Shown here one piece after another: positions 1 to 64,000 of a stretch of 64,000 bases of DNA. A program made the translations under genes and the position numbers. Below the pieces are notes generated by a model, which saw nothing but the letters and a program-made list of their open reading frames with translations, had not been told where the DNA came from and did no database searches. Source of the stretch: a virus; the IMG/VR virus record IMGVR_UViG_3300025133_000033; one strand, 5' to 3'. The first letter of the stretch is position 1, and the number at the start of each line of letters is the position of its first letter.

Positions 1-49
1 GCAAAACAAAACAATAGGAGCAGTGCCGCCATTGAGCCAGCCTCCTTAA

Positions 50-418
50 TTAATGTAGAAGATCAATCCTACCTTTCTCTAGCACTTCTTTCAAAGGAGC
101 TGTCTTGCCGTTAGTATGGTTCGTGACAATTCCCTTTTTGAAATCGTATGTGCGAATCCTTGGAGTGTTTTTAATCTTATCGTCGCGTCTCGCCTTCTTC
201 TCTGCTGCCTGCTGCTCGTCTTGTTGTTCTTTTATTTTTTCCTCGATACGCTTAAGAGCTATGCGATGATTCTGCTTGCGGGTACGCTGTTCGTCTATCT
301 CCACCTTTAGTCCTGTGGGGATATGAACAATCCTACATCCTGTCTCTACCTTATTCTTATTCTGACCACCAGGGCCTTTCCCTTTGTAGTAAGAAATCTT
401 TAGGTCTTTCTTATTCAT
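50..418 (-). CDS. Stand-alone class I release factor GGQ domain (ArfB/PrfH-like peptidyl-tRNA hydrolase)
   Basis: GPGGQNKNKVETGCRIVHIPTG and C-terminal RIRTYDF; only 122 aa, so no codon-recognition domain. Confidence 0.85.
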   Translation of the reverse strand: MNKKDLKISYYKGKGPGGQNKNKVETGCRIVHIPTGLKVEIDEQRTRKQNHRIALKRIEEKIKEQQDEQQAAEKKARRDDKIKNTPRIRTYDFKKGIVTNHTNGKTAPLKEVLEKGRIDLLH

Positions 419-685
419 CTCTTCTTCCTTTTGTTAAGTAAGTCGTACTCCTGTGAGTCGAACACAGTACGTCTTCCTTATCAGGGAAAACCGCATAACC
501 GATGCAGCGAGTACGGTGTGCAGGCTCACGAGTTCCTGCGTGCCCCTTGAACTGAACCTTGGCTGGCCAATTTAACTCTGTAAAGAGGACCAAGGTAGGG
601 TAATGTTCCGACCTACATTCAAAGGCCGTATTGGTTGCGGACGACTACCCCCATGAAGAGTAGCCACTGATCAGGTTATCCGCAG

Positions 686-757
686 TGGACAGTACGGGAC
701 TCGAACCCGTAAAACCAGCTTGCAAGGCTAGGATGATCCCAATTTCATCAACCGCCC
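686..757 (-). tRNA. tRNA-Ala(TGC)
   Basis: Cloverleaf; anticodon arm CTAGC-CTTGCAA-GCTGG; G3:U70; T-loop TTCGAGT. Confidence 0.9.
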
Positions 758-768
758 ATGATTGACAG

Positions 769-841
769 TGGGGCCGGTGGGAATCGAGCCCACATTGCCT
801 TGATTAAAAGTCAAGTACATTACCTTATCTGTCACAGCCCC
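769..841 (-). tRNA. tRNA-Lys(TTT)
   Basis: CTTGA-CTTTTAA-TCAAG; acceptor GGGGCTG/CGGCCCC; 5' end overlaps the stop of ORF 832..1056. Confidence 0.85.
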
Positions 842-1056
842 GTAATAAATGCCTGAATCCTACCGCTTAGGTCTGGCATTCCATCGTTTGCAGCCTCGTC
901 TCTGAGTTCGACGAGCAAGTCCTTTAGTTCAGATAGCTCGTTGCGTCCTAGCTGAGCTAGATGACAATTCTGCGGATCATCACCATTAAAACCACCTCTT
1001 ATAATTGCTTCAAGTACCCAGATAGCATGTTCCATTAATAAACCTCGTGATGACAT
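832..1056 (-). CDS. hypothetical protein
   Basis: ORF in co-oriented gene run. Confidence 0.5.
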   Translation of the reverse strand: MSSRGLLMEHAIWVLEAIIRGGFNGDDPQNCHLAQLGRNELSELKDLLVELRDEAANDGMPDLSGRIQAFITGL

Positions 1057-1433
1057 TCATCGTCTTCTTTATTATACACTTTACAGTAGTATTCTTCGTC
1101 GATTATTTGATGCTCAGACCATGCCCCGTCTTCACAAATCTCATAACCGCACTTGGCACAGTTAATTCTTATGTAGTCGAGCGGATTAGAACCAGAAATA
1201 TCTGTTGTCCCCATCAGCCCTACTAGCCATTCTATCTTCTTTTGATCATCAGATAAAACTTCTAGGTCGTCCCAATCAAGCTCGCCACGGATCTCGGGGT
1301 GCTTGCCTAAAGCCTCTCCAAAATAAACTATTTCTCCTACGGCCCGCTCTACATCCTCTTCTTCGGCAACAAACAACCCATGTATATCACCGTGTCTTCC
1401 GCAGTCCCAATGAAACTTGTACAGTTTCTTCAT
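1035..1433 (-). CDS. hypothetical phage protein (C-terminal CxxC)
   Basis: 132-aa ORF with AAGGA RBS. Confidence 0.65.
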   Translation of the reverse strand: MKKLYKFHWDCGRHGDIHGLFVAEEEDVERAVGEIVYFGEALGKHPEIRGELDWDDLEVLSDDQKKIEWLVGLMGTTDISGSNPLDYIRINCAKCGYEICEDGAWSEHQIIDEEYYCKVYNKEDDECHHEVY

Positions 1434-1467
1434 GCTTAAGATCCTTTCATAATAATGCCCTTTAAAG

Positions 1468-1552
1468 CGGAAGGTGAGGGACTCGAACCCATCAACCCGT
1501 CTTAGGGGCGGCTGTTTTCAAAACAGTCTGCTTTCCAATTCGCATACCTTCC
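1468..1552 (-). tRNA. tRNA-Ser(TGA)
   Basis: Loop TTTGAAA, long variable arm, G discriminator. Confidence 0.85.
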
Positions 1553-1884
1553 ATTTTTAAAGGTAGAACTTAACAACAATCACAACCATCGTAGCAAGGA
1601 CAGCAAGGACTACTGAAGAATATATAGCCCAGTTTGCCGTAGCTATCTGATGATCTATCTTAGCCATACGCTCCTTAATCAATCTCTCTTGTTCCAGTAT
1701 TTCTTTTTGCCAATCAGTCATTACCGACCCTCTCTATAAGTGTTAGTGCCACTACAACTCTTGCAAAGAAAAAACGTTCTAAACTCTGAAGTAGGTGAAA
1801 CATCCATCATATTAAAGGAACGACAGTCGTTACAGACTGGAAAAAACTTATTCAGTATCCAGTGAATCATATTCTCTCCTTGTA

Positions 1885-1942
1885 TGGTGGACTGATCGGG
1901 GAATCGAACCCCGCAGCAACTAGTATAGATCCAACCCAGCCC
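1885..1942 (-). ncRNA. 58-nt tRNA-like RNA (acceptor with G3:U70, T arm, encoded CCA; no anticodon arm)
   Basis: GGGCTGG...CGGGG-TTCGATT-CCCCG-A-TCAGTCC-A-CCA. Confidence 0.6.
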
Positions 1943-1947
1943 ATAAG

Positions 1948-2022
1948 AGGTTCCGATGGGACTCGAACCCACATATTCTTGATTACAAATCAAGACCGAT
2001 TGCCATTTCCGGTCACGGAACC
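1948..2022 (-). tRNA. tRNA-Thr(TGT)
   Basis: CTTGA-TTTGTAA-TCAAG; acceptor GGTTCCG/CGGAACC. Confidence 0.88.
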
Positions 2023-2199
2023 ATACGGCGGTTTTAATTATCCTGGTATTGAGATAGTTACTTTTTTTGATCTAGGATGATCCCATCTGTCTTTGATCTT
2101 TTTTAGCCTGCCGTTAGGCATCTCTTGAAAAACGATATGACTTGACCATAGCAGCACTTCTTCTTGAGGCTCTAAGGAGTCTTCTTTTTCTAAAAGCAA

Positions 2200-2255
2200 A
2201 ACCTACCACAACGTGATTAACAGTCACGCTCCCCGACCTACGGCGATTCTCTGGA
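2200..2255 (-). pseudogene. tRNA-Asn(GTT) 5' fragment truncated in the T loop
   Basis: TCCAGAG...CGTGA-CTGTTAA-TCACG...GTAGGTT then similarity ends; no 3' acceptor strand seen nearby. Confidence 0.6.
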
Positions 2256-2325
2256 ATAAGGCGGGCTACAGACAGTCTTACGCGATTTAACGCACTGTAG
2301 CTGGATTTTCAGCAACCCGCACAAG

Positions 2326-2411
2326 TGGGCCATTCGGGATTCGAACCCTCTTTCACCTAGCACTGCCGCATGTTACCGGAACAATGTGATCTAGGCTAAC
2401 GCCAGTGACCC
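2326..2411 (-). ncRNA. tRNA-like RNA with expanded anticodon region
   Basis: Acceptor GGGTCA/TGGCCC, GGGTTCGAATCCC T loop, CCTAG/CTAGG stem enclosing ~30 nt. Confidence 0.45.
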
Positions 2412-2470
2412 AAAAAAAATGAGGTGCTTTCACACCCCATTATAACATCTATTAGAGGTGAGTCAATCCT

Positions 2471-2872
2471 TTAAAACGGAATTTCTTCGTCCGCTGGAAC
2501 GTTCGTATTTGCAGCAGGGGCGGAACCACTACTGGTTTTTGGGGAGGTCGAACGAGGGGCCAAGTGGATTCGATCTGCGACCACACGCAGCTTCGAACGC
2601 TTATTCCCATCGGTCTCCCAAGTGTCTAGCTTGAGCCTACCTTCTACCATAATGTATTGCCCCTTCTTTAAATACTCTGCAATTGCTTCTCCCTGCTTCC
2701 CCCAGACGGTAACGTCTACAAAGCAGGCTTCCTCTTGTTTCTCACCATCCTTCGACCAGACACGATTACTGCATACCGAAACATCGGTAACAGCCGTACC
2801 TGCGGGGGTAAATCGTAGTTCAGCGTCTCGCGTTAATCTACCTGAACCCATCCATTTGTTAAGATCACTCAT
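2471..2872 (-). CDS. ssb: single-stranded DNA-binding protein
   Basis: GRLTRDAELRFTPAG, VEGRLKLDTWE, acidic tail DEEIPF. Confidence 0.95.
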   Translation of the reverse strand: MSDLNKWMGSGRLTRDAELRFTPAGTAVTDVSVCSNRVWSKDGEKQEEACFVDVTVWGKQGEAIAEYLKKGQYIMVEGRLKLDTWETDGNKRSKLRVVADRIHLAPRSTSPKTSSGSAPAANTNVPADEEIPF

Positions 2873-2903
2873 TCTTTATCTCTCCTAGTACACCAACAAA
2901 AAA

Positions 2904-3137
2904 TTAAAGGGTCGAAAGGCCACGGTACTTCAAGGCTTTCCGAGCTAAACGACGACCATAAGTAGTGCCATTTTCACGCACTAGGTGCCTGAATTCACCA
3001 GCAAAGGTCGTATGTGCGAGTTGGCTAGATGCCTCTCGGGTTGTTAATTGGCCAGAACTCCAACGTCCAATGACCTTTTTTGCGTCATTGTCAGTCTCTA
3101 AAAGTAGTCGCCAGTCCACAGAATTCACTGTTTTCAT
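2904..3137 (-). CDS. hypothetical protein
   Basis: ORF with GAGG RBS. Confidence 0.6.
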   Translation of the reverse strand: MKTVNSVDWRLLLETDNDAKKVIGRWSSGQLTTREASSQLAHTTFAGEFRHLVRENGTTYGRRLARKALKYRGLSTL

Positions 3138-3199
3138 GTCCTAAAATCCTCTCTTTTTAAAAAGTGTTATGTCTTCACCCTATATTATACTCTGGAATC

Positions 3200-3481
3200 T
3201 CATTTTTTCTTGATCATCTCAAAAGGATTTGGTAATTTTATGCTTTCGGTCCTATCTTTAGGGTCAACGTGATGTTCGCTCAGCGGTCTCTCATCTTTAC
3301 TATCAGAGAAGGTAGGGATCTCCGTTTGATTTCGGATCTCCTCAAGACACTCCTCTAGGTGTACTTCTAGATCCGCCAAACGCTTCCGGTGCTCGTCAGC
3401 AGTAAGCTTATGTCTATCTATCTCCAGACGTACACTAGCGATATATGCTTGAGCCATTTGTGTTACATTAGGTGCAACCAT
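3200..3481 (-). CDS. hypothetical coiled-coil protein
   Basis: ORF with GGAG RBS. Confidence 0.6.
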   Translation of the reverse strand: MVAPNVTQMAQAYIASVRLEIDRHKLTADEHRKRLADLEVHLEECLEEIRNQTEIPTFSDSKDERPLSEHHVDPKDRTESIKLPNPFEMIKKK

Positions 3482-3490
3482 TTTTTCTCC

Positions 3491-3832
3491 TTACTGTATA
3501 TAAGTTCGTACTTGTTTAATTTTACCCCAACTATCGAATAAAATAAGGCTTACTATAGGGGTTTCTGTTTCAATGTCTCCCTTTTTTTCTGTAAAAATAG
3601 AAGATTCAACACAAACAAGCTTGTCTCGATAACAGGTATTTTTGATTTGGATACTTATTGTATCGAACTCTTCCCAAACCCCACGATGATCCTCCATTAA
3701 ATCAGCTTTCCCAACGAAGTGGGCTTCTGGATCAATGAATTCTACTTCGCTAGAGTACATTTCCTGAAGACCTTTTTCATCTTTTGCCGCAAAAGCTGCC
3801 AAATACCTCTTAGCTGCTTCATCCCATATCAT
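3491..3832 (-). CDS. SnoaL/NTF2-like fold protein
   Basis: YLAAFAAKD...MYSSEVEFIDP...GK and C-terminal FDSWGKIKQVRTY pattern. Confidence 0.75.
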   Translation of the reverse strand: MIWDEAAKRYLAAFAAKDEKGLQEMYSSEVEFIDPEAHFVGKADLMEDHRGVWEEFDTISIQIKNTCYRDKLVCVESSIFTEKKGDIETETPIVSLILFDSWGKIKQVRTYIQ

Positions 3833-4502
3833 AACAACATCCTCCTACTGAGCCAATACCACGAGTTTCAGGGTCTATCTCTAGATCAGATAATATAGAT
3901 CGTAGGGGCTTCCCGTTAAAATCCAAATAAGTATCACTCCATAACGAACCAGTAATAATATCAGAGACCGCATTATAAATCCCGCATCTCCAATAGGTTA
4001 TCTTCATGCTTGGCTGGTCTGATGCCCGATGAAAGAAGGCTCCGTCTATTTTTCCTACTTCTAATGATTCCCAATACAACATATTCTTGTCACGACTAGA
4101 GTTAATCCACTCATGAAATTCAGAGGTCTTCCAAATATGAGGAGTTAAGAAAAAACTTCCTCCTGCATCAGGACACAGGTTATCTGACCCCTCTATCTTT
4201 GTAAAGGAAGATCGACCTATCTTACGTAGTCGAACGTAAGATAAGTTTCTACTAATCATCTCTCCAGCTACTACCTCAAGAGCCTTAAAGTTAGGGGCTT
4301 CTAGCAATACTGTCCAGGGAGGATTAAAAATAAGGCACTCTCCTAGATCCACGTCCTGTAGTGCTTGAAGAGTCTCTTTGTGGCTCTTGTTTATATCTGG
4401 GGCTAAGAACACCAAGTCTTTCTCATCAATAAATTTAAGAGCCTGAGACTTGATCACATCTTGTATGTCTTGGTCTACGGGAATAATAAATACGTGTTTC
4501 AT
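3819..4502 (-). CDS. hypothetical protein, possibly degenerate glycosyltransferase-like
   Basis: YVRL and PHIWK motifs; overlaps neighbours in the glycan cluster. Confidence 0.5.
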   Translation of the reverse strand: MKHVFIIPVDQDIQDVIKSQALKFIDEKDLVFLAPDINKSHKETLQALQDVDLGECLIFNPPWTVLLEAPNFKALEVVAGEMISRNLSYVRLRKIGRSSFTKIEGSDNLCPDAGGSFFLTPHIWKTSEFHEWINSSRDKNMLYWESLEVGKIDGAFFHRASDQPSMKITYWRCGIYNAVSDIITGSLWSDTYLDFNGKPLRSILSDLEIDPETRGIGSVGGCCYDMG

Positions 4503-5302
4503 TTTTTAATTCCTAATATATGATTAAGGGCTGGTCTGCCATGATAACCAAAGCTTAGTCTTTGGTCAATGCATTCACCTATTGGTAGGTGCTGCATCAT
4601 AAAGCCTTCCTTGCGTGCTGTATATCTAGTAGCCTCTTCACTAACAGCTTCCAAAGAAAATCTAGAAGCCACGTCTACAGGAGCAAAATTAATTCCTCTT
4701 ATATCAAAGTATGATCTTGCTCCGACACAGAAAAAGAAATCATCAAACTTCGGAGCAGTAGTAAAATGGTTAAAGTGTACAGGACAAACATGCAAAGGGT
4801 AAGTTGATTTAGAGCTGACCTCTAAGAACTTTCTACTCCTTAAGCAGAACCCGCTATTGCCAACTAGATATCTATTGGGTACTGTTTCTAAGTCTATTTC
4901 ATCGTCGCCCACGTTATAGTAATTATCTAAGTGAGCTTTTAAATTTACCGGGCTCCACGGAGCACCTATGTAATCATACTCTAGGAATTCCTCTTTCCAG
5001 TTTTCTGGATACAGAGGAAAACCATCCAACTGACAGGATACGACAAAATCCTCGGTGAACATATCATATAACTTAAAGACAGAAAGAAGCTGGTACTCCT
5101 CATAAGACAACTGGGGCATAGGCATATAAGCTATACCTTTAACGCGATAGTCTCTATCAATTTTAGTATGGGTGGCAAAATAAATCTTATCGAAGCAGCT
5201 AAAATCTTGCAGATGCTCCCCAAGAAACCCACAGAAGCTATTAAAGTTCTCTAACGCAAGATCTTCATGAACAGCACAGTCAATTAAAACGCACGATATC
5301 AT
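4499..5302 (-). CDS. DUF5672-family putative glycosyltransferase
   Basis: QLDGF...FLEYDYIGAPW...VGNSGFCLRSRK...SFGYHG. Confidence 0.8.
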   Translation of the reverse strand: MISCVLIDCAVHEDLALENFNSFCGFLGEHLQDFSCFDKIYFATHTKIDRDYRVKGIAYMPMPQLSYEEYQLLSVFKLYDMFTEDFVVSCQLDGFPLYPENWKEEFLEYDYIGAPWSPVNLKAHLDNYYNVGDDEIDLETVPNRYLVGNSGFCLRSRKFLEVSSKSTYPLHVCPVHFNHFTTAPKFDDFFFCVGARSYFDIRGINFAPVDVASRFSLEAVSEEATRYTARKEGFMMQHLPIGECIDQRLSFGYHGRPALNHILGIKK

Positions 5303-6021
5303 GAGAATCTCTTTGTGTAAGTGGCAGTATCTAAGTCTTTGTTAGGAGTCTCTTGAAGAATCGAAACACCGTAAGGTTTTCTAATGAGCTTAATATTCTG
5401 AGCTACTAGATGCCATAGTAAAATATTTTCAACTTGAAGATAACAGCCTTGCTCAAGATAGCTATATAGATTATCTAATATTCCACAATGATACTTCTTC
5501 ATCTGTAGTTCAGATCCTACAGCAAAAACATCGCATAGACCACCCTTCCAGTTTCCAAATTGAGGAATAAGAATTCCACGTCCATATTCTCCTACTGGAG
5601 GCAAGGCATGATCTAGCTGATGAGATAGTAATATCCTATCTCTATACCTAACCACATAGTCATAGTTGTATAATGAATGTTTCTCGAATGTTTTATATAC
5701 ACGGTCTAGCTTATAGAGCGTTGAAACCGTACTGATAGGATTTGACTCTGGCCACTTATCATAGTGTGTCTTTTGAAGATCTAGCATAGCCTCTTGTGAT
5801 TTGGCGGTGACTTTCTCTAGGCTCTCTACATCTATATGAACAGGCTGATAAAGTTCAGTAAATTCTTCCACATCTTCGGACTCATAGGTGCTAACATATA
5901 GATCTACCTCAAGATCGTTGTCTCCATGCCTACAAGATTGCAGGATAGCCCCCCTATAATTTGACCATGTGCGTCTGAAGTCACGAATGCCTCCAGCCCA
6001 CAAGACTGCTACCTTTGTCAT
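5299..6021 (-). CDS. putative glycosyltransferase-like protein
   Basis: KVAVLWAGGIRDF, YDYVVRYRD, CDVFAVG; start moved to the ATG overlapping the upstream stop. Confidence 0.55.
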   Translation of the reverse strand: MTKVAVLWAGGIRDFRRTWSNYRGAILQSCRHGDNDLEVDLYVSTYESEDVEEFTELYQPVHIDVESLEKVTAKSQEAMLDLQKTHYDKWPESNPISTVSTLYKLDRVYKTFEKHSLYNYDYVVRYRDRILLSHQLDHALPPVGEYGRGILIPQFGNWKGGLCDVFAVGSELQMKKYHCGILDNLYSYLEQGCYLQVENILLWHLVAQNIKLIRKPYGVSILQETPNKDLDTATYTKRFS

Positions 6022-6749
6022 AAGTTTGTGTTCCGTTGAAAATACTGAAGATCTTCCGGTGTACCAAGCCCCCACATCTTAGCCGCTTCAGAAGTACGTA
6101 TGATCTTCCCATCAGAGATAGCCTCATTAAATACGGGACATACATAGAACTCTCCGTTCACCGTAAGATTCTTCTCTATCATTTGTTGAGCATATTTAAT
6201 ATAATCCCATGCTCTTTTCCAGTAGTAGATACCTGCTGTAGCATTGGTACTGATAGGTCTTTTCTCTGCTACCTCAACCACCCTTCCCTTGCTATCCAGT
6301 CTGGCATAGCTCCATTTAGGATGAACTGATTGAAAAGTTAGCATTCCCCCATCAGCATTCTCTTCCTCCATCTCTTCAATAAAGTAGGCTAAGCCTCTCC
6401 ATTCTACAAGCTGATCAGTATTAGCAATAACAAGAGGTTGCTTCTCTACTAGATGTGGCTTTGCGAGCAGAGTAGTACATGCTGCTCCAGCAGTGAGACC
6501 ATTAACTAATACTACCTGCATTGTAGTGTTGATAGGGATAATACGCTTTAGCATTTCTTTTATATGATATTTTTTTTCATGCTCTGCCCGAACAAGAAAG
6601 ATGTAGTTCGCATAGGGATAAGTGAGATTGTTTACCACTGCCTGGATCATAGGCACTCCATGACCGACCTCGATTAAAGGTTTGGGGAATGTGTATCCCG
6701 CAGATTTAAAACGGCTTCCCTCACCAGCCATAGGGATCACAATATTCAT
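6018..6749 (-). CDS. sugar nucleotidyltransferase (dTDP-glucose pyrophosphorylase-like)
   Basis: IPMAGEGSRF...PKPLI, VAEKRPIS, GLGTPEDL. Confidence 0.9.
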   Translation of the reverse strand: MNIVIPMAGEGSRFKSAGYTFPKPLIEVGHGVPMIQAVVNNLTYPYANYIFLVRAEHEKKYHIKEMLKRIIPINTTMQVVLVNGLTAGAACTTLLAKPHLVEKQPLVIANTDQLVEWRGLAYFIEEMEEENADGGMLTFQSVHPKWSYARLDSKGRVVEVAEKRPISTNATAGIYYWKRAWDYIKYAQQMIEKNLTVNGEFYVCPVFNEAISDGKIIRTSEAAKMWGLGTPEDLQYFQRNTNL

Positions 6750-7369
6750 TGCATTTTTCCTACTAAATCTAAAAGACCTTGGTTGATATCTTGAGGACCA
6801 TTAACACGATACATATAAGCACCGCTTCTATATCCCGCTAATATGCCTGTATTAGAATCTTCAACGACAATGCACTCATCGGGAGCTACTCCTAGTCTTA
6901 CCATTGATAAGTTATACATCAGAGGGTCAGGCTTTGTTTTAGCTATAGAATAGCTACCAATAACAGAATCAAAAAACAAGGAAATCTCTTTGCGTTTCAA
7001 TACCTCGTGGACAAACTCGTCCGATGCATTGGATGCTACGGCATACTTGAGATTATATTTATCTTTACCCTGATGAAGCAAGTCTATAAGGTTATCGTCT
7101 CGGCCCATTTCAGATATTAGATGCTGAGTATTTCTCTTCTTAGCATCATGTAGTGCAGCTACTTTCTCTTTATCATATAAGATATAGTCCTTATCACACA
7201 AGAACTCTGTGCGTCCTCTGGTAGGAATGTTTCCCATAGACTCATACAACTCTGACGAGACAACAAGGTTGTATACCTTTTTTACTGCGGCTATATATGC
7301 CTCATAGTGGAGAAGATGAGTATCGCTAATGACCCCATCCAGATCAAACAGAATAGCTTTTATTGACAT
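6746..7369 (-). CDS. HAD-family phosphatase (beta-PGM-like)
   Basis: FDLDGV, KPDP, VEDS motifs. Confidence 0.9.
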   Translation of the reverse strand: MSIKAILFDLDGVISDTHLLHYEAYIAAVKKVYNLVVSSELYESMGNIPTRGRTEFLCDKDYILYDKEKVAALHDAKKRNTQHLISEMGRDDNLIDLLHQGKDKYNLKYAVASNASDEFVHEVLKRKEISLFFDSVIGSYSIAKTKPDPLMYNLSMVRLGVAPDECIVVEDSNTGILAGYRSGAYMYRVNGPQDINQGLLDLVGKMQ

Positions 7370-8493
7370 GGCTTATAGCTCCTCAATACATCTATAATGT
7401 ATTCGATGGATTCATCTGCCAGCTTTGGATAAAGGGGAACGTAGAATCCTCTTGATGCCAACTCTTCTGAATGAGGATAGGTCCATGCTCCTACGAACTC
7501 TTTTAGAAAGACTTGTTCGCTCATTGGCTGGAAATATGTGCGAGAATCAATGCCATGACTAGCAATATGCTGCCTAATATTATCACGCTCCTCTAAGCTG
7601 TCTGCCAGTAGAGGCATGACCCAATAAGCAGAGTGCTCTGTGGTGACGGGGATAGTTAGATGCGGAACATCTCCCAGTCCTTCCTCATACTTTATTCTAA
7701 TCTCAGCACGCCTCTTCATAAAATCAGGAGCCCTCTTTAGTTGCTCTAGACCAATTGCTGCCTGCATATCAGTCATTCTATAGCCAAATGCTCTCTCGGT
7801 ATGACAGAAGTGTTGCCCTGGAGTAAAGGCGTGCATACGTACACGGTCTAGACGAGCCTTTGTGTCTGGACAATCAGTTGTTACCATTCCCCCTTCACCA
7901 GTTGTAATATTTTTATTAGAATAAAAAGAGAAGATAGAAACATCTCCAAATGATCCTAACGGCCTATCCTTATACTGCCCAAAATGACACTCGGCACAAT
8001 CTTCAATAACATCAATGTTATTTCTATGGCAGTAGTCCGTTATCTTTTCTATCTCTTCTACTGGCTCACCGTATGTATGGACAAGAATTACAGCCTTAGT
8101 TCTTTTTGTTATCTGCTCATAGACAGATAGAAAGTCTAGGTTTCCCACCTCACTATAAGCAGAAGAGTCTGCAAATACCGGAGTAGCACCAGTCAATAGG
8201 ACAGCATTAGCAAGAGCTATCATTGTCAAGTTTGGTATGATGACCTCATCACCAGGACCAACATCGCATACATGCAGAGCGAGATGGAGAGCGGTAGTAC
8301 CTGAGTTACAGGCAGAACCATAAGTCTTTCCTGTCTGGTTCGCAACCTTTTGCTCAAACTCCTTAACTCTTGGGCCTTGAGAAATCCAGTTGTCAGTCAC
8401 AGCATTAGCTACAGCGGCAGCTTCCTCTAAGCCTAGCCACGGTTCAGCGATCCAGATTAATTTCTTAGCCTCTAGATTTAATACGGGGTCCAT
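7360..8493 (-). CDS. DegT/DnrJ/EryC1/StrS aminotransferase (perosamine synthase-like)
   Basis: NSGTTALHLAL, IEDCAE, FSFYSNKNITTGEGGM. Confidence 0.93.
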   Translation of the reverse strand: MDPVLNLEAKKLIWIAEPWLGLEEAAAVANAVTDNWISQGPRVKEFEQKVANQTGKTYGSACNSGTTALHLALHVCDVGPGDEVIIPNLTMIALANAVLLTGATPVFADSSAYSEVGNLDFLSVYEQITKRTKAVILVHTYGEPVEEIEKITDYCHRNNIDVIEDCAECHFGQYKDRPLGSFGDVSIFSFYSNKNITTGEGGMVTTDCPDTKARLDRVRMHAFTPGQHFCHTERAFGYRMTDMQAAIGLEQLKRAPDFMKRRAEIRIKYEEGLGDVPHLTIPVTTEHSAYWVMPLLADSLEERDNIRQHIASHGIDSRTYFQPMSEQVFLKEFVGAWTYPHSEELASRGFYVPLYPKLADESIEYIIDVLRSYKPCQ

Positions 8494-9092
8494 TACGTCT
8501 CCAATTTTATGTATTGTTTGTTACCATTGTTATCATAGTAATAGCAGGATTCTTTGCCAGTAAAAGTAAAAGCTCTTATAATATGAGTTATATCCTTTGC
8601 TTCCTCTAAATCTTTACGAAAATATAGATGCCCTCCTTCGTTCGGACGAAGAGAGTAAGTTCCATAAATAATGTTATAGAAATGATCACGAAACATAACA
8701 TATAATAGCATCATGCAGCGTGTGAATAACGATTCAGCAGTGTCTCCTGGGTAGATTATAGTTTTGCGGACCTCTATGATAGCTCCGCTGTCTATACCGC
8801 AGTCCATCTCATGAACAGTGACCCCCGTTTCTTTCTCTTTATTAATCAACGCCCAACTATAAGCCCCTGAGCCACGATAGTCTGGTAGAACTCCTGGGTG
8901 GAAGTTGATACATCTTTTCTTACTGCTAATAAAGTCTTGGCTTACAAGAGAATCATATAGAATAGAGATAAAAATATCACAGTCGTCAGGATCTTCTACT
9001 AGAGAAAACTTTGGGGGTATAGCACTGCGTGCATATTCCTTGCACAAAGCCCCTATCTCTTCGTCTCGTGATGATGCTATATGAATCTTCAT
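8493..9092 (-). CDS. sugar N-formyltransferase
   Basis: INFHPGVLPDYRG, TGVTVHEMDCGIDSG. Confidence 0.9.
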   Translation of the reverse strand: MKIHIASSRDEEIGALCKEYARSAIPPKFSLVEDPDDCDIFISILYDSLVSQDFISSKKRCINFHPGVLPDYRGSGAYSWALINKEKETGVTVHEMDCGIDSGAIIEVRKTIIYPGDTAESLFTRCMMLLYVMFRDHFYNIIYGTYSLRPNEGGHLYFRKDLEEAKDITHIIRAFTFTGKESCYYYDNNGNKQYIKLET

Positions 9093-9955
9093 GCTTTATT
9101 TAATTCCAAAAACTTATCGTGAAGTCTTTTGGCAAACGACTCTAATGCAAATTCTATACAGAACTCTTTCCTGTCCGACAAAGGATATGGAGAGTCCTTC
9201 TTGCGATTATCCCACATTAATTGTAGGTTTTCCTTAAGGGATTCGTAGGTAGGATCAAAGTAATGAGCCCTATCTCCAAAGTAATCCGCTGCTCCTTGAT
9301 AAGGTGTACGGCAGATTAGAACTTCCTTCCCTAAATGATACCCCTCAAGTAACGACATTCCTCCAGTAGAAGCCTCGTACCAAGGACAAACAATGAAGCT
9401 GGCACCAGCAATGAAGTCTTTATACTCTTCCCATGTTGTACCTCTCTGTCCTCTTTTTCTACCACCATGTTTATAGGGAATATTTAATTCAGCACATGCC
9501 TTTGCTATCCATCCTCTATGCCTATCAGGTATTTCTCTTAGCGGGTCACATACATACCCCCCATCATGAACATTAGAATGATTAAAAAATTGAGCATAGC
9601 ACTTGACCACATCATATTTTTCAATACCCCAGTGCTGCTTTAAACGTAGAACTTGACCATGAGAGGGCACCCATACCTCATCGCTAACCTTACACAGGTC
9701 TCCATAACCCTTCCAATCATAGTGACGCTCATGCTCCCAAATCCATTCATAACAATCCCAAGCATACGTAATAAACTTGACATGGGGAAATGTTCTTCGA
9801 ATCCTAATCAGCTCAGCATGATCTCCCATCTGCAAGGAGAAGAAAAAATCACAATCACTGTCTGGTTTGGTGGCAATTTCTACATGCTCTCCAAGAGCCC
9901 TTACTATTTTCTTTACAAACTCTGTATGTCCTGAGTGGTAAATAAAAATTTTCAT
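9089..9955 (-). CDS. GT-B glycosyltransferase-like (paralog of 15446..16315)
   Basis: EASTGGMSLLEG motif. Confidence 0.7.
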   Translation of the reverse strand: MKIFIYHSGHTEFVKKIVRALGEHVEIATKPDSDCDFFFSLQMGDHAELIRIRRTFPHVKFITYAWDCYEWIWEHERHYDWKGYGDLCKVSDEVWVPSHGQVLRLKQHWGIEKYDVVKCYAQFFNHSNVHDGGYVCDPLREIPDRHRGWIAKACAELNIPYKHGGRKRGQRGTTWEEYKDFIAGASFIVCPWYEASTGGMSLLEGYHLGKEVLICRTPYQGAADYFGDRAHYFDPTYESLKENLQLMWDNRKKDSPYPLSDRKEFCIEFALESFAKRLHDKFLELNKA

Positions 9956-11187
9956 ATAATCTCCAGCTTAGGACAAGGGACAATAAACCGACCCCCTTCA
10001 CGCAGGAAGGAGCTTTCTCGGGAAGTAAATTCGTGGACAAAATGCCAAGGAAGCATTAGCAGGTAGTCAGGCTTAGCCTTACGCATTTCTGCTTCAGAGT
10101 AAATAGGAATCTCTGTTCCAACTGTACGTAGTCCATATTTAATCTTTTGGCGTTCAGCAATACCGTCAATCTTAGTATGATCTAGACCAAAGAATTGTAG
10201 AAGAGTATTTCCTTTTGTTGAAGCTCCATAGCCCCACACGGTCTTACCCGCTGCTCTTACTTCATCTATCATAGAGGTCACATCTTCTCGTAGGCGTAGC
10301 AAGTCATAATAGAACATATCATATGTCTGCTTTGTGTCTAGATTTAACCAAGTCTCTAGCTCTAGTATAGAATCTATTCGGAAATTAGCTACGTCTCGGA
10401 AAGGGGCGGTATGAAATGACTTGAGGCTTGCTGATGTTTTTTGAGCGAACACACGAAAGCTGCCGCCATTAGTATCGTTTATTTCACAGTCCCTAATAGT
10501 TAGCCCTGCTTCTTCAAAGAGAGGCCTTAATATCTCTAGGGAATAATATGTCAAATGCTCATGGCAAATATTATCGAAGGCGAGCTGTCGTATCATAAGA
10601 GGAAGGTAGCTCATTTGAACTACGAAGAGTCCCTCGTCATCAAGAGCTTTATGAATGTCTTGTAGAAATTCCAAGGGCTTATCTAAGTCATAGAACATAG
10701 CAATCGCTGTGATGAATTTAAATTTACCCTCGTCCTTAACCGCCTCATAATTAAAGTAGTCTGGAATAAGGCGGTCCGCTACATACTTTGCCTTCAGAGC
10801 ACTACTAGAAGGATCTATCCCCACTGTTCTCATTGAGATTGGAACAGAGTTCAATAAGGTTCCATCGTTGCATCCTATATCAAGCCACTGATCCCCTTCC
10901 TTCCAGTCAATATGATTTAGGCATGTCTCGACTATATTGTTTAGCTCATTAGTCATAGAGGTATTAGTCCCTGAATTATACCAATACTTTCGATACATAA
11001 CATCAAGGTCTACGCTCTTGGCTAGTTGAACGAGCTTACTCTTCTTCCCAATAGTCAGAGTTAGATCTCCTCGCTGGAAATCTTCAGACTTTTCGTCTGG
11101 ACGCATAAAGTTGGAGACATACATCTCACCTAAAGAAAATAGCTCATCAACCTCGCCGCCATCTATCCTGCACTTGGGATCAGTCAT
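9952..11187 (-). CDS. NDP-hexose C-methyltransferase
   Basis: LDIGCNDGTLL, FDNICHEHLTYYS, GYGASTKGNTLLQ, LPWHF. Confidence 0.92.
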   Translation of the reverse strand: MTDPKCRIDGGEVDELFSLGEMYVSNFMRPDEKSEDFQRGDLTLTIGKKSKLVQLAKSVDLDVMYRKYWYNSGTNTSMTNELNNIVETCLNHIDWKEGDQWLDIGCNDGTLLNSVPISMRTVGIDPSSSALKAKYVADRLIPDYFNYEAVKDEGKFKFITAIAMFYDLDKPLEFLQDIHKALDDEGLFVVQMSYLPLMIRQLAFDNICHEHLTYYSLEILRPLFEEAGLTIRDCEINDTNGGSFRVFAQKTSASLKSFHTAPFRDVANFRIDSILELETWLNLDTKQTYDMFYYDLLRLREDVTSMIDEVRAAGKTVWGYGASTKGNTLLQFFGLDHTKIDGIAERQKIKYGLRTVGTEIPIYSEAEMRKAKPDYLLMLPWHFVHEFTSRESSFLREGGRFIVPCPKLEII

Positions 11188-11812
11188 CTAAGTGTTCCTC
11201 GCGTACATAAAAATCATTAACAAAAAATCTTTTTACCTTGACCCAACCGAAATCTTTAAGATAGTTTTCAATATGGGGTTCGTCATGATTATTTTCTATT
11301 ACTAATAAACCAATATCATAATACCTTCCAGTTAGCTCTAGTCCTTGAAGTACATCTATCTCTGTGCCCTCTGTATCAATAGAGATGAAGTCTATAGACT
11401 CTAGCTCTAGCTCCCGAATTATAGCATGAAGAGGACGGACGGGCACCTTAATTGTGCGACAGCCATTAATTAGATGGGCATGAGATGTTATTAGTTTTGG
11501 ATCGGGCTTCAGACCGCTTAGAGTGGACATGATATTTCTTTCACCAATATCGAATACATAGAAGTCTCGACTCCTACTATAATTCGATCCACAAGCAACC
11601 TCCATCACCTCTTTTCGTATCTTCTTTGCCGCCTCAACATGCTCTGGGATAGGGTCAATGCATATTGCTCTCCACCCTCTTTCTTCAAAGTGTAGAGTAT
11701 TAGATCCTCTTTGACCATCAGATACTCCTACCTCAATACACACCCCATTTGCTACGCCTTTGAAGTAGTCCGCTATATGTTTGTCTGTTTCTTTTTGTCC
11801 ATGCCAAGTCAT
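11180..11812 (-). CDS. FkbM-family methyltransferase
   Basis: IEVGVSDG..SNT, IDFISIDTEGTE. Confidence 0.9.
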   Translation of the reverse strand: MTWHGQKETDKHIADYFKGVANGVCIEVGVSDGQRGSNTLHFEERGWRAICIDPIPEHVEAAKKIRKEVMEVACGSNYSRSRDFYVFDIGERNIMSTLSGLKPDPKLITSHAHLINGCRTIKVPVRPLHAIIRELELESIDFISIDTEGTEIDVLQGLELTGRYYDIGLLVIENNHDEPHIENYLKDFGWVKVKRFFVNDFYVREEHLDD

Positions 11813-12039
11813 TTCTTTTTCCCATATATTTTAGTGTTCAGTCCAGAAGATTTCCCATCTATCTTCTCGTCAATTGCCGCGATAAGCTGGTTCCTCTGAG
11901 GGTTTAACGAGTTAGTCTTACGGCAGGCTTCGGCAATCTCTGCGTCGTCTTCACTATCTCTTTTTATATCTTCCAGCATCCATATCTTGAGATTAACAAT
12001 AGTCAGTTGATCAATAAGGTTTCCAATTGTGATTTCCAT
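11809..12039 (-). CDS. DUF4254-like small helical protein
   Basis: LIDQLTIVNLKIWMLED...NPQRNQLIAAID. Confidence 0.6.
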   Translation of the reverse strand: MEITIGNLIDQLTIVNLKIWMLEDIKRDSEDDAEIAEACRKTNSLNPQRNQLIAAIDEKIDGKSSGLNTKIYGKKK

Positions 12040-12729
12040 CTACTTAAATACCTCTGCTGTGGCTTGTTCAAATACTTCTCGGTCTTCAGGACAGGTTACA
12101 CGCTTGTCCCAGAACTCTTTATTAGGTCTTCTGCGACGGACAACATCTGCTACAGGCCAAGGCTCTGGGCTCTCCCTGTAGATACATCTCCAATTCTTCG
12201 CAAGCGAGGAGTCATTATTGGAGGTCTCGAAAGCCCAAGCGTCAAGGTTCTTTCCTGCGTGTAGAAGCTCTACGAACAGATTGGTACGCCAAATACTGGG
12301 CTGTAATGACGACACGAGGTTACACTCAGGGGTCATTGAGTAATAGCGAGAGTCATGCTCAAAGGGCTTATAGCCAGACCTTTTTCCTATCTGGAATCCC
12401 ATCTTATCAATCAATCTCTCCTCCATATACCTTATACCATCCCAAACGGCACTCTGGTCTACATAATCATAAAGAAAATGGTCTTCCATACAGGCGAAGA
12501 AGTATTCTTCTTTAAATTGTTCAAAAAAAGGCTTCAGATCATTACACCACGATAAACTATACCCTGGTAATTGAAACCCTGTGAAGTTGTCTGGCAACCC
12601 TTTAGGCAGAGGTCTTGGGCTAAGCACAACCACTTCATCAAAATCGCTGGCATATTTATTGTATTGATGAGCGAAGTATGGTAATAGCTTATTATACTTA
12701 CAGCTAAACACTATAGTTTTCATTATCAA
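12040..12729 (-). CDS. putative glycosyltransferase-like protein
   Basis: MEDHFL (DxD-like) and SLQPSIWR motifs; cluster context. Confidence 0.55.
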   Translation of the reverse strand: MIMKTIVFSCKYNKLLPYFAHQYNKYASDFDEVVVLSPRPLPKGLPDNFTGFQLPGYSLSWCNDLKPFFEQFKEEYFFACMEDHFLYDYVDQSAVWDGIRYMEERLIDKMGFQIGKRSGYKPFEHDSRYYSMTPECNLVSSLQPSIWRTNLFVELLHAGKNLDAWAFETSNNDSSLAKNWRCIYRESPEPWPVADVVRRRRPNKEFWDKRVTCPEDREVFEQATAEVFK

Positions 12730-13441
12730 TTATCTCCTGTAGGTCTAAGGTATAACCATACCTCTCAAAGTCCTCCTTGTGTTTTTCAGCTATCATGTCT
12801 ACACAGGCTTGAGTAATATTCTTATGGATAATCTTACGCTCAGAACGCCACTTATTTGTGGCACAAATAGTACGAACGTCTAAGCCCCACTGGTATAGGT
12901 TATTATATACGGAGAGGTCATCATACAGTGTTTCCAGCTTCATTATATTAGCATCTCTTGGCACATAGTCTGACTGTGATGTAAAATGACCGTCTTCTAG
13001 GTCAATAAAGTTATTAAGAAAATAGTAGAAGGTGGAATCCTTCTTTATTTCTGCGTCTTTAAGTCGTTGCTCCCACTGCTCCCTACCCCCTGATCCTAGC
13101 AAGGTTTTGTACATCGAAAACAATTTTAGCACAGGATGCCTAACGCAGGCAAAGCATGTATATGTTGCTAATTGCTCCTTTAATATTCTATTAGGGACAT
13201 GCTGAGGGTTTCTACTTTCATAATAGCCTCCTCTTATATTATATATAACGGAGGGAAAGTGGTCACGAAGATTCCTGTTCGCCGCTCTCGGCACTAAAAT
13301 CAATAACATCTTTTTATCACGCATAAGACATGCACTGCACGAGGAGTGCTCCGTTTTGACAGGAGTAAAAAGATGAGTACCTTTAGGAGGACGATATAAC
13401 ATAGTATGTACTAGACTCCGTATCTGTGTCTGCCGTACCAT
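12704..13441 (-). CDS. sulfotransferase family 2-like protein (true start likely downstream)
   Basis: VPRAA (PAPS-loop-like), FACVRHP..KLFSMY, HFTSQSDY, DFERYGY. Confidence 0.65.
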   Translation of the reverse strand: MVRQTQIRSLVHTMLYRPPKGTHLFTPVKTEHSSCSACLMRDKKMLLILVPRAANRNLRDHFPSVIYNIRGGYYESRNPQHVPNRILKEQLATYTCFACVRHPVLKLFSMYKTLLGSGGREQWEQRLKDAEIKKDSTFYYFLNNFIDLEDGHFTSQSDYVPRDANIMKLETLYDDLSVYNNLYQWGLDVRTICATNKWRSERKIIHKNITQACVDMIAEKHKEDFERYGYTLDLQEIIDNENYSV

Positions 13442-13934
13442 ATTCTAAACATAAAACATTCTTAGAGACACGCAGCAATTCGTTTTGAATAGCCTCCCAC
13501 TTTGACCAGCCAAGATTCTGAACCACCATAATCATAACGCTGATACAAAAGGCCCAATCAAAAGTATTGTCTTCAAAGGGTAGATTTGTCAAGTCTTCTA
13601 CTCTAAAGTCTTTGCCGGGATACATTTGCTGAGCAATAGAGATGAAGTCTGGGGACTGATCAACCCCTACATACCCTCCTCCTGCATCGGGATTTATATT
13701 TATCAGCTCTGAGGCACGACCATAACCACAGCCAGCATCAAGGACCATACAGTCTGGATCTATAAGGTCAGAGAGGATCTTTTTATGATGCTCCGTCACC
13801 TCCTGCCACATATGTTCTGGTACTCGGAATACAGAGTGTCTTATATTGCCGACCCCTATTGCCTCCTTGATACGTTTGTTCCAAAACTCAGGAGTATCTA
13901 CAGGCTTTTGCCTTTCAATTATCTCGTCATTCAT
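13383..13934 (-). CDS. class I SAM-dependent methyltransferase
   Basis: VLDAGCGYG, GVDQS, LPFEDNTFD. Confidence 0.9.
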   Translation of the reverse strand: MNDEIIERQKPVDTPEFWNKRIKEAIGVGNIRHSVFRVPEHMWQEVTEHHKKILSDLIDPDCMVLDAGCGYGRASELININPDAGGGYVGVDQSPDFISIAQQMYPGKDFRVEDLTNLPFEDNTFDWAFCISVMIMVVQNLGWSKWEAIQNELLRVSKNVLCLEYGTADTDTESSTYYVISSS

Positions 13935-14830
13935 ATTTGCTCCAACATTTTTTCGACTCGATGAATATAACAGTGTCTATCTAAAACAACGGCCTGAGTT
14001 CTCTGTGCTTTTCCCTTACAATGCTCTGGACTAGCTAGTGAGTCACGAATTAAAGAAACCAAATGATCATAGTTATGAAACATAGTTAATTCTGTGGGAG
14101 AGAACTGCTTTGCTAGATCAGCAGAGTAGGGGTGTAATATATAGGCTCCATAACCACCAAGGATATAGACTCTGTTTGACCAGTAGCTATCACTGACAGG
14201 AGGCAAGGCCAACATTATCTGTGTATTTTCAATAGTATATTTAAGTTCGTGCTGGAATATAGTATACTGAAGATGAGCCATAGGCCCAAAGTCGCTGGAT
14301 AGCCTCATGATTATTTCTGCCCGCTCACGATAGCCATTGCCTGGAGTCTGCCCAATAAATAATAGCTTTCTCCAAGTAGTCTCTCCTCTATGAGCAGTAT
14401 ATTTGTCATGTATATGGTCTGTAGTAATTCCTATCATGCGGCTATCAAAGCCTTGTTTTAAGTCAATGACATTGGGTCTATTTTTAATTCTTACGTAATC
14501 ACCATCAGTATAGAATCCTCTATAGACATGCTCATCTATGGCCTCAATATATTTATCGTTCCACGGGAATCCTTTATAGAGAGGATCAAAGAACCAGACT
14601 ATACCTTTCCACTTATTGCAGACCCATCGAGCATAGTCTACGGGCAGCTTATGGAACAGGACAAAATCGAACTCTTCATTATCAAAGCTGTCTAACGTAG
14701 GCTGGTCCTGAGCAAGAGTGCGGAAGTCCATAGTATGAACCTCGTGACCAAGCTGTCTGAAGGACCATGTAATTGCTCCTTCGTCGTCATTATTTTGCTG
14801 GCCATGTCTGCCTAGATATAAGATTTTCAT
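13931..14830 (-). CDS. CgeB/Glyco_trans_1_2-type glycosyltransferase
   Basis: YWSNRVY..LG.G and HCYIHRV C-terminus. Confidence 0.8.
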   Translation of the reverse strand: MKILYLGRHGQQNNDDEGAITWSFRQLGHEVHTMDFRTLAQDQPTLDSFDNEEFDFVLFHKLPVDYARWVCNKWKGIVWFFDPLYKGFPWNDKYIEAIDEHVYRGFYTDGDYVRIKNRPNVIDLKQGFDSRMIGITTDHIHDKYTAHRGETTWRKLLFIGQTPGNGYRERAEIIMRLSSDFGPMAHLQYTIFQHELKYTIENTQIMLALPPVSDSYWSNRVYILGGYGAYILHPYSADLAKQFSPTELTMFHNYDHLVSLIRDSLASPEHCKGKAQRTQAVVLDRHCYIHRVEKMLEQI

Positions 14831-15387
14831 TGCTCTCTAACCTTAAATAAACCTATTTGCTTAACACGTTCTACTGGCTCTAACCAACCCATCACTACAT
14901 CATAGTAGGTGCGATGAGATAGGTGTGGATGGTATGCCTCTGGCCCAAAGTCATGGATTAGTACTCGGCTATTAGAGTCTCGCAATAAAGCCTTAGCTAA
15001 GGAAGCACATGCTACCCTCGCCCTTCCATCTATATACATTAGGTCGAAAGGTTTATTTAGAGACAAGAGAGGTGCGGTGACATAAGATGCGAAGTCCATA
15101 AAATCGCCGTCATCTCCTGCGGGAGTCTTTCTTCCCGATCCATCAAACTGATCTTCCCATAGCATATTGTCAGGGGGGACAAATAAATATTCTACATTGT
15201 CATTAAGCTTTGACTTTATCTTGTTGTACCACTTGGCAGTATGCTCTACAGAGGTTAGGTGCTCTGCCTTATTCTGTAATACTGTGGTTGAATGCCCTGA
15301 TCCATACTCAAGTATGCTTTTCGGATTATTCTTTTCTATCCAATCAAGTATAAACTTCTGTTCGTCTGGATCAGTCCAAAATTCCAT
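14827..15387 (-). CDS. SAM-dependent methyltransferase-like protein
   Basis: ILEYGSGHST, SVEH, FDLMYIDGRAR, IHD. Confidence 0.8.
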   Translation of the reverse strand: MEFWTDPDEQKFILDWIEKNNPKSILEYGSGHSTTVLQNKAEHLTSVEHTAKWYNKIKSKLNDNVEYLFVPPDNMLWEDQFDGSGRKTPAGDDGDFMDFASYVTAPLLSLNKPFDLMYIDGRARVACASLAKALLRDSNSRVLIHDFGPEAYHPHLSHRTYYDVVMGWLEPVERVKQIGLFKVREQ

Positions 15388-15445
15388 TATTATCTCCTGT
15401 TTCTGCTACGCATTTGTCCTAGTAAGGCTATTCTTCGTATGCCCT

Positions 15446-16315
15446 TCATTTTATAATATCTTTTAACTGCCCTGCAAAGGCTGGGCCACTAAAGTGGCTA
15501 CAGTAGGCTTGCTGGTCTAATAAATCCGTGTCTGGAGGATTCATCCATAATTGACTTATCTCATAGCAAAGATCGTCATAAGAATCAAATTGATACCTGT
15601 ATCCACGATCCTGAAAGATATCATTAGCTCCTTGAGTGACTGAATTGGGGAATAGTACAGGCTTTCCTAAATTATACGCTTCTAATAAAGACATTCCTCC
15701 AGTCGAAGCCTCGTTGTTTGTTGTTGCAATAAAGGAACAGCCAGAGAGAATGTCTTTGTATTGTTCAAAGGTCCACCTCTTATCTCTATTGCACATATAA
15801 GGGATATTTAGCTCCGTACACGCCCTAATCCCCCATTCTGCCGTCATATCCCAAGGATATTGTCTTTGAGCAAAACATACATAATGACGATTGCAAACAC
15901 TACGTCCTTCAAAGTATTGTGCAAAAGTCCTAACACAATGAACGTTGGTAAACCCAAAGCTTTCTAGGCATAGTTTACTACCAGCATTAGGACACATGAT
16001 AGTGATATAATCTTTGTATGGCTTTAATAATCTTGCTACTAGGCTGTCGTCCTGTTGTCTATTCTCAAAGTAAAAATCCCAAATAAAAATGAATGTTGGC
16101 TTAGGCCGTGTTTCTAGTAAATATACTAGCTGGTCTAGTTCTCCTTCGGTAAATAGAGACAGGTATATATCAGCATCCTCCTGCCGAGACAACTGTAAGT
16201 AAGAAGGCAGGGCTTGAAAGACGGGGGATAAAAAAGAGCTGGTATTAGTTACGTCTGCTCGTTTCTGGGGGCCTACCTGCGTTACTAAGTATACTTTTTT
16301 GCAATTCCCTGACAT
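15446..16315 (-). CDS. GT-B glycosyltransferase-like (paralog of 9089..9955)
   Basis: EASTGGMSLLEAYNLGKPV. Confidence 0.7.
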   Translation of the reverse strand: MSGNCKKVYLVTQVGPQKRADVTNTSSFLSPVFQALPSYLQLSRQEDADIYLSLFTEGELDQLVYLLETRPKPTFIFIWDFYFENRQQDDSLVARLLKPYKDYITIMCPNAGSKLCLESFGFTNVHCVRTFAQYFEGRSVCNRHYVCFAQRQYPWDMTAEWGIRACTELNIPYMCNRDKRWTFEQYKDILSGCSFIATTNNEASTGGMSLLEAYNLGKPVLFPNSVTQGANDIFQDRGYRYQFDSYDDLCYEISQLWMNPPDTDLLDQQAYCSHFSGPAFAGQLKDIIK

Positions 16316-16472
16316 ATGTTTCCTCTAGTCTTATCAATTCTTTTCTATACTCAAGCATCTCCTTCTCTTTATCTTCTATAAGCGAACGCATACCTAAAAT
16401 ATGCCTAAATGCCAAAGATTTAGATAGAGCTATTTTATTATTATCGGCGTCAAAACCAAACATATTATTTTT

Positions 16473-17468
16473 TTATCTTAGCACCTCATCATATCTTGGC
16501 TTTAGCTTATCCCCCTGGTTAGCCTTAGCCCACAGAGCACCCTCTTTCGACTGCTTGCTAATGTCCTGACCAGCCCATTTGTCTATCGTCTCAGCTATAG
16601 ATTGTGGTCGTATCATCGCGTTTTTAATCTCAACCCCTGTCCACGGCTGAACTGTTTTAAAATAGCCGCTTACGGGGATCAGGGGCTCTCGTGGAAGCCA
16701 TTCGTTGATGGGGAACCTATCTCCTGCCATCACACACATACCGGCAGCAGAAGCCTCCTGAAGAGGTAGTGATAGCCCGTTAAATTTCTCTGGAAATAGA
16801 AATACATCCCCAGTCTTCCATAGCTCTTGGAAGGGGATCTGCTCTTTGACTATCTCGACTCTATCATCTTTAATTTCATCAACAAGACTTAGCAGCTCAG
16901 GCTTAGCGTCTGGTTGTATTCGTATGATCAGTTTTATATCTGATTTAATCATTGGAAGAGCCTGCACTACCTCTACGGTCCCATTACGTGAGAAGATTCC
17001 CCCATGACCCACATTATGTACGAAGACGTTAGCCTTCTCACGAAGGTTCCACTCCACATCATTAGGTGCAGGCACAGGAATATAGCAGGCATTAAAGTCC
17101 TGGTAATACTCTAGATCGAGAGGAGAGGGACAAATGAACTCGTCCACAAGAGCCAAGGACTGCGTTGGAGTAGACTCATACATAGGCATAAGAACAACCT
17201 TCTTACTCTTGTATTTTGCACGCTGAACAAGAGACCAATCAAATGGATTGGGCATAGGTGCCTCTAATAACAGAAGAGTATCAATGGAGTCTAAGAACTC
17301 ATCTGCGGCAAGGATGATATCCTCAGTAGGATACCATTCTAAATGTGATTCAAATTTTGGATGCTGTACTACTAGAACCTTGTCTATTATCTTTGACTCA
17401 TAAAGAAGCTTCGCTAAGATACCTAGACCAGATTTAGTAGCATAGACTATAGAGCCTACAACTGACAT
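16473..17468 (-). CDS. GT4 glycosyltransferase
   Basis: DVFLFPEKFNGLSLPLQEA. Confidence 0.85.
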   Translation of the reverse strand: MSVVGSIVYATKSGLGILAKLLYESKIIDKVLVVQHPKFESHLEWYPTEDIILAADEFLDSIDTLLLLEAPMPNPFDWSLVQRAKYKSKKVVLMPMYESTPTQSLALVDEFICPSPLDLEYYQDFNACYIPVPAPNDVEWNLREKANVFVHNVGHGGIFSRNGTVEVVQALPMIKSDIKLIIRIQPDAKPELLSLVDEIKDDRVEIVKEQIPFQELWKTGDVFLFPEKFNGLSLPLQEASAAGMCVMAGDRFPINEWLPREPLIPVSGYFKTVQPWTGVEIKNAMIRPQSIAETIDKWAGQDISKQSKEGALWAKANQGDKLKPRYDEVLR

Positions 17469-18361
17469 TCCTTTTCCTCGCTAACATTTTTTTTCATAGC
17501 AACTACAGCACGCCCCACTAGATCTTCCCAATCCTTCTCGGGCCTGACCTTATTATTATACTCTCGGGCTGTTTCTAACAATGCTGCATCTACCCCGTTA
17601 TCTTTAAACAAGGTAATCATTCCGCTTAAGTCTTTTGGAAAACAGCTTCCCCCAAAGCCCAGCTTACCATCTGGTCCTGGCACCTCCCAATGAGTAGGTT
17701 CGATACGACGGTCTGCGATGACTGCCGACTTAATAAACTTAGAGTAGTCAACTCCTAGCTCCTGACAAAGCTGATACATATGATTAGCAAATGTTACCTT
17801 GACAGAGAAGTATGAATTCGTAATGTATTTAATAAGCTCCGCTTCTATAGGCGACACAAAGATACACTCTGCCTGCGTCCATAGATTTTTATGATAGTCC
17901 TTAAGCACTGTTCTAACTTGAGGATTGTTATGCGGATTAGCAATTCCTAGAACATGACGATCAGAGTTCTTAAAATCTTCGTAGGCATTACGCTCAGTCA
18001 AGAATTCTGGGTTCGTAACTAAAATCAGACTATTAAATAAAGACTGTAGCCTTTCGCTTGTCCCAGGCACCATAGTAGATTTGATTAGGACAAGAGGCAT
18101 CTTGTTGGCGGCAGAAGCACAGTTGTTGAGAAGCCTCAAGGCATCTGTCACAATATCTAGGTGGCATCTACCCTCCTTATCCATAGGGGTAGGCAGGCAG
18201 AGATAAATCATCTCACTGTTCCTAACTACATTATGATACCCTATATCAAAAGGAATATCGTCTTTGATATCATAAGTAGTAATAGAATGATCACACCACT
18301 CTTCAAGAAAGGTTCTGATTGCTGTCCCTACAAATCCTTGGCCTATAATTCCTATCTTCAT
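17456..18361 (-). CDS. ugd: UDP-glucose/GDP-mannose 6-dehydrogenase (short form)
   Basis: GQGFVG, CLPTP, KST, NPEFL, GFGGSCFPKD. Confidence 0.88.
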   Translation of the reverse strand: MKIGIIGQGFVGTAIRTFLEEWCDHSITTYDIKDDIPFDIGYHNVVRNSEMIYLCLPTPMDKEGRCHLDIVTDALRLLNNCASAANKMPLVLIKSTMVPGTSERLQSLFNSLILVTNPEFLTERNAYEDFKNSDRHVLGIANPHNNPQVRTVLKDYHKNLWTQAECIFVSPIEAELIKYITNSYFSVKVTFANHMYQLCQELGVDYSKFIKSAVIADRRIEPTHWEVPGPDGKLGFGGSCFPKDLSGMITLFKDNGVDAALLETAREYNNKVRPEKDWEDLVGRAVVAMKKNVSEEKECQL

Positions 18362-19215
18362 GCCTTTATCTCCACTAAATCCCAGAATTTATTTTTAGAC
18401 TCATCGCACCGCTTACGGAACTCTTGAAGCCCGTAACTATTATAGTCATGCACTGCCCCTATATTATCTCCAACCTCTAGGTCAATACCACAGAGGACAG
18501 CCTCTCCAACCGCACGACAGAACGCTTCAAAGCCAATGGGGTGATAGTATAAGGTCTTGTACTTGTTATATAATACAGGCATGTAGTCGTAGCTTACAGT
18601 ACCTAGAAATTCTACATTAGGAAATCTCCTAACAGTATTCTCCATGTTCGGGTCACCCCAAGCGGCAACAACAAATTGCTTATCAGGATTATGGAGGACA
18701 TGAGAGAAAAAGTTCTGAGTCCCTTTAAGAAAATGCATGAACCCAATATATAAGGTCTTGTCTTGTCTTTCTTCTGGACTCTTGGTTACCTTAAACTTTT
18801 TAGTATTAATAGGAGGAGTTATGATGCTGACATTATGAAAGATGGGTCCAAATCTTTCAACAAACATCCGGTGATGATAATCGGATAGAAAAAAAGACTG
18901 CTTAGCACTACCGTATAATAGCTTACGGTCTTCTACAGAGAGATATGAGCAAGAGTCATGCTCTAGTCGCACATGATTAGGGAACTGGCATATGAACTGA
19001 AACACCTCGGGACGACGTAATCTCAGGTGCTCTAGGTTGTTACTGACTAGTAGATCAAAGGTATTGGCCTGTATTAGTTCATCTCTATCATTTAGATTAA
19101 AGCAAGTGATCTCATGACCCCTCTTCCTTCCCTCTTTAATGATCTCGTCATCTGTCCTTTGCGACCCACCAGGATTATTATTGATGTTGAAGTCGCTTAT
19201 CCATAATACTTTCAT
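18358..19215 (-). CDS. GT4 glycosyltransferase
   Basis: KG...VEFLG...EAFCRAVGEAVLCG. Confidence 0.82.
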   Translation of the reverse strand: MKVLWISDFNINNNPGGSQRTDDEIIKEGRKRGHEITCFNLNDRDELIQANTFDLLVSNNLEHLRLRRPEVFQFICQFPNHVRLEHDSCSYLSVEDRKLLYGSAKQSFFLSDYHHRMFVERFGPIFHNVSIITPPINTKKFKVTKSPEERQDKTLYIGFMHFLKGTQNFFSHVLHNPDKQFVVAAWGDPNMENTVRRFPNVEFLGTVSYDYMPVLYNKYKTLYYHPIGFEAFCRAVGEAVLCGIDLEVGDNIGAVHDYNSYGLQEFRKRCDESKNKFWDLVEIKA

Positions 19216-19223
19216 ATTGGTCC

Positions 19224-19844
19224 TTATCTTAATGGTGCTGGCAGGTATGGGCTTGGTTCACTTTTCGTAGCCATACGACCAAAGATCTTATCGTAATCAA
19301 AAAATCGCCAGCGATTTTGGTGATCAAAATTAGGGGCGTAACAAGCCTCAGTTATATACTTATGAGTATCTATCCAATTATCGAAAAACATATCATGCTT
19401 GCAAATTCCAAACATCCAGTGAGGTATTTCTTTCTTTCCTTGAGGACAGCAGATAATAACGGGCTTGCGTTGGTAGGAAGATAGGCATGACTCATGGTAG
19501 CTACCACACATATGAGCTGTCTTGTCTATATAAAGAAGAACCGCATCGGCCTTATCAACCATGCGGTAATCGTCTGCTACGACAGTCTTAATGATCTCGT
19601 GCATCTCATCGTAGCGTCCTTCCTCTTTCATATCGAGGATCATTTGATAGTATCCATCGTCCTCATCTAGTCCGTAGGTTGCCTTATTGTATGGGCAAAG
19701 TACTCCTATGCCATGAGAATGGAGGAATTTAGTCTCTTCCTGTCTCCATGTAGCACCACGATCAGCTACATCATCCATAGGACCAGCCAAGTAAAACATG
19801 GCCCCATCTAATCTATGTCTCATTAAATTATCCTGTAGTACCAA
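19224..19844 (-). CDS. nucleoside 2-deoxyribosyltransferase-like protein
   Basis: FYLAGPM, D..MVDKAD, GSYHE. Confidence 0.75.
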   Translation of the reverse strand: MVLQDNLMRHRLDGAMFYLAGPMDDVADRGATWRQEETKFLHSHGIGVLCPYNKATYGLDEDDGYYQMILDMKEEGRYDEMHEIIKTVVADDYRMVDKADAVLLYIDKTAHMCGSYHESCLSSYQRKPVIICCPQGKKEIPHWMFGICKHDMFFDNWIDTHKYITEACYAPNFDHQNRWRFFDYDKIFGRMATKSEPSPYLPAPLR

Positions 19845-20343
19845 CCACTACCAGCGTAAATGCTGCTCCTGAACCAACTGCCCCATCCCCCAAGATGACT
19901 TCTCGATTGGTCCCATCTACCACTAGTCCAGCCGTAGGATCGGAATAAATATAGCAGGACTTAGGCTTTATCAGCACATTTCCAGTTCCGCCATTAAACA
20001 AAGTGTCTAAAGCCAATGTTCCTGTAGAGTATACATGAATATCTACTCCAGACAATGTTTGTCTGTTCTCAAAAATTATACTCTTGACTTGATTGAATTG
20101 AACAGATGTGACTAAATCAAAAACTTCTTTTTCTAGTGCCCTAAGATCGAAGTACTGCTTACCCCCTGAAGGAAGGTTCCCGCTCGCAATTACACCGTAG
20201 TTAATTTCCTCAGAGCCAGTGCCATTAGTAAGAGCCTGACTATAGGCTAGACCAGCGGACTCATTCTGTAGATTTGATCCTGCTTTAATTAAAGTAAAAT
20301 TAATATCACTTTCTAGAGTGGCTGTTGCCGTTACGTTTGACAT
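19828..20343 (-). CDS. hypothetical beta-rich protein (possibly virion)
   Basis: G/T/S-rich composition. Confidence 0.55.
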   Translation of the reverse strand: MSNVTATATLESDINFTLIKAGSNLQNESAGLAYSQALTNGTGSEEINYGVIASGNLPSGGKQYFDLRALEKEVFDLVTSVQFNQVKSIIFENRQTLSGVDIHVYSTGTLALDTLFNGGTGNVLIKPKSCYIYSDPTAGLVVDGTNREVILGDGAVGSGAAFTLVVVGTTG

Positions 20344-20782
20344 TTTTATCCCTTATCTTTCTCTTTCTTACTTGTTTGATTCGATGAGGCTCTAAGTTCA
20401 TGCCTGTATGTGGTGACACGCACGTTGGTCCCATATAGATGAATGCAAAACCTGCATTTTTATGAGAGGCCCCATAGGTATGTAGTCCCTTATTGTCCAT
20501 TCCTACTACCTTAAATACACCAGTATGACCCATTCTAATCCGTTCTCCAGCTCTCCCGTCCTCTGAGTCATATTGGGCTAAGAAGTATGGTCCTGTACCT
20601 TGTACAACCTTAATATAAGTATCTATTTCGAGATTTTTCCAATCCATTATCTCATTTTTAATAGGAGTTTTCTTAGCAACAAACTCATGGCGACAATATT
20701 TGCAGATAAAGCTGCGTGAAGCACTTACTCCTCCGCACTCAGGGCATAGCTTTTGTCCACGTTTTAGCTTTAGATTAGTCAT
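20306..20782 (-). CDS. zinc-ribbon protein
   Basis: CPEC...CKYC. Confidence 0.65.
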   Translation of the reverse strand: MTNLKLKRGQKLCPECGGVSASRSFICKYCRHEFVAKKTPIKNEIMDWKNLEIDTYIKVVQGTGPYFLAQYDSEDGRAGERIRMGHTGVFKVVGMDNKGLHTYGASHKNAGFAFIYMGPTCVSPHTGMNLEPHRIKQVRKRKIRDKNVKRNGNSHSRK

Positions 20783-20811
20783 TAAAAGTGTCCTATTAAA
20801 TTAGTATTGTA

Positions 20812-21117
20812 TCATCCGTTCACGCTATCGTCAAGATCCTTCTCCCTAAGAAAAGCACCGATCCCTGCCAGCAGGACCGATTCAGTGCCCCACAGCTCGT
20901 CACGACTTCTCTTGCTCATTTTTGCCGCCACCTCGTCCTTTGACCAGCGAACGAGCGTAGAGTCCCCCTTCTTGGCGACAAAGGCCCACTTGGATTCTTC
21001 GTCCTCTTCGGGTTTCTCGGGTATGGTTTCTTCGTAGCCAAAATAAAAGTAATATTGACCAGCAGTTAATATTGCATAATCATCACTGGTAGCCAGTGTG
21101 GTTTTCTTTGTTTTCAT
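20812..21117 (-). CDS. hypothetical protein
   Basis: ORF in gene run. Confidence 0.55.
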   Translation of the reverse strand: MKTKKTTLATSDDYAILTAGQYYFYFGYEETIPEKPEEDEESKWAFVAKKGDSTLVRWSKDEVAAKMSKRSRDELWGTESVLLAGIGAFLREKDLDDSVNG

Positions 21118-21118
21118 T

Positions 21119-21676
21119 TTACCCTCTATGGTAAGTTAATTCTTCAGATTCAAAATAATTTTCATACTCTTTATCGTAAATTCGTAAGCAGATTTTCCCG
21201 CCGAATTTAAATTCGCTGTAATACTCCTCTTTTTTATCTTCAAGCATCTTAGCAATAGACTCTGGAGATATAATGGCCCAACGAGCACTATCATAATTCA
21301 TATTGCTTAGATCATAGTTAATATTTCCAGTATCGTAGAATAACAGGATAGAAGCACCCGCCTCGACATACTTTTGTAAATTATACACCTTGAACGTACA
21401 CTTGTGTCCTACATAGGAATTCTTAACCTCTAGCTCTACATCATCTCCGTCAATAGTCGCCGCATAGTCAGCATCACAACTAGCCTTACCCTTTACAACC
21501 TTACCGGAGTTATCCACCCCATTATCACGCACGTCAATTTTGTGACCACGATGTTTCATTTCCCTTTTAAATGTTTGAATAAGAAACTTCTCCTTCTTAG
21601 TCCTCGAACTAATGTCTCGTTTAAATTCAGCATCAGTCCTAACATCTCGTCTCTGGTTGTAACTTCGTTTGCTCAT
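21119..21676 (-). CDS. putative PD-(D/E)xK nuclease
   Basis: DADY...ELEVK motif. Confidence 0.6.
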   Translation of the reverse strand: MSKRSYNQRRDVRTDAEFKRDISSRTKKEKFLIQTFKREMKHRGHKIDVRDNGVDNSGKVVKGKASCDADYAATIDGDDVELEVKNSYVGHKCTFKVYNLQKYVEAGASILLFYDTGNINYDLSNMNYDSARWAIISPESIAKMLEDKKEEYYSEFKFGGKICLRIYDKEYENYFESEELTYHRG

Positions 21677-21774
21677 ATTCTCTTTTCCAAAAAATTTTTA
21701 TGAATAGCTAATTAAAAGACCACTTTTAGGATTCAACAAAAAAATTTTATGCTGACCTGACTAAATGGCAACTT

Positions 21775-22314
21775 TTAGTCCAAATACCTCAAAACATTTT
21801 TTACAGCAGCATTATCATCATTGTCTCGCGGCCCGCTCATGAAGGCTATCTTTATATCGTTTTTTACAAGCAGATCTGCTAGATTAGCATCTAGTTCAAG
21901 TGCCTCTTTTGCCGTTTGAACTCGTCCTATGGAATTATAGGTTTTTCGCCGTCTGAGGAAAAAGTTCAGATTATCGAATTCATTGAATTGGTCGATTACG
22001 TACTTAGAAAACGATTTTGGGAACATTCCCGGCTTTTCATAAAGTAGCGAAAGCAAGATTGGAGAGTCTGTTACGACAACATCCACTTTTCCCTTTAATC
22101 GCCATAAATTCCGCATTTGCTTCGAAAAGATGTAGGGTTGGCACTCTAGCGTTTTTGCTCGTTCTTCCCAAACCAGTTCTTTCGCCTCCTCATGGACATA
22201 TTCGACTTTCACCCCTTTCTTCTTCAAGAAATAAGATACACCATATGCCAGAGTAGACTTTCCTGCTCCTGGTCCCGCAAAAAGGTTAATTACCTTCATT
22301 CTATTGACTCCCAA
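21775..22314 (-). CDS. P-loop NTPase/nucleotide kinase (AAA_28/NadR-like)
   Basis: INLFAGPGAGKST, VVTDSPILL, GRVQT. Confidence 0.85.
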   Translation of the reverse strand: MGVNRMKVINLFAGPGAGKSTLAYGVSYFLKKKGVKVEYVHEEAKELVWEERAKTLECQPYIFSKQMRNLWRLKGKVDVVVTDSPILLSLLYEKPGMFPKSFSKYVIDQFNEFDNLNFFLRRRKTYNSIGRVQTAKEALELDANLADLLVKNDIKIAFMSGPRDNDDNAAVKNVLRYLD

Positions 22315-22487
22315 ACAAGTATCACCTCTCCCTTTTTATAGGGAGTGGCAACTTGCATAAAAAGGGTTTCGCCCTTATTCACTCCTTCAAGCAATTTGAC
22401 CTTTGCTCTACCACAGTGAATACCGTGAAAAAACATTTCATACTCTAGAACCTTAGCCTTAACTTGTTTACGCATCCTACTTTCTCC

Positions 22488-23849
22488 TTAAAAGGGAACG
22501 GGGGGGCACCAATCTGTTCCCGTAAGTGCCCTTTTGATAACAACCTTGGCTGTTCTACAAGCCCCATTTTGCTGGTTTTGAGGACCATGAACCTGGATAA
22601 TGACACCTTTGTTATTCATTTCTATGGTAGCCTTATTTCCTGATTTCTCATAATGATAGATGAAGCTTTGGCCTTGAGCTGCTTTATATGCATAAGAGCC
22701 AACACAATGACTCATCTTTTTGCCTTCTCCACGAACTTCTCCCACAGTTTTCAAAAGGGTAAGTCCAGAGATATCTAGTTCTCCCCAAGGAGGATCAGGA
22801 AGAGCATAACTATCTTTATAACGAGACTCATACATAGTGGTCATGGGTCCATTCAATCTTACCTGGCCTTCATGCCACCTAAAACTTCGCATAAATAAAC
22901 CCTTCAGATCTCCATGATAAGTTTCAGGATAGTCATTCAAGTATCTTTTAAAGTCCTCTATCCTAGACATTCTGTTCATTTTATAATCCAGACCTCGATA
23001 ACGAGCCATACGTGCTACACGCAAAATGTCTTCATTTGTACTACGACGAAATACGGAAAGATGCCTATCAGAATGTATAAAGTCTCCGCGATCTGTAAGC
23101 ATGAATAAGATCTTTACCTTACCATACCAAGGCGTATCTAAGCGATGACGCCGTACATCCTCAACTATACCACCGTACATACATCTTGGAAAGCTCATTA
23201 GAGTTTTATTCAAAGACCTATAAGGCTTTCCTGTATCAGAATACATCTCCATCCAATTAACATCGTCTGGTACAACCTTACTATGCACGCGAAGACTTCT
23301 CAGTGCGTATGCTGCCGCAGGATACTTAAGAAGATCGCTAAGCCAATATTTCGATTGAAATGCCGATTCTAAAAAGGAACTAGAAAAGGCTCCAAGGGCA
23401 CCAGGACCAAAGGCGGAACAAAGAGCCCTAGAAAGAGTCCGGCGAGCGGGATCTTGGTATTTCTCCATCATTTCGTTCCAATGAGTAGCAAACCTCTTGC
23501 GGATATTATAAACCGCTTTACCATGCCACCACTTCTTTAGCTTGCGAGGCAAATCCTTTCCTGTATTCTTTTCTTTCCAAAAATCAGGCTGATAACTGGG
23601 CTGAGTAAAACGATTAGTATGATCATAGGGCCAATTAAGCAATATCTCCATACATTGTTTTTGTAGCTCGCGATACTGAGCCGCGAAAAAGAATTGCGAT
23701 ACCCCGTATGTACAGCCCTGCTCGTATTTTGCAACATCAACCATCACAACGCCAAAGTCGCGTGCTAGGATACTCACCTGACTGCCCGTTACTTTATTAG
23801 TAACGGTGAACCCGCCATCAGTTTTTTCAAAAAGAAATTTAAATAACAT
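22488..23849 (-). CDS. PcfJ-like domain protein
   Basis: C-terminal EGKKMSHCVGSY...ATIE...Q.HG..N. Confidence 0.75.
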   Translation of the reverse strand: MLFKFLFEKTDGGFTVTNKVTGSQVSILARDFGVVMVDVAKYEQGCTYGVSQFFFAAQYRELQKQCMEILLNWPYDHTNRFTQPSYQPDFWKEKNTGKDLPRKLKKWWHGKAVYNIRKRFATHWNEMMEKYQDPARRTLSRALCSAFGPGALGAFSSSFLESAFQSKYWLSDLLKYPAAAYALRSLRVHSKVVPDDVNWMEMYSDTGKPYRSLNKTLMSFPRCMYGGIVEDVRRHRLDTPWYGKVKILFMLTDRGDFIHSDRHLSVFRRSTNEDILRVARMARYRGLDYKMNRMSRIEDFKRYLNDYPETYHGDLKGLFMRSFRWHEGQVRLNGPMTTMYESRYKDSYALPDPPWGELDISGLTLLKTVGEVRGEGKKMSHCVGSYAYKAAQGQSFIYHYEKSGNKATIEMNNKGVIIQVHGPQNQQNGACRTAKVVIKRALTGTDWCPPVPF

Positions 23850-24021
23850 AGTTTATCTTAAGTAAGAATACCTATTGTTGTTGCGATAATACCTAATATA
23901 GTAGCAAGATACAGGAAGCAGAAATACTCTGTCTGCGTTCTGGACCCATGCATAACTACGAACATTGCCACAGAGAGCCCCATAAACAGGAGTCCTGATA
24001 TTTGGAGTGGTGTAAGAATCA

Positions 24022-24393
24022 TCATTTTATTACGCCTGCTTTCTTATAAAAGGAACGACGGTAATTTTCGCTATATACGTTAAACTCTTTTTCTTTTTTA
24101 CATCTCGCCTTAGCTTTATGAATAAGACTGGTCCCAATCCCTCGTCTACGATATTTCGATTTTACATAGACCATAAGGTTGCAATCCCATACATGGGACT
24201 CTGTAATAATAGCCACTCCTATAGGAGTCTCCCCATCAAAAGCCATAGCCATAGAGTAGACTGGATAACCAGGAATTGCACATGCTACTTTGATCCCGCT
24301 AGAGCCCCACTGAAAGTGTAGTCGGTGGGCGATGACTAGACCTTTCCACTCTTTTATTTTTCGGCTACTTTTAGTTGTCTTATACTTTATCAA
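24022..24393 (-). CDS. GNAT acetyltransferase
   Basis: VYVKSKYRRRGIGTSL, FYKK. Confidence 0.85.
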   Translation of the reverse strand: MIKYKTTKSSRKIKEWKGLVIAHRLHFQWGSSGIKVACAIPGYPVYSMAMAFDGETPIGVAIITESHVWDCNLMVYVKSKYRRRGIGTSLIHKAKARCKKEKEFNVYSENYRRSFYKKAGVIK

Positions 24394-25331
24394 ATCAATT
24401 TCCTCCCACCTTTGGTCTTAATGATCTTATGATGTTGGATCAGCCACGGCTCAATTGTACTCTTCACTGTCTCTATGTCAACATTAATTCCAGAACAAAT
24501 TGAATCTACTCCAACCGGACCTCCTCCATTTTTCAACAAAAAATCAAGATAGAGACGGTCGTTCTCGGTCGATCCATCTAGGCCAATTCCACGAAGTGCC
24601 AATGCACGCTCTACGTGGCTCGCTGAGAGCCTTGAGACCCTTTTGGCGATACCGTAGTCGCGAATCCACTCCAGTAGCCCATTGGCGATCCTGGGGGTTC
24701 CTCGGCTGGATTTGGCAATTGTCGTCAAACCCTCCTGTCCGATGGGAACTTCTAGCTTTTTGGCGTTATTTATCAACAAAATAACCAATTCCTCTGGATC
24801 ATAGAGACGCAGAGGGAACTTCAGCTTGAATCGGTCGCGGAATGGAGCAGCAAGACTTCCCATTTCAGTCGTTGCACCCACTAAAGTGAATTCTGGCAGT
24901 TGCTCGCTGATTACTTCACCCACTTGTCCCTTTTTTCCTTCCACAGAGATATCTAAGCGGAAATCTTCCATTACAGGATACAGGAACTCTTCAACTAGAT
25001 TGGTGATTCGGTGAATTTCATCAATAAAAAGAATCGAGCGTCGATAGCGAGCAGGATTAGCCACCATCTTCCATAGGAGAGGTAGCAGCTTACTTACAGT
25101 TCGGAGATTTGCCCCATTAGCCACCTGAATGTCAACATTTAGCTCATTGGCCAGTGCATTAGCCAGAGTGGTCTTGCCAAGTCCTGGTGGACCGTGGAAT
25201 AAGCAGTGATTGAGAGCAGCATCTCGCTGATTAGACGATACTACAGCGATCTTTAGCGACTCAAGAAGTTCTTCCTGGCCAACTAGGTCATTAAACCGTT
25301 CGGGTCGTAGTATATTCATCGGAACTTTCAT
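24390..25331 (-). CDS. ruvB: Holliday junction branch migration helicase RuvB
   Basis: LRP..F...GQ, GPPGLGKTTLA, FIDEIHR, LYPVMED, GATT, RDRF, RGTPRIAN. Confidence 0.95.
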   Translation of the reverse strand: MKVPMNILRPERFNDLVGQEELLESLKIAVVSSNQRDAALNHCLFHGPPGLGKTTLANALANELNVDIQVANGANLRTVSKLLPLLWKMVANPARYRRSILFIDEIHRITNLVEEFLYPVMEDFRLDISVEGKKGQVGEVISEQLPEFTLVGATTEMGSLAAPFRDRFKLKFPLRLYDPEELVILLINNAKKLEVPIGQEGLTTIAKSSRGTPRIANGLLEWIRDYGIAKRVSRLSASHVERALALRGIGLDGSTENDRLYLDFLLKNGGGPVGVDSICSGINVDIETVKSTIEPWLIQHHKIIKTKGGRKLI

Positions 25332-25689
25332 GTGCCAAAGCTAGTTTAACTAAGACAGAAGCTTTGGTGTTTTTAGGTAGAGATTTTTTTGTTAAAGCCG
25401 CAAGCAGAAGAGAATACGCCTCTTTAGCATCATAGCCCAGACCTACCAACGTCCATTTTGCTGCCGATAAAGAAGTATGAGGATAAGTGTCCTTGGCAGG
25501 AGCCCTCTTTTCCCTTTCTTCAACCATAACAACAACAGGCTCTATATCAATCGACTCCCAGCAATTAACACACTCGTGTTTGATCTTACGAGCTGTTGGG
25601 ATCTGATCATTACGAAACTTGAAGGCTAACCTGCAATTAGGACATTGATAGTTAATGTCTACTTCGTAGTTGATTATTTTTGCTTTCAT
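25291..25689 (-). CDS. Zn-ribbon fused to RuvA domain III-like C-terminus
   Basis: CPNC/CVNC; A...LVGLGYDAKEA...LVKLAL; overlaps ruvB start. Confidence 0.65.
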   Translation of the reverse strand: MKAKIINYEVDINYQCPNCRLAFKFRNDQIPTARKIKHECVNCWESIDIEPVVVMVEEREKRAPAKDTYPHTSLSAAKWTLVGLGYDAKEAYSLLLAALTKKSLPKNTKASVLVKLALAHESSDEYTTTRTV

Positions 25690-25757
25690 TTTAAAAGAGG
25701 GGCTAGTTTCCTAACCCCTCCCCCTAATGAGATGCTCGCGATAGAAAGAGCATACTC

Positions 25758-26123
25758 TTATTCTGTGTCTGTTTCCGGCGATGGATCAAGAACCTCAATC
25801 TCATCACGCTCAGGCATCACGAAGCCCTCTGGATCAGGAACAGGAGGAACCGTTGACACTTCTTTTTCTAAAAGAATAGAGTAATTCTCAAAGTCTTTGC
25901 CGCTATTTCCCGCTCTAAACACGGTAGACTGATTAGCTTCATTCTCATGCTTATAGTCTACCCTTACCTCCTGACCTTCCTGAACGGGTATAGTATACAC
26001 GTACTCGTTTTCATCAAGATCGTATTCGAACCTGGGATCTGCTTTCACTGAAACCTTTACACGTCGAGTAAAGCTTTCATCTTCAGGAACGTTGACCTTC
26101 TTCACAATTAAAACATATTGCAT
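25758..26123 (-). CDS. hypothetical protein
   Basis: ORF with GAGGAG RBS. Confidence 0.6.
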   Translation of the reverse strand: MQYVLIVKKVNVPEDESFTRRVKVSVKADPRFEYDLDENEYVYTIPVQEGQEVRVDYKHENEANQSTVFRAGNSGKDFENYSILLEKEVSTVPPVPDPEGFVMPERDEIEVLDPSPETDTE

Positions 26124-26144
26124 CTGTTTCTCCTCGCTTTTTAT

Positions 26145-27020
26145 TTAATAACCAAACTCGTCGTAGCTATCATCATCATCATAGCTATCGTCGTAATCAT
26201 CATCATCATCGTCATCATACTCGTCACCTTCATCGGTGGCAAGAGTATAGGCTAGTTCGCCTTCGTAATCCTTAACTACATAGTACTCTTCAGTCCTTAG
26301 TTTCTGACAGTCAGAACATAGAGGAACCGAAACAACATGCATCGGATTAATCTTGACGATGATACATTTATCAGAAGTCTCGGTAAAGCTGAGATCTCCT
26401 TCGTCGTCCTTTTGAAAACTTCCAAAAGATTCAACATACGATAGAGTACCGGCATGAAGACCTCTGGAGCATCCGTTCTCACGATTGTCGTCAATCTTAC
26501 GACGAGCCTCATTCACTGTCGAACCTACGCTATTGTCCTTGGTGCCAGTCCTCTTGTCTCTATAGTCACAAGTAACTGCCTTATACGCAAGGAAGTCGCC
26601 GTCTTCACAGATGGGCAGACTACGATGGTCTAGAAAGTCGTACAGTTCCTTGGCCGACTGATAGCTAGGGTTCTGCATTATCTTCTTGATAAAATTAACC
26701 AGACCTTGCACAGGAAGATCCTCCTTAACAAAATCTAGCAGACGATCAATCATAGTTCCATGAATGGGCTCTTCGTCGCCATCTTCGTCAGTATAGACAA
26801 CTTCGCCGTTCTCTACACGAAGACTTTCATCTTGAATAGACAGATAGCTCTGCACTCGTGCAGACCGATCAATGATATCCACAAGATCGTCTTCTGTAGC
26901 ACCTTCTCGTAGTGCGTCCAAGGCTTTAGGATGAGCCTCGTCAGTTACACTAACGTAATACTGGCGATGGTTCAATACCAAGCTAAGATTACCACTTCCA
27001 TCTTTTGTCCACGCAACCAT
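26145..27020 (-). CDS. rIIB: rIIB-like protein
   Basis: NPS...ELYDFL...DGDFLAYKAV...CSRGLHAG...VKINP..VVSVP. Confidence 0.9.
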   Translation of the reverse strand: MVAWTKDGSGNLSLVLNHRQYYVSVTDEAHPKALDALREGATEDDLVDIIDRSARVQSYLSIQDESLRVENGEVVYTDEDGDEEPIHGTMIDRLLDFVKEDLPVQGLVNFIKKIMQNPSYQSAKELYDFLDHRSLPICEDGDFLAYKAVTCDYRDKRTGTKDNSVGSTVNEARRKIDDNRENGCSRGLHAGTLSYVESFGSFQKDDEGDLSFTETSDKCIIVKINPMHVVSVPLCSDCQKLRTEEYYVVKDYEGELAYTLATDEGDEYDDDDDDDYDDSYDDDDSYDEFGY

Positions 27021-27022
27021 GA

Positions 27023-29062
27023 TTATTCTCCAGAGTGTAAAGTTGCCAAATCTAACATATTAATAGTATCCACCAACATTGATGAATGCGAAGAAAGTTG
27101 CCAGTCTCCAATCTCGTCAAGGAAAGAGATTAAGATAGGGTATCTTTCTCTTACTGCGTCTTCCAACTCTTCAACTTTAATCGAGTCTTTCTTGTATTCA
27201 AAATTATACCCCGCTAGACTCGCAAGAGATACAAAAGAGCTGACAAAATTATCAGTTTTTACATTTTTTAAATCCTTCGTATAGTCAGCCAAGAGCTTAG
27301 CAGGGCTGTTTGGGTCGATGAACTCCCCTCCGCCAGCAATAGTGCATAGCCGTTTTCCTAGACCCATGATGCCCAATGCGTACATATTGGAGGCACGCTC
27401 TTGAAGGTTGTCTCCATCCAACTCTGCCAGTTCCGCCTTAATCCAGTCTCGGAAATGAATAAAGTTCGACTTGTTAGACAGCTTACTTGTTTGGTTATTA
27501 AGCCCGATAATATCTGGAACATCCAAGCCTAAAGAAACGCATTCGTTTCTAGCACTATGAACGTTAAAGTCCATATCATATCTGTCCAGGTTAATATACA
27601 CCTGATCCTCAGACACATCAATTTCGCACTCAGTATCCCAGTATCGAGACTCATAGACGTTACTACGAGTTGAACTGTTCCCTTTAGGACAATACCCTTT
27701 TACTGTTCTAGTGGTCTTTCTAACACGAGACCCACGAGCCGCTGGTGCAGGCTTAGGTAGCTCACTAGACAGGAAGACAACATTGTCGGGCTCTGTAGCA
27801 CCAACCGCTGTCAGGGCCTCAGCCTTTGTTATTCCTTTTACTAGATAAACAAAAAGGTCCGAATCAGTGCTTGCCAAAAGACGACAGGCTTTATCAAACC
27901 CACGCTCCTCGTCTTGAATTACAATCTTAGAGTAGGGAGATACTGGACAACTATTCTTATATTCCAGAGTATTCCTTTTAACCTTGGTTCCAGTACCAAC
28001 GCCGCTATACTTGAATCTCCAGGTAGCCTCAAGCTCTATGCTCTTAACAATGTCCCACTTCGAAGAAGAGAAGTCAAGGTTAAGATTAGTAAGCTTAGTT
28101 CTCCACCTTTTAGCAAGTAGAGAGGCATCCCACTGGCTTTCGCATTCGTCTAACTGCTTAGTTACTTGTATTCCTACTTCACTAGCAATCTCTTCACAAC
28201 GACGCTTAATTGTCGCAATTGTTTCGTCGTTGTATTCTAATTGCTCACGAGAGGGAGTCATATGAACCTCTCCCATGTCAACAGTGAAGTGAACACCTTT
28301 ATCTAAGATCTTCTCTGCAACGCTGCCATATGGCATCTGACTTGAATTAACAGGATAAGCAATGTTACCCATAACCACATACGATCTCTCATAACTCCCA
28401 GTCATATACCAAGAGTCACCTTCAAGAGTTTTTTCGTATGTCTTAAGAGCAAATTCATCGCTCCCATTAACTACAGGTGAAGTAGAGAAGAACGAATAGA
28501 CATGCTCTGCCGACTTGCGGAAGCGGGTATGGTCATCTTCTTTTACAGCAAAAGAAATCTCAACCCCATTAGGTTCGTCCGTTGGATGTTCACCGTACAC
28601 ATTGAGTTCTGGAATACCAGACTCATTGTAGCACATAGTGTACATTCGTAGGCAACCATCAATGTAGGTTGTCACATTGAAGCTGTCGCTGTATGCGAGA
28701 GGAGTCTTAGACCCGATACCAAAGTATCCAGTTTCATCATTGGTATGCTGCTTGTCAGACTTCATGTACTCTGCGTACACGTTTCTCATAGTGTCTGGAG
28801 ACATACTCACACCAAAGTCACGAATCCGCAAATGAGGATCGAGCTGAGTGGGTAACTGGACACGAAACGGAGTATCGTTAATCTCCGCCCGATAATGGGA
28901 ATCCATCGCATTGGCACCCAACTCTTGCAGGATCGCTTTAATAGGATCAGAGTATTGGCGTGCCAACATTTTAAAAGAATGGGCAGTTGGTGCCAGACCG
29001 CAAGTAATGCGTTCTACGATACCATGTCGTTCAATATCGTTCGGCGTGTTTTGAACTTTCAT
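27023..29062 (-). CDS. rIIA: rIIA-like protein (N-terminal GHKL ATPase)
   Basis: YSDP...EL.ANA.DSH, IRDFGVSM, GYFGIGSKTPLAYSDSF, VVMGNIAYP; adjacent to rIIB. Confidence 0.9.
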   Translation of the reverse strand: MKVQNTPNDIERHGIVERITCGLAPTAHSFKMLARQYSDPIKAILQELGANAMDSHYRAEINDTPFRVQLPTQLDPHLRIRDFGVSMSPDTMRNVYAEYMKSDKQHTNDETGYFGIGSKTPLAYSDSFNVTTYIDGCLRMYTMCYNESGIPELNVYGEHPTDEPNGVEISFAVKEDDHTRFRKSAEHVYSFFSTSPVVNGSDEFALKTYEKTLEGDSWYMTGSYERSYVVMGNIAYPVNSSQMPYGSVAEKILDKGVHFTVDMGEVHMTPSREQLEYNDETIATIKRRCEEIASEVGIQVTKQLDECESQWDASLLAKRWRTKLTNLNLDFSSSKWDIVKSIELEATWRFKYSGVGTGTKVKRNTLEYKNSCPVSPYSKIVIQDEERGFDKACRLLASTDSDLFVYLVKGITKAEALTAVGATEPDNVVFLSSELPKPAPAARGSRVRKTTRTVKGYCPKGNSSTRSNVYESRYWDTECEIDVSEDQVYINLDRYDMDFNVHSARNECVSLGLDVPDIIGLNNQTSKLSNKSNFIHFRDWIKAELAELDGDNLQERASNMYALGIMGLGKRLCTIAGGGEFIDPNSPAKLLADYTKDLKNVKTDNFVSSFVSLASLAGYNFEYKKDSIKVEELEDAVRERYPILISFLDEIGDWQLSSHSSMLVDTINMLDLATLHSGE

Positions 29063-29128
29063 CTTGTGTCTCCGGTTTTCGTTAAGTGTTTCACTGATGC
29101 ATTCATTTTAGCATAGGAATCAGTGAAG

Positions 29129-29356
29129 TCAACCCGTACTGGGAAAAATTTTTACGTATTCTTCATTTACTTCGTCTGAGTCAATTTTTTGGGTATCGGG
29201 ATGCACACCAAAACCCTGCTCTGATACCCAGTAGTGCCCGCCAACCATAATCGTTGAAAAACGAAATAGATGTAAAGCTTTAGCACAGGCAACAACTGGA
29301 TTATCAGCCTCTACGATAGTAGTCTCTTTACCGTCTCGGATATAATACTTAGGCAT
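29129..29356 (-). CDS. hypothetical protein (MPKYYI...)
   Basis: Likely start at the MPKYY Met overlapping the end of the sigma gene. Confidence 0.55.
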   Translation of the reverse strand: MPKYYIRDGKETTIVEADNPVVACAKALHLFRFSTIMVGGHYWVSEQGFGVHPDTQKIDSDEVNEEYVKIFPSTG

Positions 29357-30158
29357 GAGACAATTCCTTCCTTGCCTGAGCCGCTTCCTTAACAGCCTTC
29401 TTAGTTTTACGAATAGTCTTTCCAACTTCCTGAACAGAACTATCTAAGTCCTCAGCAGTTAATCGGGTCTTGTTATTCTTATGGATATAACGCAACCAGT
29501 GGAAGAAGGTCTCCTTCTCGCTTTCGTCCTCAACTGTTTCTTCTACTAACTCAATCAACTCTGCTAAGCAACCATCTATATTAGTTCTGGTATCAGACTC
29601 CAACGCCTCCTGGTTATGAAGCCTCATATTCAGTACTGTATAGTCGATTCTCTTTGAAGACATGATACGCATCAATAGCTTGATACGCTTTACAGTCAAC
29701 CCTGTACTCTTGCGGATAGTCTCAATATCCTCACTGCCAGAGTCTCTGATTTTCTTCATGTCGTCGCAGGACTGACGACTCATTTCAAACTTATTTTTAA
29801 TTGAATACTTACTTTCTTTGATCATATCAATCAAAGAGTTACGAACATACCAAGTCGCTACTGTACTCAACTTTGCTCGACTAATATCCCATCCATCAAC
29901 TGCACGAATCAAAGCAATGTTTCCATGCTGAATCATATCTTCCAGGTCGATGTGTCGGTTATTCTTTCGAAACTTTTGAGCAAGGTCGTAAACCAGCGGC
30001 AAGCAGCTCGCAATCAATTGATCTCGGGCTACTTGATCTCCTTCCTTCATCTTGTCATACAATATGCGGTGGTCTGAACTTTTCACTTGGCTATATGCGG
30101 TGGTAAGGTCGATTTTGTATTGATCTGTCATGACGATCTCCTTTAGTTTTGTGAGCAA
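29349..30158 (-). CDS. sigma70-family RNA polymerase sigma factor
   Basis: ARDQLI..CLPLV, DLEDMIQHGNIALIRAVDGWD, STVATWYVR (region 2). Confidence 0.85.
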   Translation of the reverse strand: MLTKLKEIVMTDQYKIDLTTAYSQVKSSDHRILYDKMKEGDQVARDQLIASCLPLVYDLAQKFRKNNRHIDLEDMIQHGNIALIRAVDGWDISRAKLSTVATWYVRNSLIDMIKESKYSIKNKFEMSRQSCDDMKKIRDSGSEDIETIRKSTGLTVKRIKLLMRIMSSKRIDYTVLNMRLHNQEALESDTRTNIDGCLAELIELVEETVEDESEKETFFHWLRYIHKNNKTRLTAEDLDSSVQEVGKTIRKTKKAVKEAAQARKELSHA

Positions 30159-30253
30159 AAATCTACGAGTACACTGTTCTTTTATTATAGCATCGGCAGG
30201 CTATATTTCAAGCCCCCGATTCATTTTTTTTGTATTATTGTCGCTTTCGTTTA

Positions 30254-30694
30254 TTACTCAAATTTTTCTAGGTCATGTAGGGGGTATGCAATCACATTTG
30301 TCTGTGGGCATTCAAGGTCGTAGTATACTTTGATTGCATCTTCTGTAATACTCTCATCCCAATCGCGAGAGTCACGAAATTCTTTAAACGACAGGGTTCT
30401 CTGCATAGTCTCAAACTTAACATAACAGATAGGAGACAGGAACCATTCAGGATAGAGGTCGTCCCAGAGGGTGTACGGGTTTTCACCGTTCCGGTTGACA
30501 CATTTAAGAAGTTCTTCACCATCAGCATCTTCTTTGCCCATGATGACGTACTTATGTTGGGCTACAAATAAAGGCCCAGAGAGAATACCTACAACCTTAC
30601 CCATTCCAGGCAGGCCAGTTCTTCGGGTTACAACAGTATCCCCAAGAGTTAGTCCGGTATCATAACTAATCTTATCTTCGTTTAATTCAGGCAT
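30254..30694 (-). CDS. hypothetical protein
   Basis: ORF in gene run. Confidence 0.6.
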   Translation of the reverse strand: MPELNEDKISYDTGLTLGDTVVTRRTGLPGMGKVVGILSGPLFVAQHKYVIMGKEDADGEELLKCVNRNGENPYTLWDDLYPEWFLSPICYVKFETMQRTLSFKEFRDSRDWDESITEDAIKVYYDLECPQTNVIAYPLHDLEKFE

Positions 30695-31037
30695 CTTCGT
30701 CTACCTCATTACATGATGAACAAATCCAAGCCACAGGAATATCACTATTCATTTTTGTTAAATAAAACCATCCTTTAGCAGGAGGCTGGCGATCATCCTC
30801 CGGTTTGAATCCTGGCATCCTTTCTCCGCAATCCACGCAGAGACCATTCTTTAACGAGTAGTCATGGAATACCTCAATCTCTTTAATTATATCTAGATGT
30901 TCCTCTGTAACTTCCTCGTCAGGTAGATCACCGAGAAAGACGATCTTCTTATCAGGGAACATCTTCTGCAACTTTGCTACCATATCCATGTCCATGTCAT
31001 CGCGGTGAGGAAGTCCTTGATTATTGTCTTGGATCAT
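30687..31037 (-). CDS. hypothetical Zn-binding protein
   Basis: CVDC...CSSC. Confidence 0.6.
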   Translation of the reverse strand: MIQDNNQGLPHRDDMDMDMVAKLQKMFPDKKIVFLGDLPDEEVTEEHLDIIKEIEVFHDYSLKNGLCVDCGERMPGFKPEDDRQPPAKGWFYLTKMNSDIPVAWICSSCNEVDEDA

Positions 31038-31061
31038 AGCTTTTCTCTATTAAAAGTAAAG

Positions 31062-31143
31062 TGTGCCGAGAGGGATTCGAACCCCCAACGTTTCTTTGTA
31101 ACTGATTTACAGTCAGCGTGCTTCACCATTTGCATATCGACAC
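31062..31143 (-). tRNA. tRNA-Tyr(GTA)
   Basis: GCTGA-CTGTAAA-TCAGT, long variable arm. Confidence 0.88.
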
Positions 31144-31151
31144 ATACTAAG

Positions 31152-31223
31152 TAGGACTGGAAGGAATTGAACCTTCAAGGCCAGCCTTATAAGAGCTAGT
31201 GGAGTACCATCTCGCTCAGTCCC
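31152..31223 (-). tRNA. tRNA-Ile(TAT)
   Basis: TAGCT-CTTATAA-GGCTG; A discriminator. Confidence 0.75.
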
Positions 31224-31228
31224 ATAAG

Positions 31229-31300
31229 CTGACCCCCTGCGATTTGAACGCAGAATACGAGGACCAAAACCTCGTGTGTTACCTGTTACACCAAGGGCCA
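31229..31300 (-). tRNA. tRNA-Gln(TTG)
   Basis: CGAGG-TTTTGGT-CCTCG; U1:A72. Confidence 0.9.
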
Positions 31301-31313
31301 ATAAAAAGCCTAG

Positions 31314-31386
31314 TATCGCGGACGGGAATTGAACCCGCATAGCCCAGCTTGAAAGGCTGAGTGCCTAACCAATACAGCACCGCGAC
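31314..31386 (-). tRNA. tRNA-Glu(TTC)
   Basis: TCAGC-CTTTCAA-GCTGG. Confidence 0.88.
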
Positions 31387-31394
31387 ATATATAA

Positions 31395-31510
31395 GTCTAC
31401 CCTGCGGGAATCGAACCCGCTTGCGTTTCACACTCTTACGCCTTATGTTTCGAACCACTCAACTTATCGAGCCTAGCTAGTTACGCACGCCACCACGGTT
31501 CAAGAGCAGA
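31395..31510 (-). ncRNA. tRNA-like RNA with 8-bp acceptor, T arm and ~55-nt insert in place of the anticodon loop
   Basis: TCTGCTCT/AGGGTAGA, GCGGG-TTCGATT-CCCGC, TGCGT/ACGCA stem. Confidence 0.55.
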
Positions 31511-31527
31511 TAAAAAGTGACTCGTAA

Positions 31528-31803
31528 AAGAATCAGTGGGAGAAGCAAGAGGGGCTTTGTACCCTCTCCGGTCTACCAATGATACTTCCTCATTCAAGTT
31601 CTTCTCATTCTAATACTAACGATCCTTGTCTCGCCAGCATTGATCGTATCAATCCTAATAAAGGGTATATAACTGATAACATTCAATGGGTTTGCTTAAT
31701 AGGTCAGTATTGTAAAAATATATACTCTATGGAAGATGTAATTAAATTTTGCAATGCTGTAAGCAAAGGGGCTGGAGGAGGATTTGAACCTCCAAACACT
31801 TGA
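31528..31803 (+). pseudogene. HNH-type endonuclease fragment
   Basis: WEKQEGLCTLSGLPM...SIDRINPNKGY..DNIQWVC; in-frame stop upstream; antisense to the tRNA cluster. Confidence 0.7.
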
Positions 31804-31842
31804 TTTAATACAAGCCGCTTTGATCTATTAGCGTACCCAGCC
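31769..31842 (-). tRNA. tRNA with atypical 8-nt anticodon loop (TATTAAAT), identity undetermined
   Basis: Intact acceptor, D and T arms. Confidence 0.6.
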
Positions 31843-31852
31843 AAAATAAAAG

Positions 31853-31920
31853 CAGCGAGCGATGGACTTGAACCACCATATCCTGTGCCCAGGCAGCATT
31901 AGACTTATGCCGAACTCGCT
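31853..31920 (-). ncRNA. tRNA body with anticodon loop reduced to 4 nt (CCTG-GGCA-CAGG)
   Basis: AGCGAGT/GCTCGCT, GGCAT/ATGCT, GGTGG-TTCAAGT-CCATC. Confidence 0.6.
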
Positions 31921-31983
31921 GTAAATTAAGATAAGTGTTTATGGGTTTTCCACTATAGTTGACCCTTTATTTTTTTTTCTGAG

Positions 31984-32058
31984 TGGTACGAGGAGGATTT
32001 GAACCCCCGACAACCGAACGCTTCAAGATCGTGCTCTACCAAGCTGAGCTATCGTACC
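31984..32058 (-). tRNA. tRNA-Phe(GAA)
   Basis: Canonical D arm AGCTCAG..GGTAGAGC; loop TTGAAGC; one stem mismatch. Confidence 0.75.
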
Positions 32059-32299
32059 ATATCGTGGATAAGCCCTGAATCATAGCTATTCGCTCCTCAA
32101 GTACCCCATAGGACTTATTGTTGTGCCTATCGAGCTTGCCCCTGTTAGTGGGTCTCTTACTGGGACGCCACGACGCCCCCGGTATCCGCCGAACCGACCT
32201 CTTTACCTTATGGCTTTCACGTTACGGGCTAATAACTCATAAAGCTGGGGCAATCACCCCCCTTCCATCATCTAGCTCAGGAGCTAGACTAGCTACTAA

Positions 32300-33139
32300 T
32301 TAAGTAGCGTGGATTTCATCGCAGTCATAAATTCTATACTCACATACCCCAATACCTGAAGGATTAGGGGAATCGTCGTCCCACCTATTGTTTGTGATTT
32401 GTAAGTTTTTCTCGTGACTGACCTTCTTGTCTTTTTCTTTATAATGCTCAGTTCTTAAGCTTTCGTGATGATTCATTTGAAGAATAAGGGGATGCCCTTG
32501 GGTTTCCTGGAACGTATATAGTTGATTCAATCTATCATACATATCGTTGTCTTCCCAGCCCCACCCCTCCATTAGCTCGTCGTACCCTCTTACCGCTAAA
32601 AAGGCAGTCATAGTCATACTCATAGTGCCTTTGCCCGGAATCGGAACTCTTAGCACCGGAGCCCGCAGAGCACGGCGACTCTTAGCATCCCACAATCGGG
32701 TTCTTCGTTGTGCCGCACCCCCAGGTCCATATTCGGAGCGATACCAAGCCCCTGGTTCAGTTAAATGTGCTCCGCCTCGCAATATAGGAAGAGAGGCATT
32801 GATTAACCAAAGAGGCTCAACTAATACATCAGAATCTAAAAAGTTAATGATATTAGCATCTGCCAACATAGCCCCACAATTCCTTGCCCTAGACAAGTTA
32901 AAGTAATCGGTTTTATCCTCTACTTTTATTACTCGTAAATTGGGCAGGGGATTGCGATGGAAATATTCAAATGTACCGTCAGGACAGCCATAGTCTACAA
33001 GCACCACTCTATAGGTAAACGTATCCCTGGTATCTTGGCTGCACATCTTAGGCAGCGTATCTTTAAGGAAGTCCAGCCTACCTTTACACGTAACAACAAT
33101 AGCTACGTCTTTAGTAGTCTCGGGCGTATCTGACCCCAT
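32300..33139 (-). CDS. GT2/GT7C-type glycosyltransferase, copy 1
   Basis: VLVDYG, FNLSRARN.G, DSD, GYDE.MEGWGWEDND. Confidence 0.9.
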   Translation of the reverse strand: MGSDTPETTKDVAIVVTCKGRLDFLKDTLPKMCSQDTRDTFTYRVVLVDYGCPDGTFEYFHRNPLPNLRVIKVEDKTDYFNLSRARNCGAMLADANIINFLDSDVLVEPLWLINASLPILRGGAHLTEPGAWYRSEYGPGGAAQRRTRLWDAKSRRALRAPVLRVPIPGKGTMSMTMTAFLAVRGYDELMEGWGWEDNDMYDRLNQLYTFQETQGHPLILQMNHHESLRTEHYKEKDKKVSHEKNLQITNNRWDDDSPNPSGIGVCEYRIYDCDEIHAT

Positions 33140-33240
33140 TAAGCCACCTCCAATTCAGGTTGAGCCTCGAATAGCTTGGTAAAGGTATCCTTTTTCAATT
33201 TATCCAGCCACCTACCTCCGCAATCTTGACAGTAAAACAT
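33139..33240 (-). CDS. 33-aa chimeric mini-ORF (MFYCQDCGGRW + C-terminal tail of the TerD-like gene)
   Basis: GGAGG RBS, ATG at 33240, TAATG overlap with the GT start. Confidence 0.5.
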   Translation of the reverse strand: MFYCQDCGGRWLDKLKKDTFTKLFEAQPELEVA

Positions 33241-33381
33241 TACCTACCTCCAATGAATAAAGTATCCCAATCCGCTCCGACCTCGTTGCCTTATACTTTC
33301 CCGATTAAAAATCTTCCAGTATAAAGCTGGGGCAATCACCCCCCTTCCATCATCTAGCTCAGGAGCTAGACTAGCTACTAA

Positions 33382-34227
33382 TTAAGTAGCGTGGATTTCA
33401 TCGCAGTCATAAATTCTATACTCACATACCCCAATACCTGAAGGATTAGGAAATCCTCTTCTATTGTTTGCGATTTGCATATTTATCTCATGACTGCGAT
33501 GCCTATTCTTTTCTTTATAATGTTCAGTCCTTAACTCTTCATGATGATTCATTGACGAAATCAAGGGATGCCCCTCGATTTGATGGATAATATACAACTG
33601 ATTCAATCTCACGTACATATCGTTGTCTTCCCATCCCCATCCCTCCATTAGCTCGTCATACCCTCTTACCGCTAAAAAGGCAGTCATGGTCATAGCCATA
33701 GCACATTTACCCGACATTAAAACATCTTTGATATGATTAATGGCAGATATATCTGTAGCTCTCTCTCCCTCGCTATAAATAGCTTCTCCTGCCGCATACA
33801 TAGTGCCTCCAAGACCATACTTAGAGCAATACCAGTCTACAGGATTAACTACGTGTGCTCTATCGTATCGTATAGGCTTAGTAATATTATACAGCCAAAG
33901 AGGTTCTACTAATGTATCGGCATCTGAAAAGTTAATGATATTAGCATCTGCCAACATAACCCCACAATTCCTTGCCCTAGACAAGTTAAAGTAATCGGTT
34001 TTATCCTCTACTTTTATTACTCGTAAATTGGGCAAGGGATTGCGATGGAAATATTCAAATGTACCGTCAGGACAACCATAATCTACAAGCACCACTCTAT
34101 AGGTAAATGTATCCCTAGTGTCTTGGCTGCACATTTTCGGCAGCGTATCTTTAAGGTAGTCCAGTCTACCTTTACACGTAACAACAATAGCTACATCTTT
34201 AGTAGGCTCGGGCGTATTTGACTCCAT
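33382..34227 (-). CDS. GT2/GT7C-type glycosyltransferase, copy 2
   Basis: Near-identical N- and C-termini to 32300..33139. Confidence 0.9.
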   Translation of the reverse strand: MESNTPEPTKDVAIVVTCKGRLDYLKDTLPKMCSQDTRDTFTYRVVLVDYGCPDGTFEYFHRNPLPNLRVIKVEDKTDYFNLSRARNCGVMLADANIINFSDADTLVEPLWLYNITKPIRYDRAHVVNPVDWYCSKYGLGGTMYAAGEAIYSEGERATDISAINHIKDVLMSGKCAMAMTMTAFLAVRGYDELMEGWGWEDNDMYVRLNQLYIIHQIEGHPLISSMNHHEELRTEHYKEKNRHRSHEINMQIANNRRGFPNPSGIGVCEYRIYDCDEIHAT

Positions 34228-36011
34228 TAAGCTACCGCCAATTCAGGTTGAGCCTCAAATAGCTTGGTAAAGGTATCCTTTTCCAATTTATCCAGAGACA
34301 GATCAACATCTGCTTCATCAGCTTCGTCAACAAACTGAACACCCAGATCCAACAGTAGCTCGTTAAAGCTAAGAGGATTAGACCATTGCTGGTATAGTGC
34401 ATTGATAGCTTGCTGTGGGTTACGACCAGACACTCTCGCGTGACCTGCACCAAAATTCAATAGCACAAAGGCATGTTGCTTTACACCTCCAAGCTTAGGA
34501 GGCAGTAACATTCCAACTACAGTTTGTTTTTGTACAGAATTACACTTAACTTCCATAAACAGGTTGTTAGGGTTCATCATGTACTTCATATTAATACGAT
34601 CTCCACGACCGACAATGATCTTGTAGCCCGCATCAGGATTACCGCTATACACGTTATTCATGATCAGGTATGCCTGAGACAAACCCTCCGATGAATATAG
34701 GTATTCTACCGCACCATCTGGAGCATTAGTAATATCTCCAGAATACGCTAGAACATCATCGCTATAGCTAGAGTTCCATCCAATCTTACCTCCCTGAACA
34801 TCCAATGCCGACAGGTCATGATCGTTAGCACCCCAATCATTACGCCAGTATACTCCGCAGGCCAATCTCTCACCATAGAACTTAGTTCCAGTTGGGACAT
34901 TTCCCACGAACATCTTTTCAGATGTAGGTATAGCATACTCTACGTCACGAGGCAATAAGACCTTAGTACCAGTCAAATCGAATCTCAGCTTAAGGTAATC
35001 GTACAGAATACCAAAGTTAGTCACAGGAATAACAACCGAACTAGTTGCTTTGTCTGCAATCCAACTCTTACCATTTCTAATTCTGTAAACAAAATCAGTC
35101 TGGCGACCCATACGATTATAGCACGCAGTAAGTGCCTTGAACAACGCAAACGGAGTCGCATTGTCCAACCAGTGTCTATCTGCATCTGTCAGCTTACGCT
35201 GAGTTACCAAGTTCAGAGGGTTAGTCACAAGAGGCTTATGGTTGCTCTTGGACAGCTTACTGATCTTGTTAATTACTTTAGGACATTGACCCTTGAACGC
35301 TAGGAATAAAGGCTTAAATCTATTGAAGATTTCCGCCAGCTTACCAAGACCAAAGCTTTTTAGTTGAGCCGCAGGATTAAAGTTAGTATCTTTAATCTTA
35401 GCGATCATCTCTGGACTCTTAATCAGCAGGGACTCTCCAGTCGCTCTGAAGAGAATGTAACGAAAAAACTCCATTGTATCTGTAGGTAAGATACCATACA
35501 TATCGGCAATCTTAATGATAGCCTCCTTGTTCTTGATACCTTCCTTGCCAGTAAACGAGTAGTCTAGCTCGTCAACAAGCACCGACAGTACGTCGTTAAT
35601 TGTTTCTTCTGTTAAAGCAATACCGCTTTGCAACATACCAAGACACTTCTTAGTCATCGCAGTCTTGCAGTACGATTTAATAACCGTATACTTTAACTCC
35701 AGACCAGGAACCTCAAGTTCCTCGTCAGGGATGTATATTTCTCCCTTAAGGTCAGTACCATAGGTAGACAGATAGTGTCTGATCTGCTCGACCAACAACT
35801 CGTAACGAGACGAGCTGATCACCTTCTCCCATGACTTATGGAAGGTTTTGTTCAGATCATTACCGCTCAGCTTTTGCTCAGCATAAAATGCTACAATATT
35901 ATCCTTAGCCCACATAGCATCAGACTGGATAACATACCCTTCGTCAGATACGAATACTTCTGCCTTAGATGGCTTAGCAATAACAGCATTAAACAACTTC
36001 AGTGTCTTCAT
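34227..36011 (-). CDS. large protein with helical N-terminus and C-terminal TerD-like domain
   Basis: GVYW...DHDLSA...GWN...YSGDITNAPDGAVEYL; start MKTLKLF with GAGGA RBS. Confidence 0.7.
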   Translation of the reverse strand: MKTLKLFNAVIAKPSKAEVFVSDEGYVIQSDAMWAKDNIVAFYAEQKLSGNDLNKTFHKSWEKVISSSRYELLVEQIRHYLSTYGTDLKGEIYIPDEELEVPGLELKYTVIKSYCKTAMTKKCLGMLQSGIALTEETINDVLSVLVDELDYSFTGKEGIKNKEAIIKIADMYGILPTDTMEFFRYILFRATGESLLIKSPEMIAKIKDTNFNPAAQLKSFGLGKLAEIFNRFKPLFLAFKGQCPKVINKISKLSKSNHKPLVTNPLNLVTQRKLTDADRHWLDNATPFALFKALTACYNRMGRQTDFVYRIRNGKSWIADKATSSVVIPVTNFGILYDYLKLRFDLTGTKVLLPRDVEYAIPTSEKMFVGNVPTGTKFYGERLACGVYWRNDWGANDHDLSALDVQGGKIGWNSSYSDDVLAYSGDITNAPDGAVEYLYSSEGLSQAYLIMNNVYSGNPDAGYKIIVGRGDRINMKYMMNPNNLFMEVKCNSVQKQTVVGMLLPPKLGGVKQHAFVLLNFGAGHARVSGRNPQQAINALYQQWSNPLSFNELLLDLGVQFVDEADEADVDLSLDKLEKDTFTKLFEAQPELAVA

Positions 36012-36032
36012 GATCCTGGTCCTCGATAAAAA

Positions 36033-36420
36033 AGGTGGAGAGTAAAGTTTGGCAGGCCCGTTCCCCGAGGGGTGGGCCAATCAGTGAAAATAGGAACTCT
36101 CGTTACCCGTTCGTTTCCTTGTTTTATTAAAGTGATGGAGAGTAAATTAAGGCGGGGTTACCGCCAGTTTTCATAGATAGGAACTCTCTTTACCACTCCT
36201 TCAATTGTACTATTTGTTTCGTATAAAGCAACCCCTAAAAATAAAAAGATGGAGAGTAAAATCTGACATATATATAGGAACTCTCTTTATCTTTTGTTGT
36301 TTTAGAAAGGCGGGAAGTAAGGATTCGCCATTGAAAAGAATAGGAACTTCCGGTGCCCATTGGTTAAAAAGGCGGGGGATAAGGTACTTACAATAGTTAT
36401 ATATAGGAATCCCCGTTGCC
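36033..36420 (-). repeat. array of five structured repeats (stem-TTCCTAT-variable-TTA-stem)
   Basis: Units 36033-36108, 36131-36197, 36244-36295, 36308-36358, 36371-36420 with compensatory stem changes. Confidence 0.9.
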
Positions 36421-36591
36421 GTTATACTCTACGACTCGTTGGTTGGTTGTGATTCTCTTAACTCTTCCAACCATTGCATAAGCTTTTCTACCTTTTCTTC
36501 TGTAGTCTCTTCTTTTTTAGTTGACATTAGCCTTCACTTTTGCCTCCACCTTGATTTCAGTGATGCATGTAAAACTTATCCAAAAAATGAG

Positions 36592-36666
36592 CGACCCCAA
36601 CCGGAATCGAACCGGCAACCTCTAGATCGACAGTCTAGTGCTCTAACCTGATTGAGCTATGAGGCC
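36592..36666 (-). tRNA. tRNA-Asp(GTC)
   Basis: CTAGA-CTGTCGA-TCTAG. Confidence 0.92.
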
Positions 36667-36822
36667 AAATTATTAGTGGAAGTAAAAATCGCTTACAACT
36701 TCTTCTTCTACATACTTCTTTATATATATACGCTAGGATGAACCAACTTGTTAGGTATCTCATACATAAGACAAAAAGCCCTATGCCTAGCGTAAGTCTC
36801 AAAATATAACTCCAATATTTCT

Positions 36823-37095
36823 TTAGTCAACATAAGGCTCTGCCACTGTAATACACTTTGATGTATCTTCGTAACTTGAACCAGCAGTCATCGCACCAGG
36901 ACTCTCAACGCCACTATAGTAGTAACTTTGATTGATGCTACTAATACCCTGTGACACATTCTCAAACTCATTAATGACAGCAGTACGAACACTGTTCAAA
37001 CCAGTCACCAAACCTGCGACTAGAATACCACTCACCATAATATATTCAGCGGATATGATGCCGCCAATTTCATCAGCCCATAGTTTTCTCAACAT
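36823..37095 (-). CDS. Flp/type IVb pilin-like protein
   Basis: LWADE.GG|IISAEY (E+5, Y+6) followed by a hydrophobic helix and INQSY. Confidence 0.8.
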   Translation of the reverse strand: MLRKLWADEIGGIISAEYIMVSGILVAGLVTGLNSVRTAVINEFENVSQGISSINQSYYYSGVESPGAMTAGSSYEDTSKCITVAEPYVD

Positions 37096-37134
37096 AATTG
37101 ATCTCCTATTTTCATAAAATTTACCCTTTATAAG

Positions 37135-37208
37135 TCTGGATGAAAGGAGTTGAACCTTCGACCCCTTGGTCCCAAACCAAGTGCTCTACCAAGCTGAGCT
37201 ACATCCAG
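37135..37208 (-). tRNA. tRNA-Pro(TGG)
   Basis: CTTGG-TTTGGGA-CCAAG. Confidence 0.93.
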
Positions 37209-37213
37209 TCAAG

Positions 37214-37287
37214 CATGTGCGGCAGGAATCGAACCTGCAACCGGCAGTTTTGGAGACTACTGCTCTCCCTAATTGAGCTACGCACAT
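37214..37287 (-). tRNA. tRNA-Trp(CCA)
   Basis: GTAGT-CTCCAAA-ACTGC. Confidence 0.92.
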
Positions 37288-37359
37288 ATACAACAGCTTA
37301 TTCTACACCAACTGTACCATCCGATGTACCGTTTGTCAGCATTTAAATTCCAAAAAAAG

Positions 37360-37431
37360 TAGGGACAGAAGGATTCGAACCCTCAATGTCTGGTTAGAAG
37401 CCAGAAGTGATTTCCATTTCACCATGTCCCC
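37360..37431 (-). tRNA. tRNA-Arg(TCT)
   Basis: TCTGG-CTTCTAA-CCAGA. Confidence 0.9.
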
Positions 37432-37510
37432 TCAGTATGTCCTTAATTATACACCATGTTTTCCAAAAAGAGATAGAAAAGAATAGGGGCCGAAACCCCC
37501 ATCCTAGTGG

Positions 37511-37753
37511 CTACTTCAAGGCACTCTCCATGTCTCTTTTCACCTTTTCTCCACAAGCCTTAATATCATCCATCTCGGTCTTAAGACCAGCGACCTCTTT
37601 CTCCACTTCCTTCATTCCAGCCTTAAAACTAGGCAGAACTTTACCGGCGTTACGGGCCAGTTTAGGAAGGGCACTTGCTCCGAACAGCAGAACCACAATT
37701 CCACCTATGATCAAGAGTTCAGTTACTCCAGGCATAGCGAATGCAAACATCAC
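37511..37753 (-). CDS. tatA: TatA/E twin-arginine translocase subunit
   Basis: PG..ELLII..IVVLLFG...LPKLAR..GK....FK.G. Confidence 0.85.
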   Translation of the reverse strand: MMFAFAMPGVTELLIIGGIVVLLFGASALPKLARNAGKVLPSFKAGMKEVEKEVAGLKTEMDDIKACGEKVKRDMESALK

Positions 37754-38301
37754 TTGTCCTCCACATTAATTACCATTGCTGGCGGGGTTGAAAGTTTAAG
37801 TGGCTTATCGCAGAGCATATATGTGCCTGCCCACTCAACGTAAGTTCCATCAGTTGTAAAGAAGAAAATAGCATCCCCATTCGATCCGTATGAACCATCT
37901 AAGTCAGGAGATGCCACTACCTGCGTATGAAGTCCTCTTTCAAAATTACTCGTTTCAATAATCTGCTCGGGAGTGGTCAATAAGGAGTTTACCGAACTCA
38001 CCTTGCCTTTAACAGTATAAAATGCCATTACCTTTCCATAGTCAACCAGATAGATATAGGACACTTTTGAATCTACATTAAATCGCCTAAGTCTCTCAAT
38101 CAGGTTCTTTCGTTCCTGCGATGCTTTTAACAACGGAGGAGGAGTCGTCTTTAAGTGGACTGTCTGTTGAGCCTCAGTCTTTTGCTGTTCGGCCAACTGG
38201 GTCTGTGCTTTTCTTTCATTAGAGCATCCTGAGCTAAGAGTAAAAGCAACCGCAAAGCCAAAAGCAAACACTATCACCCACACAATGTGTAATTTCTTCA
38301 T
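37750..38301 (-). CDS. putative lipoprotein
   Basis: Signal peptide ending LSSGC. Confidence 0.7.
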   Translation of the reverse strand: MKKLHIVWVIVFAFGFAVAFTLSSGCSNERKAQTQLAEQQKTEAQQTVHLKTTPPPLLKASQERKNLIERLRRFNVDSKVSYIYLVDYGKVMAFYTVKGKVSSVNSLLTTPEQIIETSNFERGLHTQVVASPDLDGSYGSNGDAIFFFTTDGTYVEWAGTYMLCDKPLKLSTPPAMVINVEDK

Positions 38302-38310
38302 TACTTTTCC

Positions 38311-38775
38311 TTATTCAGTAGGGATTGATTCGGGCAGTGTTACATCTCCTGCCTTAAATATTGATCTGTTGACCATACGAGACCTAGCATTGTACTCAGC
38401 CGCCAGATCTGCCTTCTGCTGCTTTAGACCCATCGCCACGCTCGATAGTCGAGCAGACTCCTCACGGTCCTCACGGTGCCAATCAGGGCGAGGTCCAGCG
38501 TCCTCTTTAAATTGTTCAACAACTTTATCTGCCTGGACGATCTTGGTATCAATAGCACCAATATCTTCATGGCGTTGCTTGAACCATTCATAATTGTAGA
38601 TTACATTATCGGCATCAATTGTCTTGTTGATAATATTAGCCCCTTGCCTAAAGGGATTAGCAACAAATCCAATACCTCCAATAACAATAGAGAAGAACAC
38701 TACAAAGCCAATAACCTTCCACATTAACGCTCCAGGTCCACGTTCCGCAGCACTTTCCCATTTATTCCAACTCAT
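38311..38775 (-). CDS. membrane-anchored coiled-coil protein
   Basis: N-terminal TM helix; YEWF..., EYNA.S motifs. Confidence 0.65.
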   Translation of the reverse strand: MSWNKWESAAERGPGALMWKVIGFVVFFSIVIGGIGFVANPFRQGANIINKTIDADNVIYNYEWFKQRHEDIGAIDTKIVQADKVVEQFKEDAGPRPDWHREDREESARLSSVAMGLKQQKADLAAEYNARSRMVNRSIFKAGDVTLPESIPTE

Positions 38776-38848
38776 ACTTTCTCCTTCTTTTGTTTTGTTT
38801 AACCTACTCTTTGCTAAATTGTACTTTACAAACGCAGAAAAATTGTCG

Positions 38849-39253
38849 CTACCATGATACCTTCATATCAATCCAGCTACGCACCCCTATCCCATCGTGA
38901 CCGTATGCTAGCTGACACTCTAACTCTGTCTCTTGACAGGCATCCCAAACTAAGGCAGCTACCCCTCTCAACTCAGTAGGATGCGAGATAACATAGTAAA
39001 GGTCTGCTACCTCATAGTCTCTTTCGGGACGAAGACGCATAACCCTGGTAGAGCATCTGCCTATCCTCGCTTCCATTAAGCATTGATTAGGAAGATTATC
39101 AATAATTCCTTGGGCTAAAATCCTATGCTTAGCCTCAGTTAGCCTTCTTTCCTTCTCCTTACGCTGAACAACCAGCTCCTTGATATGCTTATCGTTCTCA
39201 ACTGCCTCTTGAGTTGTTGCTTGTAGATGTTCTAGATTGATTTCAACTTTCAT
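38849..39253 (-). CDS. hypothetical protein
   Basis: ORF in coupled run with 39250..39435 and 39432..39644. Confidence 0.6.
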   Translation of the reverse strand: MKVEINLEHLQATTQEAVENDKHIKELVVQRKEKERRLTEAKHRILAQGIIDNLPNQCLMEARIGRCSTRVMRLRPERDYEVADLYYVISHPTELRGVAALVWDACQETELECQLAYGHDGIGVRSWIDMKVSW

Positions 39254-39647
39254 TTAATCTCAACCTCCACTGCGGGTCGAGCATTTCTTCCTATTCGTCG
39301 TTTCAGAATAGCTTTCACTTTGTCCTTCGTTAGTCGCTCGCCCACGTTCCATTCCACAGTATTAAGAATCTTCAGAATCTTATAGGGAGCGGAAGCATGA
39401 CTGTCTTCTTTAAGAAAGAGCTTTTGAGTTTTCATGCTAATAGCTCCATTGCTGCGTCCGTGAACTCCAATTCGCCATCAACTCGCTTGGTATAACGATT
39501 GAGCAGACTACTCTTATTCTCACTAACCCAATGCTTAAAGTGCTGAGATAAGAGCAATACCTTTGCCTCATCACCATTAGGGGGAAAGGCTTGCTTTTGT
39601 AAAAAACGAAACCTACGTCTTAATGTGCCCTTGCTGATCTTCATGCT

Positions 39648-40097
39648 TTATGCCTCCATTTCAATTTTGTACATAACAAAGTTAGAAGTCTTTTTAACGA
39701 TAGGATAGTCCAGCTCAACAAACGTCTGGAAGGTATCCTTCATAGTGAATCCGTTAAGATTCTTTTTATCATTTCTTACAGAGATATAAGCAATCCCGCC
39801 ATCAAGCTTCAGAGTGCCTATAATCCCCTTTATAACATCAAACCATTCTTCCTCTGGCAAACAGTTGAGTACGAAGTTACACATGACGGTATCGTACCCA
39901 TCAAATTCTAGATGCCTTGGTCGATAGTGCGGGTCGTACCCGTCAATACCTAGAGCATCGCAGTCAAATCCCTTACCACAACCAAAATCAAGACACTTCC
40001 CCTTAAGCAGATCGTTGTCTACAAGGTACTGGGCAGCAGTTGAAAGCTTGCTGCGAGTAATAGCTGTCTTGTAAGCGTTTTCACTGGCCTTGCTCAT
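39648..40097 (-). CDS. small SAM-dependent methyltransferase-like protein
   Basis: TAITR..LS, LDFGCGKGFD, GYDPHY, YD.V.CNFVLN. Confidence 0.8.
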   Translation of the reverse strand: MSKASENAYKTAITRSKLSTAAQYLVDNDLLKGKCLDFGCGKGFDCDALGIDGYDPHYRPRHLEFDGYDTVMCNFVLNCLPEEEWFDVIKGIIGTLKLDGGIAYISVRNDKKNLNGFTMKDTFQTFVELDYPIVKKTSNFVMYKIEMEA

Positions 40098-40476
40098 AGT
40101 CTTCTCTCCGGTTTTAAAAAATGGGGGAGTCGTTCTCCCGATGTTTTTATTTTACCATACGAGCCAGGAATGTCAATACCCTTTTCCAAAAAAAAAAAAA
40201 TTTTCGCTACCATTTTCTGTAGGTGATCGCTTCGACCTGATCTAACTCTATAGAAAGAAGTTGATGGTTGGGAATATACCCTGCCGACTCCCAAGACATT
40301 TTAGAGTATTCCCCTTCACTATTACGGGTTATAGTAAGCTCCTCAACATCTAGTTTAATAACATTCCCGCTTTTCATATAGATATAGTGACGACTGCCAC
40401 GTCCTGTTAGCCTTCGCCACAAAAAGAAACAAAAACGAACAGGTCTTGTCAACGTCGCTAGAAATATATTTTTCAT

Positions 40477-41154
40477 TTAATGTTTCGCTGTTTTATTCCA
40501 GCGTCCTTTCGATACGTTCATCTTACTATCCAGATCGTAATAGTCAAGCTCATTTATACAGAAAAATTTTGTTTCTCCGATTTGTTTAGTCCAGGTACGA
40601 TGGAAGTGCCCAAAGAACCAAAGCTTCGGCTGATGGATGCTGAACATGGTTTGTAGAGCCTGCTGAGTCAAGCACGAGTGCTGCTCTGGCCAACCAAAGC
40701 GTTGCATCACATTCGGATTAGAGATCATATTTTTGACCACAGAGGGACAGTCATGAGTGATCATTATTTCTGGTTTTATTGTTTCATAACTATCAATTGC
40801 CGCATCAAGCTGTTTCATTGTAAGTTCTTCTTCGTACCACCAAGTTTTATTATTAGATAAAAAATAGTCATAAACACGAGACAGGCAGTCGATACTAACA
40901 GACCCACGCATAAAGAAGAAGTCTATCTCCCCGAGACGGTGTGTTCCATAATCTCCAATACTATGAGGAATAGAATAATAAGTATCATAATTGTCATGAT
41001 TGCCTCCAAAGAACTGGTGGCAAGCGAAATCCAATTCTTTCAAGGGATCATAATCGAAGCCCATGTCTCCTAACTGAAGAGAATACTCTGCTCGTTGAGC
41101 GACCTTCTTATACTCTTCCATCTTGCCGTGTACGTCGCCAATAATTCTTAACAT
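40477..41154 (-). CDS. calcineurin-like metallophosphoesterase
   Basis: GDVHG, LGD.G, GNHD, THDCP, GHFH. Confidence 0.9.
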   Translation of the reverse strand: MLRIIGDVHGKMEEYKKVAQRAEYSLQLGDMGFDYDPLKELDFACHQFFGGNHDNYDTYYSIPHSIGDYGTHRLGEIDFFFMRGSVSIDCLSRVYDYFLSNNKTWWYEEELTMKQLDAAIDSYETIKPEIMITHDCPSVVKNMISNPNVMQRFGWPEQHSCLTQQALQTMFSIHQPKLWFFGHFHRTWTKQIGETKFFCINELDYYDLDSKMNVSKGRWNKTAKH

Positions 41155-41361
41155 TATAATAGTGCCTTATATGCCGATGTACAATCAAGCGGAGAGTTCT
41201 TCCTCTACCTTCTTAATTTGATCTTTCATTGTCCTTGCCTCTCTTGTCATAGGGCTTTTCGTCCTCGTACTCTTCTTCAGAACGAAGATTACGCTGAGTC
41301 TGTCTCTTTCGCCGGAACTCCTTTTCCTTTTTGCGTTCTTTCTTTGATAACTTTGGTCCGC

Positions 41362-41655
41362 TCATACTGCTACCTGTCTTGATAATAGAGGTTGCGAACA
41401 CTTGGGGCAAACACCACCCTCTGGCTCGCCGCCATCAACGAATTGGTCCCATCCACAATACTCTTTCTTTGCTTCTTCGATATGCTTACACTTCTTGCGA
41501 TACTTAAAGCTCTCGCACTGACAATGCCAGTCGTACACGTAGTCTCCAAATACAGAGAGTCCATGACGCACGAGGTAGTCCTTGCTACCCTTGATGGTAA
41601 CAAATTTCTCAACAGAAGAACAGTATAGAAATGTTTCTGGTGTTAGATCAGGCAT
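41362..41655 (-). CDS. SWIM zinc-finger protein
   Basis: CQC..F.....CKH plus C-terminal CPKC. Confidence 0.8.
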   Translation of the reverse strand: MPDLTPETFLYCSSVEKFVTIKGSKDYLVRHGLSVFGDYVYDWHCQCESFKYRKKCKHIEEAKKEYCGWDQFVDGGEPEGGVCPKCSQPLLSRQVAV

Positions 41656-42089
41656 GTTTCCGCTTCCTATTCCTTTCGAGTGAGTCCTTTTTGCCTACTT
41701 CAAGAAGATTTCTCGCCGCCTCTTCTAGTCGGTCTCTAACATCGGATACTTCTGTCGCCGCCATCTCTAGGATGTAATCAGCAACATCTTCACGATGTAA
41801 GTAGGTAGTCATTGTGTACGGTTGAACAAAGCGAATATCCATTAAGCACCTAGTTGGGGGTTGCAGTAGATTACTCCACTTTCATTTGCTCTAATAAAGT
41901 AAGAGGAAGCAATCCTATTGACGGGATCACTCTCCCATACGTTGACTCGAAACCTACCATCATAAACTTCTTTGATCCTTACCTTCTGATCAGAGTTCAG
42001 AAAAGCATTCTCTTCCATATATTTCTCTACAATTTCTTGTGTCATCTTAGTCTCCTAGCGGGCCAAAAAAAGATATTCTTACTACTGAA

Positions 42090-42659
42090 TCACCCACTGT
42101 ACTTCCTCCAAATTTCGAGATCGAATTCGGCAAAACTCTTGCCCTCTGGAACCATTTTAGCATACGATTCCTGTAAGTCAAGATACCTTTTTCCAGAAGG
42201 TGTAGATTTTGGGACATTCGGTACGCCTGAATCTCTCAGAAACTTTAAAATGTGAGTGTCGAGGATAGCGTACTTCGTATCGGGACGACTAGAACTTATA
42301 AAGAAACGAGAGGTCTTGTCTCCCAACCATTTTATCTTTTTTAAATCAGTAATAGTACAGGTACGTAGATCAAGTCCAGAGGTGATTACTCCTACGATAG
42401 CATCTGCGTACTGTTGAGGGAACCTAAAGCCTCCTATGTCGAGCAGGAGGGCTAGGATGCCGTCTCCTTCGTTGTGGACCCGTCTGAGACGCTCAAACGG
42501 AGTGTGATCGCGTGTATGGTCGCCTCTGCCGCACGCTGAATCTACCTTTGGTGCGACAATGGAGGACTTCATCTGACGACAACAGATTGAAAAGATCAAC
42601 AACTCTTCCAGTTGTTCATCAGTGTAATCATACTTCACAATATCGTTAGGGTCAATCAT
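42090..42659 (-). CDS. HhH DNA glycosylase (8-oxoguanine glycosylase-like)
   Basis: L..IK.LG.KTSRFF, AILDTHILKFL, FDLEIW. Confidence 0.8.
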   Translation of the reverse strand: MIDPNDIVKYDYTDEQLEELLIFSICCRQMKSSIVAPKVDSACGRGDHTRDHTPFERLRRVHNEGDGILALLLDIGGFRFPQQYADAIVGVITSGLDLRTCTITDLKKIKWLGDKTSRFFISSSRPDTKYAILDTHILKFLRDSGVPNVPKSTPSGKRYLDLQESYAKMVPEGKSFAEFDLEIWRKYSG

Positions 42660-44732
42660 TTACCAATGATCCTTTGTTGAAGTTAAACCATAGATAAGCA
42701 GGGCCAATCCTACTCCTGCCCCTATCAAACAGTAGCCAATCACTGTATTTGGGGCTAGATTTATAATCTCATACATAATTTACTCGTCTTCAAGTTGATC
42801 CGCTCTTTTTTTACCTTGATCGGTTAGCCTGTACCTTACTTCTTCTCCATCTAAATCAGCCTCTAGATTTCCATCTAACACCTGTTGTGTTAAGAGGTAT
42901 CCTGCACGAAGCTCTCCAAACCTAGAGTTAATGTCTTCGTCAGAGAATTCAAACACTCCTTCTTCTGCAAGAGTGTCGAGGATATATGCTATGATCATCT
43001 CGTCTGCTGTTGCCCTGACAGGATCATTTTCATCATTAATACGAAGAGATACCCATAGGCATAGGTGCAGCAACTTCTCTTCTTGTATAATCTCTTTCAT
43101 AATACTCATCATAATTCCCCGTTCATTTTCATAAGAGCAGAAGCAATACCGCCGCAAGCCCCGCTTATAAAGAGACTGACTGATCCTATGATCGTCAGCA
43201 CAACGTCTAATACATCCCAAGGCGAGACTGGAACAAAGATAATAGCGGCTACTCCAATCAATAGCCAAGCCGCCGCCGCTTTTTGGTTTTGTTTAATTAG
43301 TCTATCTAATTCATCCATCTCTTTTACTCCCAAAGAACTCCTTGATTGCTACTGTGGCTAAGCAGAAACATCCTACTATTAACCACCACTTATTTTGAGT
43401 TACCGAAAAAGTGTTGATATTAACAGCCACGCAGAAAAGCATTAGTAGCTGCATCTTGGTACATTTCATTTTACCATACCTCTATCCAATGTCAAGGGGT
43501 GATTTCTATCATTCCCATTTTTTTCTTTAGCTCGCCAAGGGAATGCTGCCCCTGACCCCGATTCTGCGTCTCTTGCTCTGGATTTGTAGCCAAGATAAGA
43601 GCCCGCAGCTTATACATATAGTCCATACAAGGATTTTCTTCATGCACATGCTCAAGCCGCTCATGTATCCACATTAAAAATTCTCTATCTTTCATTAACT
43701 TATTCCTTATCCCTTAAACGGATTAATTCTAGTACAGCCGCTCTAGTAGATGGACTGAGTTGAGGCTGGGTGATTAGAATAGCCTCCAAATGCTCGGTTG
43801 AAAGGTCACTTAAATACCTAACTTGCTGAGGATCTTTGCCTTCTGGCCCATACGATCCCCATGCTGTCGTCTCCCAAGATTCAGCCAATCTGACAGATTT
43901 TAATAGGGTCTGAACCTCCTCTGAGGTGAGATACTTATAATGCACTGGAATTACACCGGCATTTAGTTTATTTCCCATTTGATTTACTTTCTTTGTTAGA
44001 ATTAGGCTTAATCGTGCCGACAAATAGGCCAAAACAATAAGAGAATAAGAAGAGGGCAATTACCCCTCCGACACGTATGTGAATATGGTCGGCTACAATG
44101 CTAACTCCTGATGATCCGATGACACAGATAATCAGGATCGGCTCAATTATATCAACCAATCCTTTCTTACGCATGAGGTTCCCCTTCGTTTAATAAGCCT
44201 TTTATCTTCTGATTATTTCTTAAGAAGGAGACATAATTCCCGCCATTCTTTTCCATAAGGTCGTTAGCTTTTTGCCAAGAGATAGGTCCAGATACTAGCT
44301 GCCAGTGTGAATCATGAGCCCGCTTACCATAGAGCCAAAACCCTTGTTCTGCTTCTTTATCTGGTAAGATCTCATACCACTGTAGCTTACCTTCAAGACT
44401 CTCTACAGCATAGATAGCCCCGTTCCATGAGTTGAAGTAGACTATATTTTTTGTATTCGTTTGCCCCGCCATTATAGTAATGGCTTGAGGAACGAAGGCT
44501 GCATTTATCTTGACTCTGCGGTTCTGTGAGTAGTTGTCCATTGAGGTTTTCCTACTTAATGCTGATCTGTTGATCTGTCGAAAATACGCTTACATATAGT
44601 GCATTCTTTCCAATTGACCCTAGTGAGCCAGGGGCGTGTGATCTTATGCTTCCACTTAAAGTTCGTATCGCAATCATGGAATACGTATCGGAACCCATTC
44701 TTAAACCATTTCATTTAGTTTCCTTTTCTTTT

Positions 44733-44942
44733 TTAATTGATACAACAAGCATTAATAGATTCATCTTCTTCTATCTCTTGACTAAACTCTCTATTAGAGT
44801 AGTGACCTAGAGTAGGACCGTAGTGGATTGAATAGAAGCCGTTTCCTTCTGGGTCTCTTGCGTAGACTGCCTCCAGTTCGAGGGCCTCTGGATTCTCTTT
44901 TACGAACTCATTTAGCTGGTTGATGTAGTCTTTTAGGAGCAT
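44733..44942 (-). CDS. hypothetical phage protein
   Basis: RDPEGNGF motif; first gene left of the strand-switch region. Confidence 0.6.
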   Translation of the reverse strand: MLLKDYINQLNEFVKENPEALELEAVYARDPEGNGFYSIHYGPTLGHYSNREFSQEIEEDESINACCIN

Positions 44943-45594
44943 GTTTTCCCTTAATTAAAGGTCGTTACCGTACAATAAGTAGAAACTTATGTTCAAACCC
45001 GTTATTTTGCTGAAAAAACGAGCGATGAAGCGTCAAAAATTGTTCAGACTGAATGCCTGATGACCCTATTATACTATATAAGTGTCCTTATGCAAGGGGT
45101 GAAGTAGAAAAAAGATGAAAAGGGTGTCATCCCTATGGTGAAACGGTCACTAAAAATTATACTCTGGAAATATTTTCCACTTTTTCCCCAGAATTATTTG
45201 AGGGAACCTCTCGCCGGTCGTACACTTATAGTAGAAGAAAAGTAGTACTTAGCAGTTTGACCCCACAGTGGGTTGGGGATCGTAGTGTTGTGCTGAGACG
45301 ACTTCACTTAATCAAATCAATTTTATTACTATCTAATACTGAAAAGGGAATTACTATGACAAATGGCCTAGACTCCGCAAATCCATTCGTAAGAGATAAA
45401 GCTCTAGATACTATAGCAAAAGATTTCTTCGCGATGGAGCATCCCCCAGGAAGTAAAAGATCTCATGCTCTTCGGTATGATTTCACTTCTACTTGATAAG
45501 GGAATTATATCTGAAGAAGAACTCACCGGCAAGGTTGAGGAGGCTACAACTTTCTATAAGATTTTAAAAACGAGGAAGGAAAAGCAGAAAGACC

Positions 45595-45622
45595 TTGCAA
45601 ATCCCGAATCGTAGTGTATAAT
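45595..45622 (+). promoter_or_regulatory. sigma70-type promoter for the + strand RNA/tRNA island
   Basis: TTGCAA-N16-TATAAT. Confidence 0.7.
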
Positions 45623-45627
45623 TAATG

Positions 45628-45737
45628 TAGGAGAGTTGGTCAGGTTGCCTATTCTTATGACCTCTAAGGGTCTGCGGAATAGGACGGGACAACAGACATG
45701 CCTTCTTCCCGGTTGGCGTGTGACCGTCACTCTCCTA
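45628..45737 (+). ncRNA. candidate structured ~110-nt RNA
   Basis: Closing stems TAGGAGAGT/ACTCTCCTA and GGTCA/TGACC, inner CCTATTC/GAATAGG; begins at the predicted +1. Confidence 0.5.
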
Positions 45738-45796
45738 ATAGTAGCCGCCTTAATTGTGCGGGGTGGATGGTGGGAATTTATACAGAAGAAATATGC

Positions 45797-45871
45797 TGTG
45801 GGGTGGAGCAGTCCGGTCAGCTCGCTAGGTTCATATCCTAGAGGTCGTAGGTTCAAATCCTGCCCCCACCA
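45797..45871 (+). tRNA. tRNA-Met(CAT), initiator-like
   Basis: 1:72 mismatch, A11:U24, loop TTCATAT. Confidence 0.88.
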
Positions 45872-46474
45872 CTTTCTTCTACTTTACTTTTTGTTAGTTA
45901 AGGGACTGACTATGATTATACGTATTACAGGCATACAAGATTGTATATACTCAAAGCGTACCCACTCTCACACGGTAAATTCTTCTGGAAAAGAAGAGTG
46001 CCCATACGAGTTAGCTTCCGTAAAATACTCTGGAAAAGAAGAGTACCACTGCATTTCAAAAGTTTATAAACTCAAAGGAAAAACAGTGATGTATACAGTG
46101 CGTAAATATTGTGCAACCATGCTCATGATGTTGGCAAGTCTGTTCAAGATCCTGACTGTGATAGTCGCCCCGGCTGATCTTAAAGAGGAGTTTGAGGAGT
46201 CTATATGACAAGGCTTGATATGACATTAGGGGCAGTAGGAGTTATCTTTGGTTTTACGACCATAGCTTTTATTACTCTACTTTATTTTCTTTTACAAATT
46301 TAAGGACCACTATGAGTATTCTAGACAGGATTAAAAGAGAGCTGGTATACAAAGACTCTGACTATACCAAGGGCCTCTTTCTCACGATCCTGCTCACTAC
46401 AGCCTTAGCGTTAGGAATGGGCCTGATTACCTTCCTTTCCATCTACTTCATTTGCATTTTATCCGGCCTGTAAC

Positions 46475-46733
46475 AAACTCAGGTGCAACTCGCGTGCTAC
46501 TGACTATCTCAAGACTACCCAAGCTAGGTCGGCTGCGACGGCGGAATACTCCCCGGTTGGTATTTAAATTCTCAAAAAAAAACTCGGGTGCAAAGACTTG
46601 ACGGGGGACTGGGGACTTTAAGCTATAAGGGCTGAGACATTCCTCAGAATGGCAAAAAATCCGCTGAAAAACTCGCGTGCAAGGACTAGACGAGGGACTA
46701 GGGGCTTTAAGCTATATGGGGTAGTACACCCCC
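46475..46733 (+). repeat. family B repeat, three tandem copies (AACTCGCGTGCAA...GAC...AAGCTA...ACA); also at 50890, 55662, 61749
   Basis: Visual alignment of six co-oriented copies (the 46487 copy is degenerate). Confidence 0.8.
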
Positions 46734-47120
46734 ACAATGGGGCAAAAAAAATCCCAGAAGTAGGAGTTTTTAACTTTTTGTTCTAAGTCCTTTAATACCA
46801 ACAACTTACGTCCACGCAACAAGGGCCAAGTCATAAGTCGTTACGTACCAATACCTTACAGCTATTATTATAGCACTTTTCCGGCTCAAATCAAGGGGGA
46901 ATTTCCGTAAACCCTTTAGCTGCAAGAGTTTACAACAAATCGCCCTAAGTCCTTTCATACCAAGGGGTTACGTCCAGGCCCGGCCCGGCGGCGAGCTAAG
47001 TCCTTTGATACCAACGGGTTACGTCGATTTTTTGCGAGAATGCATAAAAAAACCCCCACCCCCCGGTTACCGGCTTTGCGGGCCAGCTCACGGGGGGCAG
47101 GGGTAGGAAAGTCCCTCAGA

Positions 47121-48074
47121 TTAGGTAGCCAGGGCAACGGCCTGAGTTAGGGCGTCACGGTTCTGGTTTCCGTTTTGACCGAACCAGAGCGAATCCATTC
47201 GGTTGGCCTCATTTCGGCCCTTCTCGTAGTTCAGGTACTCGCTGACGGAGTTGTAAGCTCCCCACCAAGTGCCCGCTACGCCTTCCAGATCGGCACCGCG
47301 ACCCGTCTCAAAAAGTTCCTCCACACGCGACACGATATTCCGCGAGCGGGTTGCAATGTCCTCATCCTTTTTGATGGCTTCCTTTGCACCCAACATTACG
47401 ATTTTCACGTACTTGTGAAGATCGGCGGAGTTGATCGCACGCGATGCCAGAAAACGATACTGGTCGCACGTCGATTCAAATTCCTGATTTGCGAGGTTCA
47501 TAATGTCCCGCAACTTTTCCACGTTCTCCTTGACGAAACGGTGATGGCGAACGCGGATCAGCTTCGACGCTTCGCAATCACGAGCGAGAGCCTCAGTGTT
47601 CGAACACACCACCCGAATGGGGGTGAACCCGAAGTGAACCGCCAGCTTTCCATCGTGCCCGTTCGAGAGCAGAGCGAACTTGCGAATCTCATCACCCTTG
47701 ACGATTTCGCTGTTTTCTAAAGCCAACTGACAAAGAACCCAAACCCGTTGACCGTCGCGAAGGGAACCAGCCGTGTGCCAATTCATGTCGCCTGACTCAA
47801 CCAGAGGCTCGAACACCTTAAAAGAGTCTGCATTTTGCAGAGGAGTCCAACGAGGACCAACGACACCCAAAACGGAATCATCCGATTCGCGTACAGACGC
47901 TTGAGCCTTGACTTCCTCGCCATTAGCTCGAAAGAGGGGTTCGGTCTTGACTGACCAATCCAAACCCGCCTTGATCATCACATCCTCAGTGGTTTCAGTA
48001 CCATCGAGGGGGTTGCCCAAACCATGCCAGGGAACCTCACCAAAAAACGCCATCTGCTCAACTGCTGCGGTCAT
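47121..48074 (-). CDS. DUF932 family (phage/plasmid-like TIGR03299) protein
   Basis: PWHGLG, AGLDW.V, LQN, TAGSL..G..VW, NGHDG, TPIRVVCSNT, GTWWGAYN. Confidence 0.9.
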   Translation of the reverse strand: MTAAVEQMAFFGEVPWHGLGNPLDGTETTEDVMIKAGLDWSVKTEPLFRANGEEVKAQASVRESDDSVLGVVGPRWTPLQNADSFKVFEPLVESGDMNWHTAGSLRDGQRVWVLCQLALENSEIVKGDEIRKFALLSNGHDGKLAVHFGFTPIRVVCSNTEALARDCEASKLIRVRHHRFVKENVEKLRDIMNLANQEFESTCDQYRFLASRAINSADLHKYVKIVMLGAKEAIKKDEDIATRSRNIVSRVEELFETGRGADLEGVAGTWWGAYNSVSEYLNYEKGRNEANRMDSLWFGQNGNQNRDALTQAVALAT

Positions 48075-48116
48075 AACGACCTCCTTTTGAAAACCTTCCG
48101 AACTTGTTATGCCTTA

Positions 48117-48144
48117 ATTATACAATAGTTTATCGCGAAGTCAA
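48117..48144 (-). promoter_or_regulatory. sigma70 promoter (representative of about 20 in 48-64 kb)
   Basis: TTGACT-N16-TATAAT; similar at ~49928, 50836, 51284, 51852, 52655, 52945, 53148, 54119, 55793, 56515, 58846, 60139, 61055, 61337, 61699, 62169, 62629, 63142. Confidence 0.85.
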
Positions 48145-48554
48145 CCCCTGCTGGGAAAGTTTTTCAGAAAAATAAATCGCCGTAAGTCGTTGGTATCAAA
48201 GGGGTTAGGTCGGCCCCCGGCGGCGGCTGGCCCTAAGTCCTTTAGTCACAAGGGTTTACGTCAGAAACTTCCAGTAATTCGGTGCTGATAATTTTCGAGT
48301 CGCTCCCGTCGTGCGTCACGGCGTAGTAGCAATTAGCGTTGCAATCGTCAATCATGTCCTGCTCAGTAGTCGAGCCGTTCTCAATTAAATTTAATTTAAT
48401 TATAGCATAGGCGGTAAGATAGGGCATTGTAGCTCCAGTGTAATATAGCCCCCCTTGCGGGGGGCTATGGTTCACAAGTTAGGTTAGCTCTCCATCCATG
48501 TGACGAACACCCACAGAAAGAGGAGCACGATAAAGGTGAGGGCTAGGGCCTCAA

Positions 48555-48860
48555 TCATTCGGCGGATTCGGTAGGGGCCTCCGCCGTATCAGGTTCCGCC
48601 GTTTCAGCTTCCAGCTCAGCCATGAGCAATGCCACCTCATCATTGGTGGCCACATGCGGCCCATTAGAGGAGGTATACTTGGGAACCGCGTTGAAAACCT
48701 TGGGATACCGCTTTCGATTGCGGGTCAAGGCTTGCTTAAACGATTCGAGCGAGGTATAACCCAGCTCAGTCGCAGCTTTTTCGGCGGTGTCGAACTCATC
48801 CCGCTTGGAGATAGTAACACGTAGAAAATCTTTCAGGGGGACATGGATTCGATTGGACAT
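48555..48860 (-). CDS. hypothetical protein, possible HTH
   Basis: AEKAATELGY...SFKQ; own promoter at ~48896. Confidence 0.6.
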   Translation of the reverse strand: MSNRIHVPLKDFLRVTISKRDEFDTAEKAATELGYTSLESFKQALTRNRKRYPKVFNAVPKYTSSNGPHVATNDEVALLMAELEAETAEPDTAEAPTESAE

Positions 48861-49114
48861 AAAAGTCTCCTAAAAAAAGAAAAAGGTTTGCACTAATTGT
48901 ACCATACTGGTTGGGATTGTCAACCTTGAAAAGTCAAAAAAACACACCCAGCATCAAGCACATCGTCATGCTCAGAAAATTCGATAGTATCGGCGGGGTA
49001 ATATTCCCCTACGGTCGCATCGTAAAAAGTAACGCTCTCATCGAGAAAATCACCCCCAGACTCATTTGATTGTTTTAGAATAAACTCGCTCAATTCTCCC
49101 CATGACATCATTGC

Positions 49115-49897
49115 CTAGACTCCTACAAAAAACCCTTGTGATTGCTCAATGCGGGCTTTTGCTTTTTTCTTATTCTTAGGCAATTTGACCCCTAGCCCGA
49201 CTATAACGCCAGCCGGATCATTAAAGCGTAAATCGGAAACATCCCCGTTGACTACCTTCCACCCATTCCAACTAGACGGAATGATCGGCTTCAAAGTATT
49301 CTTATCGTAAAATGGAACCGCAACATTCATGCCACATTCTAGCACGTTCCGAACATAGTCCAGACTAGACCGTTCCGACCATGAGTAGGTCAGATGATAA
49401 TTCTCAGGTAAATCACCATGACACCATGCAGACACGTAAGATTTTACTTTTGTATATCCGTAAAATTTCCACTTAGGAAAAATGTCGAACATTTGCGGCA
49501 ATTTTAGGTGCCACGGTTGATCGCTCAACACATTAGGACGGAAGGCTACAGGAACCCCCAGACGGGTGGCTTTACGATCCACTTTGTGCAACTCAGGAAG
49601 CAAGATCGACCAAAATGCCTTGAGATCGGTCGCGTACAATTTTGTACGGTTAATTCTCACCTTGTCAATAGAGGGGGTAAATTCAGCCCGTCCCGTGCCC
49701 CCCAGACATGCGGCTTTGCATAGCTCAGTAAATGCGGGGCACATATTGTGACCAGACAGATCGGCTTGGGCCAGACTAACTCCGGCGTTATACCACCCCA
49801 CAGACTTGAGCAGTTTGGCGTTCGCGTGCGGCTCAGTAATAAGACTACCGAAACCATGCGATTGTGCCAGCGATTTTGCAGCTTGTAAACTCAGCAT
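49115..49897 (-). CDS. GP88-like phage protein
   Basis: NMCP....CKAACL...GR, RPNVLSD, FYGYTK, NYHLTYSWSE, GDVSDLRF.DP. Confidence 0.8.
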   Translation of the reverse strand: MLSLQAAKSLAQSHGFGSLITEPHANAKLLKSVGWYNAGVSLAQADLSGHNMCPAFTELCKAACLGGTGRAEFTPSIDKVRINRTKLYATDLKAFWSILLPELHKVDRKATRLGVPVAFRPNVLSDQPWHLKLPQMFDIFPKWKFYGYTKVKSYVSAWCHGDLPENYHLTYSWSERSSLDYVRNVLECGMNVAVPFYDKNTLKPIIPSSWNGWKVVNGDVSDLRFNDPAGVIVGLGVKLPKNKKKAKARIEQSQGFFVGV

Positions 49898-50024
49898 AGC
49901 TTTCCTTTCCTCTTGGGTTATGCTTCAATTATACAATACGTAGTCCGAAAGTCAAGCCCCCTAGCAATATTTTTATCAGAAAAACAGATCGTCGTAAGTC
50001 GTTACCAGCAAAGGGTTTACGGTT

Positions 50025-50040
50025 TGGCATGATATTTGCA
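50025..50040 (+). promoter_or_regulatory. sigma54 -24/-12 motif (first of 10 on + strand)
   Basis: TGGCAYG-N4-TTGC at 50025, 53207, 54189, 56574, 57828, 59413, 60478, 61406, 62238, 63211. Confidence 0.75.
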
Positions 50041-51037
50041 GTAAGAAATCGTCGTAAGTCGTTGGTATCAAAGGGGTTAGGTCGTCGCCGGGCCGGTCAC
50101 CAACCTAAGTCCTTACACAGCAAGGGGTTACGTCGATAATTAATCGCCTTTTAAAAGTCGGTTACGTGTTTCACCTAGAATTTTAAGCTGCTTCAAATAC
50201 TCCTCACGCTGAACAGTAAACCAAGCGTTCTCGGCCTTGAGGGATAGCTGATCAATAGCGACTTCTAGCTCAGCAATCTTCTTTTCTCTTTTTTCTCTCA
50301 TAATACCTCTAAGGTAGGAAGATCATCAACAACTTTACACTTAAAGCTTTTTACTAACCAGCCACTCTTATCGCTCAAGGCGTCAGCAATTCCTTCTTCG
50401 TCGTCAACGTCCACGGTCATTTGGTCGGAAAGATTACCTTTTATTTTAGTGGCTTCTATAGCATCTCCATCGGTATCCTCAGCCTCAACGCACCAGTCTA
50501 TATCATAGCAAAATACCTTCATTATAGCCCCTCCCATAAATTATCAGTTTGTTCCATGAACTCTTCAAAGTCACAGCCGCAATCGTCACAGAACCCGAAG
50601 CCGTTTATATTGCCTATCTTACAGTCAGGGCAACTAGCTCCCTCGTATTCACCGTATTCGCTGCTCATTTTTTCCCTCGATTCGGCGTTTCTTTTTACTG
50701 TACTTTTTAAGCCACTCCGTTTTCTCACGGCGACCCCTACCACAGCGGGAGCCGCCCATCCCTCCCTTAATCTTCATAAAATTCGTCCCTTTGTGCACGG
50801 GAATCGTTCAGTCATTGTGTTTCTCCTATGCTTCCATTATACCTTATGTATCGTCACAGTCAACCCCTAGCCTTTAATTTTATCATAAAAAGTCGCGTGC
50901 AATGAATGAATAGGGGACAGGGGACATCAAGCTAGATAGGCTGGTACATATTACCCCACAAAAAAACCCCATCAGACTAAACTGATAGGGCATTGGGTCT
51001 ACATCGTCGAAACGATGCACCACGCGGCATGGAGCCG

Positions 51038-51250
51038 CTAGACTAATGTGATTCGCGAATCAAGCCGCATAAACTTGTAGCTTGAAAACCGCTTGTCGTC
51101 GTAGAGCGAGGGATTCTCGTGGTCTACAGTAAAGATTGCCTTGTCAACTTCGGTAACGTGACCAATACGTTCCTTTTTGTTGTACATAAAAGACACCTTC
51201 TGTCCCGGTCGCACATTACGACAATCTGTCAAAATTACTGGCACTGTCAT
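51038..51250 (-). CDS. small Sm/WYL-like domain protein
   Basis: VSF.Y....R...V...RFSSYK..RL pattern; own promoter. Confidence 0.5.
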   Translation of the reverse strand: MTVPVILTDCRNVRPGQKVSFMYNKKERIGHVTEVDKAIFTVDHENPSLYDDKRFSSYKFMRLDSRITLV

Positions 51251-51611
51251 TTTCCTTTTCTCCTTGGGTTAATGTATATCCTAATTATACCATGTTAGTC
51301 TCGAAAGTCAATAGAAAAAAACGAAAAAACTTTTCGTCGTAAGTCGTTGCTATCAAAGGAGTTAGGTCGGCCCGCCGCCGGTCGTCGCCCTAAATCCTTA
51401 TCAGATAACGACTTAGGGGCATTCTATTCCCCTTCTTCTACAGAGTCAATATCTGTTGAGGCATCTATCCATTGCTGCCCCTGACCGCTTTCAAGCCAAG
51501 CCATCGACGCGGCATCATCTACGTCTTCGGCTTCTACCGGGATTGTTATTGTCTTTTTTAAAGTAACTAGATATTGAGGCATTTGCTTTCCTTTTGTTTA
51601 AAAATAAAAAT

Positions 51612-51753
51612 AAGGGATAACGGGATTCGAACTATAGCTGGCGTGTCTCACCACAGTACTATGCGACCACGAGGGCAGTTGCAACTACCCATTGGGACCA
51701 GCCCGCATTCCTGGCATTAGCTGCCAGTACATTGCCTCTTATGTTATATCCCC
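51612..51753 (-). tRNA. CUA-anticodon tRNA-like gene with 70-nt insertion in the T arm
   Basis: GGGGATA/TATCCCT, ACAT/ATGT, CTGGC-AGCTAAT-GCCAG, GCGGG[insert]TTCGAAT-CCCGT. Confidence 0.65.
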
Positions 51754-51764
51754 AACACTTTTAG

Positions 51765-51838
51765 CGACCCTAACCGGAATCGAACCGGCAACCCCTAGAT
51801 AGACAATCTAGTGCTCTGCCTGATTGAGCTATAAGGTC
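51765..51838 (-). tRNA. tRNA-Asp(GTC), second copy
   Basis: CTAGA-TTGTCTA-TCTAG; homologous to 36592..36666. Confidence 0.9.
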
Positions 51839-52295
51839 AAATCATACTATCATTATACCATCGGGCGTGGTAAAGTCAACCCCATAGCAGAAAAAACAAT
51901 AAGAAATCCGATAATAAGTAGAGTTTCCATTCTGGTCTCCTTCCCTACTACTATTATCGGCATTTGTCAACCCCAATCTTTAATACTTCATAAAAGAAAA
52001 AAAAGATGTAAGTCCTTTGGTAGCAAGGGGTTACGTCCACTCCTCCCGGCGGCTCGCCCTAAGTCCTTACGTGGCAAGGACTTACGACGAAACCTTAGTA
52101 ATTTATGTAGGAAAAAAATCGGCGGAACTCACCCTTTACTCTAGTGGAACCTTTACGTGCAAGCCGCACACCGGCAAGTCTTTTTTCATTCTATCGACTG
52201 TCGAAAAAAGCTCTAGCTGTCAAAAAAGTATGGCTACGGTCCTGTGAGTTTTGTCGGGACTACTCGATACAGAGACTTTACCCGTCACTAGTGAG

Positions 52296-52367
52296 TATTG
52301 CACCGGGGTAACGCTCCCCGCTCTCCAGCTTGAAGGGCTGGCGACATCGCTCCTAGTCCAGTGCAAC
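52296..52367 (-). tRNA. tRNA-Glu(TTC)-like with atypical T loop
   Basis: GTTGCAC/GTGCAAT, CCAGC-CCTTCAA-GCTGG, CGGGG-AGCGTTA-CCCCG. Confidence 0.65.
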
Positions 52368-52414
52368 AAAGATGCCCCGTTTTACGTCGGGGCCACACGT
52401 CAAGGGGATGAACC

Positions 52415-52603
52415 CTACAGGTCGGCGTTGACGTTGTAACGATCACGGGCGACCTTGCGAATGTAGCCGATCTGCCCAGTATGCAAGGTTTTACCCGAGC
52501 CTACTTCGACGATTCGAGCCCATTGGCTGTTTTGACTATTCGCCCGAGTATTTCGCACGATGCGAATCTTCGTTGCGAACAAAGCGGTAGAAACTTTACG
52601 CAT
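52415..52603 (-). CDS. small basic hypothetical protein (MRKVST...)
   Basis: AAGGGG RBS and own promoter. Confidence 0.6.
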   Translation of the reverse strand: MRKVSTALFATKIRIVRNTRANSQNSQWARIVEVGSGKTLHTGQIGYIRKVARDRYNVNADL

Positions 52604-53334
52604 GTTGATTTCCCCTTGTAGGAAAAAGAAAGTGATGACCAGCACGATACTTTGATTATACCATGCTGGTCGTGAAAGTCAATAGACTAATAGCTTTTTT
52701 TGCCGCGAATTACTTTCGCTTCGATCAGAGAGTTTTTGAGCGACTTGAACAAAGACAAAGCGTCGTTGTGGCTCATGTCCGTTTGGACCTTAGTTTCGTC
52801 CAGACCGACAATTTCGGTGAGCGTCAACTCGATCCGATCACGATAGTTTTTGTAAGTCGATCCGGTAGCGTTTTTCAGCTCGTGTTTGATGACAGTTTTC
52901 ATGGTCTCGTTTCCCTTGTGAAGTAGTAGTGAAGTTGTACCCTGATTATACCATGTCGATGGCAAAAGTCAAGGCCAGACTAAAAGAATTTCTTAAAAGT
53001 TTTGATCGCACGTCGTAGAACCCGAACGTTGATCTTGAACATATCGTTGTGGTAGCCTAGCTCGCACATTTCCAGTTCGCAGTCCAGCTCGTCCATTAGT
53101 CGTAAAACTTTTTTGTAGTTCATTGTTTTTCCCTTCCTTATACCCCCATTATATCATATCGGCTCTTAGAGTCAACCCTCTTGAGAGAAAAAACTCAGAA
53201 AATTTTTGGCACGGTATTTGCAGTAAGAAATCGCCCTAAGTTGTTGGTATCAAAGGGGTTACAGCGGCCCCCTGCCGGGGCTTGCCCTAAGTCCTTATAT
53301 GGCAAGCACTTACGACGATTCTTTCCGTATGTAC

Positions 53335-53370
53335 AAAAAGAAACCCCGGCAGATCTTTACCGGGGCTTCT
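53335..53370 (-). terminator. intrinsic terminator
   Basis: CCCCGG/CCGGGG hairpin followed by a U-rich tail on the - strand. Confidence 0.6.
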
Positions 53371-54110
53371 CGATTGGCGTAATAGTGCGTGCTTTCCTCC
53401 CCGATCAGGGGGTACGGTATGTGCATCACATCTAATCGCCTTGTGGGTCGAGGGTTGGGGGACTCGAACCCGCCTCCTTCCCGCCATCGCACGCTGTAAA
53501 TCTATAGCGGGTAATTAAGCCGCCAGCAAAATCCTCCCTTACCCGTTTAGTAGCGGGTATCCACGGCTTTGCTTTACCGTTTCGTAGGGCACCCTTTCGG
53601 GTGGTTCAAAGGACATTCGATTTGTCGCGTGAGATGTCGGTCGTGCAACCTTATACACCACACCCTCACATTGTTTTATGGCCTCCCTGCTCACGCCTAA
53701 CCCCGGTTGTGTACTTGCGTCACGAGGTAGCAGTTTGGTCTCGGGTGCTCTCACCCCTATCTGGCTCATGGTCTGAATCAACGGCGGCGATGCTTTTTCG
53801 GCCATCTTTCCGCGTCCCCCGCCTTACCTTGACTATTGGGTTTCTTCCTAACCGCTTAGGTTTTCGCGGCTCAGAATACCGATGGCATGTTACCATACCA
53901 GCCTATTGACAGGCATAACCGGCTGAGTATTCCCTCAAGTGTTTGGTGTAGCCGTTGACTACCTTTTCTAAAGTCGGCTCCTCGATTTCCAAATGACAGG
54001 TTGCCCAAATCGAGTTATAGTTAATAGCAAAACAACCTCACCATTAACCCGCCGCTCACATTATCGTCCTTTTTGTCACCTCCTCGTTGGCTTGTCTCTT
54101 GTTGCTTCTT
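53371..54110 (-). ncRNA. candidate large structured ncRNA (~750 nt)
   Basis: Promoter-to-terminator unit without a credible ORF; many GC hairpins. Confidence 0.5.
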
Positions 54111-55317
54111 ATACCACCATTATACCATTTGGGGTTATAATGTCAAGGGGCAACGGCTTAAATATCAAAGAAATAACAGAAAAACTTTTGGCACGGCATT
54201 TGCAGTAAGAAATCGTCGTAAGTCGTTTAATAGCAAGGGGTTAGGGCGAGCCCCGGCGGGGCGTCGATGTAAGTCCTTTGCTAGCAAGGGTTTACGTCGA
54301 TTTTTCTTCTTTTATCACATGAGAAATGGGAATCCAAAACTTTTTCTTACCCCCCTCAATGGATTGTCGAAACTCTACATAGGCTATGCCCATTCTAGTC
54401 TTGATCACATTACAATCATAAATAACCCCCATCGTCTGGGGGTGGAACGCTTTTGCTTTGGTCATTTTTATCCCTGTGGAGTAATAGAATCGAAGTTTAA
54501 TTCTCTAACATTACGCCTACGCATGTCGCGGCGTAATAGTCGAACCTGCTTCGCTAAAAGCTCAATCCTGTTCAGCTTAACATGATAAGCGTCCTCTGCC
54601 CTATGAATGTCTTTAGCCTCTACTAGCTTGGTCAGCCATTCTATTCTTTTTGCATCTATTAATTCAGCAATTTCTAATAGGTCGCATTCTTCCATTACCC
54701 GTCACTCCTTTGAATCCAATCAAAAATGGCATCGTCCAAGCTATCCGTATAGTGGCCCCAGTACGTTGACCCTGGAGTGCTCGGATTAGATAGCCACGTC
54801 ACAAACCTGTGGACGTGCTGTTCACCAAAATCAGCCACCCAGCACCAACAGCCATCCCGCCTTTGTAGCCGGTCGATGATCGTCGCCCCGTTGGGCAGCT
54901 TCTTATCTTCGTAGGGATTAAACATTTTAACCTTTCCAGTTGACTGAGCATTTAAGACCGTGAGATTCCAGATAGTCTAGAATCAACTCCGCCCTTTTCT
55001 TCGTTTCGACGATCTTGCTTTGCCTCTCGCCTCTTTTGTCCCACCATTCGATTTCCCACATCTGCCAACCTCCACGTCATTTTGGGCAACGTGAGAACCA
55101 TCTTCCAGCGTGATCCCGCCAGCAGTGATTTCCGTTACACGAGAACCATTGTAAAACCAACCCAAACCTAATAACTGCATAATCAATACTCCTTGAGTAC
55201 TTTACGAAACTTGTCCCCGCGTGTACGCTCACGCTTGGTGCGTTTATCTTTCATCGTTACCGCTCGGCATTTCGGCATCCAAATTCTTTTTTTTGTAGTT
55301 TTCATATCTCTATTATA

Positions 55318-55653
55318 CTATACGCCGTAAGGATTGCAACCCATTGAGTGATAAATTTTATCGAAAAAGTCTTCTAAGTCAGCGATAGACCACCCATGAT
55401 GTAGCTTAACATTAAAGGTTAATCCTCTATCGGTCTCGAATTGCCCGTCAGCCTCATAGCGGCCATTACTGGGGGCTTTCTCGTCTACAAAAGGGGGGTA
55501 CTCGTACACAGTGATAAAGTATAGCTTAACCCCTTCCTTCTTAACACACTTCTGGAACGCAGCACAGGCATATGGTGCTAATAGCTCATTAGGCTTAAAT
55601 TCCTTATAGCCGTTGTGTTTTAGTAGTGTGTGAAAAATTGAATTATCTCGCAT
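55318..55653 (-). CDS. hypothetical phage protein (MRDNSIF...)
   Basis: FQKCV....GVKLYFITVYEY; start placed downstream of the family B repeat. Confidence 0.55.
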   Translation of the reverse strand: MRDNSIFHTLLKHNGYKEFKPNELLAPYACAAFQKCVKKEGVKLYFITVYEYPPFVDEKAPSNGRYEADGQFETDRGLTFNVKLHHGWSIADLEDFFDKIYHSMGCNPYGV

Positions 55654-56675
55654 GGTAAAAAAACTCGCGTGCAATGAATGAATAGGGGACAGGGGGCAGG
55701 AAGCTAGATCGGCTAGGACAGATATTCCCCACGGATATGAGCGACCATAACACGCCAACGCCCGAACTTATTAGGTATCTTTCCATGCTTCTATTATAAC
55801 ATCGGCTTTCTTAGTGTCAACCCTTGAGGAAAAATATATAGAAAAACTTTTCGTCGTAAGTCGTGGCTATCAAAGGGGTTAGGGCGAGCCGCCGCCGGTT
55901 GTCGCTGTAAGTCGTTGGTATCAAAGGACTTATAGCCCTTTTTTGACAAACCATACCCTATACATTCCCGCCATAACGTGCTGGCTTTTAATCTCGTAAA
56001 AGCTGCCGTTAAAGGGTTTCTTAAAATCTTGAGCATCTTTAAGCCAAGTTTTAATATCCCTTAGCGTCCATGTATAGGTGCGGGATGGATTCCAATTTTC
56101 CATAACTAATCCTTAAACATAAGGGGCCAACCATCCTCATCCAGATCAAGCCCGATCTGTTGAGCCTCTTCGAACTCATCCATAGGATAAGTATCCTGGT
56201 CGTGCAAATTGCCTAGATTAAGATGTTCCACGGGTTCCACCAAATGATCAATCATTCTTAAACTCCTGGGATGTAGCCACCACTGGCCGATTCTACTTCC
56301 TTACCATTTTTGTCCACAGCTACCACATGACAGCCGCAACATTCACAATTAAACGACACCTTTATCTTGAGCAGCTTGATACGCTTCCGCCCTAGACTAT
56401 CCTTATAGGACACACGGACCTTTCGCCCCGCATGTTGAAGCAGCTCTTGGTTATTATAACCGGCTCGTAGATTGATAACTGGTTTCATTTTGTCACCTTT
56501 GCTTTGATACTTTAATTATACTATTGGTATCGGCTATGTCAAGGCACACCATTAAATATTTTGATATTTTTATTGGCACGATATTTGCGTAAGGAATCGT
56601 CGTAAGTCCTTTGATACCAAGGGGTTAGGGCGAGCCCCAGCCGGTCGTCGCCGTAAGTCCTTTGATACCAACGGG

Positions 56676-56888
56676 TTACGTCGATTTTTTTAGGGGCTTA
56701 GCAATATCTACCTCGTTTAGGGGGAGCCATCCCATCCACATATCAGCAGCCTCCACCAATACGGATTGCTCACCCCTCATGCAGGGAGGAAAGTCTACAT
56801 CTTTGATCTTAAATATGGGGCCATGCTCTCTGATCCTGTCGCGGGTTCTTTTGGTGGCTCGCCTTGCTTTGGGTTGTAGTATTCTCAT
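56676..56888 (-). CDS. hypothetical protein; near-identical copy at 63313..63525
   Basis: One amino-acid difference; stop codon supplied by the family A dyad. Confidence 0.7.
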   Translation of the reverse strand: MRILQPKARRATKRTRDRIREHGPIFKIKDVDFPPCMRGEQSVLVEAADMWMGWLPLNEVDIAKPLKKST

Positions 56889-56940
56889 TATAAGATCTTT
56901 ATGGTGATGTCGGCCAGGGCCAGTCTAACTCAAAATGTGT

Positions 56941-57135
56941 TGGTGGGTCAGCAGGAGTCGAACCCGCATTGGCACCGTCCACCTGTTGCTGTTGACCTTA
57001 GTGCTCCCGCACTGCAAGGAGTTGATCACCCTCCGAGCTGTCAACGAACGGAAGGGTGGATAGCCCTTCCAACAACGAACGATACTGGATACCACGTATC
57101 AGCCACCCGCTTTGTTGCGGATAACCTATGCACCC
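56941..57135 (-). ncRNA. ~195-nt tRNA-shelled RNA, copy 1
   Basis: T arm GCGGG-TTCGACT-CCTGC, encoded CCA; covaries with 58209..58402. Confidence 0.8.
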
Positions 57136-57260
57136 AAATTGTATTGTTGGAAGTTTCTGTTTTGTTATGCGGATCAACTTCCTAAGAAACCGCTTCGTCA
57201 ACTTGCTTAATGTACACTTGACAAGTCAACAGGCTTTGTGGGGGAATTTAGCCCCGAACC

Positions 57261-57515
57261 TTATTCGCATCCGTACTTTTCGCATTCCTTGATTTTGTTT
57301 TGAATGTATAACTCTCGGGCACCCGAGAACGCGGGCACGCGGTACACGTTGACCTTCTCGTCAAGTACAACGTCAACATCCCCGTAGGTTTCCACAAAGT
57401 ATTGAACATCGGACTCGTCACACAACAGCAGTTGCGAATCGGTTCGAGTTTCAACAGAACGCATAGCGTTGCCATAAGCGGGAAGGGTAACTTGCATTTG
57501 GGAAGCTTTAATCAT
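57261..57515 (-). CDS. hypothetical protein; paralog of 63577..63834
   Basis: Shared Y.VP..S.AR..YI..K...C..YGCE C-terminus. Confidence 0.7.
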   Translation of the reverse strand: MIKASQMQVTLPAYGNAMRSVETRTDSQLLLCDESDVQYFVETYGDVDVVLDEKVNVYRVPAFSGARELYIQNKIKECEKYGCE

Positions 57516-57538
57516 AATCTTACTCTTTCAAAAATACC

Positions 57539-57596
57539 GGCTATTCAGTCCCTTGGTGGGCTACTCGCTACTCACGAGTCCAGTAAGCCTTGCTTT
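57539..57596 (-). ncRNA. three-way-junction 5' leader motif (also 59123-59183 and 63854-63914)
   Basis: Conserved GGCTTACTGGA/TAGC/ACTGAAT with covarying stems. Confidence 0.65.
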
Positions 57597-57613
57597 CTAT
57601 AGTATATATATAA

Positions 57614-57629
57614 TGCACTATTCGTGCCA
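57614..57629 (-). promoter_or_regulatory. leftward sigma54 -24/-12 motif (copy at ~59198-59213)
   Basis: TGGCACG-AATA-GTGCA. Confidence 0.65.
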
Positions 57630-57930
57630 AAGCGAACAAAATAAAAACTTTTTTATAAGTCGTTGGTATCAAAGGGTTTAGGTCGTGCCAAAACTTTTCT
57701 TCAAAACCCCCCCTTTGTCAAGAAGTGTAGTCAGTTTGTGAGCAATTCTGAAAATCTTGTCGTAAGTCGTTGTGTGGTATAGGGTTACAGCGATTCTCAT
57801 TTTGGGACCAGATTCTCATTTTGGGATTGGCACGATATTTGCAGTAAAAAATCGTCGTAAGTCGTTGGTATGAAAGGACTTAGGGCATCGCCGGGCCGGG
57901 CGTCGATGTAACCCCTTGGTATCAAAGGGC

Positions 57931-58038
57931 TTACGTTAAGGCGTACGCTATAAGAATAATAGCAGTCGTGCCGAGGAACATCACGGCGGCGGGTATGATG
58001 AGAACCTCAGTAATAAAGAAAACAATAGCACGCAACAT
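57931..58038 (-). CDS. 35-aa hydrophobic membrane peptide MLRAIVFFITEVLIIPAAVMFLGTTAIILIAYALT
   Basis: GAGG RBS; same-length homolog at 62354..62461. Confidence 0.7.
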   Translation of the reverse strand: MLRAIVFFITEVLIIPAAVMFLGTTAIILIAYALT

Positions 58039-58129
58039 GTCAAGTACCTCTAGAAAGTGTCAAGTATAATCAGTACATCGCGGCCAATCTGGTATTACGC
58101 CGATTCGAGGGGATTTCTCCAGTCCCCTT

Positions 58130-58141
58130 TTAGTAGCCCAT
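58130..58141 (-). CDS. Met-Gly-Tyr minigene
   Basis: AGGAGG-N9-ATG GGC TAC TAA; conserved at 62572..62583 with synonymous GGA. Confidence 0.55.
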   Translation of the reverse strand: MGY

Positions 58142-58208
58142 TGGTTTTATCCTCCTCATGTTGAAACTGCTAACCCGTCTATCAGAGTCAGCCAAACTTG
58201 TCATGTAT

Positions 58209-58402
58209 TGGCAGGCGTGTCGAGAGTCGAACTCGAATTGGTCTAACCACTTGTTGACGTTTTGCTGCGATGCTCCCGCACCAAAAGGGCTGTACACACC
58301 CTTTGCAGCTAACTAAGGTAGGCTGGATAAGCCTACCGACAACGGTTAAACTGGATACCAAATATCAGCCACCCGCTTTGCTGCGGGCTAGCTTACACAC
58401 CC
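58209..58402 (-). ncRNA. ~195-nt tRNA-shelled RNA, copy 2
   Basis: GGGTGTG/CACGCCT-G-CCA; TCGAG-TTCGACT-CTCGA. Confidence 0.8.
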
Positions 58403-59697
58403 AGATTGTATTGTTGGGCGGCGGCTAGGTCGCTCGTTAGGCCACCATTCCAGGCGGCACCCATTTGTTTTAACCCGTTCAATCTAACCTGCGGGTTCAT
58501 GTACCCTGCGGAAGACTTTTGAACGACCCAGCGTTTTTTATCAACGACTTACGCAATCGGAACGGATGTCTTTTTGTATTGTGGCGGGGGTTAACCCGCT
58601 TGCCATGTTTTCAGTTATACTATAAATCTTGCCGTTGTCAAGCCCGAATATGAAATACTTTTTCAACTCGGTAAGTATATTCGCTTTCTTCCTCTCTGGT
58701 TAATTTGGCCCATGCCTCATTTGCCGCTTTCTCAGTCTCGTAACTTACGATGATTGAGTTACCTTGGCTTCCCCTGTTAAAATCCATAACGATGACATAG
58801 TTCATAGCTCTGTTTCCTTGGTGGCGTTGTGTTTTGTATTACTGAATTATAGCATAGGTGGCGGGTTGTGTCAACACCTAAAAGCGAATATTTTCACCAT
58901 TATGGCAGCGAATCCCCAGGACAGCATTACCCGCCCACTGGGTTAGGCGAAGATACTTCTCCTCCTTAGTTTCATGCCACTTGGCACGATATTCAGAAGC
59001 AAGACGCATAGCCTTATCCATATCATAGCCTAGCTTTTCAGCGGCCTCCAATGCTTTGGCTTTGCGGTGGTCGTGAATACGTTGGGCTAAAATGTAACTC
59101 ATAAAAACTCTTTCTAAAATTAGCAAGGCGATTCAGTCTCAGGTGAGCTACTCGAATTTTTCGAGTCCAGTAAGCCTTGCTTTCTATAGTATATATAATG
59201 CACTATTCGTGCCAAACTAGAGAAAATTGAAATTTAGTCGTAAGTCGTTGATACGAAAGGACTTAAGGCGTGCCAAAACATCTTCTCAAAACCCCTCCTT
59301 TGTCAAGAAGTGTCGTCAATTTGTGAGCGATTTTGAAAATCTTGCTGTAAGTTATTGGTATGTATAGAGTTACGGCCATTCCCAAATCGAGACTCGATTC
59401 TCATTTTGGGATTGGCACGGTATTTGCAGTAAAAAATCGTCGTAAGTCGTTGGTATGAAAGGACTTAGGGCATCGCCGGGCCGGGCGTCGATGTAACTCC
59501 TTTGGCAGTAAGGGTTTACGTCGATTTCTTTCGGGGGGTGCAGTCCATGTCTGTATGGGTATAAAAAAACCCCCCTGGAGCTTGGTTCGCCACAAACCGC
59601 TCGACAGGGGGGCACCACAACGTAAGATTTTATTTTTTTAATAATCCATTAAAACCCTTTCCCCAGATTGTATTCCTCGGCATTTAATTGTTTCTGC

Positions 59698-60096
59698 CTA
59701 GTATTTGTAACACACCCGATCTTCTAGGTCTTCAGCGTCGATCACGCCACCGCTAATCATACCCCCCACAAAGACCTGTTCATTTCGGTACAGCTTATCT
59801 GCATTAACATCATAGGTGATGTGGACTTCCTCTTGTCCGGTCTTGAACTCGATCAACTGAGCCTCCACTTGGGCACGATATGCGGCGATACGCTTGGCCT
59901 TTTCTGCCTTGAGTTGGGCACGCTCGACGCTCGCTTCCACTTCCCGATTGTAGACCTTGTTGATCCCGTCCAGGGTTCGCCCGCCCGACTTGTTATCGTG
60001 GTAGCGTTCGGGGAGCATGGAATTGGGAACGAAGATAGCATCATTCAGAGTCAGGGTGATTTCTTCTAGTAGCTCGTATCCAGTTTTGGTCGTCAT
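59698..60096 (-). CDS. hypothetical protein
   Basis: Own promoter, AAGGA RBS. Confidence 0.65.
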   Translation of the reverse strand: MTTKTGYELLEEITLTLNDAIFVPNSMLPERYHDNKSGGRTLDGINKVYNREVEASVERAQLKAEKAKRIAAYRAQVEAQLIEFKTGQEEVHITYDVNADKLYRNEQVFVGGMISGGVIDAEDLEDRVCYKY

Positions 60097-60764
60097 GGCG
60101 ATTTCCTTTATGTGGCGTATGTTGTTTCTTATACTCTTATTGTACCAAGTGATCTGAGAATGTCAACCCCTAGCACCGATTATTTCGAAAATACTTTAGA
60201 TTCGCAACAATCGGTTACAATCGAGTGCCCCGAAAATGGCAGGGTCTTAACTTCGAATTTCATATTAGGATCTTTGTGGGTATAGCTTACCCCCACGGTG
60301 CATTGTGTCTTACACCCGATAGAACTAGAAACGAGCAAGCCAGCAATGAGAGCGATGGTGATGTAGATGTACTTTTTCATAGTTTTTCCTTTATGTTGAT
60401 TGCCTTATCCTATACTATATATATCGGCATGTCAACCCCAATCCATTAACAAAACCCAAATAAATACGAAATACTTTTGGCACGGTATTTGCGTCAAAAA
60501 TCGTCGTAAGTCGTTGCTACCAAAGGAGTTAGGGCGAGCCGCCGCCGCCCGTCGTCGTAAGTCCTTACGTACCAAGGGGTTACGTCGATAATTTGAAGAC
60601 GGTTTCAATGCCGGATACGACAAGGCTAGAATAGTCCTTATAGCTATCAAGTAGCTGGCTAATAGCGTGGACTTCGTTCTCCGCTTCAAAGTCGCAGAAC
60701 TGTACAAACGTCAACTTGTCGTCGCGGCACAATTCCTGATAAGTTACGCGAAATTTAGACATTT

Positions 60765-61016
60765 TTATCCCTCATATCCAAAGTCGTAGTCCATCCCGTC
60801 ATAATCGTCATAAAAGCCATAGGATTCGTCGCATTCGCAGAAGTCGTCCAACTCCTGACGTTCGAGCTGCAAGTCACGATGATACTCCACCATGTCGTCA
60901 GCCGCCCCCTCACAGATAGCACAGATCTCTACGTCGTGGGCGACTAGGGAGCCGCAGTCCTCACAGGTCCACACGCCAGCCATGATACGCGAGTCGATTT
61001 CTTGCTTTTCACACAT
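60765..61016 (-). CDS. acidic Zn-ribbon protein; paralog of 61902..62129
   Basis: MCEK...DSR...W.CEDCG.LV...DFCECDESYG. Confidence 0.7.
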   Translation of the reverse strand: MCEKQEIDSRIMAGVWTCEDCGSLVAHDVEICAICEGAADDMVEYHRDLQLERQELDDFCECDESYGFYDDYDGMDYDFGYEG

Positions 61017-61901
61017 AATAAAAATCCTTGGGGGAACGTGGTGGTTATGCTTCAATTATAACAAGTGTTTGGCGGGTGTCAACCCTATCCCGATAAAATT
61101 CTCAAAGTTTTTTAAAACTCTGAGGCTGTCGGCTGATCGTTGTGCTGTTCAACGAACTGGTTGAATTCGAGCGTCCACCTATGTGGGTGGCTCACTATCC
61201 CCACGATCTCATCAGCTCGCCAACCCTCATCGGCTAGGTGGCTGAGGAACATGGCGAAACCTTCGGTCGTGAGCGTGAGTCCGGTAGTTGTCTTGAGCAT
61301 TTTGCTTCCTTAGCAAGTGGCGTTTAGTACTCTTCCATTATACATAGTATCGGTCGTTTGTCAACAACAAAACCACTAAATACCGAAATAAACCCGAAAT
61401 ACTTTTGGCACGATATTTGCAGTAAGATTTCGTCGTAAGTCCTTTCATACCAACGACTTACATCGACGCCGGGCGGGTGGCCCACCTAAGTCCTTATATA
61501 CCAAGGGTTTACGTCGAATCATTTTCCTTTTTTAGCTACACATACAGGTGCCCCAATCAACACAACACGTACTAGTCCACACTTGACACAATGAACACCA
61601 TACCATATCACCCCCACAGGAATGACAGTATTCGTCCCCTTCCTCATAATCATTTGGCTTATCGTCGTCGTACATCGTATTTCCCTTTCCTTTACTTTAT
61701 TATAGCATATGTTCCAACTGGAGTCAACCCCTAAACCCGCGTGCCAGAAACTCGCGTGCAATGTATGTAGAGGCGACAGGCGACCGAGAAGCTACTATGG
61801 GTAGTACAGTCCCCCCATTAGTAGGGCATCACCTCATCAGGAAGGTAACGGCTGATCCAACTATTCGGAAATTCCTAATAGTTCGCCAACTTTAAGATTT
61901 T

Positions 61902-62129
61902 CTACCATTCGTCCCCCCCATAGCAACCATAGGACTCATCACATTCGCAGAAGTCCTCCCGCTCCTGAGATTCGAGCATCTCATCACGAGCCATTTCCGC
62001 CGACCATTCCTCATCGACGCAACAGCATTCCTCCACGCTATTGGGCACGAGAGCCCCACAATCCTCACACACCCAAGCGTCACCAAGGAAAGATTCGCGG
62101 GAATCGACGTTAGCTTTTTTTTCACACAT
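61902..62129 (-). CDS. acidic Zn-ribbon protein; paralog of 60765..61016
   Basis: Same motifs. Confidence 0.7.
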   Translation of the reverse strand: MCEKKANVDSRESFLGDAWVCEDCGALVPNSVEECCCVDEEWSAEMARDEMLESQEREDFCECDESYGCYGGDEW

Positions 62130-62353
62130 GACATAAGCTCCTGAACACGTTGCGTTTAGTACTCCCTCATTATAGTATATATCGGCATCTTGTCAACATC
62201 TAAATCAACAAAATCACAAAGAAACCCAAAATACTTTTGGCACGATATTTGCGTAAGGAATCGTCGTAAGTCCTTTGATACCAAGGGGTTAGGGCGAGCC
62301 CCAGCCGGTCGTCGCCGTAAGTCCTTTGATACCAACGAGTTACGTCGAAAAAT

Positions 62354-62461
62354 TTAGGAGATTAGCACGGCCAGTACTAGTACGGATAGCGTACCCACGA
62401 ATAGTACTAGAGCGGGGATAACGAAAACTTGCGTCAAAAAAGAAATAATATCACTAATCAT
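62354..62461 (-). CDS. 35-aa hydrophobic membrane peptide MISDIISFLTQVFVIPALVLFVGTLSVLVLAVLIS
   Basis: Homologous to 57931..58038. Confidence 0.7.
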   Translation of the reverse strand: MISDIISFLTQVFVIPALVLFVGTLSVLVLAVLIS

Positions 62462-62571
62462 GTCAAGTACCTTGGAAAAGTGTCAAGTATTAGTCTGATT
62501 CGATAGCTAAGCTATCTCGGCACCCTTACGGATTATGGTGCCTTTTATAGGGGGCTGAGTCCGCTCCCCTT

Positions 62572-62583
62572 TTAGTATCCCAT
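62572..62583 (-). CDS. Met-Gly-Tyr minigene, copy 2
   Basis: AGGAGG-N9-ATG GGA TAC TAA. Confidence 0.55.
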   Translation of the reverse strand: MGY

Positions 62584-63312
62584 TGGCTTTGTCCTCCTAT
62601 GTTGGTTGTCGTTGTTTTGTATGGTTTAATTATACCATGTTGTCGATTGGTGTCAACCCCATTCGCAGTTACTTTTCTGGTTTGTTCAGAAAGTTTTCGT
62701 ATAGCCCCTGATAAGGGGGTACTGGCTTAGGGAAAGCACAAGCACCATGGAACACCACAGCACCGGGAACAGGCTTACTGCAAGGCTTACCGCATAAGCC
62801 GCAGTTTCCAGAACCTTTTTCTTTGTGTTCCCAAACGTGTGGTTTTCGTGGCATGATGTTTTTCCTTAGTGGCGTTGTTTTGTATAATTGAATTGTAGCA
62901 GATTAGTTGGTTGCTGTCAACCCCTGATAGCAGATTATTAGAACATTTCTCATCATGCTCTCGAAATCAGCATAGGATACAATCCCGCACCCATTGGTAT
63001 CGAATAGCACGTCAACAGCTACGTCCATACCATAGCGGTCGATTGCAATGAAGCAATCATTAATGGTAAGATCGCAACGGGCGAGAGTGTCATTTGTGTC
63101 AATCATCATAATTCCTTAGTAACCTTGTTTAGTACTCCCTCATTATACATAGTATCGGCAATTTGTCAACACCAAAACCACTAAAATCACAAATTAGTCC
63201 AAAATACTTTTGGCACGGTATTTGCGTAAAAAATCGTCGTAAGTCCTTTGATACCAACGGGTTAGGGCGAGCCGCCGCCGGTTTTCGTCGTAAGTCCTTT
63301 GATACCAACGAG

Positions 63313-63525
63313 TTACGTCGATTTTTTTAGGGGCTTAGCAATATCTACCTCGTTTAGGGGGAGCCATCCCATCCACATATCAGCAGCCTCCACCAATACG
63401 GATTGCTCACCCCCCATGCAGGGAGGAAAGTCTACATCTTTGATCTTAAATATGGGGCCATGCTCTCTGATCCTGTCGCGGGTTCTTTTGGTGGCTCGCC
63501 TTGCTTTGGGTTGTAGTATTCTCAT
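63313..63525 (-). CDS. duplicate of 56676..56888
   Basis: Near-identical DNA including flanks. Confidence 0.7.
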   Translation of the reverse strand: MRILQPKARRATKRTRDRIREHGPIFKIKDVDFPPCMGGEQSVLVEAADMWMGWLPLNEVDIAKPLKKST

Positions 63526-63576
63526 TATAAGATCTTTATGGTGATGTCGGCCAAGGCCAGTCTAATTTGTCAAGTA

Positions 63577-63834
63577 CTACTCGCACCCGTAGCGGGCACA
63601 ATCACGACGTTTTGCGTCGATGTATTTTCCGCGAGCTTCGGAAAGTTCGGGAACAATGTAAGTGTTACCGTCCAACCAACATAGGCAGTTGCCATGCTCG
63701 GCAATGAAGCCGTTAATATCGCCTTGATTGGATAGTACCCGTAGGGCATCCGTATCGGTTTCAATCTTAGGCATATCCCAAACGCTTTCAACAGACGATA
63801 GGGCAGGAAGTACGATTTCGGAAACTAAAATCAT
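63577..63834 (-). CDS. paralog of 57261..57515
   Basis: MILVSEIVLPA...CARYGCE; start placed downstream of the leader motif. Confidence 0.65.
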   Translation of the reverse strand: MILVSEIVLPALSSVESVWDMPKIETDTDALRVLSNQGDINGFIAEHGNCLCWLDGNTYIVPELSEARGKYIDAKRRDCARYGCE

Positions 63835-64000
63835 TGTAAACTCTTTCTTGTTAGCTGGGCTATTCAGTCTCAAATGAGCTATTCACTTTTGTGAATCCAG
63901 TAAGCCGTTGCTTTGTTATATCAGTATTATACCATAGGGGCGTGACACGTTAGGTCAACGGTCCAGGGAATTATCGTGATTTTCTTTAAGGCTTTTCCAA

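Follow-up and report, generated by a model that had tools for sequence, protein, structure and literature searches.

The stretch of DNA analyzed here, referred to below as the window, comprises 64,000 nucleotides from an uncultured marine phage. Two diverged cassettes with the same layout lie on its minus strand, and in each of them the sequence AGGAGG-N9-ATG GGN TAC TAA is followed by a GGGG/CCCC hairpin, a doubled TACTTGACA motif, and a 35-codon open reading frame (ORF). Two homologous cassettes of this composition had been described in a first-pass annotation of the DNA, and every element was recovered at the positions given there, on the minus strand. The features of the two cassettes and their surroundings are as follows.

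Copy A and its surroundings
57828-57842, plus strand: sigma54-like motif TGGCACG-N4-TTGC, within a generic repeat and antisense toward peptide A
57850-57930, minus strand: generic intergenic repeat past peptide A, with paired dyads forming a long hairpin, then a T-run (minus-strand terminator)
57931-58038, minus strand: 35-codon gene for a hydrophobic single-helix peptide
58038-58066, minus strand: doubled TACTTGACA, with the peptide SD GAGG between the repeats
58108-58128, strand unassigned: hairpin AGGGGA/TCCCCT, beginning 1 nt past the mini-gene stop
58130-58141, minus strand: mini-gene ATG GGC TAC TAA (Met-Gly-Tyr-stop)
58151-58156, minus strand: SD AGGAGG, 9 nt 5' of the mini-gene start

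Copy B and its surroundings
62238-62252, plus strand: sigma54-like motif, within a generic repeat and antisense toward peptide B
62258-62353, minus strand: generic intergenic repeat past peptide B, a long hairpin (-33.5 kcal/mol, z -3.1)
62354-62461, minus strand: 35-codon paralogous peptide gene
62461-62489, minus strand: doubled TACTTGACA, flanking the peptide SD AAGG and abutting the ATG
62519-62570, strand unassigned: two hairpins, AGGGG../..CCCCT and GGCACC/GGTGCC, both with a trailing TTTT that only the plus strand carries
62572-62583, minus strand: mini-gene ATG GGA TAC TAA, with an in-frame TAG 5 codons upstream
62593-62598, minus strand: SD AGGAGG
62629-62656, minus strand: sigma70 promoter, consensus TTGACA-N16-TATAAT, followed by the shared ATACAAAACAAC 5' leader and immediately thereafter by the mini-gene

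The pattern formed by the SD, the nine-nucleotide spacer, and the mini-gene occurs twice in the window against an expectation of 0.04, and the doubled 9-mer twice against 0.05. Together with the identities between the two peptides, mini-gene cores, and doubled motifs reported below, these counts show that chance cannot account for the two cassette copies.

The Peptide Gene

The 35-codon ORF had been proposed to encode a hydrophobic peptide, a proposal borne out both by comparison with a relative and by comparison of the two copies. The copy A ORF (winA) differs from that of the relative L193 by 17 synonymous and 5 non-synonymous changes, which corresponds to a pS of 0.66 and a pN of 0.06 (pN/pS ~0.1). 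Between copies A and B, the ORFs are 54% identical overall, with 30 of 36 second codon positions identical and third positions near random (33%; 12/36). These substitution patterns indicate that the ORF is a real gene whose peptide is under strong purifying selection.

The peptides of copies A and B are identical at 13 and similar at 25 of 31 positions. Each comprises 35 residues, is hydrophobic almost throughout, and consists of a single helix. They carry P16 and G23 (P-X6-G) and have uncharged C-termini; the PXXXG(C) motif and the charged C-terminal tail of the Fst/Ldr toxin family are not present. Pfam, PHROG, and other searches returned no matches, no relatives were found beyond this phage lineage, and no sequence similarity to known toxin families was detected. 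Judged by these searches, the peptide would constitute a new family that is limited to this lineage and represented by two paralogues in one genome. It is probably an early protein that acts at the membrane in host takeover or in exclusion.

The Mini-Gene

The 34-nt core that extends from the SD to the hairpin is identical at 31 of 34 positions between the two copies, compared to 54% identity in the ORF (P ~3e-6), and its flanks are unalignable on both sides. Five independent versions of the mini-gene were compared: the two in the window (winA and winB) and those of L001/L189, L188, and L193. AGGAG is retained in all of them, as are TAC TAA and the hairpin stem, whereas 4 of the 9 spacer positions vary. 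The Gly codon is either GGC or GGA, a difference confined to the wobble base. The assigned ATG start is correct for both window copies and is found in four of the five versions, but the most abundant related population has TTG in its place; both codons are usable as starts. The claim that this region has been kept beyond neutral expectation in a translation-compatible manner is supported by the retained SD, the varying wobble base, and the constant stop. This is the variation that a coding leader would show, and the coding-level support for it comes from one wobble difference with two states.

The peptide module begins with the mini-gene in each of three different upstream contexts, and the copy B mini-gene occupies an ordinary gene-start position, behind the consensus promoter and the shared ATACAAAACAAC leader. 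The distance from the mini-gene stop to the peptide start is 91 nt in copy A and 110 nt in copy B, and the relative frames differ. The arrangement has the format of a leader mini-ORF, namely a short ORF with its own SD on the same strand as the peptide gene and 91-110 nt upstream of its start. No conserved long-range pairing was found between the mini-gene and the peptide start, the folds of the whole leader are no better than those of shuffled sequences, and there is no minus-strand terminator between the mini-gene and the peptide gene.

A natural variant, seen in two independent assemblies (L190 and L199), lacks the mini-gene and its hairpin but retains an intact peptide gene and the doubled motif. 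Because the peptide gene is kept in these relatives, the mini-gene is dispensable and any leader function is not obligatory. In the variant, too, a hairpin is found ~60 nt 5' of the doubled motif, with its T-run on the plus strand.

The Doubled Motif

The arrangement TACTTGACA-N11-TACTTGACA ends with a repeat whose last base is the A of the peptide ATG. Between cassettes, the doubled motif is identical at 25 of 29 positions, including all 18 positions of the two 9-mers, and winA and L193 do not differ in it even though their synonymous sites are nearly saturated. The region is unusually unstructured (z +2.0 in copy A) and folds worse than all or nearly all shuffled sequences, as open initiation regions do. 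The doubled motif is placed inside operons, directly after upstream ORFs, and lone TACTTGACA or TACATGACA copies occur at other module borders. It is a separable module, given that it also precedes an unrelated gene for a soluble, non-membrane protein.

Intergenic Repeats and Strand Asymmetry

Intergenic terminator/promoter repeats occur in 9-10 copies in the region, each behind a different gene. The sigma54-like sequence TGGCACG-N4-TTGC, in which the GG and GC of the -24/-12 elements are present, has 10 plus-strand matches, one per repeat, and is the best-conserved block of the ten repeats; nine matches are exact and one (50025) has a single mismatch, with variation otherwise restricted to the spacer. 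The sigma54 motifs previously assigned to the two cassettes are real at 57828 and 62238 and point into the peptide genes, but they are not specific to the cassette, being two of the ten generic copies; the other eight face unrelated genes. The motif and the long hairpin past each peptide gene are generic PeSL-like repeats and lie outside the cassette. Near-consensus sigma70 promoters (at least 11 of 12 consensus matches) number 19 on the minus strand, and the phage encodes a sigma70-family sigma factor as well as a tRNA-Tyr(GTA) gene at 31061-31143.

In population data, contig joints connect one repeat with another (57885/62266, 60584/61485, and elsewhere), and the relatives L188, L190, L193, and L199 are mosaic; as these joints and mosaics indicate, the repeats serve as recombination points between related phages. 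Module exchange is frequent, and part of the conservation described above could reflect recent copying rather than selection.

The copy A hairpin has a predicted stability of -12.2 kcal/mol as plus-strand RNA (z -2.5), compared to -8.8 kcal/mol on the minus strand, and its T-run at 58128-58131 is found on the plus strand only. The same holds for TTTT at all three distinct hairpins. These plus-strand-only T-runs fit a plus-strand terminator better than an element of the minus-strand mRNA, and for this reason an antisense RNA of the type I toxin-like kind is considered below.

Discussion

Our best reading, which is put forward tentatively, is that of a translated, cis-acting leader mini-ORF within a modular cassette of early genes carried by a large, uncultured phage of marine origin. 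The anatomy of the cassette, the protein-coding nature of its ORF, the excess conservation and modularity of both regulatory modules, and the dispensability of the mini-gene are shown by the sequences and underlie the model. The payload is the 35-residue single-helix membrane peptide in its two paralogous forms, preceded on the minus strand by two separable cis-regulatory modules. The putative first module is the leader, with a strong SD, a three-codon ORF that reads Met or Leu (start codon), Gly, Tyr, UAA, and a hairpin right next to the stop. We infer that ribosomes load on and translate this mini-ORF; acting in cis, it could keep the 5' mRNA occupied and protected, and peptide expression would be raised or gated, the direction of this effect and the role of the peptide being deduced in the same way. 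The three-codon leader is probably translated and would control the peptide. The second module would be the doubled TACTTGACA, which brackets the peptide SD and touches the ATG in an unstructured stretch, and which may serve as an operator or enhancer of translation initiation, recognized in trans by a protein or an RNA.

Alternatively, the mini-gene could have no function of its own and be what modular shuffling has left of a gene start, namely promoter, leader, SD, ATG, and the first two codons; its similarity between copies would then be due to recent copying or gene conversion and to its TAA and A-run being the T-tract side of a plus-strand terminator. This somewhat unlikely explanation is in keeping with the gene-start position of the copy B mini-gene in a promoter/leader module, the rampant recombination of modules (population joints; mosaics L188 and L193), the persistence of the mini-gene-less variant in two samples, the TTG start in the dominant population, and the several chance occurrences in the window of AGGAGG with an ORF of one to five codons. 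It does not readily explain a nearly identical core between unalignable flanks and next to an ORF with randomized third positions, nor the recurrence of this core in three unrelated upstream contexts. Moreover, the variation is confined to the spacer and the wobble base, sparing the SD, the stop, and the Tyr codon, and viral contigs yielded no intact gene that begins in this way. The strand asymmetry of the hairpins bears on a different, less likely possibility, a type I toxin-antitoxin-like system in which a plus-strand antisense RNA from the sigma54-like promoter would run across the ORF and doubled motif and end at the hairpins overlapping the mini-gene stop. The membrane peptide would then be toxic or tightly held, and pairing over the doubled motif would block initiation. 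A perfect TGGCACG-N4-TTGC is found ~90-115 nt past each peptide stop and points inward, so that a plus-strand RNA delimited by this promoter and the terminators would be ~280-310 nt long; the three plus-strand-only T-runs, the greater stability of the copy A hairpin as plus-strand RNA, and the T-run hairpin of the mini-gene-less variant agree with such a transcript. A small hydrophobic peptide with direct repeats over its initiation site also resembles par (PMC7472228). However, the candidate promoter is generic, with eight of ten copies facing unrelated genes, and would need a hypothetical activator ATPase; no other conserved plus-strand promoter was found. The SD and start lie beyond the hairpin T-run, so that a plus-strand terminator leaves their conservation unexplained, and the peptide is without the PXXXG motif and charged tail of Fst/Ldr. 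The antisense RNA and the translated leader are compatible and can coexist.

A DNA-level role of the doubled TACTTGACA, as an operator or promoter element through which a phage or host factor controls transcription into the peptide gene, appears improbable; candidate factors are the phage's own sigma factor, of the sigma70 family, or a direct-repeat-binding regulator. Both repeats include a perfect TTGACA and, with a period of 20 bp, lie on about the same face of the DNA; in copy B, a consensus search picks out TTGACA-18-CATGAT with an upstream TG, and the lone TACTTGACA or TACATGACA copies lie at other module borders. Yet a -10 element paired with the first repeat would fall on or after the ATG and yield transcripts without a start codon, the putative -10 differs between copies, and the doubled motif sits inside operons, directly past upstream ORFs. 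The SD fixed between the repeats and the ATG fixed at their end point to an RNA initiation region. More elaborate, and still less probable, is control in three layers, in which a translated leader that senses ribosome availability, a doubled 9-mer operator placed on the initiation site, and a sigma54-driven antisense RNA ending in the leader terminators would act on a family of membrane-active peptides in a lytic phage and together form a type I toxin-like switch wired to the sigma54 and translation state of the host. Lambda bar mini-genes are very short phage ORFs with an SD and a UAA stop, and their toxicity requires a rare tRNA and limiting Pth. The mini-gene described here, with its strong SD, three codons, and UAA, shares this format, and the first-pass annotation had accordingly raised the possibility of a tRNA-Tyr trap, in which drop-off of Met-Gly-Tyr-tRNA would sequester tRNA-Tyr and sense or poison host translation. 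This is highly unlikely. There is no sign that TAC or tRNA-Tyr is limiting, the phage supplies tRNA-Tyr(GTA) from its own gene, and the mini-gene never stands alone but accompanies the peptide module in cis in every case; it is weakened to TTG in the dominant population and dispensed with in another.

The cassette opens no long-standing question. Should the mini-ORF be translated and act in cis, the peptide family, being lineage-restricted, duplicated, and strongly selected, would be a good candidate for a factor in host takeover or exclusion, and the cassette would show that regulatory pieces as small as 30-45 nt can be exchanged as modules within the hyperplastic regions of phages.

Comparison with Known Systems

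In the par/Fst system, RNA II pairs over DRa/DRb and blocks initiation, and the helix of the Fst/Ldr toxins carries a PXXXG motif while their C-terminal tail is charged (PMC7472228). Like par/Fst, the phage cassette combines a small hydrophobic peptide with direct repeats over the initiation region; it also has complementary hairpins and could give rise to a convergent antisense transcript. In contrast, the candidate antisense promoter is generic and of the sigma54 type, the antisense RNA itself is hypothetical, and the phage peptide has neither the PXXXG motif nor the charged tail, nor any similarity to known toxins.

The intergenic repeats are reminiscent of the PeSLs (promoter-early stem-loops) of T4-like phages, terminator and early promoter repeats that lie between small ORFan genes and act as recombination points (PMC2839356, PMC4122927). 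Shared features are stem-loop and promoter repeats among small genes, a hyperplastic region, and joints between repeats. The present repeats are longer (~135-214 nt), contain paired dyads, and embed a perfectly conserved sigma54-type motif on the opposite strand, and the mini-gene and doubled motif are additional modules that have no described counterpart in PeSLs.

Leader mini-ORFs that act in cis are represented by the two-codon mg2 of axe-txe, the two-codon ORF of LEE1, and the six-codon ORF of LEE4; with their strong SDs, they act on downstream genes, one of them a toxin gene (axe-txe), as proposed through ribosome occupancy and mRNA protection (PMC8708949). Like them, the phage mini-ORF is short, has a strong SD of its own, and lies in the 5' leader of another gene. 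The phage mini-ORF differs in having three codons immediately followed by a conserved hairpin, in lying 91-110 nt from the target start with no fixed frame, and in its location in the early region of a lytic-type phage. If it is translated and acts in cis, it would provide a clean natural phage example of the little-studied leader ORFs of two to six codons, with natural ATG, TTG, and deleted alleles ready for comparison.

Modular Organization of the Early Region

The window is a portion of a large uncultured marine phage, with rIIA and rIIB homologues, a sigma70-family sigma factor and 17 tRNA genes, and with nearly all of its genes on the minus strand. Its DNA is present in marine metagenomes from about 18 studies; no DNA-level match, near or distant, was found in the reference phage collection. 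The early region between 49 and 64 kb is hyperplastic and made up of small ORFan genes. Each has a near-consensus sigma70 promoter of its own (on the minus strand, 19 promoters agree with the consensus at 11 or 12 of its 12 positions), and the spacers between these genes are 9–10 copies of a 135–214-nt repeat. The same architecture is known from the PeSL cassettes of T4-like phages (PMC2839356, PMC4122927). Joints between repeats are numerous in population contigs, which indicates that modules are being shuffled. The shared promoter-proximal leader ATACAAAACAAC, which begins about 6 nt past the -10 element at several early promoters, precedes an AAGGAA-type Shine–Dalgarno sequence (SD) and recurs in G001, is an additional exchangeable regulatory module. 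Here and below, L and G numbers denote related loci or contigs outside the window.

Features of the window
29349-30158, minus strand: phage-encoded sigma70-family sigma factor, adjoining the rIIA/rIIB homologues (26145-29062)
56938-57155, minus strand: tRNA-like RNA
about 57931-58160, minus strand: cassette, copy A
58165-58192, minus strand: conserved hairpin between tRNA-like RNA and mini-gene
58199-58207, minus strand: single 9-mer at a module border
58205-58420, minus strand: tRNA-like RNA, paralogous to that at 56938-57155
about 62354-62600, minus strand: cassette, copy B
62634-62600 and 62897-62854, minus strand: ATACAAAACAAC leader
63568-63576, minus strand: single 9-mer at a module border

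Comparison of the Two Cassettes

Every element named by the first-pass annotation, namely an SD with a three-codon mini-gene, a hairpin, a doubled TACTTGACA and a membrane-peptide ORF, is present in both cassettes, all on the minus strand. The arrangement SD-N9-ATG GGN TAC TAA occurs exactly twice in the window (chance expectation 0.04), as does the doubled TACTTGACA with an 11-nt spacer (0.05). Only three blocks stand out in the pairwise alignment.

Alignment blocks, copy A against copy B
Block 1: SD, mini-gene and hairpin-stem core, 31/34 identical
Block 2: doubled motif and start codon, with the doubled motif 25/29 identical
Block 3: generic repeat 3' of the ORF

The stretch from the hairpin to the doubled motif is unalignable, and the ORFs are 54% identical overall, with 12/36 identities at third codon positions.

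Judged by its sequence, the peptide ORF is a real gene. The window and related contigs yielded five distinct alleles. Copy A and L193 differ by 17 synonymous and just 5 non-synonymous changes (pS 0.66, pN 0.06), and the two window copies differ with pS 0.71 and pN 0.39. Every intact allele has exactly 35 codons, and I5, F8, I15-P16-A17, V19, F21, G23-T24 and A31 are invariant. The almost wholly hydrophobic composition is consistent with a single membrane helix. No match was found in Pfam or PHROGs, by tblastn in the phage collection or, as a third copy, in the window; the ESM Atlas gave no relatives (scores ≤0.84), and back-translated scans of viral sequence gave no new ones. A search of 1.84 billion representative proteins returned only the peptide itself and a chimeric form, L002. 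In this form (L002/L191, 1-200, plus strand), sequence matching copy A through the doubled motif and first 18 peptide codons gives way to unrelated GC-richer sequence, yielding a 42-codon hybrid ORF that arose either by recombination or as a chimera of assembly.

The Mini-Gene and Its Surroundings

Five independent versions of the mini-gene were compared across the window and related contigs. All retain AGGAG, four positions of the 9-nt SD-to-start spacer vary, the Gly codon is GGC or GGA, and TAC TAA with the AGGGG/CCCCT stem is unchanged. Of the ATG and TAA to which the first-pass annotation had tied the mini-gene, the stop is kept in 5/5 versions and the start in 4/5, TTG replacing it in L001/L189. 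This is the pattern that would be expected of a translated three-codon ORF, with one two-state wobble site as the coding-level support. In two metagenomes the TTG form is the high-depth population, at a depth of 229-738 compared with about 40 for the window's form. Two independent assemblies, L190 and L199, have the doubled motif and a peptide gene that is intact, but neither mini-gene nor hairpin; a different non-coding upstream region abuts the doubled motif and peptide directly. Both observations weaken the case for an essential mini-gene. Wherever present, it is the first element of the peptide module, whatever lies upstream.

Sequence upstream of the mini-gene
Copy A, L001, L188: tRNA-like RNA
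Copy B: consensus promoter and shared ATACAAAACAAC leader
L193: end of a 98-codon gene

The tRNA-like RNAs, about 195 nt long, comprise the two paralogues in the window and a third sequence in L001 (5994-6205, minus strand). A 7-bp acceptor stem, a TTCGACT T-arm and an encoded CCA surround a large extra domain, and compensatory changes occur at 21 of 63 predicted pairs among the three sequences; neither ARAGORN nor Rfam calls these RNAs, and the one upstream of the cassette was rejected as a tRNA or tmRNA. One of them is about 60 nt upstream of copy A. The intervening hairpin, GCTGAC..GTTAGC with loop TCTGATAGACGR, shows compensatory stem changes in L188 and L001 and could serve the tRNA-like RNA as a signal for 3' processing or weak termination. 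In place of that RNA, L199 (about 700-1145, plus strand) and L190 have, downstream of a consensus promoter, a different stretch of about 330 nt that is poor in ORFs. This stretch may be a further structured RNA, and short blocks at its ends recur in window 58420-58510 in a different order.

The hairpin stem starts one base past the mini-gene stop, so that a terminating ribosome would open it. A T-run is found on the plus strand only in all three distinct hairpins, and for copy A the fold is the more stable in plus-strand RNA, at -12.2 kcal/mol (z -2.5) against -8.8 in minus-strand RNA, which makes the hairpins look like plus-strand intrinsic terminators. Such terminators would account for the invariant TAA-A run, but not for the SD and start beyond it.

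Several other couplings to the peptide were rejected. A bypass like that of T4 gene 60, with take-off at UAC-UAA-hairpin and landing on the UAC of the repeats, would resume out of frame with the peptide and in copy B would meet TGA immediately. Frames extended by read-through of the mini-gene stop are unconserved between the copies. Whole-leader folds that might mask the peptide SD score no better than shuffled sequences, nor do the two copies have them in common.

The Doubled Motif

The doubled TACTTGACA is a separable module. In G001, a second doubled motif with a 10-nt spacer lies directly 3' of a 43-codon Arg-rich ORF and precedes an unrelated, non-hydrophobic 58-codon gene. An SD (GAGG or AAGG) lies between the two repeats in every case, the second repeat ends at the ATG or 2 nt before it, and the stretch is unusually unstructured (MFE -1.1 kcal/mol, z +2.0; and -2.4, z +1.45). 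As a sigma70 promoter for the peptide it was rejected, the -10 element coinciding with the ATG. On these grounds, we take the doubled motif to be a putative translation-initiation operator or enhancer, read in trans. It has no match in bacterial genome contigs; of 47 loci with doubled TACTTGACA in viral contigs, only L001, L002 and L152 are related, being located on two contigs from this phage lineage, and the others are unrelated tandem arrays. Single copies of TACTTGACA or TACATGACA lie exactly at other module borders in the window and in L193, immediately 3' of the 98-codon gene's stop and of the CCA at the end of the tRNA-like RNA. Shuffling may use junctions marked by this 9-mer. Action of the doubled repeats themselves at the DNA level, set against their constant placement around an SD and start, is the less likely account and an improbable one.

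Plus-Strand Motifs and Alternative Readings

The first-pass annotation had a sigma54 motif facing the peptide gene. It is present at both cassettes, but TGGCACG-N4-TTGC occurs at 10 plus-strand sites between 50025 and 63225 (nine exact, that at 50025 with a single mismatch), and since only two of the 10 face a peptide gene, it is not a cassette feature. No block of the intergenic repeat is better conserved than this motif, whose position there is constant and in which otherwise only the spacer varies. All ten sites are on the opposite strand from the genes, with about 45 nt separating the motif from each sigma70 -35 element; were they active, antisense transcription would reach the early genes.

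The motif is also the sole candidate promoter for a plus-strand RNA over the cassette, which would traverse the peptide ORF and doubled motif and stop at the plus-strand hairpins. At par/Fst loci, the toxin's initiation site carries two direct repeats that are crossed by RNAs read in opposite directions (PMC7472228), and the geometry here would be similar; the peptide lacks the Fst/Ldr motifs, and its membership of that family was rejected. A type I-like antisense layer is a serious rival, if an unlikely one. Doubtful, yet also serious, is a reading of the mini-gene as a functionless gene-start stump kept by copying. The loss of the mini-gene in L190 and L199 speaks for it; the conserved core and a variation among versions such as a translated ORF would show speak against it, and no intact gene sharing its start was found in viral contigs. 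A bar-like trap for tRNA-Tyr, which the first-pass annotation offered as one possibility, we consider very improbable.

The most economical reading of the conserved minus-strand features, held tentatively and at somewhat less than an even chance, is a translated cis-acting leader mini-ORF and a separate initiation operator placed before a real, lineage-specific membrane peptide. The mini-gene would be translated and act in cis on the peptide gene, and the doubled motif would be the initiation operator coupled to it. A leader mini-ORF so acting would be of the same kind as the cis-acting leader mini-ORFs of LEE1, LEE4 and axe-txe (PMC8708949).
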